A stretch of 64,000 nt of DNA from Trichosphaerium sp. ATCC 40318 (taxonomy: Eukaryota; Protista; Tubulinea): positions 124,001-188,000 of the forward strand of contig JALMLS010000321.1 of assembly GCA_038496445.1 (NCBI GenBank), written 5' to 3'. The translations under genes were made by a program, and so were the position numbers. The notes under the pieces were generated by a model that made no database searches, was not told where the DNA came from, and worked only from the letters and a program-made list of their open reading frames with translations. Below are positions 1 through 64,000 of this stretch, one piece after another. Each line of letters begins with the position of its first letter. The stretch's first letter is position 1.

Positions 1-101
1 ACTTGTTCTGTGCCGGCTTCTTTGACATTTACAGATAATTCAACGGCTTTTCCGCTTTCAAGCTTTTTAACAGAGTACGCCAAGCTTTGGCGTGTACTCA
101 T
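1..101 (-). CDS. First exon of a tandem paralog of the SPRY-SPRY-A2M gene; gene continues beyond the window's left edge
   Basis: Minus strand reads MSTRQSLAYSVKKLESGKAVELSVNVKEAGTEQ then GT, nearly identical to exon 1 at ~8197-8296 (MSTRQSSAYSVKKLESGKAVELSVNVKEAGTEQ). Confidence 0.8.
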   Translation of the reverse strand, partial: MSTRQSLAYSVKKLESGKAVELSVNVKEAGTEQ

Positions 102-426
102 GGCTATTAGTTGCTTTTTAATAGCTGCTTTTTGGAAGTTGTGGTCCAAAACCACTTTTGAAGCCCGAAAACCGAAGACACTGACTTTTTCAGTTGGATT
201 TTCAAATAAACTGATTAATAGTACCTTTTGTGTATGATTGGTTTGATTGTTTTTGGCTTGTTACCCCAAGTTTTGTGTTGTCACGTGCACAAAACAACAA
301 AATAGTTTGAGAAGATTCATTTGCGCTTACGTTTACTGTGACATGGCTAGGTTGCTCAGTAAGTGCGAAATTTTGCTCTGAAACAGTTTACCGTGATAAG
401 AACTTGACACGTGAACACTTTATTAA

Positions 427-539
427 TAGCAGAAAGTAATCCCACAACTACGTTTCCAAAGGGGTACAACAGTGCCACTTGAAATACTTGGTTTGGCTGG
501 TACGTTCCATGGTGGTAAAGAAGACGGTATATCGCTCCA
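427..539 (-). pseudogene. Orphan degenerate copy of the last exon of the glycoside hydrolase gene
   Basis: Close match to ~8733-8849 (shared tgccacttgaaatacttggtttggctggtacgt...catggtggtaaagaaga) with indels near the stop; no upstream exons of that gene are present. Confidence 0.75.
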
Positions 540-685
540 TATTACCAATTTATTTTTGCAGCACCAGCGTTAAGTGTAGTAGGAGGCAGTTGTAGGGATT
601 GGACCAAGGTTAACAATAAAAAATAACATTGTTTTATTTTGTGGATTATAGAATAACGTAAATCGTCTTTAATTTAGTAACAGTT

Positions 686-3600
686 TTAAAGAGGAACAAT
701 AGTACACTTCAGACCATCATTCCATTGTTTGTATTCTGGTGTGTAATATAAAAATGCACATGAAGAAGGACCTGTGTAACTACCAGGAACAGCAGCCTAA
801 AATCATTGTAAATAAAGCACACCTTTAAAAGCAACTTGTGGCTCTGTCGTACCTTGACATCAATTTGAATTGTTGATTTTTGTTTTGGATCCATACCACG
901 CCAATACAGAACAACCTTTCTACCGATCACTTCATAGAAATCAATAGATTCACTCTTGACAAGCTCCTATCAAAATACGTCAATAAAAATCACGTGATCT
1001 AATAGCAATACCTTTAATTTCTCATGACGAGGCTCAAGGCCTCCTGGAAGTCCAATGATTGCGATGACCATGGGCAAGTCAGTATCTTTTTTATTTTCGA
1101 TATCGACTTGGATTTCACCAGTCTCTCCTTCCTTGATTGACTCTGGCTTCATTTGAGTTGCAATTGATATTGCACATTCATCAGAAGAAGGTCCTTTCAA
1201 TGTAAAATAATTGATATTCATATTGTACGGTATGTTTCCTGATCCCTTGGCCATTGTTATTTTAAATTCATGTTTGCCAGGCTTAAGTTTTTGTGCAGCT
1301 TCACTGAAATCTACAAAAAAACCGAAACAGTTAGTTGGTTGTTACACATCTCAACAATTTCTCTAGTACCAAGATCTATAGCCTCTATGCTTGTAGCAGA
1401 TACTGTCTTAGTGACTTTGATACCACCAATAGTCTAAAAAACCCAAGTAAGGTGAAAGTAACAAGAAACAACAAAACACAACAAATGAAATTGAAATGTT
1501 TGCCGTACCGCAACTAGGCTAATATCGCCGGTATCTGAAGTCTTATTCATTCGACCATATGTGAATATAGCACGAAGAGCTTGAACAGTTGATTGTGATG
1601 TACTCCAAGATCCATTTGATACTTGAGATTGAAGGTATTTCATTCCTGCTTGGATGTTCGATGAGTACTTGTTTGGATCATCACGCAACCATCCAGTAAC
1701 TGCAAGACCAGTTGTTTCAACAAATAGGGATTGTCCATATGACCTTACAATGGATGATGTGCCACCCTCTACCTTGCCATCTAAAGATCAGGTTAGGCGA
1801 TAAAGTCAATCAAGATGTGATGATAAAGTTCGACAAGGAGACTATATGCTTACCTTTGGCTTGTTTTGAAGCTAAATAGTCACCTGCTTTACATGCAGCT
1901 TTCTTGTTCTTGGTGTTGTTGAACACCATGTACATGCATGCCCACACATACGAATTTTTGTTATCAGATAGGGCTTTACCTTGAACATCAAGTTCCTTTG
2001 TAACGTCATTGGCAGCGCCAAGTTCAGTGAGGCCATAAAGACAGTATGCTGTAAAAAAAAAGTAAGAAATAAGTGCACGTTTAATGGTGGTTTGTACATA
2101 CCATTGTTGACGTCTGTTGGAGGTGAAGAGAAGGCATAGCGCCCGCGACCAAGTTGGAAGCCTCCTTTACCATCTTTACGTGATAAAAGCCAACTCTTGG
2201 CTCGATTAACAAGTGCCTTATCAACTATGAATCAAAGTCAATGGTTTTTACATAGCGACATGTTATTTGTTTCTTTTAAACGTACCTTCCATTGATTTAC
2301 CAAGATCTTGAAGCATCATTAATCCGTATGAAGTCAATGATTCATGAGCCGGTGATCCACCATACCTTAACACAAAGCATGAATAACAATGTTCAACGAC
2401 AAATTAGTTTTTGTTAGTTGCTTACCATTCGAATCCTGATGTTGTCTTTGTTTCATATCCAACTATTTTCTTGTATCCAATCATCATTTTACTGTGCATG
2501 TCTGAAATCAGGGATGGATCAATGCCAACTGTGCCATCATTGAAGAACATTCCAGCCATAGCCATTGGATATAGTGTTGATCCAACTTGTTCAAAACATC
2601 CACAAGGTGTACGAATCATACCTGTTAGAGCTCTTTGAAAGTTGGCTGCATTTGTTGGTAGGATAGCCACTTCAATATTTAGTGTTTTTGGAACTAAACA
2701 TAACAGACGTTAGATTCAAAGTTTCGAAACACGTGAAGAGCCAAGTGAAACAAAACAGCCTAAAATTACAACTTACCATAATCAGGCATTATGTTGAAAG
2801 TATGCTTTTCTGTTTTACTCTTACTGATAGTACCACTTGCAGATGCTTCCAATGGGAATCCCTTGGATACAGTGTAAGATACTTATGATACTCAAATATT
2901 GATAAAATGGTGGTACCTTTGGTTGAATACGAACACTGCGAACGATATTGTCCTCACGCTCACTTGAAGTACCAACGACTTTGAGCTCACTTGTGAGTGG
3001 TACATTCTGTATATCGATTGGAATGACAGCACGTTCTACAAATGTATTAGGTCACGTATAAGAAAACGTTAGAGTAGTGACATACGTCTCTGTTCTGGTC
3101 CAAGTGTGACTCCTTTTCCTTTGTTTGTTTCTGGATCCAAAAGAAAACCATCGCCACCCCATACTTCGAATCCAACGTTTGTGATTTTATGTCCGGTGTT
3201 ATTGACCATGAGTACAGGTAATTGTACTTTGTCACCGCAAGATACTTCGATTGGTACTTTGAGATCAACAGAGAAAGGTTCCTTGCAAGGAACAAGCCTT
3301 TTCAATAGTTAGGTAAACAACAACAAAACTACTGTGAGCAAAAGATAAAACGTACAACTCATTGTAGCCTAGTAGATGTGCATGATGAACAGAATCACAC
3401 ATGACATTAAAGCTTGTGATACTGTCATTCATGTCAAACTCAAAAGAGGCAAAACCTGTACAAGTTCAGTGAGTGAGTAAAGAAAAGAAGAAGTCCACAA
3501 AGAAAAAAAAAAGGCACATACCAAACTTATCGGTGACTAATCCTGCATTCCAGTACAAAGTCTCTTTGAATTCAGTTCTACACAAGTCTTAAACAATACA

Positions 3601-6600
3601 TAAAAAAGGTAAGTAATTGGTACCTGTCACCATCTGCTGTAGTAGGAGGCCTGAAAGCAAAAACAAAAATCAGTTAAGGTCAGGAAAGGTTAAAAAATGA
3701 AGTTGCATACGCGGTAAATGAGAACACCCTAAGCATCTTAGGTACGGCTTTGATTAATGGGACTGAAAGGACTAAAGGGTATATTATTAAATCGTCCATA
3801 TAGTAATATGTGTACCATCACGGTAACGGGAAAACCTACTAGGCGCTTCTAGATCAAAACTAGATGCCATCTTTCCCATTCTAGGTGCCATACTAGGAGC
3901 TGGCATAGACCTCATTCCCATGCTAGAAGGCATGCTTTCTTCCATTGACATCAATTTAGGAGCCTCTGCTCGACTTGATATCTTTGAAACCTTCTTCCTA
4001 GACTTAATCACTGGCTTTGATGGAACCTTGGTCTTCTTCTTTGGTGGTGCTTTTCTTTTTCTAGACATCATTGGTTTAGGTGAAGGGAGTGTTGATTGCT
4101 TGGACTTTGATTCTTTTGATTTACGAGCAATTGGCATTGCTTTCTTCTTAGACTTAATCACTGGCTTTGAAAGTTTCTTTTTTCCCTTGCTTGGTTTAGG
4201 CCTTGGAGCAGGTTCCACCGATTTTACTGAGCGTTCTACAGAAGCACTCTCAAGCATAATGTTATCTGAAAAAGCGCTATACTGCACTGATCTATCAAGC
4301 TCATACTGTACTTCTCTATTAAGCACATACTCAAGACTGTCGCTTTCAGAACTCATTGGATAAAATATCGTATCTTGTGTCTGTAACAGAAAAAACAAGT
4401 TAGTTTAACTGGATTCGAAGAAGAAAAAAAAGTACAAGAAAAATCTGATTTTTCTGGGTTAGACTTACACCAACGCTCAATCTAGGTGCGCAAGCTACAA
4501 CTTGTTGTGCTTTAGATCCATGTTCTTTCATAAAAGCTTCAAGATCTACTTTGTTTTTTACAAATACAAGTTTTCTCCAGCCCTAAAGTGCTTTTGTTAT
4601 TATTTGTTTTGGAAAAAACACGCAAAGATGTGGTTGCGTACCTGAGTACCAAGTAGCAAATCAATTGCTGTGTTTCCTTTCTCATCATGTTTGAGGTATA
4701 CGTGGGCATCGAATAGTTCTTTGACTTCACCTTCCAAGTAAGCCATTTCTTGCAATCTAGGTGCCTTTTTTCTGTTCTAAGCAAAACATTAGATTACAGT
4801 CGAGTTCTTATTTTATTCTCATCCTAATATTAGCAAAAATAAACATACTTCTACCATCTCTAGAACTGAGTTATCAACAACTGTAGTTCCAATAGTCGCA
4901 TCTCTACATTTGTACATGTTAATCACGCCAACAAAACACAACCGCAAATTTCGAAAATAAAACATACGCAAGAGGTTGTCCGTTTTCTCCTGTTGCATAC
5001 AATAGAACACGAACTTTGTTTCTTGGCGCATATACACCTCTTTCAGGCATGATTGAAACATTGACATGTTTGGATGGTTGTCTAGAACACGTGATTAGAA
5101 AAAAGAACAAGGAAACTAAATGGAATCAACTAACCTGTAAACAAGTCTTTCAGCAACAGCAAGTCCAGTTCTCATTTCATAAGCAGTCGCTCTTAGTACA
5201 CCTGCTGTTGATGTAGGAGGTGTAAAGAACAACTTAGATGCCTTCTTTCCTGTAATATCGACTTTGATAGAGAGAATCTCAGTGTCACGTTTAAACAAAC
5301 CAACATAATAAGCACCAGGTCCTAAACAACATCAGTAACATAATTGTAGACTAACACTTGAACTCACGTGTTGTCTGAAGTGTCATCTCGATGGATGTAT
5401 CAGTATTGACAAAGGCACCTTTCTTTGTGTTCAACACAGCTCCTGAAGACTCGAACAAGCTCTTATAACAAATTAGACACAAACAAAGGTGTTGACAATC
5501 GTACTTGTTTAAGATAGATAAGTTTATCAACACCAGCTGGTTTTAAAATACGCAAAGCATATTTTGAACCTTGTTTGGGTTTAAATGATAATTTACCACG
5601 TCCTTCATGTTCAGTCTTGAAAGCAGTAACTACTTTACTAAAAACAATAGTTAGCGGTATACACTACTAACAAAATAAACACGTGCCCACTCCTTGCTCT
5701 CACCAACTCTCCTTCAATATCTCCAGGATCTCCAGACGGTGTGAAGCATTGCAAGTATAATCCACAATGCAATCCATAGATAAGAGAACCTGACTCTGGA
5801 TACATACGAATATCGAGTTTCTAAAACAACGATTAGAACAATCACTAAGAATGACACTCCACACCTTTAGAAGAATAGGAATAGTTTTAGCAGTAGACTC
5901 TACACTACCTCCATCTTCAACAACGAATGTCAAACTGCCTTCACCAACCTCAATCTTGGCAGGAAGGTCAAAACTGACCATACAATTTCCATCAGCGCCA
6001 ACACTTGTGTCGCCTCTATCATCATAGTTAAAAGGATATTGTTGGTAATTATAATACCTGTATACTTCAGAACCATCAACACGTGCAACTGCATTCACTT
6101 TGGCGCCTACTGGAATGCCACCCTCAACACGTGAAACCTGGAAAGAAGGTTAGCTTTGTACCTGTAAATTGAAGACATACAGTGAGTGATGCTGAAGCTT
6201 TATCTCCTGGTCCAAGTCCTTTACGTAAGAACTCAGCTTGTAAGTTAAGCTTTGGTGGCTGGTATTCTCGAATATCAAATTTTCTTTCTTGAGTTACAAG
6301 CACGCAGTCATTTGCCCTAAACAACGTGTTGGAAAAGGGTTTTCTTGAACGAAAAATCAACGCACATTCCAGCAGCAAACTGTATTGTATACTCTCCACC
6401 TGCCTTTCCTTTTGGTATCTTCCACTGATGAGCAATGCAAGTCATGCCTTTGTTCTGGTTTTCGCCCTTGAGAGTAAATTCGTTGGAGCCTGTTGAAAGG
6501 AAGAAACAAAGTGAGCATGTCAAATAGTTTAGTAACATGTAAAACCAAGCGTTACCTGAAGGTCCTGTTATCTTTCCGTTAATCTGAGTAAGATTCATTA

Positions 6601-8296
6601 CATCTCCTCGCAGAGGTTCAAACGTATGAGCATCAAGGTATGTGACTATCAACAGATAATTAGTCACGAAAACTTGCTGAGAAGAATACTTACCTCTAAT
6701 CCAAACTGTTTCTTCTGGTTTGTACAACGGTTTATCTGTAGATACATATCCAATATATCTCTTTTTAGCATCGATTTTATAACTAGAAAGTGAAGGAGTG
6801 ACACCAAGAGTGAGAGAAGGTAGCGAAGTTTCAGCTATTAAAAAACATTATTACTACAAAACAAACTAACTTCTCACTTCAGCTTACCTTCAACATACTT
6901 AAACGGTGTGTAAATACCACCTGTGGTATTGATAGTAACAACAGAATAGTGGTCGAACCCAACAGTCGGATAGAAATCTCCTTTTGGCAAATTAAAGGTG
7001 CTTGTTACAACCTTTACTCCATTTTTTGTCCAGAACAATTTTTTGCCTTGAATTCCACAACCGATCACATCACCAACGCCAAAAGTGTTCTTTAGAGACT
7101 GAGGTTTCTGCTCTCCATCGTAAAAGACTAAATCGAACATTCAATTGGAATATGACTCAAGAAGAAGAAATCGCCTATACGTACCATCTCCGTCGTCACT
7201 GTGGTATCCATAACTACCTTTCACCCATCCAGGGAATTTAGTGTCTGTGGGGAATGACTGTAAAGCGTATCCCACGCCGACAACACTATCATAAAAAAGT
7301 GAGATAATTATTAGTAACTCCATAAAAGTGAGAGTACCCAGAATCTCCTTCTCGTTTCATACTGACAATGGACACTTCAAAGTACTTCAACGAGTTTAGG
7401 AACTGTACTGCATGTTCACCTCCGCGACCTGTCTTAGTTGGTCTTGAGCGTATAATAGATCCATTGACTATTGCACTATCACCATGACGTGTTCCTATCG
7501 CCAAAGGTAAACAAGAAAATAATCACGTGACTAGAAATACAAAAAAAAGTAATTAAAACTCACGTTCATTGTAAATCAGAGGTATCTGTAGTGTCCCCGT
7601 TGTCACGGTCATCGCAGCTTTGTTGTCGACACCAATACAAGGGAACAGACGAGGTCTAACGGATGGAGGTACTTTCTCAGGTGATTTACCAACTCGTTCT
7701 CCATTCAATGTCCTTTTAACCACTTAGAACATCTTCATACGTTGAAATAGTAATCGTACCAGAAAACAGTGCCATCTGTCTCTATACCACAGCCTACAAC
7801 TGAACCTTCACCGTACTTTGTAGACAATTCAGAAGCAATATCATTAAAATAGCTCTTTCCACTTTCACCATGGTAGCCCCATGAACTAATGGCGAATAAA
7901 CGTTTGCTTATCAAAAGATAACGGTTTTACTCAAATATAAGTTTAAAACGCACTTTTTGGCCCAACCTGGAAAGTCATCAGTCAATCCAATGTCTTTTGT
8001 TGCGTATCCAATGGCACAACCGCTATTTGGGTTAAGAAATAAAAACTTTTACTAAAACTGATTGGTACCCTTCTCCTTTATCTCCTACGTGAAGTGACTT
8101 TATGTTTACTTCATAATACGCGATATCTGCAGTACAGAGTTGAAATACCTTTATTTATCAACAAAACATCCTCAAAACGCTATAAAGAGTATCTTACTTG
8201 CTCCGTGCCAGCTTCTTTGACATTTACAGATAATTCAACTGCTTTTCCGCTTTCAAGCTTTTTAACAGAGTACGCAGAGCTTTGACGTGTACTCAT
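686..8296 (-). CDS. Multi-exon thioester-containing protein (bacterial-type alpha-2-macroglobulin) with two N-terminal SPRY domains
   Basis: SPRY1: YYEV, GCAIGYA, FPGW, SWGYHGESG, GEGSVVGCG. SPRY2: YFEV, PGWVKGSYGYHSDDG, GVGDVIGCG, FYPTVG. MG2: STDKPLYKPEETV. Also REYQPPKL and ETLYWNAG, thioester PCGCFEQ (CFEQ at 2587-2598), GFEW..AHESLTSYGL, and C-terminal VLYWRG..PGSYTGPSS.AFLYYTPE; stop at 686-688. Confidence 0.9.
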
Positions 8297-8717
8297 GGCT
8301 ATTAGCTGCTTTTTAAGAGCCGTGTATTGAATATGGTACAAAACCGAAAACCAAAGACAGAACCATGTTTTTTGTCGGGTTTTCAAAGAACTGTTGCCAT
8401 CAATATGCTGGTTCTCGTCTACGCATTTTTATGGGAACCCTTTGTGATTGGTTTTGTTGTGTCATTTCTTGGTTTCCAAATTCTGTTATCACGTCACTAA
8501 ACTAATTGAGAAGATTCCCTTGCTAAAGGAAAATGGCTAAACTGAAAAATGTAACGAGTATTGTTGTTCTATGACTGCAGACACTGGTTGATATTTAAAA
8601 GCCACAACCGGTTGCCAATGAGCTTAGTGCTGCACGAAAACATCAAAATAAGGTATTCATTCAGCGCTATTGTGGAATGACAACTAAGCCAGCTGCGAAT
8701 TGAAAGTGTTGTTGGCT

Positions 8718-10900
8718 TTATTGAAATTCAATAACAGAAAAAGTATATCCACCACAACTACATTTCCAAGGGGATACAACACTGCCACTTGAAATACTTG
8801 GTTTGGCTGGTACGTCCCATGGTGGTAAAGAAGATGGTATATTGCTCCACGTTGCTATTGTTAATTGTAAGAAAAAGATCACGTGATGAGAATTGTAGGT
8901 GAAAAAAAATCATAACAAGCAAATGCTTTCAAGAAAGATTCAAGGTTACCTTCGTCTTCAGCATTTGCTTTGTAGGATATTTGCTTGAATGTTTTGAAGT
9001 CAGGTTCTTTGTTCAATTCAATAACAATGTCTTTATCGCATCTGTTCAACACTGCCAATGCCATACTATCTTTTCCTGTGAAAGCAGCTGCTTGTATACA
9101 AGATAAATTGGCAAATCCAAGATTCTCAATACCAATGCTTGGAGCATCTGTTACCTTGTTTTTTGTGGTCAGCCAAAAAAGAAGAGCTCTGGTTATTCAA
9201 GCGCTTTGTAGACATACTTTAACTGGGTGCATCATTTCGCTTTTGTATAATGCAATGTAGTTTAGGAGTGCCATGAACTGTGAGGTTTCGCTTACTTGTG
9301 GGTAGGATACATCTCAACAAAGAGTTAAGTGGAAATATTACTTTAAATTGTATTTGAGTATTTGGGCGTACCTACAACCTTGATTATACCAGCAGTTGTG
9401 TCCCATGCTAGGTTTGTGGCTGAATGTATCATTACCATTTCAATTTGGTCGTGGTAGTTGACACCTGTAAGCATATGTCCCAACTAATCAAAACTGAGTT
9501 CAAGGCTAAAAAGGAAAAAAATTACCATGAAAAGAGCGTGTGCTGGACCATTACGAATAGACTCCAAGTACGGTTGATGTCCTGCTATATTATACTCAGT
9601 CATCCAAAACTTCATCTTTCTTCCAAAAATACTTTGGCTTTTATCTATGGCTGTTCTCAATTCAGCTTCGCCAAATGAAGCAAGTCTAAAACATAAGTTG
9701 TTAAAAAAACAGAAACGACTTAAAATGTTCCGTACACAGATGGCGCTTTGTCTACGCCATACTTTTTAGCTAATCCGTCATTCAGTTTGTACGAATGTAT
9801 TGTCAACGCATCAAGTATATCAACATATTTACTAAGCTCATTATTCCAAGGACCAGGCCTGGTAAGAATCTGTTTCGAGCGAAAATTATAAGAAACAGAA
9901 CAAATCGTTTCGAAAAGAGTCTTACTTCACCAAATGACGCAACAGCGGCAATCTTTGCATTAGGAAATAGCTCTATAGAGTATGTTAAGTTTTAATTTAC
10001 CCAAAAACGTGATAGGTGTTTTAGGGACGTACTTCTGGCATATGCAATAACAGGTTTGCATTTTTCCATGTACACTGTAGAGTTTGGAAACACAGGATTG
10101 TAGCGCTTGAGGTAATACTCGTTACCAAGCTCAAGATACATGACATCAATATTCGATGCTTTTATTGTATCCAGCGATGCCTTGATTTCCTCAACAGTCA
10201 TAGTAAGCAAGTTAAGGTCAATCACCGCTGATTCTAAAACAAATGTTAAGTTTTTCAATGGATTATATGATTGCGCACGTGATTTCACATGTGACACGAC
10301 TCCATTAAAAAAATTCTTTGCGCTGAAGGTATTGGCAGGAAACTTGGCCGTTGGTACTGCCCATTGTTTGCAAGCAGAATCATTGCATCCTAAACGAAAA
10401 GAAGAACTGTTAATCTTTCTGGTGTATCACGAAATACCTTTTACATATTGTGATGACGTAAGGTTCCAGTAGTTTGCAACTGCGCCACCTAAATTTATTT
10501 GAGTTCACTAGTGAACCACGTGAGGGACCAAGACTGAGGTTCGAAAATGAGAGTGTTGGCGATAAGGTACTGCAAATAGTTGTTTCTGAGCATATTGATG
10601 TTTTTTAAATTTTATTTGGATTATTCTAAGTTATAGTGTTTAATAGTACCTGGAAACCGTACACCACCCATGAATGTGCCTCCAAGACCTGTTTTTAATG
10701 CAGCTAAAAAATATTAGTGTCAAATACCGATCCAAATACCTTTTCATCGCACGTGAATCGTAGGTAAGCTGAGCACTTATCCACACGTCATTTCCAGCAA
10801 ATAGCATCGGATTGACAGGTACGCCGTTAGAAACAGTGAGTGTAGCTCCATAAGTTGATGAAACAAACGCAAGAAAGCCAATAAAGACTAGCAGCTGCAT
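8718..10900 (-). CDS. Secreted clan GH-A glycoside hydrolase (GH51/GH44/GH79-like), multi-exon
   Basis: Signal peptide MQLLVFIGFLAFVSSTYGA; RFPGG..ANYW; acid/base motif ELGNE; DALTIHSY; nucleophile motif WMTEYN; ends GGYTFSVIEFQ*. Confidence 0.75.
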
Positions 10901-11768
10901 TTTGTGCTTGATATCGAAACTTCTATTGACAATTTAACACTTTTCATCAACTTTTATTTTTTTATACAATACGTGTACTTCAAAACTATGCCGGTACGAG
11001 GTATATTAGCTACTTATTTGAGCGTGGACAAGGAGATCTAGATTATTAAGGTCTTTTCTAGACCACACCAATCTGAAAGTTGTTTTTTTCTAGTAGATTT
11101 GTCTCAGATCATACTTAGCAGGCCTCCTAGCTTGAAACTAAGAAAATTATGGTCGAAAATATAAGTTTCCTTTTCTTTTCAGAATAAGGTTTGCATTCTT
11201 GTGTCCTCCTGGATTTAGCTAATTTGGTCGAATGAAATGTCAGATTAATTTTCCATTCATCTCGCAGTGATTCATGCAGAAAGAAACCAATGTTCATGCA
11301 ACACAACAAAGAAGGTACCATTCCAAGCTGTCCAAACCTGAGTAGCTTTACAAACTCGTTTGTTAACCTGCTTTCACTCAATACCTTGTTCTAGCTTTTT
11401 TGTCCACATAAACGTCTGCATGATAAGAACAACTTTCTGAGACTTGACTCTGTGGCTGATTGCATTCTGTGACCAAAAAAATATTGCATCATGTCAGGGC
11501 TTTGACAACACTCATTGTTACATCATGTCTCAGTATACTCTGCGCTCAGATGTTGGATTTGAAAGTCAATAAATCACTTCAGATTATGTAGTACTTCGAT
11601 TGACTAAAGGGTACACAAATACGCTTGGACGTTGTCTCAAACTAGAAGTTGTACGAATTTAAGAACTACAAGAAAAAGCCGTAAAGGACATTAATTGGTT
11701 GTTACACAAAGCATCTTTGCACCATCTTTTTTTTTTGGATGAAATTAGCTGTAAAACTGGGACAACTT

Positions 11769-13874
11769 TTAGCCGTAATATCTATAGTATCTTGCTTTTT
11801 CTCTTCTTAGTTGTTCTTGCCTTTTCTTTTCTTGCTCTATTCTCCTTAGTTTATCTTTATACTCCAGGATTGTATTACAGAACTTGGACGAAGATAACAA
11901 GTCATTCCAAATAACACAAACTTTTCTGACATTTGATATTTCTCTTGCATCAAAGTCATCAAAGATAATCAAAAATACTTCCAGAGGTAGAGGGCTTTCA
12001 GTTGAATATGATGGTATACCCTTACCTGACCATGAAGGAACCCATTTTTGTTGAAATTGAGGTGATGGCGTGTACTTTGGGATGACATTATTTATAGGAG
12101 CAATTATATCCATTATCTCTGTTGTATTTTCTTTAAAAATAATATCTTTCACTATCGTTACTGTTCTCTTTGATATTGTTATTGCTGTTTCTATACACAA
12201 AGGCTTTATTTCATTATTGTACATTTCTCTAAATACTTATAAGATCAAACAAACTTTTTCTGGAGGGGAAGGCATTATGCCAAGATTAAAAAAAAAACAA
12301 CAGCTTGAATGAATTTTAAAGGTTGTTTTGGGTTTGCTTACTTGTGCTCTGGTGATAGCTTTGCAAGAATTTTTTTTGCTCGTCTATTGTCATTACTGAA
12401 ACATGCATAAGAAACAAGTGTTTGAAGATTTCCTCTGGAAATATTCGTCAAGTTCTATGCACGCAAGGGATGTTAAGAAAAAAAAAATCATGTAATTCAA
12501 AAACGCTACAACTTATTTACCTTGAACTTGTTACACTCAACAACATATTTTCCTGAGTTTACAGTGAATGATCGTGCTCTAGTATGAAATAAGGGTTTAC
12601 AAACATAAAAAAAATTAGAGAACGTGCACTTTGTGCTACGCTCTGTAGAGTGTTAACTGAAAAAAGAAGTTGATTTGATTTTCTCACACTTTGTTCTTTA
12701 ACTCGTTTACTGTCAATTTGACTCCCTTATACTTATAACGCCCTGCTATATCCATCAAAGCTTTCGTTATAGGTTTGTCCACTTTACATGGAAATCCAAA
12801 AGCAGCAGAACCGCGTACTGACTCAAATGTTCTGCTTGAAATCAAAAAACATGTTGAGTCAATATGTTGTAATAGAGCTCTTTTTATAGCATTAAACTCG
12901 CTGTTAAGTGCTGGATAATGTAATATTTTGTTCTGGAAAGTATTTTCACGCTTGTATCTCATCAATTGCCAGACAAAAAGAGGATATATTTTGCTTGCAG
13001 TGTCATAAAGTTCTTTCCATTTTTGTCTTATAAAAATAAACCTATCACGTGATTCGTTATTCTCTGTTCTTTTTATAATATAACCTTAGGTACATAAGAT
13101 AGATATTGACGTATAACATTTGTTTCAAGCGCACCTTTGAGCGGTGAAGCAAACGCGAAATTTGTTGGATCTTTTTCGTGTGGAAGTTTTATGTTGACGC
13201 CAAGAGCTTCACTGGCATCGTGTAATATAAAAGATGACACCTCTTGTCCCTTACTATTGATAAGATCTGTCAAACCAATACCTAAAATCACGTGGGTTTC
13301 TAAGCTTACAAGTAAAGCAAAATGAAAAACAAACCAAACGTACCTTGGATTTTGTTTTGGAAAACGCTGAATGTCTGGTTTGAGATTATTTCTATTATGT
13401 ATGAATACCCTTGTTTCATCGACGCTACGTTCGCGTTTTGTTCTAACCATTCTTTAGCCCATTTGGCAGGCTCTGATGTAAAACTATCACACGCCCAAAC
13501 ATAGACCTTGTTATTAATTGTGAACGCAATACCAGTTTCACCTAAGCGTATTAGCTTAATTTAACGGTTTTTTGGCGTATACAATCATATTTTGGTACTA
13601 CAGTGTAAGAATTGGTACTAAACAACGCTGGGATATCTTCTTGAGTTATTTCTATGGCCTCTGGTATTGTTGATTGTGCGATGAGATTATATTCGCCGTC
13701 AAGTACCAAATAACCGTCAAAGTACGTATCATCACTTTCTTTTGCGTTAGGACCCTTTGAAAATACCCTCAGGTTATTTTCTACGTCATCTTCTACACAA
13801 ACGACGCGCAAGCTGTCAACAGCGCCTGAAATATGTTCTTTCAATTCTTCAGGCGTTTTATAGTATTGTTGCAT
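11769..13874 (-). CDS. Degenerate T4 Rnl1-like RNA ligase domain protein, probably spliced into a C-terminal F-box exon (could be two genes)
   Basis: Rnl1-like segments GYLVLDGEYNLIA, PKYDCETG, ACDSFTSEPAKWAKEWL, YIIEIIS; F-box PLPLEVFLIIFDDFDAREISNVRKVCVIWNDL in ORF 11769-12224; phase-compatible exons link the two parts. Confidence 0.55.
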
Positions 13875-14241
13875 TGTTAATGATAAGCTGGAAAGACTGT
13901 AGCAATTCAACGAAAGCCGTTTGTTCAATTTGTTACTGCTTGTTTTGTGTTGAAACTGTTTTGTAAGGGCTCATATACTGCAAGTACTCTCAATAAAAGC
14001 ATGTGTAGCATAAAATGTGCACAAATAGAATAAAACATGCAGTAAGTTGTCTCAAAGCTGGTTAACTCACGCAATAGAAACCTTAGGCGTAGAGCTCTCT
14101 TATGGCAATTATTCCAGCCTGCTTAAGATTAAACTTTGACTTTTCCAGTTGCACGCAGCTCCAGTACGATTTTTCTTATCAGCTACATTCAGAGTGGTGG
14201 CATACTTACTTTCGGCGATTTCTACGTAACAATAGTCCAAA

Positions 14242-15436
14242 ATGGGTTTCCTGTGGCCAAAAAGTATGGGATACCGTATTTTATGTGTTTTCATAGTGCT
14301 AAACGCATTAATGTTCACTATTCAACTATTCCAACTTTCAACCAACACTACTGAAGTGTTTGGTGTTGAAAAAACGGGTATTGTAAAGTATTTAAAAAAA
14401 AGGCCAGAGTATGTACAGCTTTTTACAAAAATCTTTACGCGCGAACCAGTTGGGACTTGTTTACTGGATGAATGCTATACACTAGATATTTTGGAAGATA
14501 TGGCCTACCTTTACCACGGCGAGGAGCTACTGGAAACAGAGGTACGTTGCACGCGAGGATTTTTCTTTTTTTTTTTTTTTTTTTTTGGATTTCTTCGTAT
14601 CCTTGTTTGACTTTTTCCGTTATAGAAGATACCTCCCTACGGATGGCATAACTCTCAGAATGCCGCTCTTGTATTTGCTCTTTCGTACCTTCGTAAGATT
14701 CTACCACAGAATGCTAAGTTATTCGTTGTTGAAGATGATATGACATACTGTGATTCTCTTCAATTGCGAGATTTTCATATCGAACAGGCTCTTGAGCACT
14801 GCTTTTCTGTTTCTTATGGACTTGGGTTTTCTGGTCTTGTTCTGGTACCATCTAGACTTGAACCTTATATCAAGCTTCTTAATGAAAGCGCACAACCTGT
14901 CAGTGATACAAATCCAGAATCACTTCAATGTGATCAAATATTGGGAAGAAATTTCGTAAGTTGTCTCTTCTATTACAATTACTTCAGCCATACACATACG
15001 AAAAAGTCTAGTTTCAAAACAGAAGGTCATGGAGGATATAGTAAGTACAAATTCAGCTTCATCCCCACAATTTTGTTCTTGGCATGGTGTAAAAGCTTCA
15101 AAGGAAAAAAAGATACTTTTTTTTTTTTTTGCATTCACAGAATCGTTTCAGTTTGTCTGTTGTAGTTCCCTTTTGTCTAGTTTGGATTTTATTATTTGCT
15201 CCGCCTTTAATGTTTTATAAAGAAAGCGGTTTCACTAATTATCTTTTACTTTAGTACCATGTGGACACAGAGTAGAGCGGGGAAAAAAAATGTTTTGCGA
15301 ATGTTTTGATAATGATTTGAAGAACAAGGACTCTCCATGCAATTCTCTTTATTTTGCAGATAGGTGGGACAGGGTACCTTTTAATTTTATAAAGGAAAAA
15401 ACAAACCTTGCACTTTGTTCTGAAGGAGCGACTTAA
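14242..15436 (+). CDS. Putative type II membrane glycosyltransferase (GT-A fold, EDD motif)
   Basis: N-terminal signal anchor (RILCVFIVLNALMFTIQLF), FVVEDD motif, GFSGLV, later CDQIL; multi-exon. Confidence 0.5.
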
Positions 15437-15854
15437 AGTTTAAATAACAATGCTCCAATTGCTTGCAAAAAATTTAAATAAAATCCGACGATATCACGTG
15501 GGTACTATGAACACTGTTCGTAATAAACTTATCAAGCGTAACGATGGTGTACAAGAATTATAAAACTATTTCATTGTAACCACGTGGTTTGTGGCGTTTC
15601 TCTGTGACTTTCAACAGTGTTTCATAGCAATTTAAATTTTGAAAGGATCCTTACGTACTCACCGAGTATTTTCCGTACTCACCCAGTATTTTTACTACTT
15701 CACGTCTCACCAGTACACTATTCGGAGTTTGGCCATGGGTTTTCGGCAACAAGGCGAAAAACTAGGCAAGACCTTATTAGGACAACTTATCCAAAGTTGG
15801 TTAAATTCCATTTGCAGAGACATGTACATGGCGAAGGTAGTACTTAGGTCGAGA

Positions 15855-18301
15855 ATGGCTATTCTAGTGATCATTACGATGCTATGTGTTCAAAGTACTG
15901 TAGAAAGAGTGTTTTTGAGAGAAATGCTAACAAAATGAGTCTAGACACGTTAACTATGTTCGCTGATCCACAAATGAATGTTTTTATGGATACCTTGGCG
16001 TTAGTAGACAATACATCACCTATTGAGATAACAGAAGTATCTATTTCGCTCGGAGAGCCTGTAGGCTTTGGTTTTACTTATTTTTACGCAATTGCAAGCA
16101 AACTCAACTCAGGAGATCTAAATAGTATTTCTGTGGGTGCAGTATCACGGGAAGGTACAGTATACAGCTAATATGGCGAATAGCTTACTAAATAAGCCTA
16201 ATATACCTAAATAATGTCGATCTAGCGTTTTTGCAAGGTAATACAACAGGAGTTGTCATCTCTGAGGCAGTATTGCCTGCTATTGAGTTTGATAAAACGA
16301 AAGCGCTATTAGTTTATTTGGAGTCAGTAAGCAACCAAGTTTATTATCGCTTTGTTACTAGGGATGCGCAAGGGGTAACTTTTCTTCACAAAAATTTATT
16401 TTTGATCATTACTTGTTTTGTCGATTTTTTGATGTCATTACTGTTTTGTCGATTTTTCTTTGCTTTGAGACGGTTCTCTGAGTATTTTTCGTAGGTTTCT
16501 ATGACAAACGCTTTACCTTTATTTGAAACTGCAAGTGGAAATCCAGAAATATACATAACATGTGATCCACATGGTATGTTTTTAACAACGTTTTTTATCG
16601 CTTTTCTTATTTTTTTCTTTTTTTAACATGTGACTACCAAGCACCTGGTGATACTTTCATGGTAAATATTGACGACCAAACATCAACTCATATATTCCAC
16701 TTCAATAAGGATGTACCCACTAGTATTCCATGGGGAGGAGGTACGTACTAACATCAAGAAAGCAATACGAAAAAAAGTTGAAAACAAAACCAACAAATGA
16801 TTAGCTGGAGGCAATAGTCAAAGGTTGGTAGCGCTAGACTCTGATTATTGTTTTCTCAAAGGTATCGGATATCCAAGTAGGGATGTCGATATTTTCATTG
16901 CAAATTCTAGTGCCAGTGTACACACAAACTTTATTTTTCTTCGAAAAGAAACTAGTCGTATCTTTGTTTGGTAATTTTGTTTTTAGTTGTCATTTAATAC
17001 CTACACTGAACAGATACCTCCTGCATTTTACTCTTCTGTAACAACAGAAATATACGTATCAGATAACAATGATGGATTCTATCACTTTGTTATTGATGTT
17101 GGAGTACCAAAAATATGCATTTTTCCAACAAACTGCAGTTTTTTTGATGTTCCACCAGGTGTTATAGTCTTCGCCAGATGCAGTGCTCATCCAGCATTTG
17201 ATTTTGGAATATTAAATGATGTTGCTGATATTGTGTATCTACCTACAACAATAAGATTTGAGTTTGTAGCTGTTGTGGCGAACAAAGCAGGATCAATCTA
17301 CATAATCGCTTATGATCAGAATACTAGTACTTATAACCAGACTGAAGCTATACTTGTTCCTCGCGCAGGGACTTTAGTCGGTATAACAAATATAAAGGTG
17401 TATTTTGATACAGGTTCATGTGTACTCACCGTACGTGGGTAAAGGCCATTTTTTGGGTGACTCCCAAAACTTCAAACTTCAATCATATACGTTTGTTTGC
17501 TTGTCTCAGTCTTTCTTTTTATAGGTTATCGCTTTCCTCAATGATACAACTTCTGCTATTGCATTTTATGATCAATCTCTTGGATTATGGGAATGTCCAC
17601 GTGCGTGTCAAAAACTATCTTTAAGAACCAAAAAAAAAACCCGCCAAACATTCATTGTTTTAATGATTCTTTTGTTTGTAGCGCCTCCACCAACCACTTT
17701 ATCGCCTACACCTACGCCTACGACAGTATCACCCACAATATCACCAACACAAACACCTGTGTTTGTTGTTGATACAACAGTACCTATCATTATAACGACA
17801 TTACCTGTTTTTATACCAGGTTCTACTGTTGGCAATATAACTATAATTTATCAAGACCAATTAATACCTCCTACTATTATAAACGGATGTCTTGATGATT
17901 TAGAAATCATAGAGATTATGATACAGAATGATACATTACTTGAAGAGTTAATTCAAAACGGAAATTTCACATTACTTGAATTCCAAGAAATTTGTTCAAA
18001 CGTGGATGTAGAAGTTATACTAACAACACCAAATAATGGTAAATGCAAGCTTGACGTAAGTCAAGTAGCATCGAAACTTGTAGTATTATTTGGAGACTCA
18101 TGTGCAATTGGACAAGAGGAAAAAGACGACGATTCAAATTTAATTATATACTACATTGTTGCAGGAGTTATTGCTTTTGTTGTAGCTTGTATTGCTGCTT
18201 TAGCATGGGTGCTTACTATAAAGTACAGAAGAGCTATGAATCAGAAGAAATTTAAAGAGCGTATGAAATCTGTTAAGGTAGCAACAGCATACACAACATA
18301 A
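15855..18301 (+). CDS. Type I membrane/surface protein with Pro/Thr-rich stalk
   Basis: Signal peptide MAILVIITML, beta-rich ectodomain exons, PPPTTLSPTPTPTTVSPT stalk, TM IIYYIVAGVIAFVVACIAALAWVL, basic cytoplasmic tail. Confidence 0.7.
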
Positions 18302-18564
18302 GAACAAAATAATAAATAAAAATAAAGTTCCCAAGATTAACTAATGTACAGTTTCATGGCCGATATTGAACGGTCTATCAAAGGCCTATAGATGTGTAAA
18401 GCCGCTCAAAACTTGAATAATGCAGTACACATTTTTGCATTAACATTGTTTTGTGCACGTGACAACAAACCACGAGAGCTGGATTTCAGGAACGACATTG
18501 TAGCACAACGGGTTTTACTTTTGTTGAAAAAAACCCGAGAACTACAATCAAAAGCAACCACAGC

Positions 18565-21500
18565 ATGTCAAAGTCGGAGAAGATTATTCTAATGGTAGCT
18601 GAGAAGCCTATGATAGCAAGGGCTATCTCAATGATTCTTTCCAAGGGACAGGTTAGGAGGGTAAACGTGTTTAACGCGTATAACGCTGTAGTAGATGGAA
18701 ACACACCCTGGGAAACCACAGTCAGCTCCTCCAGTGTTTTTATTCAGAGCTAAGTACCAAGGCCGCCCTGCATTGTATAAAGGTATTGAGCGTATAATTT
18801 ACGTGGTTTAACGCTGTAATAGTCAGTAGTACATTTGGGCATGTTTATAAGACCGAATTCGCAAAGGGAGAGCATCAAAATTGGGCGTTAGATCAAGTAC
18901 GCAGTGATTTAACGCGGCCAATAGTAAAAAAGCGCCAAACACCCTAAACTGTCTTAAACTTATACAAAACGCTTACAGAAACTACTATTTGATGCTCCTA
19001 TACATAAAGTCCCTTCAGAAGGGAAAGGAAAACAATGTGCAATGAATTTGCAGAATCTGGCACGAGGAGCATCAGTGTAAGCTATTTAACCCTCAAAATC
19101 CATCAACAGCGAAAAAACAAAACCCCTCAACGACATTTGAAGATTGTTTCCTCCAAAATCTAAAGTTTTGGACTAGGTTGGTCTTATGGCTCGATTGTGA
19201 TAGGGAGGGTGAGAATATTTGCTTTGAGGTTACTCAAAATACGAACCCTAAGATGTCTAAGCCATTTAAAGTTCTTAGAGCAAAGTTTTCATGTACGCAA
19301 CTTTGCAATGTGTCACATTTTTCATTCACTGATTTCTACCTGTCAAACTTTTTTTCTTTTTTTGCGTTTTTTTTTCATTCATGCTCATGCTTTGTTTTAG
19401 CTATTACAGAAAAAGATGTTAATCATGCAATGGCTAATTTGGTAAAACCAGATAAAAATCAATCACTTGCTGTTGATGCACGACAAGAAATCGACCTGAA
19501 AATAGGATGTGCATTTACTAGGTTCCAAACACGTTATTTTCATCAAAAATACGCCAACCTGGATTCACAGTGTATCAGTTATGTACGTTAATTATCTTGA
19601 TTTTGTAAAAGACCGTACCAGACAGTATCACCCCAAAACACTCTAATCGCACATGATAGGGACCTTGTCAAATCCCAACACTTTGGTTTTGTGTTGATCA
19701 ACACGACAAGATACTCAACTTTCAACGTATGTCTTCATCCATCCTCTGTCCAAGCTCCATTTTATTAACTTCTTATAGCACGAAAATACTATGTAGTATC
19801 AGTCACTGTTTCAAAGAAGGTACATAGATAGTACACTGTCTGTTTTTACAAAGCTCAAGTCTTTTTTTTTTTCTCTTTTTTTTTTTTTGGCATTGCAGAA
19901 TTTATCCGCTTTCTCAACTTGTTTAATAGGGCTTGTATTCTGAACTTTCTAGAAAAAATGCCAAGAGGATGTTTCATCGCCCAAAAGCAGAAGAATTGAA
20001 AAAGAAGTTATCAGCAATACCTTTCGCAACGTAACTTTTAAAATGTTTTTATTTTATTTTATGTACTGTTGACAAACACTTTGTTCTTTTAGTGTTGTTG
20101 ACATTAAGACTCAAAAAAAGAAGAAAGATAGACCTGTTCCTCTGAATACTGTTAAACTACTTCAAATAGCATCATCAAACCTTGGTATAGGTCCACACGA
20201 GACAATGCAATACGCAGAGAAACTATATACTGCGTATGTGTTTTTACTTTGTTTTAACACATTATTAATCAACATGCACTAGGGGTTACATCAGTTATCC
20301 TAGAACAGAAAGGTACGCACAAGATAAATAATATTCTTTTCAAACTACGTGTCTTTATTGAGCGACAAGCCCAATTTGTTTTCAACAGTGTTTGTATTGT
20401 ATTTCTTTCGAAAATATCCAAAAATAGTTTTCTGATACTGAACGGCTCTAACAGTTACACAAATTAGTACCAAATACCCTGATAGTTTTGATTTCAATAC
20501 ACCTCTACAACATTTCGCAAGAACAAATGTGTGGGGTAAATACGTAAGTCAGTCAAACAAGAACAATGAGGTTGTACTAATATGAAAAAAACCGCTAGGT
20601 TTCAAAGCTATTACAGGATGGCGTCAAAGGTAATAATAAAGGCAAAGATATGGGTGATCACCCACCTATTACCCCAATGTCACTTGCATCTCCATCTGAT
20701 CTAGCACCTCTGAGTTGGAAGATTTATGAGTACATTGTCAGTCATTTTATTGGTTCTCTTTCACAGCCTTGTTTCTATGAACATGCTGAAGTAACATTCG
20801 CTGTTGGTGATCAAAACTTTTCCTTCACAAGTACGTTTAATAACAACGCCTATGCTATAAAGGCGATACACAAAAAAGAAATAGTACAAGGCTGTACATG
20901 TACAGTTTCACTGAAAACAACACTTGGTTTTGGTTTTTTTTTCGTATTCTTTGACGACTTTTGTTTGCATTCTCATTTGATGTTTAGAGGAAAGTCTCAT
21001 ATCTCCTGGATTTACTGAAATTATGCACTGGCTTGCTCCAGTATATAAAACAAGTATGCCACTTGAAAAAGGAGAGAAAGTTAAAATTGGAGCTATAAAT
21101 CTCAATGAGAAAATGACACAACCTCCACCTCATTTATCCGAAAGTGAGCTTATTTCACTCATGGAAAAAAATCAGATTGGTAAGCATACCCTCAGGATAG
21201 TTTTTTGTGATTATTAAGCTTCTATGTATAGGCACTGATGCCTCAATACCTACCCATATTGAGAATATTTGCAAGAGGAATTATGTTTATGTTGATAAAC
21301 AGTATCGTCGCCTTATACCTACAAAATTAGGCGTTTGCTTGATTCATGGATACCAACGCATTGATAAAGATATAGTTTCGCCTAAATTAAGATCAGAGAT
21401 TGAAGGAGAGATTGATAAAATTGCAAACGGAAAGGAGAAAAAACATGAAGTTGTTAATCGTTTTTTGGATTTATTTAAAGAAAAGTTTATTAACTTTGTT

Positions 21501-22659
21501 GCCAAGGTAATAATACACTTTTTCATTATCACGTGCTTATCACGTGATTTTATTTTATAGATTGAAGGTATGGATGTGCTATTTTCAGATTCTTTCTCTA
21601 CGTTTGAGCAGGTGGGCGTTGATAACAAGATAAAACCTCAATGTGGTAGATGGTGAGTTAGTTTAGTTTTTTCTGTGCTCTAACTGTTACTTCTTTAGTA
21701 GAAAGTATATGAAACTCATCCTGAAACAACCATATAGATTATATTGCAGTGTATGTGAGGAAACCTATTCATTACCTACGAAACGTTACATGAAAATAAG
21801 AGTACGTTATTAGCAAAGCAAGCTTATATCGCTAAACAACAAAATTTTTTTAGATGATATCAAATCAAAGATGTCCTCTTGATGGTTTTGAACTAATGGT
21901 TTGTACTGATAAGAATGGAAAAGCTTTTACAGTATGTCCTTATTGCTATAATAATCCTACGTTACCTGGAATGGAACCGCGTACGCTCAAACAAAAATGG
22001 CGGTAAATGTTTGTTTAACTTGTTTACAGAAAAAGGATGCTTTGCTTGCCCTAAGGAAGATTGCAAGTTCAGTGGGTCTAACATAACTCTGGGTGCATGT
22101 ACAGTTTGTGATTTTGGCGCGCTAATGGCTGCACCGAATAACAGACCAAGACTTGATTGTCATGCATGTAACCATGCTATAGTATTCAAAAAAGAAGCTC
22201 AAAGTACGTTAAAAGCAAATGCAAAAAAAACTAATGGATAAACTTCAGAACTCACAATAGAGGGCACGTGTGATAGGTGCCAAGGAAAACTATTAACTAT
22301 ACAACTCGCCCGCGAGAAGGGAGCTTCAGCTCCTAAAACTATAACTGCGTGCTTCATGTGTGATGACGATCTGACTGAGCTAATGTACCTTACTTTTTTT
22401 TTTCTCACTAAATATTTTTTTTAATTCGTTTTAACAAAATGACAGTGAGGTTCCACAACGTGGAAGACGAGGTCGTGGTAGAGGTAGGGGAAGAGGTCGC
22501 GGTAGAAGAAAAGGTCGTGGTCGAGGAAGAGGAAGAGGGTCTTCAAGAGGAGGAAGTAATTCTCGTGGTGGAAGAGGCGGACGAGGGGGAAAAGGAGGTA
22601 GGGGAGGTAGGGGTGGCCGAGGTCGTGGCTCTCGCGGTCGTGGCCGAGGTCGTAATTGA
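18565..22659 (+). CDS. TOP3B: DNA topoisomerase III beta
   Basis: LMVAEKP TOPRIM start, LWLDCDREGENICFEV, VDARQEIDLKIGCAFTRFQT, GYISYPRTE, GDHPPITP, GTDASIPTHI, C-terminal CxxC zinc fingers and RGG tail. Confidence 0.95.
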
Positions 22660-23177
22660 TATTTTTTGTAATGATGTTTTGTCTATTTATCACGTGTTGC
22701 TTATTGCACAAAAAATCACGTGAGCTTGTACACAAAAATGAGAAGAAAACAAACAAAAAAAAAGGAAATAAAAAAAAATCTTTAACGCACAAAAAAAAAA
22801 ATAGGTTTGATCGTCAAATTCCTCTTGTTCGCCCTAATCACTTTTTGTTATTTAGTTTAGTATCTGACATACAACTGGACTTGTCAAGTCAAGATAAAGT
22901 TCCAATATCTTAAGACCTTAGTACATAAAAGGGTCAAAAAGTTCAAATTGGTAAAACGGGTTTAAAAAAAAAACGTGCGCAACAACAAGTTTTTTACACG
23001 CGAAAAGTATTGTTTAACTGAAGTAATAGCCGTGTTTTTTTTGTTTACCAATAAGCACATGACGCATTCGATCAAATAATATACATACAAAACAACAGAT
23101 ATCGCAACAACAGCGCAACAAACCAAAAACCCAAAAAACCAACAAAAAAAAAAAAATTATTTCATAAAACAATACAA

Positions 23178-25335
23178 ATGAAACGTTTACTGCATAAAAT
23201 AACGTCAAAGGGGAAGATAAAGGCAAAATCAGATAAACCGATGGATATAACAAAAGGTACGTATTTTTTTTCTATTGTACTGGCTTTTATAGCACCTTCA
23301 CTACAACCTACACGATATGGTACTACCAAAAAACGAAGCGATCGGTTTTTTTTTTTGATTTTTTTTTTTGAATTCCACCCGATTTGATGGAGCTTTACAT
23401 CTACGCGAACCAATTCGTCTACGCGCGTAAGATTGTTTTTTTACGCGTATTTACTCGAGTAGTGGATTTTTTTGAACAACAAAAGAAAACTTTTTACGTT
23501 GTAAACAACGTCTCTTTCAAACTCGCTTTTTAACCTTCTCATAACGTTTAGTAAACCTTGATGATGTTGAATACTTCGATAACGGAACTATTGTCTTTAG
23601 AAACTTTTTAACAACAAAACAGCAAGAAGAGCTTCTTAACAAGTGCTTTGTATTATCAGAGAACGATGTAAACAAAGAAATCAACGAAAAGAACTTTCTG
23701 AGGTGAGATATTCGATATTTTTCATTTTTTTTTTTATTTTTTCTCTTTTCACAGATTTTGTCTTTTCGGTTTTTTGTTGCTTCTAACTTGTTTATTCACC
23801 TTGCATTACCTTTAAACCGTCTTGTATTTTCACTTGATGGCCATATCGTTACATTTACCTATTTTTGCTGACACACGTGCCTAGGAACGAAAAATCTTAT
23901 AACAAAGGAGCAGCGAAGGTATGCACAACCTCAAACAATGCTTTGAAATGAAAAATTGGATTTTTTATCTGCTACAGAGTCGAGTTTTTGTTTAATGTTT
24001 AGATCTACCATCTTCTTGCTTTGTTTTTTTCGGTTTTTTTTGTTCTATTAATTTTTCTTACAAATCACGTTTTTTTACCTTTCTAATGGGTCTGTTATTA
24101 GGCTTTTATGTTTTATAACTGGGCTGCTTTTCCCGCTAGTTTTACACAAACAAGACCTGATGAATTATGTGATATAGGAAAGCAGGTACGTAGGAGCGAT
24201 TATTCAAGTCTCTTTCGTGAAGTACCCTGAACTTTTATTTTGATTGAAACCAAATCACTTTCTCACTGTATTTATCATCACGCTCACTCATGTTACCTTA
24301 GACGATGGCGTATGCGCACAAGCTAAGCCTATTGAGATCAGATGTAGAGGAATTTTATCGGTTACCCAACATCGAAAATCCAGAGTCGCTTTACGCCATT
24401 CTGTATCCTATGAAAGGTACCTAAAGACTGATAGGGTTTTCGAGAAATTTTTTTTTCAATTTATCATGTCAAGTCTCACGTGATTTATTAGGAAGTTTTG
24501 GTGGTCATGTCGATGGAGCTGACGTAAGTGTTACTGTTTAATTTAATTTTTTTTCGCTTACCTCTTAAAAGGGCTGGGCTATGAGTATATCTATAGGAGA
24601 CTCTGCAACTTTCTTTATTCATAAAACAAAGTACACTGATAGAAAGAAAAGAAAAGGAACTTTTACTGAAGAAGAAATCGAAAAAGATAGGACTTATATC
24701 CATATACGATCTGGAGACGCTTGTATTTTTAAAGGTGGCCAAGTACGTGAATACTTGAATATCCTTTGAAATCCACAAGAAACACAAAATCCTTTTTTTT
24801 TTGATATTAAATTTTTCTTTACAGTTGGAACATGGCGTTTCAAGAATATATACGGATTCGGCACCTAGTTTTTGGAAGAAGCATAGAGCCCGTAGTACAG
24901 AACATGCATCTCGTATGGTGCTTCAGTATAGGTACGCAACATAAAAAAGGAAACAAGAAAAAAAGAAAAAAGATCAAAAAACAAGAATTGTATTTGTCAA
25001 ATTTCTCGTGCCACAGTGGAGTGTTTGTCACGTGTTTATTATTTTTCACTTGGTTTTCTGTTTATTTTTATATTTAGGGACTCTAAAGATCATTTAATGT
25101 ACAACCCATATTTTTACGTTCGACAAGATGAAAACACTTCAGATGTGACTTGCTCAAAGCTTCATCGTCTTGGTCGTTCATCAGAGACTGATTCTATGGA
25201 ATCACCACAGACTATCGAACCTGCAGACAAGGAAGAAAATGGTGTCATGGTGAGTACAGGATTACTATTTCAGCAAACTTTTTTTTTTTTTTTTATTTCG
25301 TTTTGTCATTTGTCTTACTGTCTTCATAGGACTAA
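23178..25335 (+). CDS. AlkB-like 2OG-Fe(II) dioxygenase (start uncertain)
   Basis: VFRNFLT..QQEELL, GGHVDG (HxD), SISIGDSATF, IRSGDACIF, HGVSRI, RMVLQYR. Confidence 0.75.
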
Positions 25336-25488
25336 AGGTATGGTGGTTCTGTGGTAAATTGTTGCTTCGACAACAAATTGTAATTATACATGTAACAATT
25401 ACATGCTTTCAATGATAACTGTTAAACTTAAAAAGCTTGGTATTACTTTCTTTTTATTTTTGAACAAAAACCAAAAATATTTACTTTT

Positions 25489-26547
25489 TTAATCTTCTAA
25501 AGTCCATCCACCATAAGTCTTTTTATATGATTCACGTTCCATAAGACGTTCCATATACGCTCTACAATTAGGTAGTTCTTTAGGATCGAGCATTTTCATA
25601 ACACCAGCTGCAAGCAAGTCATAACTAAAAATACATTGTTAGCAAAAACACGCACGTGAAAAAAAACAAAAGAACAACAGATTTTCTTGTTTGTGAAGAG
25701 TGACGAAGAAAATAATGAGAATTTCAGTTTTGTTGTACCCAATAGAAATATCAACTGCAGAGAATTTATCACCTAATAACCATGTCTTTCCTTTAAGAGC
25801 ATTTTCTAGTACAGGACCACAAGTACTCTTCCATCGTTTTGTTTGTTTATCCATTAAGTCTTGGTTTGGTTCCTTTTTTTCTCTCTCCAAAAACATTGGT
25901 GCAGTGATATGATACATTGTAGCAGGTCCATAAGTCATCTATAAAAGAAAGAAATAAGAATTATTGTACTACAAAATAACTGTAACAGACACAAATTCCA
26001 ACAACAAAAGCGTTGTAATAACAAAAACCCAAAAATGTTGTTTCTCTTGTATCTCAAAACTACGCACCCACTGATAAAACAACGCTCTATTAACGGTATC
26101 CGAGTATTTAGGATGCAGTTTAAAGTCTAATAAAAGCATAAAGATAACGAATAACAAACAGACGAAGTTCAAAGAAAACTTGTCAAGAAAAAAGCTGTTA
26201 CTGGCCTCACCTTTATCGTACTTGTCCAACAAGTACATACATATAGCGCTCGATTCTGTGAGTGTAATCTCATCATTGATAAATACTGGACAAGTCCCAT
26301 TAGGGTTCAGTTTAAGGTATTCTTCGGTTTTAAGATACTCTGGCTTGTCAAAGCTGATGATGTCGATTGGTAGCGATAGTTCGTTAATAATCTATTAATT
26401 TGATTAGGCGTATGGTCTTTCTTATGCGTAAGCAATTGTTTACAAGCGTTATTCGATCGTTTAAAATTGTTTAGCTGATTTTACCTGCATTGGCCTACTG
26501 GAGCTCCAAAAAGGCTTATGGTAGAGTTTGCCTTCGAACTTGGCCAT
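25489..26547 (-). CDS. Glutathione S-transferase
   Basis: MAKFEGKLYHKPFWSSSR, YLKLNPNGTCP, LTESSAICMYL, WLLGDKFSAVDI. Confidence 0.9.
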
Positions 26548-26959
26548 TTTAATACTGCTTTGAATGATTGAGAGATAGAAAGACTGGAAAAAATGATTAC
26601 TTTCATTGAAAGTAAAATAATGTCAACACCTGATAACAAATGCACTTTTATTTTAGCGCCTTCAGTTTGATAGATTCGCTGTTAAGTACTTTATGGCACT
26701 TGCCACTTTAAAACGTTAGTCGCTATACAGTTACTTGTCACCTGTTCTATCAAATTGCATAACTCGCCTCACCTCAATCCGGATTAAGGCAATTAGGTTA
26801 TGCATGTCCTCCAATTTTATTATTTAGACACATGCTCTTTTTTTCTGATTTTAAACCATTTGGCAGCGTACTCACAGTCACGTGTTTTTAGAAAAGTGTA
26901 GAGAAAAATGGCGGATAAACTCTGTTGAAATAAGATCTTTGGTTTATTAGTAGCTTACA

Positions 26960-27906
26960 CTAGTGATATCCATTCTTTGAGAAACGGTCAAAGTTGAGCT
27001 TAAGTTCATCAAGTACAACAAAAGCGTCTTGAACAGGAAACACAGCAATTGTCTTAAAATCGGGGTCAGAATTTCTTGTTGCACGTGACCAAAAATGAGG
27101 ACCGCTACCATCAGAATTTAAGTAACTAAAGTCAAAAGAATGGATACATGGATGACCATTTCCTTTACCCACCAAGACACAATCATCTTTTGTATCCAAC
27201 CCAATAGCACCCTCATCTCCTGATTTCGATGTTGAAAGGTACAAGAGACTACCACTCTTTGATTCCCAAACAGATTGCTGCAAAGCACCCATAAACGAGT
27301 CGCTATCACCTGTAGGCCATAAAGGCTCCCAGTTGATATTACTATCATAAGTATCAGGGGGAACGTCAACAACCACAGTCTTTATAAGCGTCCATTCTTC
27401 TTTTTTTGAATTCTCTATCATTCTCAAATATTTCTTACATGATCCTCCTTCGTTTGTTGACATGTTTTTGTCGACATACTTTGGCCTTTTTCCAGATAAT
27501 ATAGGTTCACGGGGAGGTATACCCGGAAAGGGAGGACCCCTGTAATCCACTATATCGAGAACCACGTTATCCCAATTCAATAGTCCTACAAATACAACTT
27601 AACATTTTCCGAAGTGACGTTTTGCTTTTTGTGTTCCACAAGACACGTGCCTTGTTTGATTTTCTTAGCAAATGTCTTGTTGTCATAAACAATAGCGTAA
27701 AACCTCTTGTTAACGAAACATAACGTTCTAAGACTTTTACATAGCAAGTTTGTCATTATTTCTATCCATATTTCGTTTGGGCACAGTGAATTAGGGCTAA
27801 CATCTATACAAGCAAAGTTTTGCTTTTTCTCGAAGAGGCGCTTTGGTTTTTCGTTTCCTGCGGTACCGGTAGTCGGTCTACGAGCAATTTGCTTTGTGCG
27901 GGCCAT
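26960..27906 (-). CDS. F-box protein with histone H3-like N-terminus; one intron with a GC donor
   Basis: MARTKQIARRPTTG start; F-box LCPNEIWIEIMTNL..KSLRTLCFVNKRFY; second exon matches ORF 26960-27580. Confidence 0.75.
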
Positions 27907-28332
27907 TACGCTGTGTTTTAAAGATCAACTGGTAACAAACTTAACTGGCAAGTGAACTAGGCCTTAGGTTCTTGCAAGTAAACATCAATAGGTTAAGTAT
28001 TTCCAACCATCTTGCAACATACGTACGCAGTTGGAAGTAACTGACTGTAAAAAAGTTGGCTTTTTATGTGTAGTCAGCAATCAAAATGCCCGCTTTTGTT
28101 TCTAGCCAATGCTATGTTTAACAGCGCCATACAAAAATGAAAACTGGTGCAAAAAATGACTGGTTGTCTAGTCCCTTGGAACGAGAAGCAGCACATGCAA
28201 ATTGAAAAGGCAAATATATTGTTTGACATTGTGTTTCAGAAAATGAGTTGATTGATGCATACGTGTTGCTTTTATTTAATACCCCTGGTTGTACGCTCAC
28301 AAGACTTACAACAAACTTCACATACAGCTAAA

Positions 28333-30149
28333 TTACTTTGATGCTCCGTTGAGCATTCTTTTCCAATACAAAGACGTTGCCATATCGACGTTAAACCTAA
28401 ATTATCATGTCTTGACTTAATTTTTCCTGTTTCACTATCCATCACAAAAAGGACTTTAGCGCATGTAACAAGTAGGACATCTATTTAAAGAATTAAAAAA
28501 AGCAAAACGAATGCACGTGTTAAAAACCAATAACTTAGTTGCAAAAAAGAGGTTTTCTTCAAAATCGGAAAAAACCAAGATATCATGGTAGCGTTTAAGC
28601 CTGTAGTTGGAAACTAATATCTTCTGTGGTGCGAAAGAGGCTCGGTAAATACTGTTTAATAACATACCTTTACGTTTGACAATACTAACAAAGCAATCAC
28701 GTGCACTTAAGAACATGCTACCTCCTTTAAATAACTTAACATGCCAAACTGGTTTGCCTCCTTTTAACTCAAATGCAGTAACACCAGCACATGCTCCTAC
28801 TATAACATACCTACCATATAGTACCATGGTAGATCCAAGGACTAAATATTTTAGCGTGTAAGCGTTTACGATGAAGAAAAATAGAAACAAGAAGTGTTTG
28901 GCGTACAAGAGTATTGTCCTCTGCCTTTTCTTTTCCATACTTCCTTAAGATCTTTTGAAGAAAAGGCACTAACTTGATTCTTCCCTGATACATATACCAT
29001 ACCATCATGACTTAGATGAGGCATTTGAGGCTTAGCAGTAGTAACAAACGCTTGTTGTTTAACCTAAACATAAAAATTAGTAAGAACAAAAACAAGCTCA
29101 AATAAAAACAACTCCCAAAACAATGAGCCAGCACTTTAACAACCGCACAAAAACCCAATACTGCAAAAAATCATGATGATACCATGATCAGGTGCTTATT
29201 ACAGATTTAAGGGTTTCCTCAAACACTATAATACCTCCAAGAGGTGAAATAAAAACCAAATCAAAGTATTTTTACCTCTTTTCCATTTTTAGGGTCCAAG
29301 TAGTATATACTCCCAAAGCATGTTACTAATAAATACTCACCTGATCCTTCTACTGACATCATAGACATACTTATTCCATCAAGTACATTTAAGCGATTTA
29401 GCCACCCATTTCTAACAAAAAGTTAAGAACTCTTTCTTTTTTTTAGGCCTATTGTCTTACATAAACCTATTCTCCCATATAACATCGCCTGTGCTCTTTT
29501 TAAGAGCACGTATAGTAACTGTACGACCAACATAAATAATATCTTCATGGACCAAAATAGTTGCGACAGAATCTGCAATGTGTCAAAATGTCAAAGCTTG
29601 AAAGTGAACCCAAAAAAAAAAAAAAAACATACCAGCAACATAGAGCGAAGGCTTGCCCAGGAATAACTTCCATAAGCATTTACCACTATCCTTATTTATC
29701 ATGAAGTACTTCAAGTCACAAGACATGAATATCTTGTCATCATCAACAAAACTAATCAACGTGTAACGATGAGCTTTTTTGTCTTTTTTTTTCGAAAGTT
29801 AGTTTCGAAGCAAGATATACAAACGCTGTTGTACCTTCTCTACCGTCGAAAGTCCATATATTACCACCGTTTCCAGGGCTTAATTTAGAAAGCGTGCCTC
29901 GATAGCCGATATATAACGAACGACCGTCGCTAAGGCGTGTAAGGGTTTAATAAGGTAAACGACGGCGTACCACGCGAGTGCTGCAGTATTTGTGCTTGAA
30001 TACCAAGCGCGTATGCTTTTAGCTATATCCATGCGCCATATGACGCTCATATCTATAGTATCGAATGCCAGAACATTAGATTGGTCTGTAATAAACAGAA
30101 TTTCATTCAAAGGCACTTTTTTGCCTGCTTGATGCGAAGATAGCTCCAT
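28333..30149 (-). CDS. PQQ-like/BamB-like beta-propeller repeat protein
   Basis: Repeated units such as VLAFDTIDMSVIW, KDSGKCLWK, ALKKSTGDVIW and TAFELKGGKPVW across many short exons. Confidence 0.65.
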
Positions 30150-31556
30150 AGAAGGCCAATTACGCTATGTAATCAACTAATTTGTAATATATGCTAACGC
30201 ATGCCGGTTTAGGCTACTAAACTATACAAGCTATACAGCGCTAAGTGTCTATACCCGAAAGTGGGAATTCTGCAACAAAATGTCTGCAAACAGTCTTTGC
30301 TATTCCTAATTTGACTATCCGGCCAACAAATACATCCCTAATACGTATCTATTTGCATTTGGAGGTACAGCGTTGATGAAACCCAAGGTGGATTAGGTGC
30401 CCTTCCAAGGCACTTTAACAACAAGGACGCGCCAATTGAAGCGTTGTGTGTGAGAAGCTATTGAGATCGACTTTTATGAAGAGCAATCCTCAGATTCATC
30501 CAATTTTGTTTTGTAATTTACATTATTTGTTTAAACTACCACTGTCATGTACCAAAGCTACTGGAATTGATATCAGTGCTTTAGAAAGTAGCGCTCAGTC
30601 ATAGTTGAGTTAGTTAGGGTAGCGAGAAGCTCAAAAAATGGAGCTTGTTTTTAGAAATCATGTTTATTAGTCTACATAGTTTGGTCACTTTTTTAAGTCT
30701 GGTCCCTTTTTGGGTTCCTGTCTATGCCCTCGAGTTCAACTCACGAGCATGTTGGCAAATAGCGCATGAAGCACACCACATAAGGATACAGCAATCGCCG
30801 CAACTAGGGTTTAAAATCAACAAAAAGGCAAAAATTTCCAAAAAAACCGCTTTTGAAGATGAAACGGTTGTCACGTGTTTATACAAAAAGGACCCAATCG
30901 ATTTTTTAAGTTTTTGGGTAAAGGGAGAAATGGGTAACCCGAAAAGCTGTGAATAGACTCTATTCGCGAAAACAAGGAGAGCTGTGCGAGGCGATAGAAA
31001 AAAAAAGCGAAATTAGAAAATATAGCTCACTTGGAATATTGCATCCCGTATTTCGCTCTTATCTGCTGTCTCGTAAAGTATATCAGATTTGTACTACCTA
31101 AACAGCAATCGCAGAAAGTACACTCTCTTTCGTCTGCGTTTGCCTTGTTTTTGGCGATCTGGAAGCAAGGCACGAACCTAGAAAATTATCTTTAACTTTT
31201 GAGGTATTGTGTTAAACAAGGAGATTTTTGGCTACATACCACGTGATCACACAAACAGAGCAGTCATCAAAACAACCGCATAAGCCTTCTTCAAAGTCCG
31301 TCATTGTTATTGTAGTATTTTTTTAGTGTTATGGCGGGTCAACGACTCCACTTAAGAGGACTTAGCTGGATTTCGACTTAACCGAGCGAGTGTGAAAGAA
31401 AAAGGATTGTGATACTCTAGCAGTTTTTTAATGTTAATAGTAGTGTTATTATACATGAGATGCACAGTTCACCCGGGTTGCCTAATCGAACGTGACTTAT
31501 TCTGCCTTACTTAGCTAAAAAGCTGTCAGACTGGACGCTCTTGGCGCAATGTCACT

Positions 31557-33481
31557 ATGAGAGTGGTTAATTGTACAAGCTGGCGCATAAATCGCTTGAC
31601 ATGTCCTCATACTTCGAGAATACGCCATTACAAGCGGTCATACAGTAACGTAACGTAATGCAAACGATTACAATGATTTTAAACGTATTTTAGCACAGTA
31701 AACCTTCAAAAAACGTAAAACAACAATCCCCGGTGCTCTTACGGCGTTTTGTGCGCCAATGGCTCACTCAGTACTTTGCAAACGCAAAAGTAGTCGCAAG
31801 CATGCCTAAACCAATCAATTTCACATCTCTTAAAGGAGAAAGCGGCTATCGCGTATGTTTATAGTACAAAACGCAACTTATAAGCGATTTGAACAACAAA
31901 AAGCGCTAACTTCTTTCAGAAAGCTCTATACGACGCTTATGATGTAGCAGGTGGATTTCTAACGCCAGTTGAAATATTTAAACCTCATTACGCAAATGCA
32001 GTAGCAGAGCACGTGATTTTTTTCGGAACAAGAGCGAAACGACACGGAACCTTGTCTTCTTACTTTTTTTTCTAGATGCATGTTACAAACTTTGCAAAAT
32101 CTTGGTCACTATAGCGACAGGAATATACGCTTCTCTTCTAAATCACCACTACATATTTTAGAGGTACTTTAGAGAGTTTTTTAATCACCTGCGTGTTATT
32201 GATTGTGAGGTTTGTGGTTAGGCAGGAGGCGGTAACGGAACTTTGGCAAGTGGGATTTTAGATTATTTGCAAGTGAATCATCCACGTTTGTATGAAGTTA
32301 CACGTTATACAATCACAGATATTAGTGCTGCATTAGGTGCTCAACAGATTAAAGCTGCAAAGAAAAGACATGAGAGTAAATTACGTATTATAACAAGAGA
32401 TGTTTTGGAATGGGACACTCAAATTAAGAATACTGGGTTTTTTCTTGGGTTAGAGATTTTGGATAATTTACCTCATGATAAGCTTGTCTTCAATAGCACT
32501 AAGAAGTGCATTATGGAGACTAGTATTGAGGTTACTGGTTCTATAGATTCACCAGTATACACTGAAGTGTATAAGCCTGTATCAGACCCATTTATTGTTG
32601 AATGTCTCAAAGATTTCGCAAAGCTTTATAATATTTCTGAGAAGGGTGTTGAAGAACAGAATGGTGATGATGTTAAGGCATTATGGGATCGTATTACAAA
32701 ACCTAAAGGTATTGAGAATAATACAAGAGACTTATTCTCTTCATGGATGAGCCCTGAGGTACATGGTCTAGCGCAATGATATTTTTTGATAAGCCACTTT
32801 TTTGTTAATCTGTTTTTTTGTACAGAAATGGTCGGGTGTCTTTAGAAGTGCACCAAGTTCTTTCTTTTTACCTTCTGGCGCAATTAAACTTTTTAAAGTA
32901 CTTAAAAAGAATCTACCAGATCATTACGTAGTTCTATCAGATTTTGACTATCTACCAGACACGATGCTCGGTACGGACTTTCCTGCTAAATACTTTGTCA
33001 TTTCATATTTTTTTTTTATCCTTTATTTTCGTTTTTGCACTCATTCTTTTTTTAAAATAATGTTTATCACGTGATACAACCAATATTAACGTAAAATTTT
33101 GAAGCAAGGAATTTTAAGTAGTAAATAATAATGCCTGTGTTGAGCTTTCTTCTTTTATTCTTCTTTTTTTTTTGACATTTTTTTTAAGGTTGTAATGCTC
33201 CACTTGTTCAAAGAACTGTTGGAAATGATTCAAAGACATATTCTTCATACACAGAAGCACCTTTTGGTGATACAGATATTTTCTATCCAACAAACTTTAG
33301 TACACTTGAAGAAATTCATGAAATGTTCAAACCACAGGAACAACGTTCTTCTATTGTTTATAAGACAGAAAAATTTATGAATTGTTTTGCAAGATGTACA
33401 GAAACAGAGACAAAAACTGGGTATAACCCATTACTAAAGGATTTTACAAATACCAGCATATTCACAACTGTACAAAAATAA
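31557..33481 (+). CDS. Mitochondrial NDUFAF7/MidA-family SAM-dependent arginine methyltransferase homolog
   Basis: Arg-rich presequence; FLTPVEIFKPHY; GGGNGTLASGILDYL; LEILDNLPHD; SDFDYLP; GDTDIFYPTNF; GYNPLLKDFTNT. Confidence 0.85.
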
Positions 33482-33741
33482 ACTTTTTGATACGTCTGAA
33501 TATGAATTGAAATACGGATGTACAATACTTATTTTTTTTTTACTTTCCACACCCATAACTGATGTCTCAAGTACAAGAATTTACATTACTACAATACAAG
33601 TATTTTTTAAAACGTACATACAGTATAGTTTTTCCTAATTGGTAGTACGCAAGGAGTTGTTTAAAGGAAGATAACTCCAGTTTTTTTTTTTGAATCAAAA
33701 AGGTCAAAAAAGTGAAAAGAAGAAACTTCACACCACTTCGT

Positions 33742-36700
33742 TTAGATAAGGCCATTCATCCTTAAAGAAGTACCAATAAAAACAAGCTCTAGTTTCTTCA
33801 GTAGCTCCTTTTTAGAGAACTGAATCATGTGGAGGAAGGGATGCTTAAAAAAACAAAAAAGTAAGCTCAAAAAGTTGACCACATCGACAAAACAAAAAAG
33901 GTTTACCTGAGAAAGTTCGATGGCACTAGGACGATTGGTTGCATTGTGTTGAAAACACAGATTCATAAAGTCCAACATTTTACTTGACCAATTCATTTTA
34001 TCTCCCTTGGGTATACTTGGTGCACCACGTGTTGCAGTGTAGAACAACGCCTAATTTGAACAAGTAAATTACAATAATATTTGAGTTCTAATTGAGCTTA
34101 CCCTGAGAGGTCCGTATTCCCTGTATGGAGGATCGCCTGTCGCTAGTTCATAGGCTACACATCCTAATCCCCAGATATCTACTTTTGTACCATAAGGCAT
34201 TTTTCTAGTAACCTCAGGCGCCAACCAATAAGAGGTACCTACCTATAAAAAAAAGTTAGAAAACGTTGGTACGTTTTCTTCGTTACAACTTACCATTGAT
34301 GATGTTTTAGTTGATGTCTCCGTTGTAATTTGTTGCACAAGTCCCAGGTCAGCTAAAAACATACTATGGTCAATACAAGAATGGACACGTGGGCGTGATA
34401 TCGAATATTTGTTTTTTCTACTCACCTATTTTTACATCTCCGTTGAGGTTCAAAAGAATGTTCTAAAGAGCATTTCAGATAAATACAATAATGTATTCAA
34501 GGACTAATATATAAAAATAGATTACCTCTGATTTAATATCTCGATGAATAAGTTTACAAGAGTGCATGTAAGAGAGACCAAGACATATTTGACTTAAAAA
34601 ATATGCAATCTCATTTTCAGAAAGATACACCTAAAACAACGCCAACAGTTAGTCATCGACAATCTAATCTCGACAAATATTGTCAATATCATTATCAATT
34701 ACCTCATGACACAGATCACGTAGTGTTCCTCCATCACAATACTCCATAACCATCTAATGAATAAATCAGAAAAAAATCGGAATAGTGAAGGGTTTTTTTT
34801 TGACTAACCCATATTTCGCTGTTGTACTCATAGCACTCCAAGTAACTCACAACATTATTATGCTTACAAGATTTCATAGTTAATACTTCACTTGCTATAC
34901 TCGCTGAATCTTCTTCAAGCTTCTTGTGCATTATTTTGATAGCAACCTTTCTCATCAAAGCAAGAACAGGTAAGTACTTTTTTTTTTTCCCATTTAGGCG
35001 TCTTGTACCTTTTTGCCGTTTCGTTTGTCTTCAGCGATATATACATCACCAAAACCACTATTTGTTTGTTTAGAGTAAAGTATATAAAATTATTATGGGT
35101 TTACCCTTTTGATAGGAAGTTACGGTTCTTGTAATAACCTCTTGGGTTTGTATGAAGAAAGATTGCATTAATTTCACTTTTTGTAAATCTTCTTCTTTGA
35201 TGCTTTGTTTGTGGATTTGATTGACTCGCCTGATTAGAGAATATAGGTAAACTCTATATTTAAATCAATTAATAACACAATGAAAACGGATTTCAGGCCT
35301 ACAGAACAACAAGGTTAAGAAAAAAAAGTACGTGCCTTGTCTTCTCGTTTGCTTAAAAAATAAAGAGCATTGATGAATGTATTAAAGTGCTTCGCAACAA
35401 CTGCCTCGGTAAGTTGAGATCTGTTGAATTCTTTCAACAGCGCAGGGGATAAATTCTAGATAAGGGCATCAACAGTTGTAACAACTAAAAGAGGATCCAT
35501 TGATCGTATTTTTGGTTGAAGTAAAAAACAAGAACGAAAAAAAAAATTTCGAAATTAAGGTACCTTAAGTGTGTATTTTGTGCGTGCTAAATTAGCTGCG
35601 TGTTCTGCCTTCTTTGTAGCTATTATATCACCTATTACCTTTATGTTCCTATTTGCTTCTTCAATGACTCCAGCGCTCTATTTTTCTATCAGGTAGAGTA
35701 GCAACAAGAAAAAAAACAATCTTTACCTTAGAGCACTTAGAAAGTTCTTGAAGAACAGCCACAGATACGTCTTGAATTGGCCTGTTTTCAACTAAAGAGA
35801 ATGCAATCAAAGGTTTTAATGGAACAGGACCTAATAGGCATCACATTAGTTAAAAACGTCGCTTTGCTAAAACTTACCTTCAAGACCTATCTCCAAGATT
35901 GTGCGAAAATAGAGCTGCATGATATCATTGAAAGCATGTTCAGTAACAGCATATGCATCTCCTTTTTCAGGAAGAGCTATCTTTGGTTGTGGTGCAGGAC
36001 ATGTGATTGCATCAATGGTGAGGCCTTCTAGGTTTGTTTCTATTGTTTCAAGCGGGAACTCTGCCATGAACTATACGACATTAATTAGTCACTAATCAGA
36101 TTGGTTGGTTGATGTTTACCCTATCTATAGCCTTTCCCCATCTCTCCAATACCCACAATGCAGTTGGTTTGAGATGAATTGCTCTACGAAAAGCAGAACC
36201 CATCGCTGCAACAGTTGACACCTTCTTTGCAAATTCAACAACCCAATCCGCCTATAATACTATTAAACACACTATATTAGGTTAACAAAGGGAAAATAAG
36301 TACTTGGCGTTCTAAAGCACAACCCCACGTGACAATAGTATCAAAGTCGTTCGGATTAAGTGAATAAGCCTAAAAAAAAGTATTACTAATTGTATCTGTT
36401 TTACGTGCTTATACCTGTGCAAATTTAGCGTCTGATTGTGTAAATAATTCGCGAGAAGGCGTTGTAAGTGGGTAAGAAACCGCTGACCTCTTGGGTCCGC
36501 CTGAGAAGAGTAATTAATCCAAGACTATTTCCAGAAAAAAAAGAGAAGAATGCCTTACCTAGAATTATGTGCTGGTTTGCTGCCTGTACTGATAACGCAT
36601 CTGCCACTTTACGTAATGCAACTGGTGATTTTGGAGCAATCTTGAGAGCCTTATAACCGAGATTTAACATCAAGAGCAATAAAGAAAATTAAATGAATTT

Positions 36701-37462
36701 CGTACCTCTTCATACTTGTCCATACAAAGATCAAAGAAAGGTAGCTTATAATGTTGAGCTGTAATAAGCAATACGTCACCCCACATTAATAGAATCTGAT
36801 AATAATCAGTTAAAAGAAAGGTATTATATTGATCGTATTAGTGTACCTGAAGATCATCTGGAGCAAGGACAGAGGCTTGCTGGATATTACCAATAATGAA
36901 AAAAAGACATTCTTTGATCTTTGATTTCCAATGCTGTTTCATTGCGATTGATTAGTATACGTGGTTTTAACGCATTAATGCCCTAATTTTTTTCGGCAAA
37001 GTGTTCGGCTCCTTTCGCCGGTTTTTTGTAAAAAACGTACAACGTCATTTGCGCGGTTAGGTGACTCTTCAATCTCTTTTAGTTGTGCTTGGGTATAAGC
37101 GTATACGTGTTTGGCCCAGTTAAAGTATGTGTCGCGCGTTGGCGTGCCATTGCTAATTTCCGCGTCTAGAGGTTTAAGGGTAGCGCTTAGAGACAATGGG
37201 AAGCCCAAGTTCACATGTAGTTCTGGTTGTATTTCTTTCGCGTGTTTGCCGTTTTCTACAGCATCTACACCGTTTTCGGGAGGCGTAGCACCATTTGTGT
37301 CATTATTACCAACTGTTACGTTTGGAGTGTCTAATTTACATCAACAAAACCTTTATAATATCCAATGTAGAGCTCTTAAAACAAATTATGTACCCAACTG
37401 AACGGCTTGCTTGTCAGCATCTGTATTCTGTCCTAAACTCGACATACGTACTTCCTGGGCAT
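33742..37462 (-). CDS. STE20/PAK-like Ser/Thr kinase with N-terminal TPR-like helical repeats
   Basis: GGFGDVY, VAIKIM, HRDIKSEN, ADLGL, GTSYWLAPE, VDIWGLG; N-terminal repeats ALKIAP, AYSLNPNDFDTIVTWG. Confidence 0.85.
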
Positions 37463-37566
37463 GAGTTGAGTATTACTGTGATCTAAAAACAATGAGACTT
37501 TTACAAAATGCGAACAAACAGTCAAAACAATTAAACTAAGCTTTTAGCTGTTTCAGCATCATAACA

Positions 37567-40242
37567 ATGAACGTAATAGCGCTAGTAAGCGGTGGAAAGG
37601 ACAGCACATGCTCTATGGCGAAATGTGTAGCGCACGGCCATAAACTGGTCGCAATGGCGAATATATATCGCGCCAAGCCAGGTGAGAGTATGAAAACGCT
37701 TACTTTAATGCTTATTGCAAAATGTAGGCGAAGCTGACAGTTGGATGTACTAAAAGATTACAATAGGCTCCTTTTCTTACGGTTTAGGTACCAAACAGTT
37801 GCTGGTGAAGCGATTGAAGCGCTTTCCGCATGTATGGACCTACCATTATACAGGTGCGCTCTAGAGCGTGAAAACACCATTGACGTATCTTATATAGAAT
37901 GGAAAGGCCAACAACCGCTGTAGCAGCATGCAAGGAGCTTCAATACGACCTCAAAAAGTAAGACTTTTTTTTCTCAGCTGTACATCAACTTTAATCGCCG
38001 GTTATAGTGCTAGTGAGGCTGAAGAAGTGGAGCTTTTATTCCGTCTTTTGCAACGAATCAAAAAAGATATCCCTGAAGCAACAGCTGTCACTTCTGGAGC
38101 AATACTTTCAAACTACCAGAGGTTACGCGTGGAGCACGTGTAAGAGCACATGATATTTATTTTTATTCATGAATTGAAAAAAAATTTGAATTCGTTCTTG
38201 CCGCCTAACCAGGGCTGTTGAAAATACTTTTATTACTTTGCTATTTCTTGGTGTCTATAGTACTAAGATAGCTATAGTTGTAATCGCCTTGGATTGGTAT
38301 CTCTAGCACCTCTGTGGGAGAGAGAACAAGAGCCTTTGTTAAAAGAAATGATAGACATGAAGATAGATGCAGTTATTGTTAAGGTTGCTGCAATAGGTCT
38401 TGATAAGAATCACTTGGGTTATACTCTTCAGGAAATGATACCTACCCTCGATAAACTTGTACTTGAACCATAGTGTAATCCAACTTCTTTTTTTGTTAAC
38501 TTTTTTTGAAAGCACAAAAAGTTCGGTATAAACCATTGTGGTGAAGGTGGGGAGTATGAAACATTTACACTTGACTGTCCGTTATTCAAATATAAAATAG
38601 TAATGTACGTACCACTTGGTGACTTGCGAAAAAGCATTGACCAAATTGGCTCATATTTTTGTGTTAACTTTTTTTTGTTCAACAAGTGATGAGAAAACTA
38701 TTGTCCAGCATTCAGAAGATTCAGCGTATTTGACACTAGATAAATGGCATTTAGAAGCTAAAGATGAAGGATCAAAAGAAAATAATAATATCATTTACAT
38801 AGCAGCAACCGAACCATCAGGTATGGCACGTGTTCATCATGTCTTCTTATTTTTTTTAGAACCATCACCAACTCAAGTTTCACCTTCTTCTGTTGAAATA
38901 CCGGAATCCCTTAAACCTACACTGACACTTAAAGATTCGTTCTTTCAAGTATGGTGTGAATATAGCCTTCCAGATACTTCTGAGGCATCGAATGTTGCCT
39001 TGAGTGCGATTAAAGGTCAGTGTGAAACTCTTTACAACCGTTTTTCTTGATAATATCTTACTTTTGTTTGTGTAGAGTGTCTAGGCTCAAAAGGATTGTC
39101 ATTATCACAAGTCGTATTCACAAATGTATACATGTCAGATTTATCAAAATTCTCTCAGTTGAATGCTGTCTACAAGACTTTTTTTGGATTGAATCCACCT
39201 GGTAGAGCTTGTATTGAAACAAACTTTAAAACAAACAAAATTGTTTTTGAAATGATTGGTACAACGCTTAAAAATGATCGCAGTGGATTACACGTACAAT
39301 CAATAAGTGAATGGGCGCCAGCGTGTATAGGACCATACTCCCAGGTAACGTGACATAAATGTCAAGCAAGCTATTAATAGTTTTGTTTTCTTTTTTTTAT
39401 TTACTCTTCGCCGTTTAGGTTCAAAGGGTAGGTCCACTACTATTTATGGCAGGACAAATAGCACTTGAGCCTCATACTATGAAACTACAAAACCCAGAAT
39501 TAGACAAACAGTATTCGACATCATTAAAACACGTCAAATCAGTGCTTAAATCTCAGCGATCATCAGCAGATAATATTATTCAAGGCGTTGTATTCATCTC
39601 AGAATCTGCCAGCAAGGAATGGACGAGTATCAAAGACGACGTATCATCAAACGTGCGTATGAGCACAAATATATTAGCATGACTTGCCGTGTACTAACCG
39701 TGCCATAGAATTTTGAGTGCATCATTGTTCCTGAGCTTCCAAAAGCAGCCAAGTCCGAGATTTGTGTCATTGCAACAAAAGAGCAAGACCTTGATGTTCA
39801 GGAGTTTAAAGGTACACTAACAAAACATAACAGAAAGGTTTTGTAACAATAATTTTAATCACGTGATCTAGATGACCTTGAAGGAGGATGGCAATTGAAT
39901 ACAAGCCAAGTTATGTCTTCTGGATCTTCATTTTTTTCATGCAAATTGAAAGGACCTTCCTCTCCTCTCAACAGCATAACATTTGATTCCTTCTTACAAA
40001 AAGTCGAAACCAGAATTGGTGGTTGGGACAGACAAGTGACCACCAAATTCTTTGCAGATGCAACTAGGTTTGAAAACAAAGGTACGTCTTATCATTTGAC
40101 ATCTTGGTTTTTGACGTAACTGTTTTTAGTTGTGGATGTGCCTGGACGTTTGGTTATACCTGCAAGATTTGCTGACGATTCGATAGTAGTAACATTGCAT
40201 GCTTCTGTATTACAGAAAAAGGTTGAGGACGATGATTTCTAA
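37567..40242 (+). CDS. DPH6: Diphthine--ammonia ligase with C-terminal Rid/YjgF-like domains
   Basis: ALVSGGKDS, SGAILSNYQRLRVE, CGEGGEYETFTLDCPLF, NPPGRAC, LHVQSISEWAPACIGPYSQ, AGQI. Confidence 0.93.
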
Positions 40243-40723
40243 TAAAATTCAAAAACAATAAATCGAAGGTTCTTTCAATTTATCAAACCTATCAATCAAC
40301 TGGTAAAAAACCAGGCAAAACATAACAAAAAATGGATACTAGTTGACAGAATTGCTTTTAGTTGATAGATTTTAATTCACTGAGTATATGAGGGTACAAA
40401 AGCATATCAACCCAATCCTTCAACATTTTCACTGTTTAGTCTTAACAAATACACGTGATTTTCAGTGACTAGAAACAATTTACACAATCACAATCATTAA
40501 AAATAAAAGCCCTGGGAGCTCTTATCACGTGTGTACAAGATGAAAGTTCAAAACTGATATTAGAGCTGCACAGATAACCCAAGCGTATTCATTGGTCAGT
40601 TATTTTGGTTTCAATTACTATTTCAAAAAAATAGGCATAAAAGATTAGTATTTTTGCCCATCTCATGTCAATGTACAATGAGTATTCTTGTTTCTTGTTT
40701 ATTGAACTTTTTTCACATTATTT

Positions 40724-41413
40724 TCAAAAGTTCATGGTACGCTTGACTTGTCCTGTACTGTGCCAGAAATGATATGTACCAACAAGCTTGTCTTGTTTGT
40801 AAGTACCATCATCTCTTATTTGACCACTTTGATACCACCTCTTACAGGCACCTTCCTTCTTTCCATTCTTGTAAAAACAATGACATTCTAATTGACCATT
40901 CTCATGCCATGTCTTACATTCGCCTTGCCTGATTCCCATTCTATAAAAGCAATGTTCATTTAACTGCCCATTCTTATACCAAATAATACATTCACCATCT
41001 AGATTACCATTTTTATAGTAGTGTCTAGCCATTATAAGACCTGTAGTAGACCATAAAAAGTACTCACCATTAAGCCTTCCTTCTTTGTAAGTTCTCTTAC
41101 AATCTATCTTTCCATTTGGGAAAAATGACTTGCTTGTTCCTTCAAGTACACCTTCCTTGAACTCACGTTCTTCAATAAGTATTCCTTTATCATTCCAGTA
41201 TCTATAGACATCGTTTATTTTGTTGTTTTTAAATCGACACTGCCTTGCAACGGTTGTTCTGTCGTGCCATGACTTAAATAAACCGTGCTTATTTAAATCA
41301 CAATTAAATCTTGTTGTAGTTGCTGTTTGTTTACAAAGCAAAGGCCATTTTATAAACACTTCACAATCCTCGTTAAAAATAGCATACTGGAGCTCTAGAG
41401 GTAATGACAGCAT
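40724..41413 (-). CDS. Intronless MORN-variant (YwqK-like) repeat protein with an F-box-like N-terminus
   Basis: About 7 repeats of type YKNGNLDGECIIWYKNGQL; N-terminus MLSLPLELQYAIF; single 229-aa ORF. Confidence 0.85.
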   Translation of the reverse strand: MLSLPLELQYAIFNEDCEVFIKWPLLCKQTATTTRFNCDLNKHGLFKSWHDRTTVARQCRFKNNKINDVYRYWNDKGILIEEREFKEGVLEGTSKSFFPNGKIDCKRTYKEGRLNGEYFLWSTTGLIMARHYYKNGNLDGECIIWYKNGQLNEHCFYRMGIRQGECKTWHENGQLECHCFYKNGKKEGACKRWYQSGQIRDDGTYKQDKLVGTYHFWHSTGQVKRTMNF

Positions 41414-41690
41414 CTTTTATTATCACGTAGGGGATTCTAGAAATGCGTTGCGATACTGCTATTTTATTTGAAAACTGAAATGCTTACTTTGATTGACTCC
41501 TTCACTTTGCTAGCACTCAGTAGTATCTAACCGTGACAAAAAGCGTAAAGTTACAGATCTACATACAATTATACCTAACAAGATCAATATTTAGCGCGTT
41601 TGACATTAGACTTAAACAATCAATTCATTGAAAACTTGTTGGTTTTTTTGCTTGTGATTACTAGTAGTTTTTTGACGTGCTGAGCGGGAC

Positions 41691-44600
41691 ATGCAAGAAT
41701 TTAAAATCCCACTCCACTTTGAAGATCTATTTCGTAGTGGTCATGCCTATAGCGTCAATAAAGAAGCAGATGTTGAAGGTTTCCCAGAAACAAAGTTACA
41801 CAAACTGCTAGATGGTATAAGCTAACTAATTGAACGTTTTTAACGCGATAGCAGAGCTGGAAACAAATTTTAAACAGGCAGATGATGAACAGCCTACAGG
41901 GACCAGTATTATAGACCCAGAGACATTTGCACCAACATACTGCCTTACAATGTAACACAAATCGGTTATTGATCGATTATAACTAAACTGTCGCTAGGCG
42001 GTTTGATTCGCTCCCACCTGGCACCCAAACGCGATTTTTCAACATGTTAGAAGGTACACCAAAATGCGATGACATGTTTCTTACTAACGGTGTAGACGTT
42101 CTGAAATCGCTTACAAATGGCGCTTCTTCAGTAGTAGAACAACCACTTCGCTTAGATGCCGCTGATTATAGAGAAACTGTCACATTAGTTAGAAACGCTC
42201 TAAAAGCGACCGTATTTCTCCTTGCGCGTCTAATCTACAGGTACAATAAGAAAAAAAAAATGCGCGAAAAGTTTAAAACGAATTTTTTTGTAGATTTGAA
42301 GAAAGAAGCAAAACAATCAATGCATCAAGACCTGTACGCCATGAATAATTATAATCTAAACATTAAAATCATAAAGGGAGGTCAGAGAGGAAGAAAAAGA
42401 AAAAAAACAGTTACAAGCGACTCTGTATGGGATGTAGCATCTGAAAAAGAGCGTGTGATACGATTAATGGCGAATGTATTGCGTGTTAACAACTTACAAC
42501 GATTATGGAACTTGCCAAAACCCGAGGAAGAATTTCTTACAATGTTTAATAAGTCGGGTTCGTTCAAACACTTTTACAGCTTATTGTATCATGTCACGTT
42601 ATTTAATTTCGTTATTGACATATTGTATAGCATTCCAGCTTCTAGAAAACACTCTAATACAAAGAATAAAGCTGTCAGAACAGAAATTTTTGGAGTGCTT
42701 GGCACTTTAGCTTCAAAGGTATTAAAAAAAAAGAAAAAAAAAAAACAGAAACTTTTAAGAAAAAATGTCAACAACGCTTCACTGATACTTTACTTTTAGT
42801 ACAAGCACGGCATACATATAGTCACTGCTAGCATGCATCTATTGAATAAAGTACGTTACATAAAATCAAAGAACATACAGTCACTGTTCGTGGTTGTTTG
42901 TTTTTTTTTTGAATTAGATTGAAGTGTTTATTTCATTTAATAGTATGATCACGTTGCTGAACCTCTAGCTGAATTTATGGCTATACTTGTGGATCCTCCT
43001 TATGGCCAAACACAAATCATTGGAGATGTTATAAGAGAGATTAGCAAGCTGTCACCAAAGGAACTCGTGAGGAATACAACAGCAGCCAAATCAATAGCTA
43101 ATTTTCTAGTGACACTCTCACAACGTTCACCTCATCGTGTCCTCGCGTGTGTCAGGTAAAAAATCAATATACTCATTATAATAGTGTTATTAACTCCATA
43201 AATAGCTTATTACGACGTCACCTCGAAGCTGAATCATACGTTTTAAGAAATGGTACATACAAACTTGACATTCCTTACTTTTCTGATATTTTGTGTTTGT
43301 TAGGTGTTGTCACATCAATTGGTCACTTAATTATTAAAGCATTTAAATCAAAAGACAGCGAACAAGATGATCAGAATGATAAGGTAAGCCAGAAACGAAG
43401 CGCTAAAGCATGAAAGCACTTTTTGTTTTTTTGTTTGTTGTGTTTGACACTTCTTTTCTTCAATAGGCTGAAAGTACAACAACACGTGATTCACTACTCC
43501 AACTTCTTCTTCAACGGTTTAGAGACGTAAACGCATACACACGCAGCCGTGTTATTCAAACTTGGGACTTTCTAGCTCAACAAAAAGCGTTACCTCTTTT
43601 CCTATACCTCAAAGTTTCAGAACAAACAACAGGAAGACTTGAAGATCGTGCAGCTCAAGTCAGAAAGAATGCGATCCATCTCATAACAAACCTTATTCGA
43701 TACAACCCATACTCACCTCAAATGAACCTATCATCATTCGAGAACAAACTACAAAGCGCCCATCAGACCCTCAATCACCTCAATGCATCAGGTAGAGATG
43801 AAGCAGATATGGGACGTATTGAGGAACTTGATGATCAAAGAGAAAAGTTTGTGAAGCTTATAAAGTACTATGAAGACGCTATTGAGTTCATTCAACTTAT
43901 GCATAAGGGTATTAATGTTGCTGTTGAGTTACTTGGTTCAAAGAATATGAGTGATGTTCTTGAAACAATACAACTTTTGGTGACTGCTGATAACTTTCAT
44001 GTATCTGCTGCTAAGGTTGGTATTCGAAAGTTATTGGCTCTTGTTTGGAGTAAAGAGACAAATGTTGTTGAAGCTGTTGTCAACGCTTATAAGCATCTAT
44101 ATTTGACACCACCAAGTAACTATGAAATAAGAATGCGTCACTTGTTTGTTGCAAAAGGCATAGCTTCCCTCACAAATGGTACAGAAAATATTTTTTCTTG
44201 TTCTATTCTTCGTCTTTTCTTCTAAATTTTCTGCTCCAGGTGCTACTTTGGGTGAACTTACTTCACTTGAAGAGATGCTTAAGAAACTTGTATCAAATGG
44301 AGATGTTCCTAATCAAGTGATTAATACCTTATGGGAGCTATTTGGTAAGCACCATTCTCAACCAATTTCTTTTCTCCTCTTTATTTCTTCGTTGATCTAA
44401 TTCTTCCTTCTTAGCAAGTAAAACCAAGGGCAGCGAAGCCATAGAAGGTAGAGGAGCTCTTATTGCACTAGCTATGCTAGGTACGTAAAAAAAAGTACTA
44501 CGCTTTGTTAAATAGTGCTTTGGAAATACTTGTAAAATAATACAAAAAAAATAGGTGCAGCGAAGCCTGGTGTTGTTAGTGGTAAACTAAATGTACTTAT

Positions 44601-47320
44601 CCAACACGCTATGGGTCAACGTGCAAGAGAGGACCCTTATATCGCCAAATACTCATGTATAGCAGTGAGTCATATTGGTCATGACAAGGTACCCACTTTT
44701 GTCAAATAACTTTTTTCTTACAGTTTTTTTGCCTTTAGGTCCGATTGAGCACGTCAAACCCTCTGTTCAGTAAATTAAGTCTTATCATTGATGCGCCAAG
44801 TATGCCTCTTGATAATTGGTATCCTGGCGCTGAACAAGCTATAAATACTGTATATGCCATAGCAGATAAGCCAGGGGACGTTATAACGCAAGTTATAAAA
44901 GATATGACAGCAAGACTTTTTGATAGTAATGACAATGATGATGGTGATCAACTTGAAGATTCAACTCCATTAGAAGCAAAAGATTCAAAGGATGTCACTC
45001 TCACAAAGATATTCTTTGTCATTGGTAAAACAGTGCTTAAGCATTTAGTCCATATAGAAGCGCTAGAGGTCGAGCTACAGCATAAAAAGTCTAATGAAGG
45101 GTAAGTTTCAGTTTTGGTTTTGGTTTTTGTTGATTGACACTGAAATGACATAGAGATGGTGACTCTGATGAAGAAGCTATAGAACGTGAATTGGGTGTTG
45201 GTTCTACAACAAGAGAATTAGAAGCAGAACAGCGACAAATGACAGCAGAGAAGGAATTAATCAAAAAAAATATTGTAGGCAAATTCTTGCCTCTTCTCAT
45301 GTCAGTTGCGAAGGTACGTACTGCTCGTTTTGTCTTCCATTTCTAAAGGATATTTGTACTTATATTTATTTTAGGATCCTTCTGGTAAATGGCAAGGATC
45401 AGTAGTTCGTAGAACAGCTGTTTTAACACTAGCTACATCCATGATTGTCTCAAAAGACTTTTGCAAAGAGAACTTGGACCTTTTGTTCGACATTCTTGAA
45501 GTACGCAACCGCCTCTCCTTGTTTTTCTTCTTAACTAATGGGAATGAACTATTAGAATGACTCAAGTACAGCACTTCGTGCCAATATCCTTATTGCATTG
45601 GGAGATATGGCAGGTCGGTTTCCAAATGTTTTGGAGCCTTATACGCCAAAGATTTTTACTAGATTAACTGATAAAGAATCACGTGTTCGTACGTCTTTGT
45701 GATAGCAACAAACAACTAAGATTATTAAAACTTATTTTAGGAAAGAATGCTTTGATGGTAGTAACACATTTGGTCCTAAACGACATGATCAAGGCAAGCA
45801 TTTTTCAGCGTTTTTTTTCGCCTGCAAAGGGTGAATGTTTGGTTTTAGCTAACTTGTTTTAACAGTTGAAATCACAAATGACTGAGATTGCTATGTGTTT
45901 AAAAGACCCTGAAGAACGTATAGCAAACCTAGCTCGATTATTCTTTCACGAGTTATCATGCAAAGTACGCCACATGAAATTCGACAAAAATGTTGTCAAC
46001 GCGTTTTCTAATTTATACCAATATTGTCGTCTAACATTAATGTCACCCATAGGGTAATGCTGTATATAACGTACTTCCTGGAACAGTAACAGCACTATCC
46101 AATAACGAAGGAACAACAGTAGAACAATTTAAAGAGATTGTACAGTACCTGTTCGCATTCATCGAAAAAGAAGTACAAGTTGTTGGACTTGTAGAAAAAC
46201 TCTGTCACAGATTCTCCCAAACAGAAGGTACTGACCCTCTAACAAAGTGATTCAACATTTAATCACCTATTAACAGTTGTATAGATCCGGTACAATGGAG
46301 TAACATTGCATATTGTCTCACTTTAATGTCATATGGAGACAAAGCGATGAAAAAACTTTTGGACATGTTCAAGTATTATAAGAAAGCTCTAAGATATACA
46401 TCAGTACACTCTTCATTCCAAGGGATTGTATCAAAAGCGAAAAAGTTTGTAAAATCAAGTGTTAAGGCTGGTCTTGATGAACTTGATGGACAGATTACAA
46501 GAGTCATAGAACAACATAAACAGACGAATACTTTAGTTAAGGATGTTGCTACAACAAAGGCAGATGGAGGTACAAAGTCTGGAGGGAAGAAAACAGGAGG
46601 AAAGAGAAGAAAGAGTAAGGTTTCAAGGAGTCAAGAGTATGAAGATGTTGAGGAAGTTGGAGACGGTTGGATATCTGATCAATCTCAGAACGATGAGTCT
46701 TCTGATTCAGAGTCTTTTGGTAGAGAAGCAAAGAGAAGACGTAAAGCCAAAGGAAAACGTGGAAAGAAACCAACTAAAAAAAAGGACAACACAAAGGTAT
46801 GTCACGTGATTGGTTTTTTAAGGATTGATTCTTTTTATTTGGTTTGCTGCTGATTGCTAATTTCGTCTAGGATGAAGACATGATGGATTGTGATAGCAGT
46901 GAAGAGAGCGCTGAGGAAGACGGTCAAAGTGGAGACTCAGGCAGCTCAGATGCTGGTGGCGATGATGAAAGCGTTGAAGAAGACTCTTTTGATGATATTC
47001 CTTGTGGACAACGTGTCAAGAGGTACAGCGATGAGTCTGAAAGTGAAAGCGAGGAAGAAGAGGAAGAAGTTGTTGTAAAAAAGAGCAAAAAGAAGTCTTC
47101 ATCAAAAACCAAGAAGACGTCAAAAAACACAAAGAAAAAAGCAAGACGTGCTGTGGAGCTTGCTAGTAGCAGTGAGGATGAAGAAGAACAAGAAGATAGT
47201 GAAGAAAGCGAAGTACAAGCTAGAAAATCTAGACCGCAACCAAAGAAGGTACCTAAGAGAAGGCGACGAGTGGTGGATTCATCCAGTGATGAAGAAGATG
47301 ACAGCGATTTTGATATGTAG
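41691..47320 (+). CDS. NCAPD2: Condensin I subunit CAP-D2 (Cnd1/Ycs4)
   Basis: RFRDVNAYTRSRV, GRLEDRAAQVRKNAI, LLGSKNMSDVLETI, LRANILIALGD, NDMIK, CLKDPEERIANLARLFFHELS; acidic/basic tail. Confidence 0.93.
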
Positions 47321-47609
47321 TATTTGTACAGTGCGCTTGTAATATTTGTAGTATACTTGTTATTTGTCCATAATTTGGTTTGTTTCACTTCAATGCAGAT
47401 CATCACAATGTCTTTACAAGACAACTTAAACTTATTGGTTATTTCAGTACTTTACTAACGAGATTATTGTAGCTGAACGAGGATGCACTATTTAGTAAAA
47501 TAGTGAGAAAATATCAAACAGCTGTTACAGGTTACAGACCAATACAGTAAAGCGAATGAGATGTAACTAGTCGGCCCACTTCGTATCCAAATTATAATAA
47601 CTCACAACA

Positions 47610-47664
47610 CTCACCATAGCTCAGTTGGTAGAGCGGGAGACTGTAGATCTCTAGGTCACTGGTT
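47610..47664 (+). pseudogene. 3'-truncated tRNA-Tyr copy
   Basis: Identical to nt 1-55 of the intact tRNA; diverges after ACTGGTT and lacks the rest of the T arm and the 3' acceptor strand. Confidence 0.85.
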
Positions 47665-47851
47665 AAGCATCGCATTGTTTATAAAAATTCATTTAAAGTT
47701 TTTTTTTTTGACAAGCAATTATCTCGGCCAAAAACGCGCCTAAAGACAAACTTGTACTTTTTTCTAAACGGCAAAATACGCATGAACAGCGTGAGTATGC
47801 AAAATGAAGTGTAGAGATGCGCCATGGACAAAGAAAGCGCAAAAATGTTCG

Positions 47852-47924
47852 TCTCACCAACCGGATTTGAACCAGTGACCTAGAGATCTACAGTCTCCCG
47901 CTCTACCAACTGAGCTATGGTGAG
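47852..47924 (-). tRNA. tRNA-Tyr(GUA), intronless, 73 nt
   Basis: CTCACCA TA GCTC AGTTGGTA GAGC G GGAGA CTGTAGA TCTCT AGGTC ACTGG TTCAAAT CCGGT TGGTGAG A; C1-G72 and A73; TTTTT terminator a few nt downstream. Confidence 0.95.
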
Positions 47925-48124
47925 TGTTGTGAGTTATTATAATTTGGATGCGAAGTGGGCCCAGTAGTTACATCTTCTCAATTAACTTTAAAAAATGGCA
48001 AACACTTTATTGTTTACTACATTATTCATTTTAGTGCCAATTTTTTTATTTCTGCTTGGACGATATGTCGGTATTCTAATTTCCGCAGCTTGTTTACCTA
48101 ACAGAACTTAGAAATAATAAAGTG

Positions 48125-51100
48125 TTATTCAAATGCCTGGCGCAGTATGATGAGTCTGTGATCCAATGTCGTTACACCAAAACATGACAAAACCGAGTCC
48201 TCTAGTATTTGCCAGTCGGATATGTGTAGTTTCTCTAGCATGGCTGCATACTTCTCAGCGATATCTGCTGTAAAGCCACATGATGCAAAGAAGTGTTTCC
48301 AGCTTACTGGACCACTAAAATCATTGGACATATCATTCTCCTAGTATACAGTCAGAAGGCACAATGCCGTCAAAAAAGCAATAGGCTACGTGCTTTGCGT
48401 TCTGGTTCAACAGTAAATTTTTTTGTGTATATCACTTCATCGACATCTATAAACATGAGTTGTGATAATGCCAAATCTAATTTGAACCGTACTAATTATG
48501 TTCTTGGTTAAAATACGTAAGGAATAGTCGCCAGGCAGCAAATTGATTGTATGAATACCCTTAGAAAATTAGAAAAGTGCTTTAGAGTATACACATACGT
48601 GATGTCCAGTTATAGGCCATGTACCTACATTCCCTGTACCGTAGTGTTGTATATTAAAGGTATCAAAACCTTTCCGTAGTGTGCTTTCAGGGAGAAGCTC
48701 ATATTCTACTTTAGTAGTTGGACCTTCGTTAGTTTTTGAACCAAGTGATATTGTTACATTAGTAACATCCGCAGTGCCTTAAAAAAAAACAATCAATTTT
48801 TTGTGACTGAGAGATTATTCCTGAGCGTTTGGTTTGATGGCTAACGTACACAATCGACTTAATGCACTCTCAATGTATCCATACGTGAGTATCTTGCTAT
48901 ATTGCTGCCTTGGTTTTTGTAGATTCACGTTCGCAGTTGGTACACCAAAAAACATTTCAAAGCGTCCTGATAAGAAAAAAAAAAGATTAGATTTCACAAT
49001 ATGTTGGATTTGTATACCTTCTGTTGGAAGAACGCATCTAGCAATACCTTTAGTATTATGACAAAACACAGTATCTCCATTAGAGTCAGTAATAAAGAGA
49101 CTATAAGGAAGTCTTCGTGTTGCGCTAGTCTTGAATTCAAGTGCAAACGGCTTTAAAGGTGATACTGTTTCAGGCAAGTCAACAGTAATAAAATCTAGAG
49201 CACATTTAGGTTTTTTGATATTTGTTAAGAATCAATAACACAGTACCGTTTTTGTTGGTAAACTTTGGACGAAATGGTTTTGATTCAGCAACTACATCCC
49301 ATACAGCTGCGAATTCTTTTCGAGAACATAAAACTGCTCTCCAATCAAAGTTTGTGTTTACAGAGAGAAACTGAACATACTCTATTTTGTCTATTCCCAT
49401 TGCGCTTTCGTAGATACTATCATAGGATATAGCATGCAAATCAATAGAAAAGTTTCCTTTTGGGGAGGCGGTACACCTAACATAGTCTACACGTCTGGTT
49501 ATCAACAAAAAAAAAATGTGTTGTTGAAAAAAACCAAATATCAACCCAAGTTTTGCTCACGTGTGTGGAAAAATTGAGAGGTGGATACTTCTTCTGCAGG
49601 CATTGATGCAGGTACTATTACCAATTTATTAATCCAATCGGTTCTAAGTGCAGGTATCGTCCAGTATATGCGTACTACATCATCATCATCTAAGTGAGTG
49701 AACATTAGGCGGGGAGAACTGTCAAAACATTTACTTACCATCAGTCTTTGCAGTTACAAAGTATTCGAATAGGTAGGTATTAACAACAGGTTTCAGGGAT
49801 ACTTCAAGTGGTTGAAGAAGTGGTGCTAAAAACAAGAGTTAACAAACTGCTCTATCTCATGTAGAAACACTATATATTTAGTTGCGTACGTTGAGGTGGA
49901 AGGTCCCCAATCTTATTCATGATAACACGCTCTCCTGCTGCAAATTGTTGTACAGGTCCCAAAGATAGAGGGACAATTGGAATAGGAGCTGGAACACATC
50001 TACAAGATATTAGCCAGCACACTATTTGTTAATCTTTAAGACACATGCGTACCCGCCCCAGCCATAGACAACACCACTAGATGTAATGGCATAACTTCTC
50101 AGGAATGTAGATTGGACAGAAACTACAGGCTCTTGTATATCCACGGTAACATATGCATTGGGTTGGAACTGTTTCATGTCATAATTCTCAGTACAACAAA
50201 CCTTGAAAAAAAAAAAAGAGGTACTTGACGTACTTTACTATGTTCGGTTCCTCTACCAACACTATAGAATAAATTGTAAGCACAGTGTAGATATGTCTTT
50301 GGTGGTATGTACATACATTTTACTTAATGTTCCTAGTTGTCCGTATGTGTTGAGACCAGAAGCCAATACCCGCCCATCAGCAGTTAGGAATAAAATACAT
50401 TCGGCTCCAACGGATATATCAACAATTTGTGTATCTGCTAGTATACTGACTTGGTATGCTTTCTTGCAATTGACAAGAACTACCCAAGGAGGGTGATCGC
50501 CATGCTTGTCTAAGAAATGATCGGTTTTGTACAAGTGAGCTTTTCCAAAGACTCGGCCATCTGATGTTATGTAGAAACATAACCATGGTCCATAGCACAT
50601 GCGCTCAGCACCAATATAGGCCATATCCCTTCTCTCGTAATGAACTATAACTGTATGAGAAAGGAAGGGCTATGTTGATAAGTACATAAACAGCCTTTGA
50701 ATGCTATAATATCTTCTTTCTTTCCAGAGTCAAAAAAATCGTCTGGTAGCAATGTTGGGAACAAGTCAAACCCGACACCCCATTGGTAATTAGCACCCTT
50801 TCATAAAAAATTAATGAAGGGATAAGCAAGAATACTGTTGGCATACCGTAGAAGACACAGCAAATGACCTACAATAGGAGATGTTCATATATCTAAGCAA
50901 ACAAGTATCAGGTACAATTGTTATAATGCAGCTTTTGTACTTTATTCTTGTAGAAGCCAGCTTTTCAACAAGCCTTGGATGAGGACGGTCGGTCTATAAG
51001 TAGTATAAATAGAAGAAGAAAAGAATGATAGTATAGACACGTACACAATCACCATGCCCAAGTTGGCCATATTCATTTGTTCCCCAAGTGTATACCATCC

Positions 51101-54100
51101 CAGTGGCTTCATCCAATAGGGCACAATGAGATGCAGCTAATCGAATCTGTGAAACTGTCACCTTTGGCGGCAATCCAAGTTTCACAAATGAGTTGCAATC
51201 CTGTTTTGTATACGCAAACGCCCTCCCAACCGAGCCAGTCTTTTTGGATGCTAATTCTGAACCACAAGACAATAAGCAACAGAATGATTTAAATAAACAA
51301 GATCAGTACCTAATGGTAAACTACTACCATTGCTCTCCCATAATCCATGTTTTGTATACACCACGAGCTTACAGAACGAGTCGTGGGCATAACTCTTGTC
51401 AAAATAATTCCAAGCTCTAGTAAATTTAGTGAGCTAGATATTAGTACACTTTGATTTGTGTACGCACACAACATCATCATCGTTAAAGTATGGGTTCACT
51501 CTAGAACTAAACAAAGGAGCTGTGAAGGATCCAACAATGCTTTGGCCAATTAACTTATGGGCTATGATTGTAATCAGGTTTAGAAGTAAAACACCTAGTT
51601 TCCTGACGTACACTTCCTTATAATGTTGATGTACTTTGCAGAATCAATGTCACGGCCTAGTACAACAGAAAACATGTTGCTATCGGCAACAACTTGTACT
51701 GTAGTTTTACCTAAAAGAAGGTGTTTATAACTCGTACGCATATGTAATACAAGACAACATACTTGTACCATGCACTTTAAAAGTGTCAGCTAATACAATC
51801 CTATGTTCGAACTCTACTTCTCCTTCGACTGCAGATTGCTTTGGTGCTGACGCTACCACCTCAATTGGTAACTGTGCAATAAAACTAAATAATTGTAAGC
51901 CATATTAGCAACTATTGTCTTATCTTACTCTTTGGATTGCAAGGATAAAGCAAGATCAAAATAAAGTACACCATCCTTTGACTTGACCTCATTTTCAAGA
52001 ATAAAAGTTGGATGATACACCCTGGAAAATTGCGGTAAACATAGTGTTGGCAAATCCATTAAGGAATGTCTGGGCATTTCAATGATTGGAGATATATCTA
52101 CAAATTGTCATCTTTTTTTCTTCAACTAAAAATAAATTGCTCATTCGTTACCATCAATGTAGTATTCTTGACTATACAGCTCTTTGGAGATGTATGTGTC
52201 CAACAGCTACAGAAATAGAGCATTAGTACACCGTAAAATAGAACCTATGTTTCGACACCTTGGGAGTCATTGTGTGCCCACTAAAGTTCTCTAGAGTCAC
52301 CAAATGTACTAAAACAGCACTTAGAATACTTTATGAAAAAAAGTCACAATGTACACGTGGAATCAAGAAGATCAAACGTCGGTTTCTTTTTGATTGCGGA
52401 GAAATCGTCTTCATTGTTGTACCACTGTACCATTTTAATGCCACTTGTAAGCACATCTTTACCCTTTAGCATGACTTTCCATGATTCTGTGACACTCCCA
52501 AGGGGAATGACACAGCCAAAGTATTCAAGTTGAAACTGTGGGGTTCCAATAGAGGAGATATCAAAATACCTATGTCAACCACTTATGATTTCAATTTACA
52601 AAATCTTAAACGTACTCCCACAGTTTAATAAATTTTGTGGCATACGCCACAGCCTCCAGTAATCTTCCTTGATGGCGCATTGCTCGCGCTAACTTTTCCA
52701 AGACCAATAAAGCAAATGGGGTACTGACTTCTAGAACGTTACTATCGCTAATAGCTCTGGATCTATAAATACAAAAAAAGGTAAGAAACAGTTTTCGAAA
52801 AAAAGAAAGGGAAGGGGTAGTATACAAAATGTTATAAATTCGCACGATGAACGTGAGAGGCGAGCAAGCGCCCAGTAAGATGCACGCAACAACTTTTCCG
52901 CAGCAACAAACTGGTTATTTGATAGGGCTGCACAGCCTTTCATGTAATATATGTTAGCGCTAACTGCTACTGGCACGTGCGTCTGCTTGTCTCCATACAA
53001 CTCTAATACACTATATAGAAATAAGTCACAAGTGAGAATAAGGAACTAAGACTTGATTTACGTTTGCAATGTGTTCAAGGCTTCCGAGAATTTTCCTTTT
53101 TTGAAATGTTTATAAGCCACACTAGTGTAATTGCATGCAACCTGTAATTTGTTAAAATAACAGGTTGTTTCCCTCTAGGTGAGTACCTCTTTGCTCGCTT
53201 TGCCAAAGAACTTAATGAGCAATTTATGACGTGCCTCGTAGTCAACAACGCCTAACAGATATCAAACTGCGAAAAGTGTCACCAAAAACCTTAACGCTTA
53301 CCCTCTGTTTCAGTCTTTAAGTTGATGAGTTCCATTATTTCTGTTGTTATTTCTGGATACAAGAAATTTTTTTGAAGTACACGCAATTCTTGAATATCAT
53401 CCAAGACAAACGGAGAATCTGCTTCAAAAAAGGCATTATCTATAGTCAATCGGTCCTATTATTGTAAACAAGAGAAAGCATGGCATGATACAACTTACCA
53501 ATACAGACGCTTTAAATGTGATTCCAAGCTTGTCTTGAGTTATCCTGAACAAACTAGGCAAATTCACTTTGTCTCTAAGGCTAAACCCAGTGTCCAATTC
53601 GTCTTTTGTAAGTGGCTGTCCACCATACAAACCAAATTTTACAACTACAAGTAATAACCGAATCAATGCGACCAAAGAAACATACCAATCTGTATTTTAA
53701 TAAAACAACGCCAAAAAATCTGGACGCAGTTGAATTGCCGAAAATGAGATTAAAGTGATCAACAATAAGAACACCAGCTTCTGAAGTTTGAACAGCTTGC
53801 AAACGTTTTCTAGACAAAGTGTAAATACATGGAAACATAAGATAAAATATCATGCCTCAAATACGCTTTAGTGACACGTGCAATCATCTCTAGTAGTATC
53901 ATTGATTGCAGCGCTTTCCCACTTGGAAACGTCAACTGAGGTCTGATGAACCCTAGACACCATCAGTTAGGACAAAACACGAAACAGCGCCATGCCTATG
54001 TGACGAATGTTGAATCCTTTTGCTTGCAAGTATTGTATGAATCCTCTTTGTGTAGGAAATATTGTTTTCTAACACCTGATTAATATTCCTGTATCATGAG

Positions 54101-57100
54101 TTGATCACTTACAGAAATCTCTTCCTTGGTCTCAAGCCAATGTTCTCCAAGAAGGTAGTAGAAAGCGTCTTATAGAAGTTATAATTAAAGTTCTAACACA
54201 ATGAGGTGCGCACCTGTGACCTCCTGGTTGTGTACTTCTTTCCCATGAACACCAAATCGAGTGAACGCATCAGATGACAGTGGTTTGGAGGGGAACTTTT
54301 GACGATATATATCCAGGTACGAGTGACGTAACAATCGGTATAAATGACAAGATTTCCTTCCTACAAATAATACTACAGCTTTAAGGGTCTTAGTTCTTAC
54401 CATTCAATACAATGATACAATCACCTATTACCAATTTGTTCACTAATGAAGAAGCTCTAGAGTTTACAAGATTCCTAGCTGCTGAAACTTTTTTTAACTG
54501 CAGGTTAGGTTTCAGATAGAACATTGTTCCTTTTGGTTTAAACCAATTAATACAAAACTAGTAGGTGAAATAAAGTATTGAAATACCTTCAGGGAATGCT
54601 TCTTCTTGTATATCAACACCAAGCTGCCCAACATGCTTTCTTCCATAATCATGTAGGATCTTAGTCACGTGCGGTTTGAACGCTTTTGTAGTTTGTATGG
54701 TATCGATAGCTATTCAAATCTTTCAGTAAACTGATTTCTGTACGTACAAAGGCTTACGTGCTAAGTTTTTCAATTGGAAGAATTCTTTGAGAAAAGCCTC
54801 TTGGTTTTCTTCAGGTAGGTGCGCAGCAGCGCCGAAATCATAGGAATACCTTGATTTTCCACTTGAAATCGCATTGCCACGAGAGTGATCAGCAGGTACA
54901 CGTACAGCAATCAAGGTAACTCGAACAGGTTCCTTGAAGTAAGAATTAAATTTTGAGGTTCTAAACACAACCTTACTGGTGGACAAATTCGTGCAGTGTC
55001 GAGTACATAGAACCTAAATGACATTACCAATTGAGTCATTCCCAAAAAGAATTCACCTTCATCTGTTCCTTTATGACCCTCAATGTCTACAGGTCCATGT
55101 AATAACTGATTTTGTGTCCCTACCTACACCAGTTGTTACGAAAATAGTATTTGGTATTCAGCATACCACGTGACCTTTAACATGTAGTTTTTGTGAAGCA
55201 GCATGCATCAGACCATTCAACTCTTGACTATCTTTGTGCACAGTTTTACCACCATTTGCACTACCATAAATGAGTGTTCTCGCATTTATTGGCAAGCAAG
55301 TTGTTGCTAAAAAAATAAGTTGAGTACTCTTAGCAAATTAGCATTACCTATTAAACGAAATCCTTTGTAATCCATTACAACCATGAATGGAAAGCACAAC
55401 CCAGGAACCTTGTGAAAAAAATTGGCAAATAGAAGAATATAAGCAAACATACCCTTGCACGATAATATGCCTTTAACCCGTTTAATTCATGGCCTAAACT
55501 CTTTATCAAATTTATCAAACACGTGACAACATACCAGCAGCCTTTGCTGCAAACTCATCACCACCGTAAATGCCATAAGAATCAATAGCGAATTTAAAGA
55601 ATATACCATTAGATATGTACTGTATATAATCAACAGATAGGTGCTTGTAATAACACGCACCTTTTCACCACCAGCCACACCGCCCACATTTACAGGAGGA
55701 ATCGATTTTTTGCCAGCAATAACAGCACGTTCGTCAATAATGATCCTATGTTGTTGGTCAACCAGAAGAAATAAGAAGTAAGCTACACTAAGTTACCTGC
55801 CAGCTGCGCTAGCCACATTAATAAACTCGTTTGCTAACATATCCAATTGATACAGGTTTTCAAGGCGTTCATCTACATCTGTTGGAGCTTGGCTGAACAA
55901 TTCTTGAAACTCAGAGTTCCAATCTATAACATAAGTTAATTCAGTACTTTACTTAATACAACGCACCTCTCGTAAGTTTAGGAGTGGGGCTGTTTGTGGA
56001 ATTTTGACGTTCCTAGTATTAATATTAAATCTCAAGGTGGACACTTTCTTAAGTGTACATACAGGTGTGCTTGTGTTACTAGAAAAGTTCGATGCTTTTA
56101 ATAAAGTGAGCGCTCATTTAATTTGAACTAGAAATCGTACAAGGTGTGGTAGCATCAGGGTCATTGATTGTGTAATATTGCTCGGTACCTTCATCACCCC
56201 TTTTTACAGCAACTGGCATGTAACCTTGATAATCTCCTATATCACTTGGTGCTGATCCAGGATTGTTGTCTGAGTAGGCAGTAATTGCAAGAGGTATTTC
56301 GTCCTCTACTAACTGTGAGAGAATTACAATAATGCTACACAAACTATACCTGAATCACTGTTGTCTGAATGAATGGGCCCTGTATAAGACGTTGTACTAA
56401 GATCAAATCCATGCAAAGAACAATAATCTTGTGATTCTGTATCATCAACAACGTTATCAATAAACTAACTTTGTAAAAAGCAGTAAGCAACTTACCTATA
56501 ACATCCAGAATACTAGGCATAGAAAGATTACTCTCTCTACAAACACGGGTACTCTTAGTCAGAAGTAAGTCAGTTAGATTTTGTCCTGCGTGCTTTTATA
56601 TATTGTTAGCTTGGCAAGCATTTAAAGAAAACAGTAATCACCTCCAACACACTTGTTTCGTTTAGTGGTCGCTCTAGCTTGAATAGCGAAGGTTCCTATA
56701 CTATGATTAGAGTGGCTACTCCAAGAAAATTAGGAAAACCTGCGTACAACCAACCAACAGATATGTGCCGGTTTCTCTTGTAATATCTTATCAAAGTTTA
56801 TTTCGTGTCTCCTTTCCCACGCCGGTTGGCACAAGCTAATATCAAGCTTCGTCAATCGGGCGAAGTGATTATACCTTCCTACGTCTGTCCGTGACCGTTC
56901 AGGCAAGGAGTATGCTTAATAACACGTCAGAATTCTCAAATGTAACTTATTGTGCACTGTAGTTTACCTTGATAACAAGTCCCTTGTATTGGTTGCTAAC
57001 AAAGAAAGAATAAACCAACATTAAAAAAAAAGCATTTCAAAAGGAACACTTTCTTAATTCTTTCTTATCTCGTACCTTTGTAAGGGAGCACTGTTTCCTT

Positions 57101-57510
57101 GTAGAACGTGTAACACCTTTATAGTCGATCAAAGCTAGATTCTTAGATATTAGTAAGACTCTACTACAATAAGGCACGTGCAATGACATCTAGAGTTAGG
57201 CGGAAACAGCTGCTGGAAATTTGGGTCTTTGCAGTAGTTACTACCAATGGGTAGCACGCCTGTAAATTGCAGACCAACCATCACGTGGTCTTGTCTATGA
57301 AATCGTTGGCGCCATAATTGGTTCTCGTGGTTCACACGTGCCTTACTAGAGGTGTATCTTCAATAAAAAGAAGTGGCTGATCCCACGGTATGTAGTGACG
57401 TAAATCACCGCCACAAGCCGTGCAAGCCTTTTTAAAAATTAAAACAACGTCGCTACGGCAATACCCGGTACCACAATATCTCCTCCAGGCATATAATAGT
57501 GCGGTGCACC
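48125..57510 (-). CDS. Large Clu-domain protein with TPR-like region, RCC1 repeats and C-terminal SAM domain (5' end uncertain)
   Basis: Clu: DWNSEFQ, GGVAGGEK, HELNGLKAY, DYKGFRL, DIEGHKG, FYVLDTAR, PLSSDAF. RCC1: YTWGTNEYGQLGHG, ASGLNTYGQLG. SAM: WKHFFASCG...FGVTTLDHRLIIL. Confidence 0.75.
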
Positions 57511-57817
57511 TAAGAACACAGCTTTAGGATACATAATAGGTAAATAACAGTAATACAAGGTTCAAACGACTCTACACACTCTCTATGAGTGCGTGCGGTG
57601 CAATTAATCTTCGTTAGAAAAAACGGGTTATAAAACTGCAATTGCAGCATAAGCAACTAACTCTAGCTGTTTCCAGCCTAACCACGTCTCTGAAAATGCG
57701 CGCGGCAACCAATTATTTAAACTGTTTGAACAAATTTCAGCAAAATGTGACAGAACGCGACTTTTTTGAAAATCTTCTTTACGAGTACACGTAAATACAA
57801 ACAGCATCGAAACCTGA

Positions 57818-58568
57818 TCATTTCAGCCACTCTGGCTTTTCTACTACCAACCATCCTCTGGATTCACCTTTCCCAGTCACAGTATTGACACAAGCCCAAA
57901 TGTGTTCAAGTTCATGCCATGAAACCCCGTTACCAGGCCATACGTCCATAACACAAACACACTCGTCTTCGCTGTGAAACGCCTGTACAGGTGAAAAATG
58001 ACCTATATCTCCTAGCTTGTAGTTCAGTACAACAACATGTCCTGCTCGGATGGCATCTATAATTGATTTCGCAAACGCTTGTACGGACTCTTCCGTTGAG
58101 TAATAAATCTCACAGTTGTACTTGAACCGTTTAAAAACAGAATGCAGCTCGGTTAGGCTCATGCCTTGCCTGTCAACCTTTGCCTACACAGCGAGTTTGA
58201 GAACGATCTTGTATTGCCAAATCATACCTTACGCAAGCAGGCAAGCACTGGCCGTTGCTTAAACATAGTGCTCTCTACGTATCTAGATTCCTTACAGAGT
58301 CAGTTCGTATTTTGTTGTCACGTTGTAAGCTTACATCTAGTAATGTATTCATTGCTATGGCGGCGGTAACAATACCGCAGTACGTTGAGTTTTCTTGTGG
58401 TAGCCAGTACTTCTTCATTGTCTCATTACATAAGCCCTCGTGGACAGCCTCTTTATACATTCTAGCCCCGTAGTCACTGTTCAAGCTTATCTCGGGCAAT
58501 TTCAGTTGCGTAGTTTGTCTGTTAACCTGTTTTCTCGCCTGGTTTCTGTTGTTTTTGCGTCTAGACAT
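57818..58568 (-). CDS. Phytochelatin synthase-like protein (catalytic domain only)
   Basis: QENSTYCG (catalytic Cys), GMSLTEL, VLNY...GHFSP (His), VMDVWP (Asp), SRGWLVV; one intron. Confidence 0.85.
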
Positions 58569-58757
58569 TGCTTACGTTGTAGGTGCGCCTGAAAAATAAG
58601 AAAAGTACAAGGATTGTCACAGAACGCACAAACATATTTACACCAACAATGTGACAGGTCCTTGTCGCATTCATTACAAAATGACCGTCAGTGTAGGAGA
58701 ACAAAAATTTGTAAAATAAAACAATTGACCACATTCATTTGTTCTGATTTTACCACT

Positions 58758-59972
58758 ATGAGGGCTCTACGATCTATTCAAGTACAAGCACAAACCCACA
58801 AACGCGTAGCACCAACCCGCAAGGCCGTTGCTCGCTACCATGTATCCGTGCGATCTAACGCAGTTACAGCTACTGTAGACAAGCTTTTTGGTGAGCACAC
58901 AAGCATTGCTTTATAAACTAAAAACCACCAACTCATTATATTTTGCTTATCTCACACTATTAGACACAAGAACCCACTACTTCCGTATCCCATACAACTG
59001 TACCGCTGAATACTGGGATAAAGAAGATATGCGAAAAGGGTAAACACTTCATTGATGCTGTACTCTAATGCTATTACAGATACGAAGTAGTTTTCCAAAA
59101 TCCAAGTGCCGGCGCTTTCGCACTCAGCTACAACCGCGCTGTTCACGACCCTGCGTCCACACTCGTAAAGAGCACAACTGAGCTCCTCAAGGCCGACATC
59201 AATGAGTCAGTTGTACAAACTTTCATGGCAGGCGACTTTAGACTCCTGTGAGTACTATTTCTACGTCTATGCGTTACTGCGCTTTTTTTACAAGTAAACC
59301 TCAACGTACTTACATTTTCAATAGAGACTTCGTCAAAACAGCACGTTCAGCTGATGGTGGATACATCTTTAGAGAGTTCGAGGATAAAATCGCCGCTGTA
59401 CGCCATAAACACAGCTAACACGCTCAATTTCATTATTAACTGTCAATTGCAGATTGATAAAATCGCCAACGAGGCAAAGGACGCTGACAACAAAGAGGTA
59501 AGAAGTTTTTCCACGCGTTTAGCTTTCATGAAAAAAAAATCGACAAACGCCTCCTACGGAATACCAACCCATTTCTGACATCCGGATATTAGCGCATCCA
59601 AGAGCTTGCTTCTGATCCATCGATCCCATCAGAGTTCAGCGCCATCTACTCCCGAAGCTCACCAGCAATTCAAAAATATGAAAATGAGGACGAATTCACT
59701 ACTCCAATTTCCAAGTGCAACAGACCTTACAATGGCAAGTTCAGATTTCCTATGACCTTTGAGGAATATGATCAAGTTCTCCAACGCCAAGCTGCTGCCA
59801 AGTACGCCTTTAATCACATTTCGTCATTGAAAACTGACAAAGAATATTTTTTTGCCTTTTTTTTTCTTTTTCTTTTTTTTTCGTAAAAACAATTTGGCTT
59901 ATTGTTGTTACTAGGCTCGAAGACGCACGTAAAACGCTCTCTGGACTAAAGGCATCATTTACCGAGGATTAA
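58758..59972 (+). CDS. Hypothetical protein with probable mitochondrial presequence
   Basis: MRALRSIQVQAQTHKRVAPTRKAVARYH (Arg-rich, no acidic residues) followed by several GT-AG-linked exons. Confidence 0.55.
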
Positions 59973-60233
59973 GACATATATGTATCCCGTTTCTGGTAAT
60001 AATTGATATTCAAATGCATCTCTCGCTTTCTCCTTGTTTTACAACACACTTGAATAAAATTATCAATTGTGGATCATACAAGGCTTCTTTCTATTGCTGC
60101 TCTCAGGTTTAGTAACTCGCAGGTGCACTTAAGGGCTTATAGTGTCTGAAATAAGCCCCCAAGTATAGTTATGAGACTGACAGGCCAAGCCATTGCAGGT
60201 CGTTACTTAAATTATTTATTTGTACAAAGATGG

Positions 60234-61510
60234 TTATGTTAATTTAGTCAAGTCCAGTTCGATTCCAATTGGACAATGATCGCTGCCAAGCACTCTGTCA
60301 TAAACTGTAGCTGTTTCTAGTGCTGGTACCATATTCTTTGAGAGAAGGCAATAGTCTAGGCGCCAACCCAAGTTGTGCTTTCTGTGTCTATTGCCTTTAC
60401 TATCCCAATATGTAAACCTAAAGCCATCATATTAATATCTAGTTTTTGATAGCCTGTGCATACTTATTCATAACGTCAGGGTATTTGACACGAAACGAAT
60501 CCACAAAACCTTCCTTCAACAGCTCTATAAAAAACTGTCAGAACAAAAGACACAGCACGTTGAGTAAGTCATACTTTGAAAAGCAGTCCTTTCTTCTAGT
60601 GTGACACTAGGTTGATTCTCAAAAGCAAATGATTGAGCCAAGTCAACATCCTTAAAGTAATAAGATGCTATGGATACGCCTAAATTCGTATAATACACGG
60701 ATACTTACAGTATGCGCAACGTTAAAATCACCACAAAGGATGAGGGGTTTATTAGCCAGCCGTTGCTTTTCACTGACAACGTATTCTCTGTACATAAGTC
60801 AATCAAAAGGTATTAAAAAAAGTGCGGACCTGAATGCTTCTTCCCACTGTATTCGGTATTCCATGCGCTGCTTTTTCGCTTGTATAACTGGTGCGTACAC
60901 TGTCACCAATCCAACTGGGCAACATTGAGGCGTGAGAATATATTACAAAGACGTACATTGAGGGTACTCTGCTGTTATAACACGACCCTCTTTGTCCAAC
61001 TCTTCATCACCTTCACGTGCAATTGAGAAAGTGTAAAAAAAAACTGTTACTGTCACTCACCAATGCCAAATTTAACACTGTCAGGCTTTAAACAGTCGTC
61101 CGTCAATAGAAGGACACCAGCGTGACTCTATTATTTTATTAATTAACCAGTGCAACAGGATGTACAGCTTCACCTTTCTCTGCGTGGAATGCACCCAATG
61201 CTTTGAAAATCTATCAAAACTCTCTGGCATCTTCACTCCAGCTTGACACTTCGTCTCTAACAAACACTATTTGCTGAGGTGTCAGAATTGGGGCGAACCT
61301 TGTATGCAGCATATTGATGGCTTGGTGTCAATCACGAACTCTGTATGGCATTATTCACAGTTTAATAAGCAGTTGTACCCTCAAATCCCTTTTTTAAGCA
61401 AGAACGCAATCCTACGCACTATTAACGCTACGAAAACATTGTAATGACTCGTGATTAGGTATTGACACACCATTTACATTCCATGATACCAAACGAAGCT
61501 TGTTAAGCAT
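60234..61510 (-). CDS. Exonuclease III / APE1-family AP endonuclease
   Basis: LVSWNVNG, CIQETK, EGRVITAEY, ILCGDFNVAH, FVDSFR, FTYW, GWRLDY, GSDHCP. Confidence 0.93.
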
Positions 61511-61659
61511 GGTGCTAGCGTGAAATACAATTGTACCCTCGAAATTACTCAATAGACCGAGATCAGCACTGGTTTTGAAAATGAGCGTTTTTAGACAATA
61601 CTTGACTTGCCGTTTGTAGAATTGATCATAGGCAATAAAGTGTACCATACACTATCAAC

Positions 61660-63063
61660 ATGGCTACAGCGTCGTTCGACATGGATCGCCAGCTTAACGA
61701 GCTTAAACTTGCAAGACAAGCCATTATCAAGGAGAATGAGGTATTACAGCATGAAATTAAGGTCTTGAACGAAGAGCAAACTCAATGGAACAGTATTTAC
61801 CAAAAAGCTGTTTCGGGCACCCCTGCATTTGATAAAATATCTGTTGATGACCTAAAATCGAAATGTGGGCAAAATGACCGTTTGCGTGACATTCATTTGG
61901 ACGCTTGTAAACAAATTGAGAAGGAGCTAGATGGCTACAGACTGGAATTGCAAAGCACAATGATGATTATAGCGTACATGATACAAGAGGTAAGTGAAAC
62001 AGCCGTAAACCTTTTAAATTAATGCACGAATAGACGGAGAGCATGGAACACGCGTATAATCGGACAAAAGAAAGCGAAGGAAGTTTATTAATTGCTTTTG
62101 AACTCCTATTCGAACAATTCCTCAAAGACCTTCAAAAGGTACGTATACGCTGTAGTCGCATTATGCATAAGTCTTTAAATTGTTTTGTGCTAAATTGGGG
62201 ATTTATCCCTTGTGGTAGAATGAGGAGATTGACATCAAGAAAGGAGCGCTCAAAATAAAGAGAAAGGACGATAAGACTAAAAAAGAGCGTAAAAAGAAAA
62301 AGAAGGCGAAAGTGGATCTCTTTGAAATATGTAGAAACGACTCCCTAGGAGACGTACGTCAATGCTCTCCCACGTGAAAGTACCATATTCTTACGGTGTG
62401 TATAGGAGTTTGAAGCTTATTGCAAAGACGTTTTGATTGTGGATAACAAGGACTTTAATAAGGTATTAATAAATCCCAGAAAAAAAAAGGATTTCGTTTG
62501 TGTTAAATATTTTTTTTTTGATGTTGTTCTTTTGTAGCGTATATTAGCACTGCGTCGTTTAGATGTATCTGATTTTAATCCTGTGGATCCTTCCAAGGGC
62601 GAGAAGGTCAGGCAGATCACACAAAATATCATATGTCGCATTTTAGCACGATCCAGTAATCATGAACTCGAAATGCCAACAAAGCAAAAAGAATTAGTAG
62701 ACTTTTTTGACATGGTACGCTACACTTGATATTTATTGTATAATTGCGTATATTAACTAACACACGTGCAGCACTTGCGTGTCCAACAAGCAAGGCCTAA
62801 AGCAAATTCAAGAGATTTACAACAAGTGCGTAAATGTTCCATTTTTTCAGGAGTAATTCTACCACGTCTGTATTTACAATATCTTTACTTTTTTGTGTGG
62901 TTTGGTTTTTTTTGTTTTTACAAATTACTTACAATACGAAAAATAGAGCGTTGAGTATGCATTGATGAGCGCATTCTTTGCTTATCGTACGCGCCATGCG
63001 AGTGTGGACGACCCGGAATCGGATGATGATTTAATAGTAATGGACCGCAAGTACACAGTGTGA
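61660..63063 (+). CDS. Hypothetical coiled-coil protein, multi-exon
   Basis: Heptad-rich N-terminus MATASFDMDRQLNELKLARQ, chain of GT-AG exons, basic patch; no family recognised. Confidence 0.55.
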
Positions 63064-63154
63064 ACCAGCCGGTACCAGTAACAAAGAAATACGTCTTCAC
63101 GTCATTCCAAAAAAAAAAAGGAAGTACCGAGTTCGTCGCACGTTTTGTAAATAA

Positions 63155-64000
63155 TTAGATTGACAGCTTAAAATGACACATTAGATCCGCATAAGGCAGT
63201 TGTTTGCCCTGTTGTCGTAGCTTTAAAATGCGGTAGCCGGGGCGTATGCACGTAACCTATGATAACAAAAGCGGTTAATGTATTTTGTACAAAGATTTAA
63301 AATAAATCAAAAAATTTGTCAACGTACTGGTATAGCGGCGTAGCAAGACCGTGCACTTTTTAGTTTGGTTTCTACATCAATACGAATGAGTACAACTGCC
63401 AACTCTGGCGCCAAAAGTGAGCACTGAAAAGATTCATCCCATATAGGATCGAATTGGTTATTCCCTAAATGTCCTGTCAGTCAATTTGCTTGCAAACGTT
63501 TTTGTGCAGTTTGGAACAAAGAAAAAAAAGAACAATAAAAAGGCGAATGCGTACGAACAGCTCTAGTCTTAAAACTAGATTTATCTGCGTCAATTCCTTT
63601 GACCTTGATGTTAACGAAGGGGTTGTACTTTCGTTTTTTCTGAAATGACAGAGTCAACGACGAATTGCACAAAACCACGTGATCTAAAGATGCGTACGGT
63701 AATGAGACCAGGGAGATTTGATCCTTTGAAAGTAGCATCTGGTAAAGCTCTACAATGACATATGTTAGGTATACAGCTGATGAAGGTACATTCGAGTTTG
63801 GCGACCTACCTCGCGCTTATAACTGTTATTGTCAAGAGCAGCGTCCTCTTCCCTGTAATCCTTGGTACTAAAGGGTTGAAGTCGTAGGATGGATCCAGCA
63901 GGTACTTTGGCTACAATCACAAACAACTGTTAGAAAACCAGAGGGGTAGAGAGTGTTTGTGGTACCTTCAACAAATAGCCAGCACTGCCATTATCTCTAA
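63155..64000 (-). CDS. 3' end of a phosphoinositide phospholipase C (end of Y domain plus C2 domain)
   Basis: RDNGSAGYLLK (PLC-Y end); NPFVNIKVKGIDAD, NNQFDPIWDESF, APELAVV, IRPGYRILKL (PLC-type C2). Confidence 0.85.

Follow-up and report, generated by a model that had tools for sequence, protein, structure and literature searches.

Alpha-2-macroglobulin (A2M), the complement components C3/C4, insect TEPs and bacterial A2M are textbook extracytoplasmic effectors. The animal A2M/TEP proteins are secreted, glycosylated and rich in disulfides and carry a GCGEQ motif; the classical bacterial A2Ms are periplasmic lipoproteins of about 1650 aa with extra bacterial MG domains, and YfaS/MagD has no thioester. 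To our knowledge, all characterized A2M/TEP proteins act outside the cytosol, and thioester macroglobulins were previously known only from the extracellular space or the bacterial periplasm. The SPRY domains of RanBP9/10, SPRYD3 and Vid30 are protein-binding modules that are cytosolic or nuclear. A single gene of the protist Trichosphaerium sp. ATCC 40318 unites these two kinds of module. It lies on the reverse strand (8296..686) of the window analyzed here, a stretch of 64,000 nt, and its 39 exons encode an 1811-aa product in which two SPRY domains precede a full A2M/TEP scaffold. The superfamily is known; what appears from the sequence to be new is a signal-less member fused to a SPRY pair. 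We favor, with a probability of roughly 0.5, the reading that this protein, once cleaved, covalently traps or tags its targets inside the cell. The features on which the following sections draw are, in window coordinates:

8297..8307, reverse strand: 5' untranslated leader between the cDNA 5' end (8307) and the first ATG of the cDNA (8296)
686..8296, reverse strand: complete coding sequence of 1811 codons in 39 exons; ATG at 8296, stop codon at 688-686
7564..8296, reverse strand: SPRY domain 1, exons 1-5, aa 1-175; Pfam SPRY E 1.5e-5 on exon 4
6888..7494, reverse strand: SPRY domain 2, exons 6-8, aa 176-341; Pfam SPRY E 9.6e-8
6835..6887, reverse strand: intron 8, the SPRY/macroglobulin junction, with the loose end of the X4 contig at 6888
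4469..6834, reverse strand: linker and N-terminal MG domain array, exons 9-22; Pfam MG2 E 2e-6
6760-6710, reverse strand: first MG motif, RYIGYVSTDKPLYKPEE, within the MG array
5638..5686, reverse strand: GC-AG intron (intron 15), X2 contig joint 5637>5687, ends CT..GC, shorter side 128 letters
3840..4380, reverse strand: exon 23, coding for a disordered basic loop of 181 aa that occupies the place of the bait region, between family motifs
3550..3570, reverse strand: FKETLYW, placed by homolog alignment; Pfam A2M E 0.001 on the following exon 28
1509..2693, reverse strand: thioester domain, exons 31-35; start (E 0.006) and end (E 0.011) of Pfam TED_complement on separate exons
2587..2601, reverse strand: thioester motif GCFEQ, aa 1335-1339, aligned with the family-invariant G-C-F-E-Q
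686..1433, reverse strand: C-terminal MG8 / receptor-binding-type domain, exons 36-39; the alignment reaches the last residues of the homologs
1..125, reverse strand: first exon and leader of a tandem paralog, ATG near 101, running off the window

The gene model was obtained by dynamic programming and refined with homologs and RNA joints. A preliminary description of this DNA had given the same strand and the same two ends and had called the gene rich in introns, which agrees with the 38 introns of the model; these measure 42-88 nt each, 37 having GT-AG borders and one, which is backed by RNA, GC-AG borders. Two in-frame introns (66 and 42 nt) and the donor near 1369 were placed by RNA joints and homolog alignment. 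Spliced cDNA contigs from three public runs confirmed 17 of the 38 introns, among them introns 1-5 in SPRY1, introns 6 and 7 in SPRY2 and the junction between SPRY2 and the macroglobulin part, and the other 21 were placed from homology and splice signals only. Exon 23 is represented by the X1 contig over 3955-4177. That both SPRY domains and the A2M part reside in one spliced transcript, as had been proposed, is borne out by contigs that link exons 1-8 and by one in which exon 8, the last of SPRY2, is spliced to exon 9, where the macroglobulin part begins: at the loose end of X4, 28 of 30 letters match the sequence ending at 6834, vs 7 of 30 for the contiguous genome. The transcript support is pieced together from several cDNA contigs, none of which alone covers the whole gene, and the joint of exons 8 and 9 occurs in one contig only (X4, depth 2.6) among the output listed; both points would suit a fusion artefact, that is, two neighboring genes or an assembly join. 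However, in X4 position 6888 is spliced in frame to 6834 across GT-AG borders, the SPRY and macroglobulin parts are separated by a 53-nt intron, too short for a terminator plus a promoter, the ORF is continuous, and the tandem copy shares the layout. An artefact, which we consider extremely improbable, is largely refuted, and the locus is an expressed, genuine single gene.

Both N-terminal copies fall into the SPRY family (PF00622) in exon-level Pfam searches, which place them in two separate regions, and SPRY2 exceeds the curated cut-off (32.6 vs 26.3 bits). The two halves also align with each other (34% identity, E 2e-23), so that the earlier count of two SPRY domains holds. Among PDB sequences, SPRY2 matched RanBP10, RanBP9, SPRYD3 and Vid30 (E 0.002-0.03), and no TRIM chain was found among its matches at E<=1. 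The domains are of the RanBP9/SPRYD3 type and not of the TRIM type, and the analogy with TRIM proteins drawn at first is therefore weak.

The macroglobulin part, aa 360-1810, forms one continuous match to positions 24-1384 of the 1387 positions of the family profile (1344 bits), in line with the full A2M scaffold claimed before. It has the A2M/TEP domain order of MG array, thioester domain and C-terminal MG8, with MG2, A2M and TED_complement colinear at the level of exon-wise Pfam hits. The MG array is colinear with homologs of roughly 1390 aa, the alignment beginning at the start of their mature chain, and the family profile extends to residue 1457 of the 1474 residues of human A2M. FKETLYW is presumably the counterpart of the animal FPETW(L/I)W at the start of MG7, after the A2M bait or C3 anaphylatoxin domain. 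Both the Cys and the Gln of the C-x-E-Q motif are present at 2601-2587, and the thioester motif is intact as stated in the preliminary description, whose other quoted motifs could all be located: GFEW, HESLTSYGL (2346-2320), VLYWRG (912-895) and PGSYTG (787-770). When 12 family sequences are aligned, no Cys other than that of the thioester is invariant, and one further Cys is nearly so; hence no conserved disulfide set is seen that a reducing compartment could break. An exposed thioester in the cytosol would meet millimolar glutathione. Relative to related transcripts, 29 of the 40 differences listed are synonymous (SPRY 18:8, A2M 11:3), and purifying selection acts on the SPRY and the A2M modules alike.

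The lack of a signal peptide, likewise claimed before, is in accordance with hydropathy and with the 5' end of the transcript. The N-terminus MSTRQSSAYSVKK leads directly into SPRY1. Within the first 60 residues the highest 10-residue Kyte-Doolittle mean is 1.37, vs 2.0-3.6 in 18 bacterial relatives, all of which (18/18) possess the hydrophobic N-terminus that is absent from the 1811-aa protein, and the highest 19-residue mean of the entire protein is 1.33. By hydropathy, which was the sole criterion, there is neither a signal peptide nor a transmembrane segment, and the export signal typical of characterized animal and bacterial A2M/TEP proteins is missing. The X2 contig spans 8195-8307 and continues with 21 nt whose reverse complement is GTATCAACGCAGAGTACGGGG, which we take to be a template-switch cDNA adapter; the cDNA 5' end (8307) is situated 11 nt upstream of the first ATG. 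This adapter was also found at the internal positions 8026 and 3384, and the cDNA 5' end at 8307 could stem from a truncated molecule. Depth was zero at 8308-8899 in every RNA run, and no upstream exon was seen in this interval. Since the protein is signal-less and joined to SPRY domains, it probably works inside the cell.

Alternatively, the protein might take an unconventional route to the phagosome, the lysosome or the cell exterior and have prey or secreted proteases as its targets there, with the SPRY pair as a sorting handle. Such a site would conform to the extracytosolic action of the characterized A2M/TEP proteins and to the signal peptides of the bacterial sister proteins, which presumably act outside, and phagosomes are where amoebae digest bacteria. 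We nevertheless regard this route as improbable: a signal peptide or transmembrane segment is lacking, the transcript starts 11 nt ahead of the ATG, and the myristoylation-type N-termini and ubiquitin inserts of the protist relatives are cytosolic features.

The nearest relatives, at ~41% identity, comprise signal-peptide proteins of Planctomycetota and Myxococcota (roughly 1400 aa), here called the GCFEQT family, and signal-less protist proteins. The bacterial members are annotated as 'MG2 domain-containing protein' or 'A-macroglobulin complement component', and a literature search found no functional study of them. Against solved structures the family profile scored best with A2M (1e-64), followed by CD109 (1e-53), C3 (2e-49) and TEP1 (4e-43), whereas the classical bacterial proteins YfhM (9e-22) and Salmonella A2M (1e-15) were matched over only about 300 positions. 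The family is thus closer in score to animal A2M, CD109 and C3 than to YfhM, and Pfam accordingly calls TED_complement, with bMG10 only at E 0.2. With the thioester exon alone, phmmer found nothing at E<=1 among PDB sequences, and an exhaustive search of representatives found no protein above 46% identity. The bacterial class originally assigned to the gene therefore stands insofar as its nearest macroglobulin relatives are bacterial, but these are the GCFEQT proteins of Planctomycetota and Myxococcota and not YfhM/ECAM or YfaS/MagD.

The many introns show the gene to be a resident eukaryotic one. To this extent the notion of an 'anciently domesticated' macroglobulin is upheld, but not as regards its age: FastTree grouped the gene with protists (support 95), a mixture-model tree put it beside Planctomycetota (support 89), and an AU test rejects neither placement (p 0.28), so that we make no claim on the number or age of transfers. 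The protist members are Anaeramoeba ignava KAJ5074214.1, A. flamelloides KAJ3432316.1, the 'polyubiquitin-like' A. ignava KAJ5074730.1, and transcripts of Cantina, Flabellula and Physarum. Three eukaryotic members begin with MGxxx(S/T), which reads as a myristoylation-type motif.

The basic loop encoded by exon 23 occupies the position of the bait region, between the family motifs LLGTQGWR (4656-4574) and FKETLYW (3570-3550). It is of low complexity (S 18%, K 16%, P 11%; net charge +23), gave no Pfam match, and contains KRKAPPKKKTK at 4059-4027. The spacer between the two motifs measures 247 aa vs a family median of 168 and ranks 140th of 143. In relatives, this position may hold entire proteins: an Anaeramoeba member has ubiquitin-like repeats plus a true ubiquitin, ending in LRLRGG, at the bait site ~60 aa ahead of MG7, and a diplonemid relative has an Hsp70 domain that follows LLGTQGWR and precedes the A2M domain. 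The occurrence of such cytosolic proteins at the bait position, together with signal-less eukaryotic members, counts for a cytosolic reading of the Trichosphaerium protein.

Another possibility is that the loop serves in nuclear targeting or in the binding of nucleic acid. The protein might then be a scaffold whose thioester is unused and whose Lys-rich loop (KRKAPPKKKTK plus repeats) directs it to the nucleus or binds nucleic acid or acidic lipid, and the resemblance of this highly charged loop to classical basic nuclear-targeting motifs would fit such a role. We deem it very improbable in view of the conserved thioester Cys and Gln with their surrounding TED motifs, the mostly synonymous differences in the A2M part, and the placement of the loop exactly at the variable bait-spacer position of the family.

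A recognize-and-trap function, as first suggested for this gene, is plausible. In the preferred reading of a cleavage-triggered trap, the protein would remain cytosolic with its thioester buried until a protease cuts the exposed basic loop and thereby sets off the usual A2M/TEP rearrangement, upon which the freed thioester would bond covalently to the protease or an adjacent molecule. The SPRY pair, which would take the place of the signal peptide on the first MG domain, might bring a specific partner near the reactive site or dock the loaded trap onto other machinery.

Which proteases such a trap would meet bears on its role. Window positions 1-125 and 8196-8320 are 92.8% identical, and the translation of the tandem paralog starts MSTRQSLAYSVKK; Pfam searches of the neighboring ORFs and of the conserved upstream element gave no match. 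The gene is part of a lineage-specific multi-copy family, as would suit a defense role, and action against intracellular bacteria, viruses or their proteases is our conjecture. The trap could also serve in housekeeping by buffering the cell's own cytosolic Lys/Arg-directed proteases (metacaspase-like or calpain-like), with the SPRY pair as a tether to a cellular complex. Nothing links the gene to infection, the bait-position loop is rich in Lys/Arg, and the SPRY domains resemble those of RanBP9/10 and Vid30, which belong to a cellular ubiquitin-ligase complex; yet the tandem duplication suggests diversification more typical of defense genes, and the bait inserts vary among relatives, so that we hold a housekeeping role to be unlikely. 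Rather doubtful, too, is a wider scheme in which amoebae and some other protists may run a complement-like intracellular surveillance: multigene signal-less thioester proteins from bacteria would present bait loops (basic here, ubiquitin/Hsp70 in relatives) as decoys for pathogen or viral proteases, and in the present lineage the SPRY heads would aim the covalent tag or couple capture to disposal.

None of about 270 relatives inspected carries a SPRY domain, and a literature search for SPRY+A2M proteins or cytosolic protist macroglobulins returned nothing, which supports the initial impression that the architecture was previously undescribed. The 'CAGE complex', considered as a precedent, is a different, thioester-less protein described in a preprint (10.1101/2025.09.22.677704). 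A conserved and expressed thioester protein with SPRY domains and without an export signal would mean that covalent capture also takes place in the cytosol, here that of a phagocytic protist. Together with the ubiquitin and Hsp70 baits of its relatives, it raises the idea that bait loops act as decoys for intracellular proteases. In sequence space the GCFEQT family is intermediate between bacterial proteins and A2M/C3 of animals, a position that bears on the origin of animal thioester proteins, and a trap in need of neither disulfides nor secretion could become a tool for protease capture.

Among known systems, the closest to the macroglobulin part are the GCFEQT proteins of Planctomycetota and Myxococcota (Archangium violaceum, Cystobacter fuscus, Rubripirellula sp.), which are colinear with aa 360-1810 from end to end and share its thioester motif, the disordered spacer before MG7 and the C-terminus, but start with a signal peptide, measure about 1350-1450 aa and have neither SPRY domains nor introns. 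The protist members resemble the Trichosphaerium protein in being eukaryotic and signal-less, in their GCFEQT thioester and in having an insert of variable kind where the bait lies; unlike it, all are devoid of SPRY domains. Animal A2M, A2ML1, CD109, C3/C4 and insect TEP1 have the same domain order and thioester domain, and the bait/anaphylatoxin position of A2M and complement corresponds to that of the basic loop, whereas the Trichosphaerium protein differs in its GCFEQ motif, in the lack of a signal peptide and in the SPRY pair at its N-terminus. Type I YfhM/ECAM and Salmonella A2M and type II YfaS/MagD belong to the same superfamily, with the thioester kept in type I, but the profile scores (9e-22 for YfhM vs 1e-64 for human A2M) place the protein outside the YfhM/ECAM class. 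The PDB matches of SPRY2, finally, do not indicate closest kinship to the B30.2 (PRY-SPRY) domains of TRIM and butyrophilin proteins; it resembles the SPRY domains of RanBP9/RanBP10, SPRYD3 and yeast Vid30/Gid1, from which the present arrangement differs as a tandem pair at the N-terminus of a thioester protein.

The gene was recognised from pieces of SPRY, macroglobulin domain (MG) 2 and thioester-domain sequence readable in short open stretches on the minus strand from 8296 to 686. A splice model obtained by dynamic programming and then corrected with RNA joints and homologue alignment comprises 39 exons, 38 introns and 1811 codons, and it agrees with the start and stop of the preliminary description, whose quoted motifs were all found in the gene.

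8296 to 686, minus strand: coding region of the splice model, ATG at 8296, stop at 688-686

The introns are very short (42–88 nt, median about 53) and have GT-AG ends in all cases but one, a GC-AG intron at 5686-5638 that was seen directly in a spliced contig. Their 3′ ends read TAG in 24 of 38 cases and CAG in only six. Four public sequencing runs (X1 to X4), labelled only "RNA?", were compared over 2900-8899. Because contigs in three of them skip modelled introns at exact GT-AG borders, these three consist of cDNA; nothing was recovered from X3 over this interval. In the whole gene, 17 of the 38 introns were confirmed, 15 by listed joints and two by loose contig ends:

8197-8149, 8068-8023, 7953-7886, 7759-7713, 7563-7495, minus strand: introns, spliced contigs
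7337-7286, 7184-7128, 6693-6646, 5686-5638, 5134-5082, minus strand: introns, spliced contigs
4967-4904, 4848-4777, 4641-4583, 3355-3298, 3085-3036, minus strand: introns, spliced contigs
6887-6835, minus strand: SPRY2-to-macroglobulin junction intron, loose contig end (28/30 letters match the next exon vs. 7/30 the unspliced genome)
6057-6016, minus strand: intron, loose contig end (24/27 vs. 5/27 letters)

The junction intron is thus spliced in RNA, which bears out the claim that both parts belong to a single transcript, and an artefact of the gene model is extremely improbable. An 839-nt contig of X1 spans exons 4–6, with pieces placed at 7341-7885 and unlisted ends that may reach further. 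X2 matches the window at about 99% identity, and X1 and X4, which carry another organism code, at 90–99%; two or more related strains or species therefore express the SPRY-macroglobulin fusion. Among 40 listed transcript differences, 29 are synonymous in the modelled frame (synonymous to other, 18:8 in the SPRY part and 11:3 in the macroglobulin part), an excess that speaks for the frame and reveals purifying selection in both modules. At 7496-7615, a contig of X2 jumps over 118 nt with non-canonical ends, 16 other letters standing in between, and a loose X2 end at 7338 agrees with exon 7 at only 23 of 27 positions; transcripts of paralogous SPRY-thioester genes of the same organism are the probable source of both.

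The N-terminal part consists of two SPRY domains that share 34% identity (E 2e-23):

Residues 1-175: SPRY1 (Pfam E 1.5e-5 on a single exon)
Residues 176-341: SPRY2 (Pfam E 9.6e-8 on a single exon)

SPRY2 resembles the solved RanBP10, RanBP9, SPRYD3 and Vid30, and no TRIM B30.2 chain occurs among its solved-structure matches, so that the TRIM analogy suggested initially is weak. None of about 150 family representatives aligned to residues 1-340, and PF00622 is absent from the precomputed Pfam domains of all 240 listed relatives. No literature on a SPRY-SPRY-thioester architecture or on cytosolic protist macroglobulins was found in the library searched, which proves no absence.

A linker of about 25 residues leads to the macroglobulin body, which starts exactly at the mature-chain start of bacterial homologues (RYIGYVSTDKPLYKPEE) and remains colinear through the last residue. 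A family profile of 12 members covers residues 360-1810 (profile positions 24-1384 of 1387; 1344 bits).

Residues 1335-1339: thioester motif GCFEQ, aligned with the invariant family motif

An exhaustive search with the thioester exon yielded 489 matches (top identity 46%). The macroglobulin part is nearest to Planctomycetota and Myxococcota proteins of about 1350–1450 aa (about 41% identity over roughly 1250 columns), the nearest bacterial relatives including cultured Archangium, Cystobacter and Rubripirellula, and the same family is scattered in protists (Anaeramoeba, Cantina, Flabellula, Physarum and a diplonemid). The preliminary assignment to a bacterial class stands insofar as most members are bacterial. 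However, the profile matches solved animal proteins (human A2M 1e-64, CD109 1e-53, C3 2e-49, TEP1 4e-43) far better than classical bacterial A2M (Escherichia coli YfhM only 9e-22, Salmonella A2M 1e-15); the family is therefore "bacterial-type" by majority membership, outside the classical bacterial A2M class and nearer the animal proteins in sequence.

At the 5′ end, an X2 contig leaves the genome after 8307 and continues with 21 nt; reverse-complemented, these read GTATCAACGCAGAGTACGGGG, which we take to be a template-switch cDNA adapter. The resulting leader has 11 nt and no ATG. As this adapter is also found inside the gene, at 8026 and 3384, the library includes truncated cDNAs, and the contig is good evidence but not proof of a transcript 5′ end at 8307. 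The protein starts with MSTRQSSAYSVKK, leading straight into SPRY1. Since hydropathy maxima reach only 1.37 (10 residues, within the first 60) and 1.33 (19 residues, anywhere), no signal peptide or membrane span is found in the whole chain by this crude measure; together with zero depth between 8308 and 8899 in every run compared, this upholds the reported lack of a signal peptide. In contrast, all 18 bacterial relatives checked have a hydrophobic N-terminus. Of the protist members whose N-terminus is complete, all but the diplonemid lack a signal peptide, and three start with MGxxx(S/T), which may be read as myristoylation-type. Unconventional delivery of the protein to the phagosome or the outside appears unlikely. 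Five longer metagenomic, probably bacterial relatives without signal peptide (P0055, P0072, P0076, P0107, P0126) begin with a segment that looks like an anti-sigma-factor N-terminus, which would be another way of N-terminus swapping in the family.

The bait position, the spacer before MG7, is occupied by a large loop without Pfam match:

4380 to 3840, minus strand: exon 23, bait-position loop (181 residues, Ser/Lys/Pro-rich, net charge +23)

The family motif LLGTQGWR precedes it and FKETLYW follows; the latter is the counterpart of FPETW(L/I)W, which opens MG7 right after the A2M bait region or the C3 anaphylatoxin domain. From one motif to the other the spacer measures 247 residues, against 168 for the median of 143 relatives. 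A 29-nt direct repeat (3992-4020 and 4142-4170, 96.6% identical) encodes SKPVIKS(K/R)KK in each copy, indicating that the loop grew by internal duplication. A scaffold using the basic loop for nuclear targeting or nucleic-acid binding is quite improbable. In relatives, the position holds foreign domains: ubiquitin-like repeats followed by a true ubiquitin that terminates in LRLRGG some 60 residues ahead of MG7 in Anaeramoeba ignava KAJ5074730.1 (P0015), an Hsp70 domain (aa 933-1411, between LLGTQGWR at aa 621 and the A2M domain) in a transcript of the diplonemid Namystynia karyoxenos (P0034), and a carboxypeptidase-regulatory-like domain (aa 755-821, upstream of MG7) in a probable bacterial relative. 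The bait position thus tolerates large inserts, and the eukaryotic ones (ubiquitin, Hsp70) are cytosolic proteins.

FastTree placed the gene in a clade with protist sequences (support 95), and IQ-TREE under a site-heterogeneous model beside a Planctomycetota clade (support 89); grouping with protists was not rejected by the AU test (p 0.28). Under either tree it is nested in a largely bacterial radiation, now as an intron-rich resident gene. A tandem paralogue begins at the window edge, its exon 1 and leader 92.8% identical to those of the subject gene:

1 to 125, minus strand: start of the tandem paralogue, MSTRQSLAYSVKK..., offset 8195 nt from the subject gene

A 120-nt element (8726-8849 and 422-539), about 430–550 nt upstream of each ATG, shows 88.7% identity between the copies, the remaining intergenic DNA being no longer alignable. 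It has no Pfam match in either copy and, at 8726-8849, no RNA coverage in the runs compared; possibly it represents a regulatory element, conserved as part of the duplicated unit.

Architecture, expression, conservation and, by hydropathy, the lack of an export signal are established for this gene. The best reading, to which we assign a probability of about one half, is a cytosolic protein in which a cut in the basic loop would release the thioester domain, as for other family members, and the freed thioester would bond to the protease or to a target close by; the SPRY pair, attached to MG1, would bind the target or downstream partners. A housekeeping regulator of endogenous proteases is a less probable role. 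For the proposed trap, complement offers a parallel: in activated C3b, the thioester domain settles beside MG1, and by analogy an N-terminal binding module would come to lie next to the reactive site after activation.
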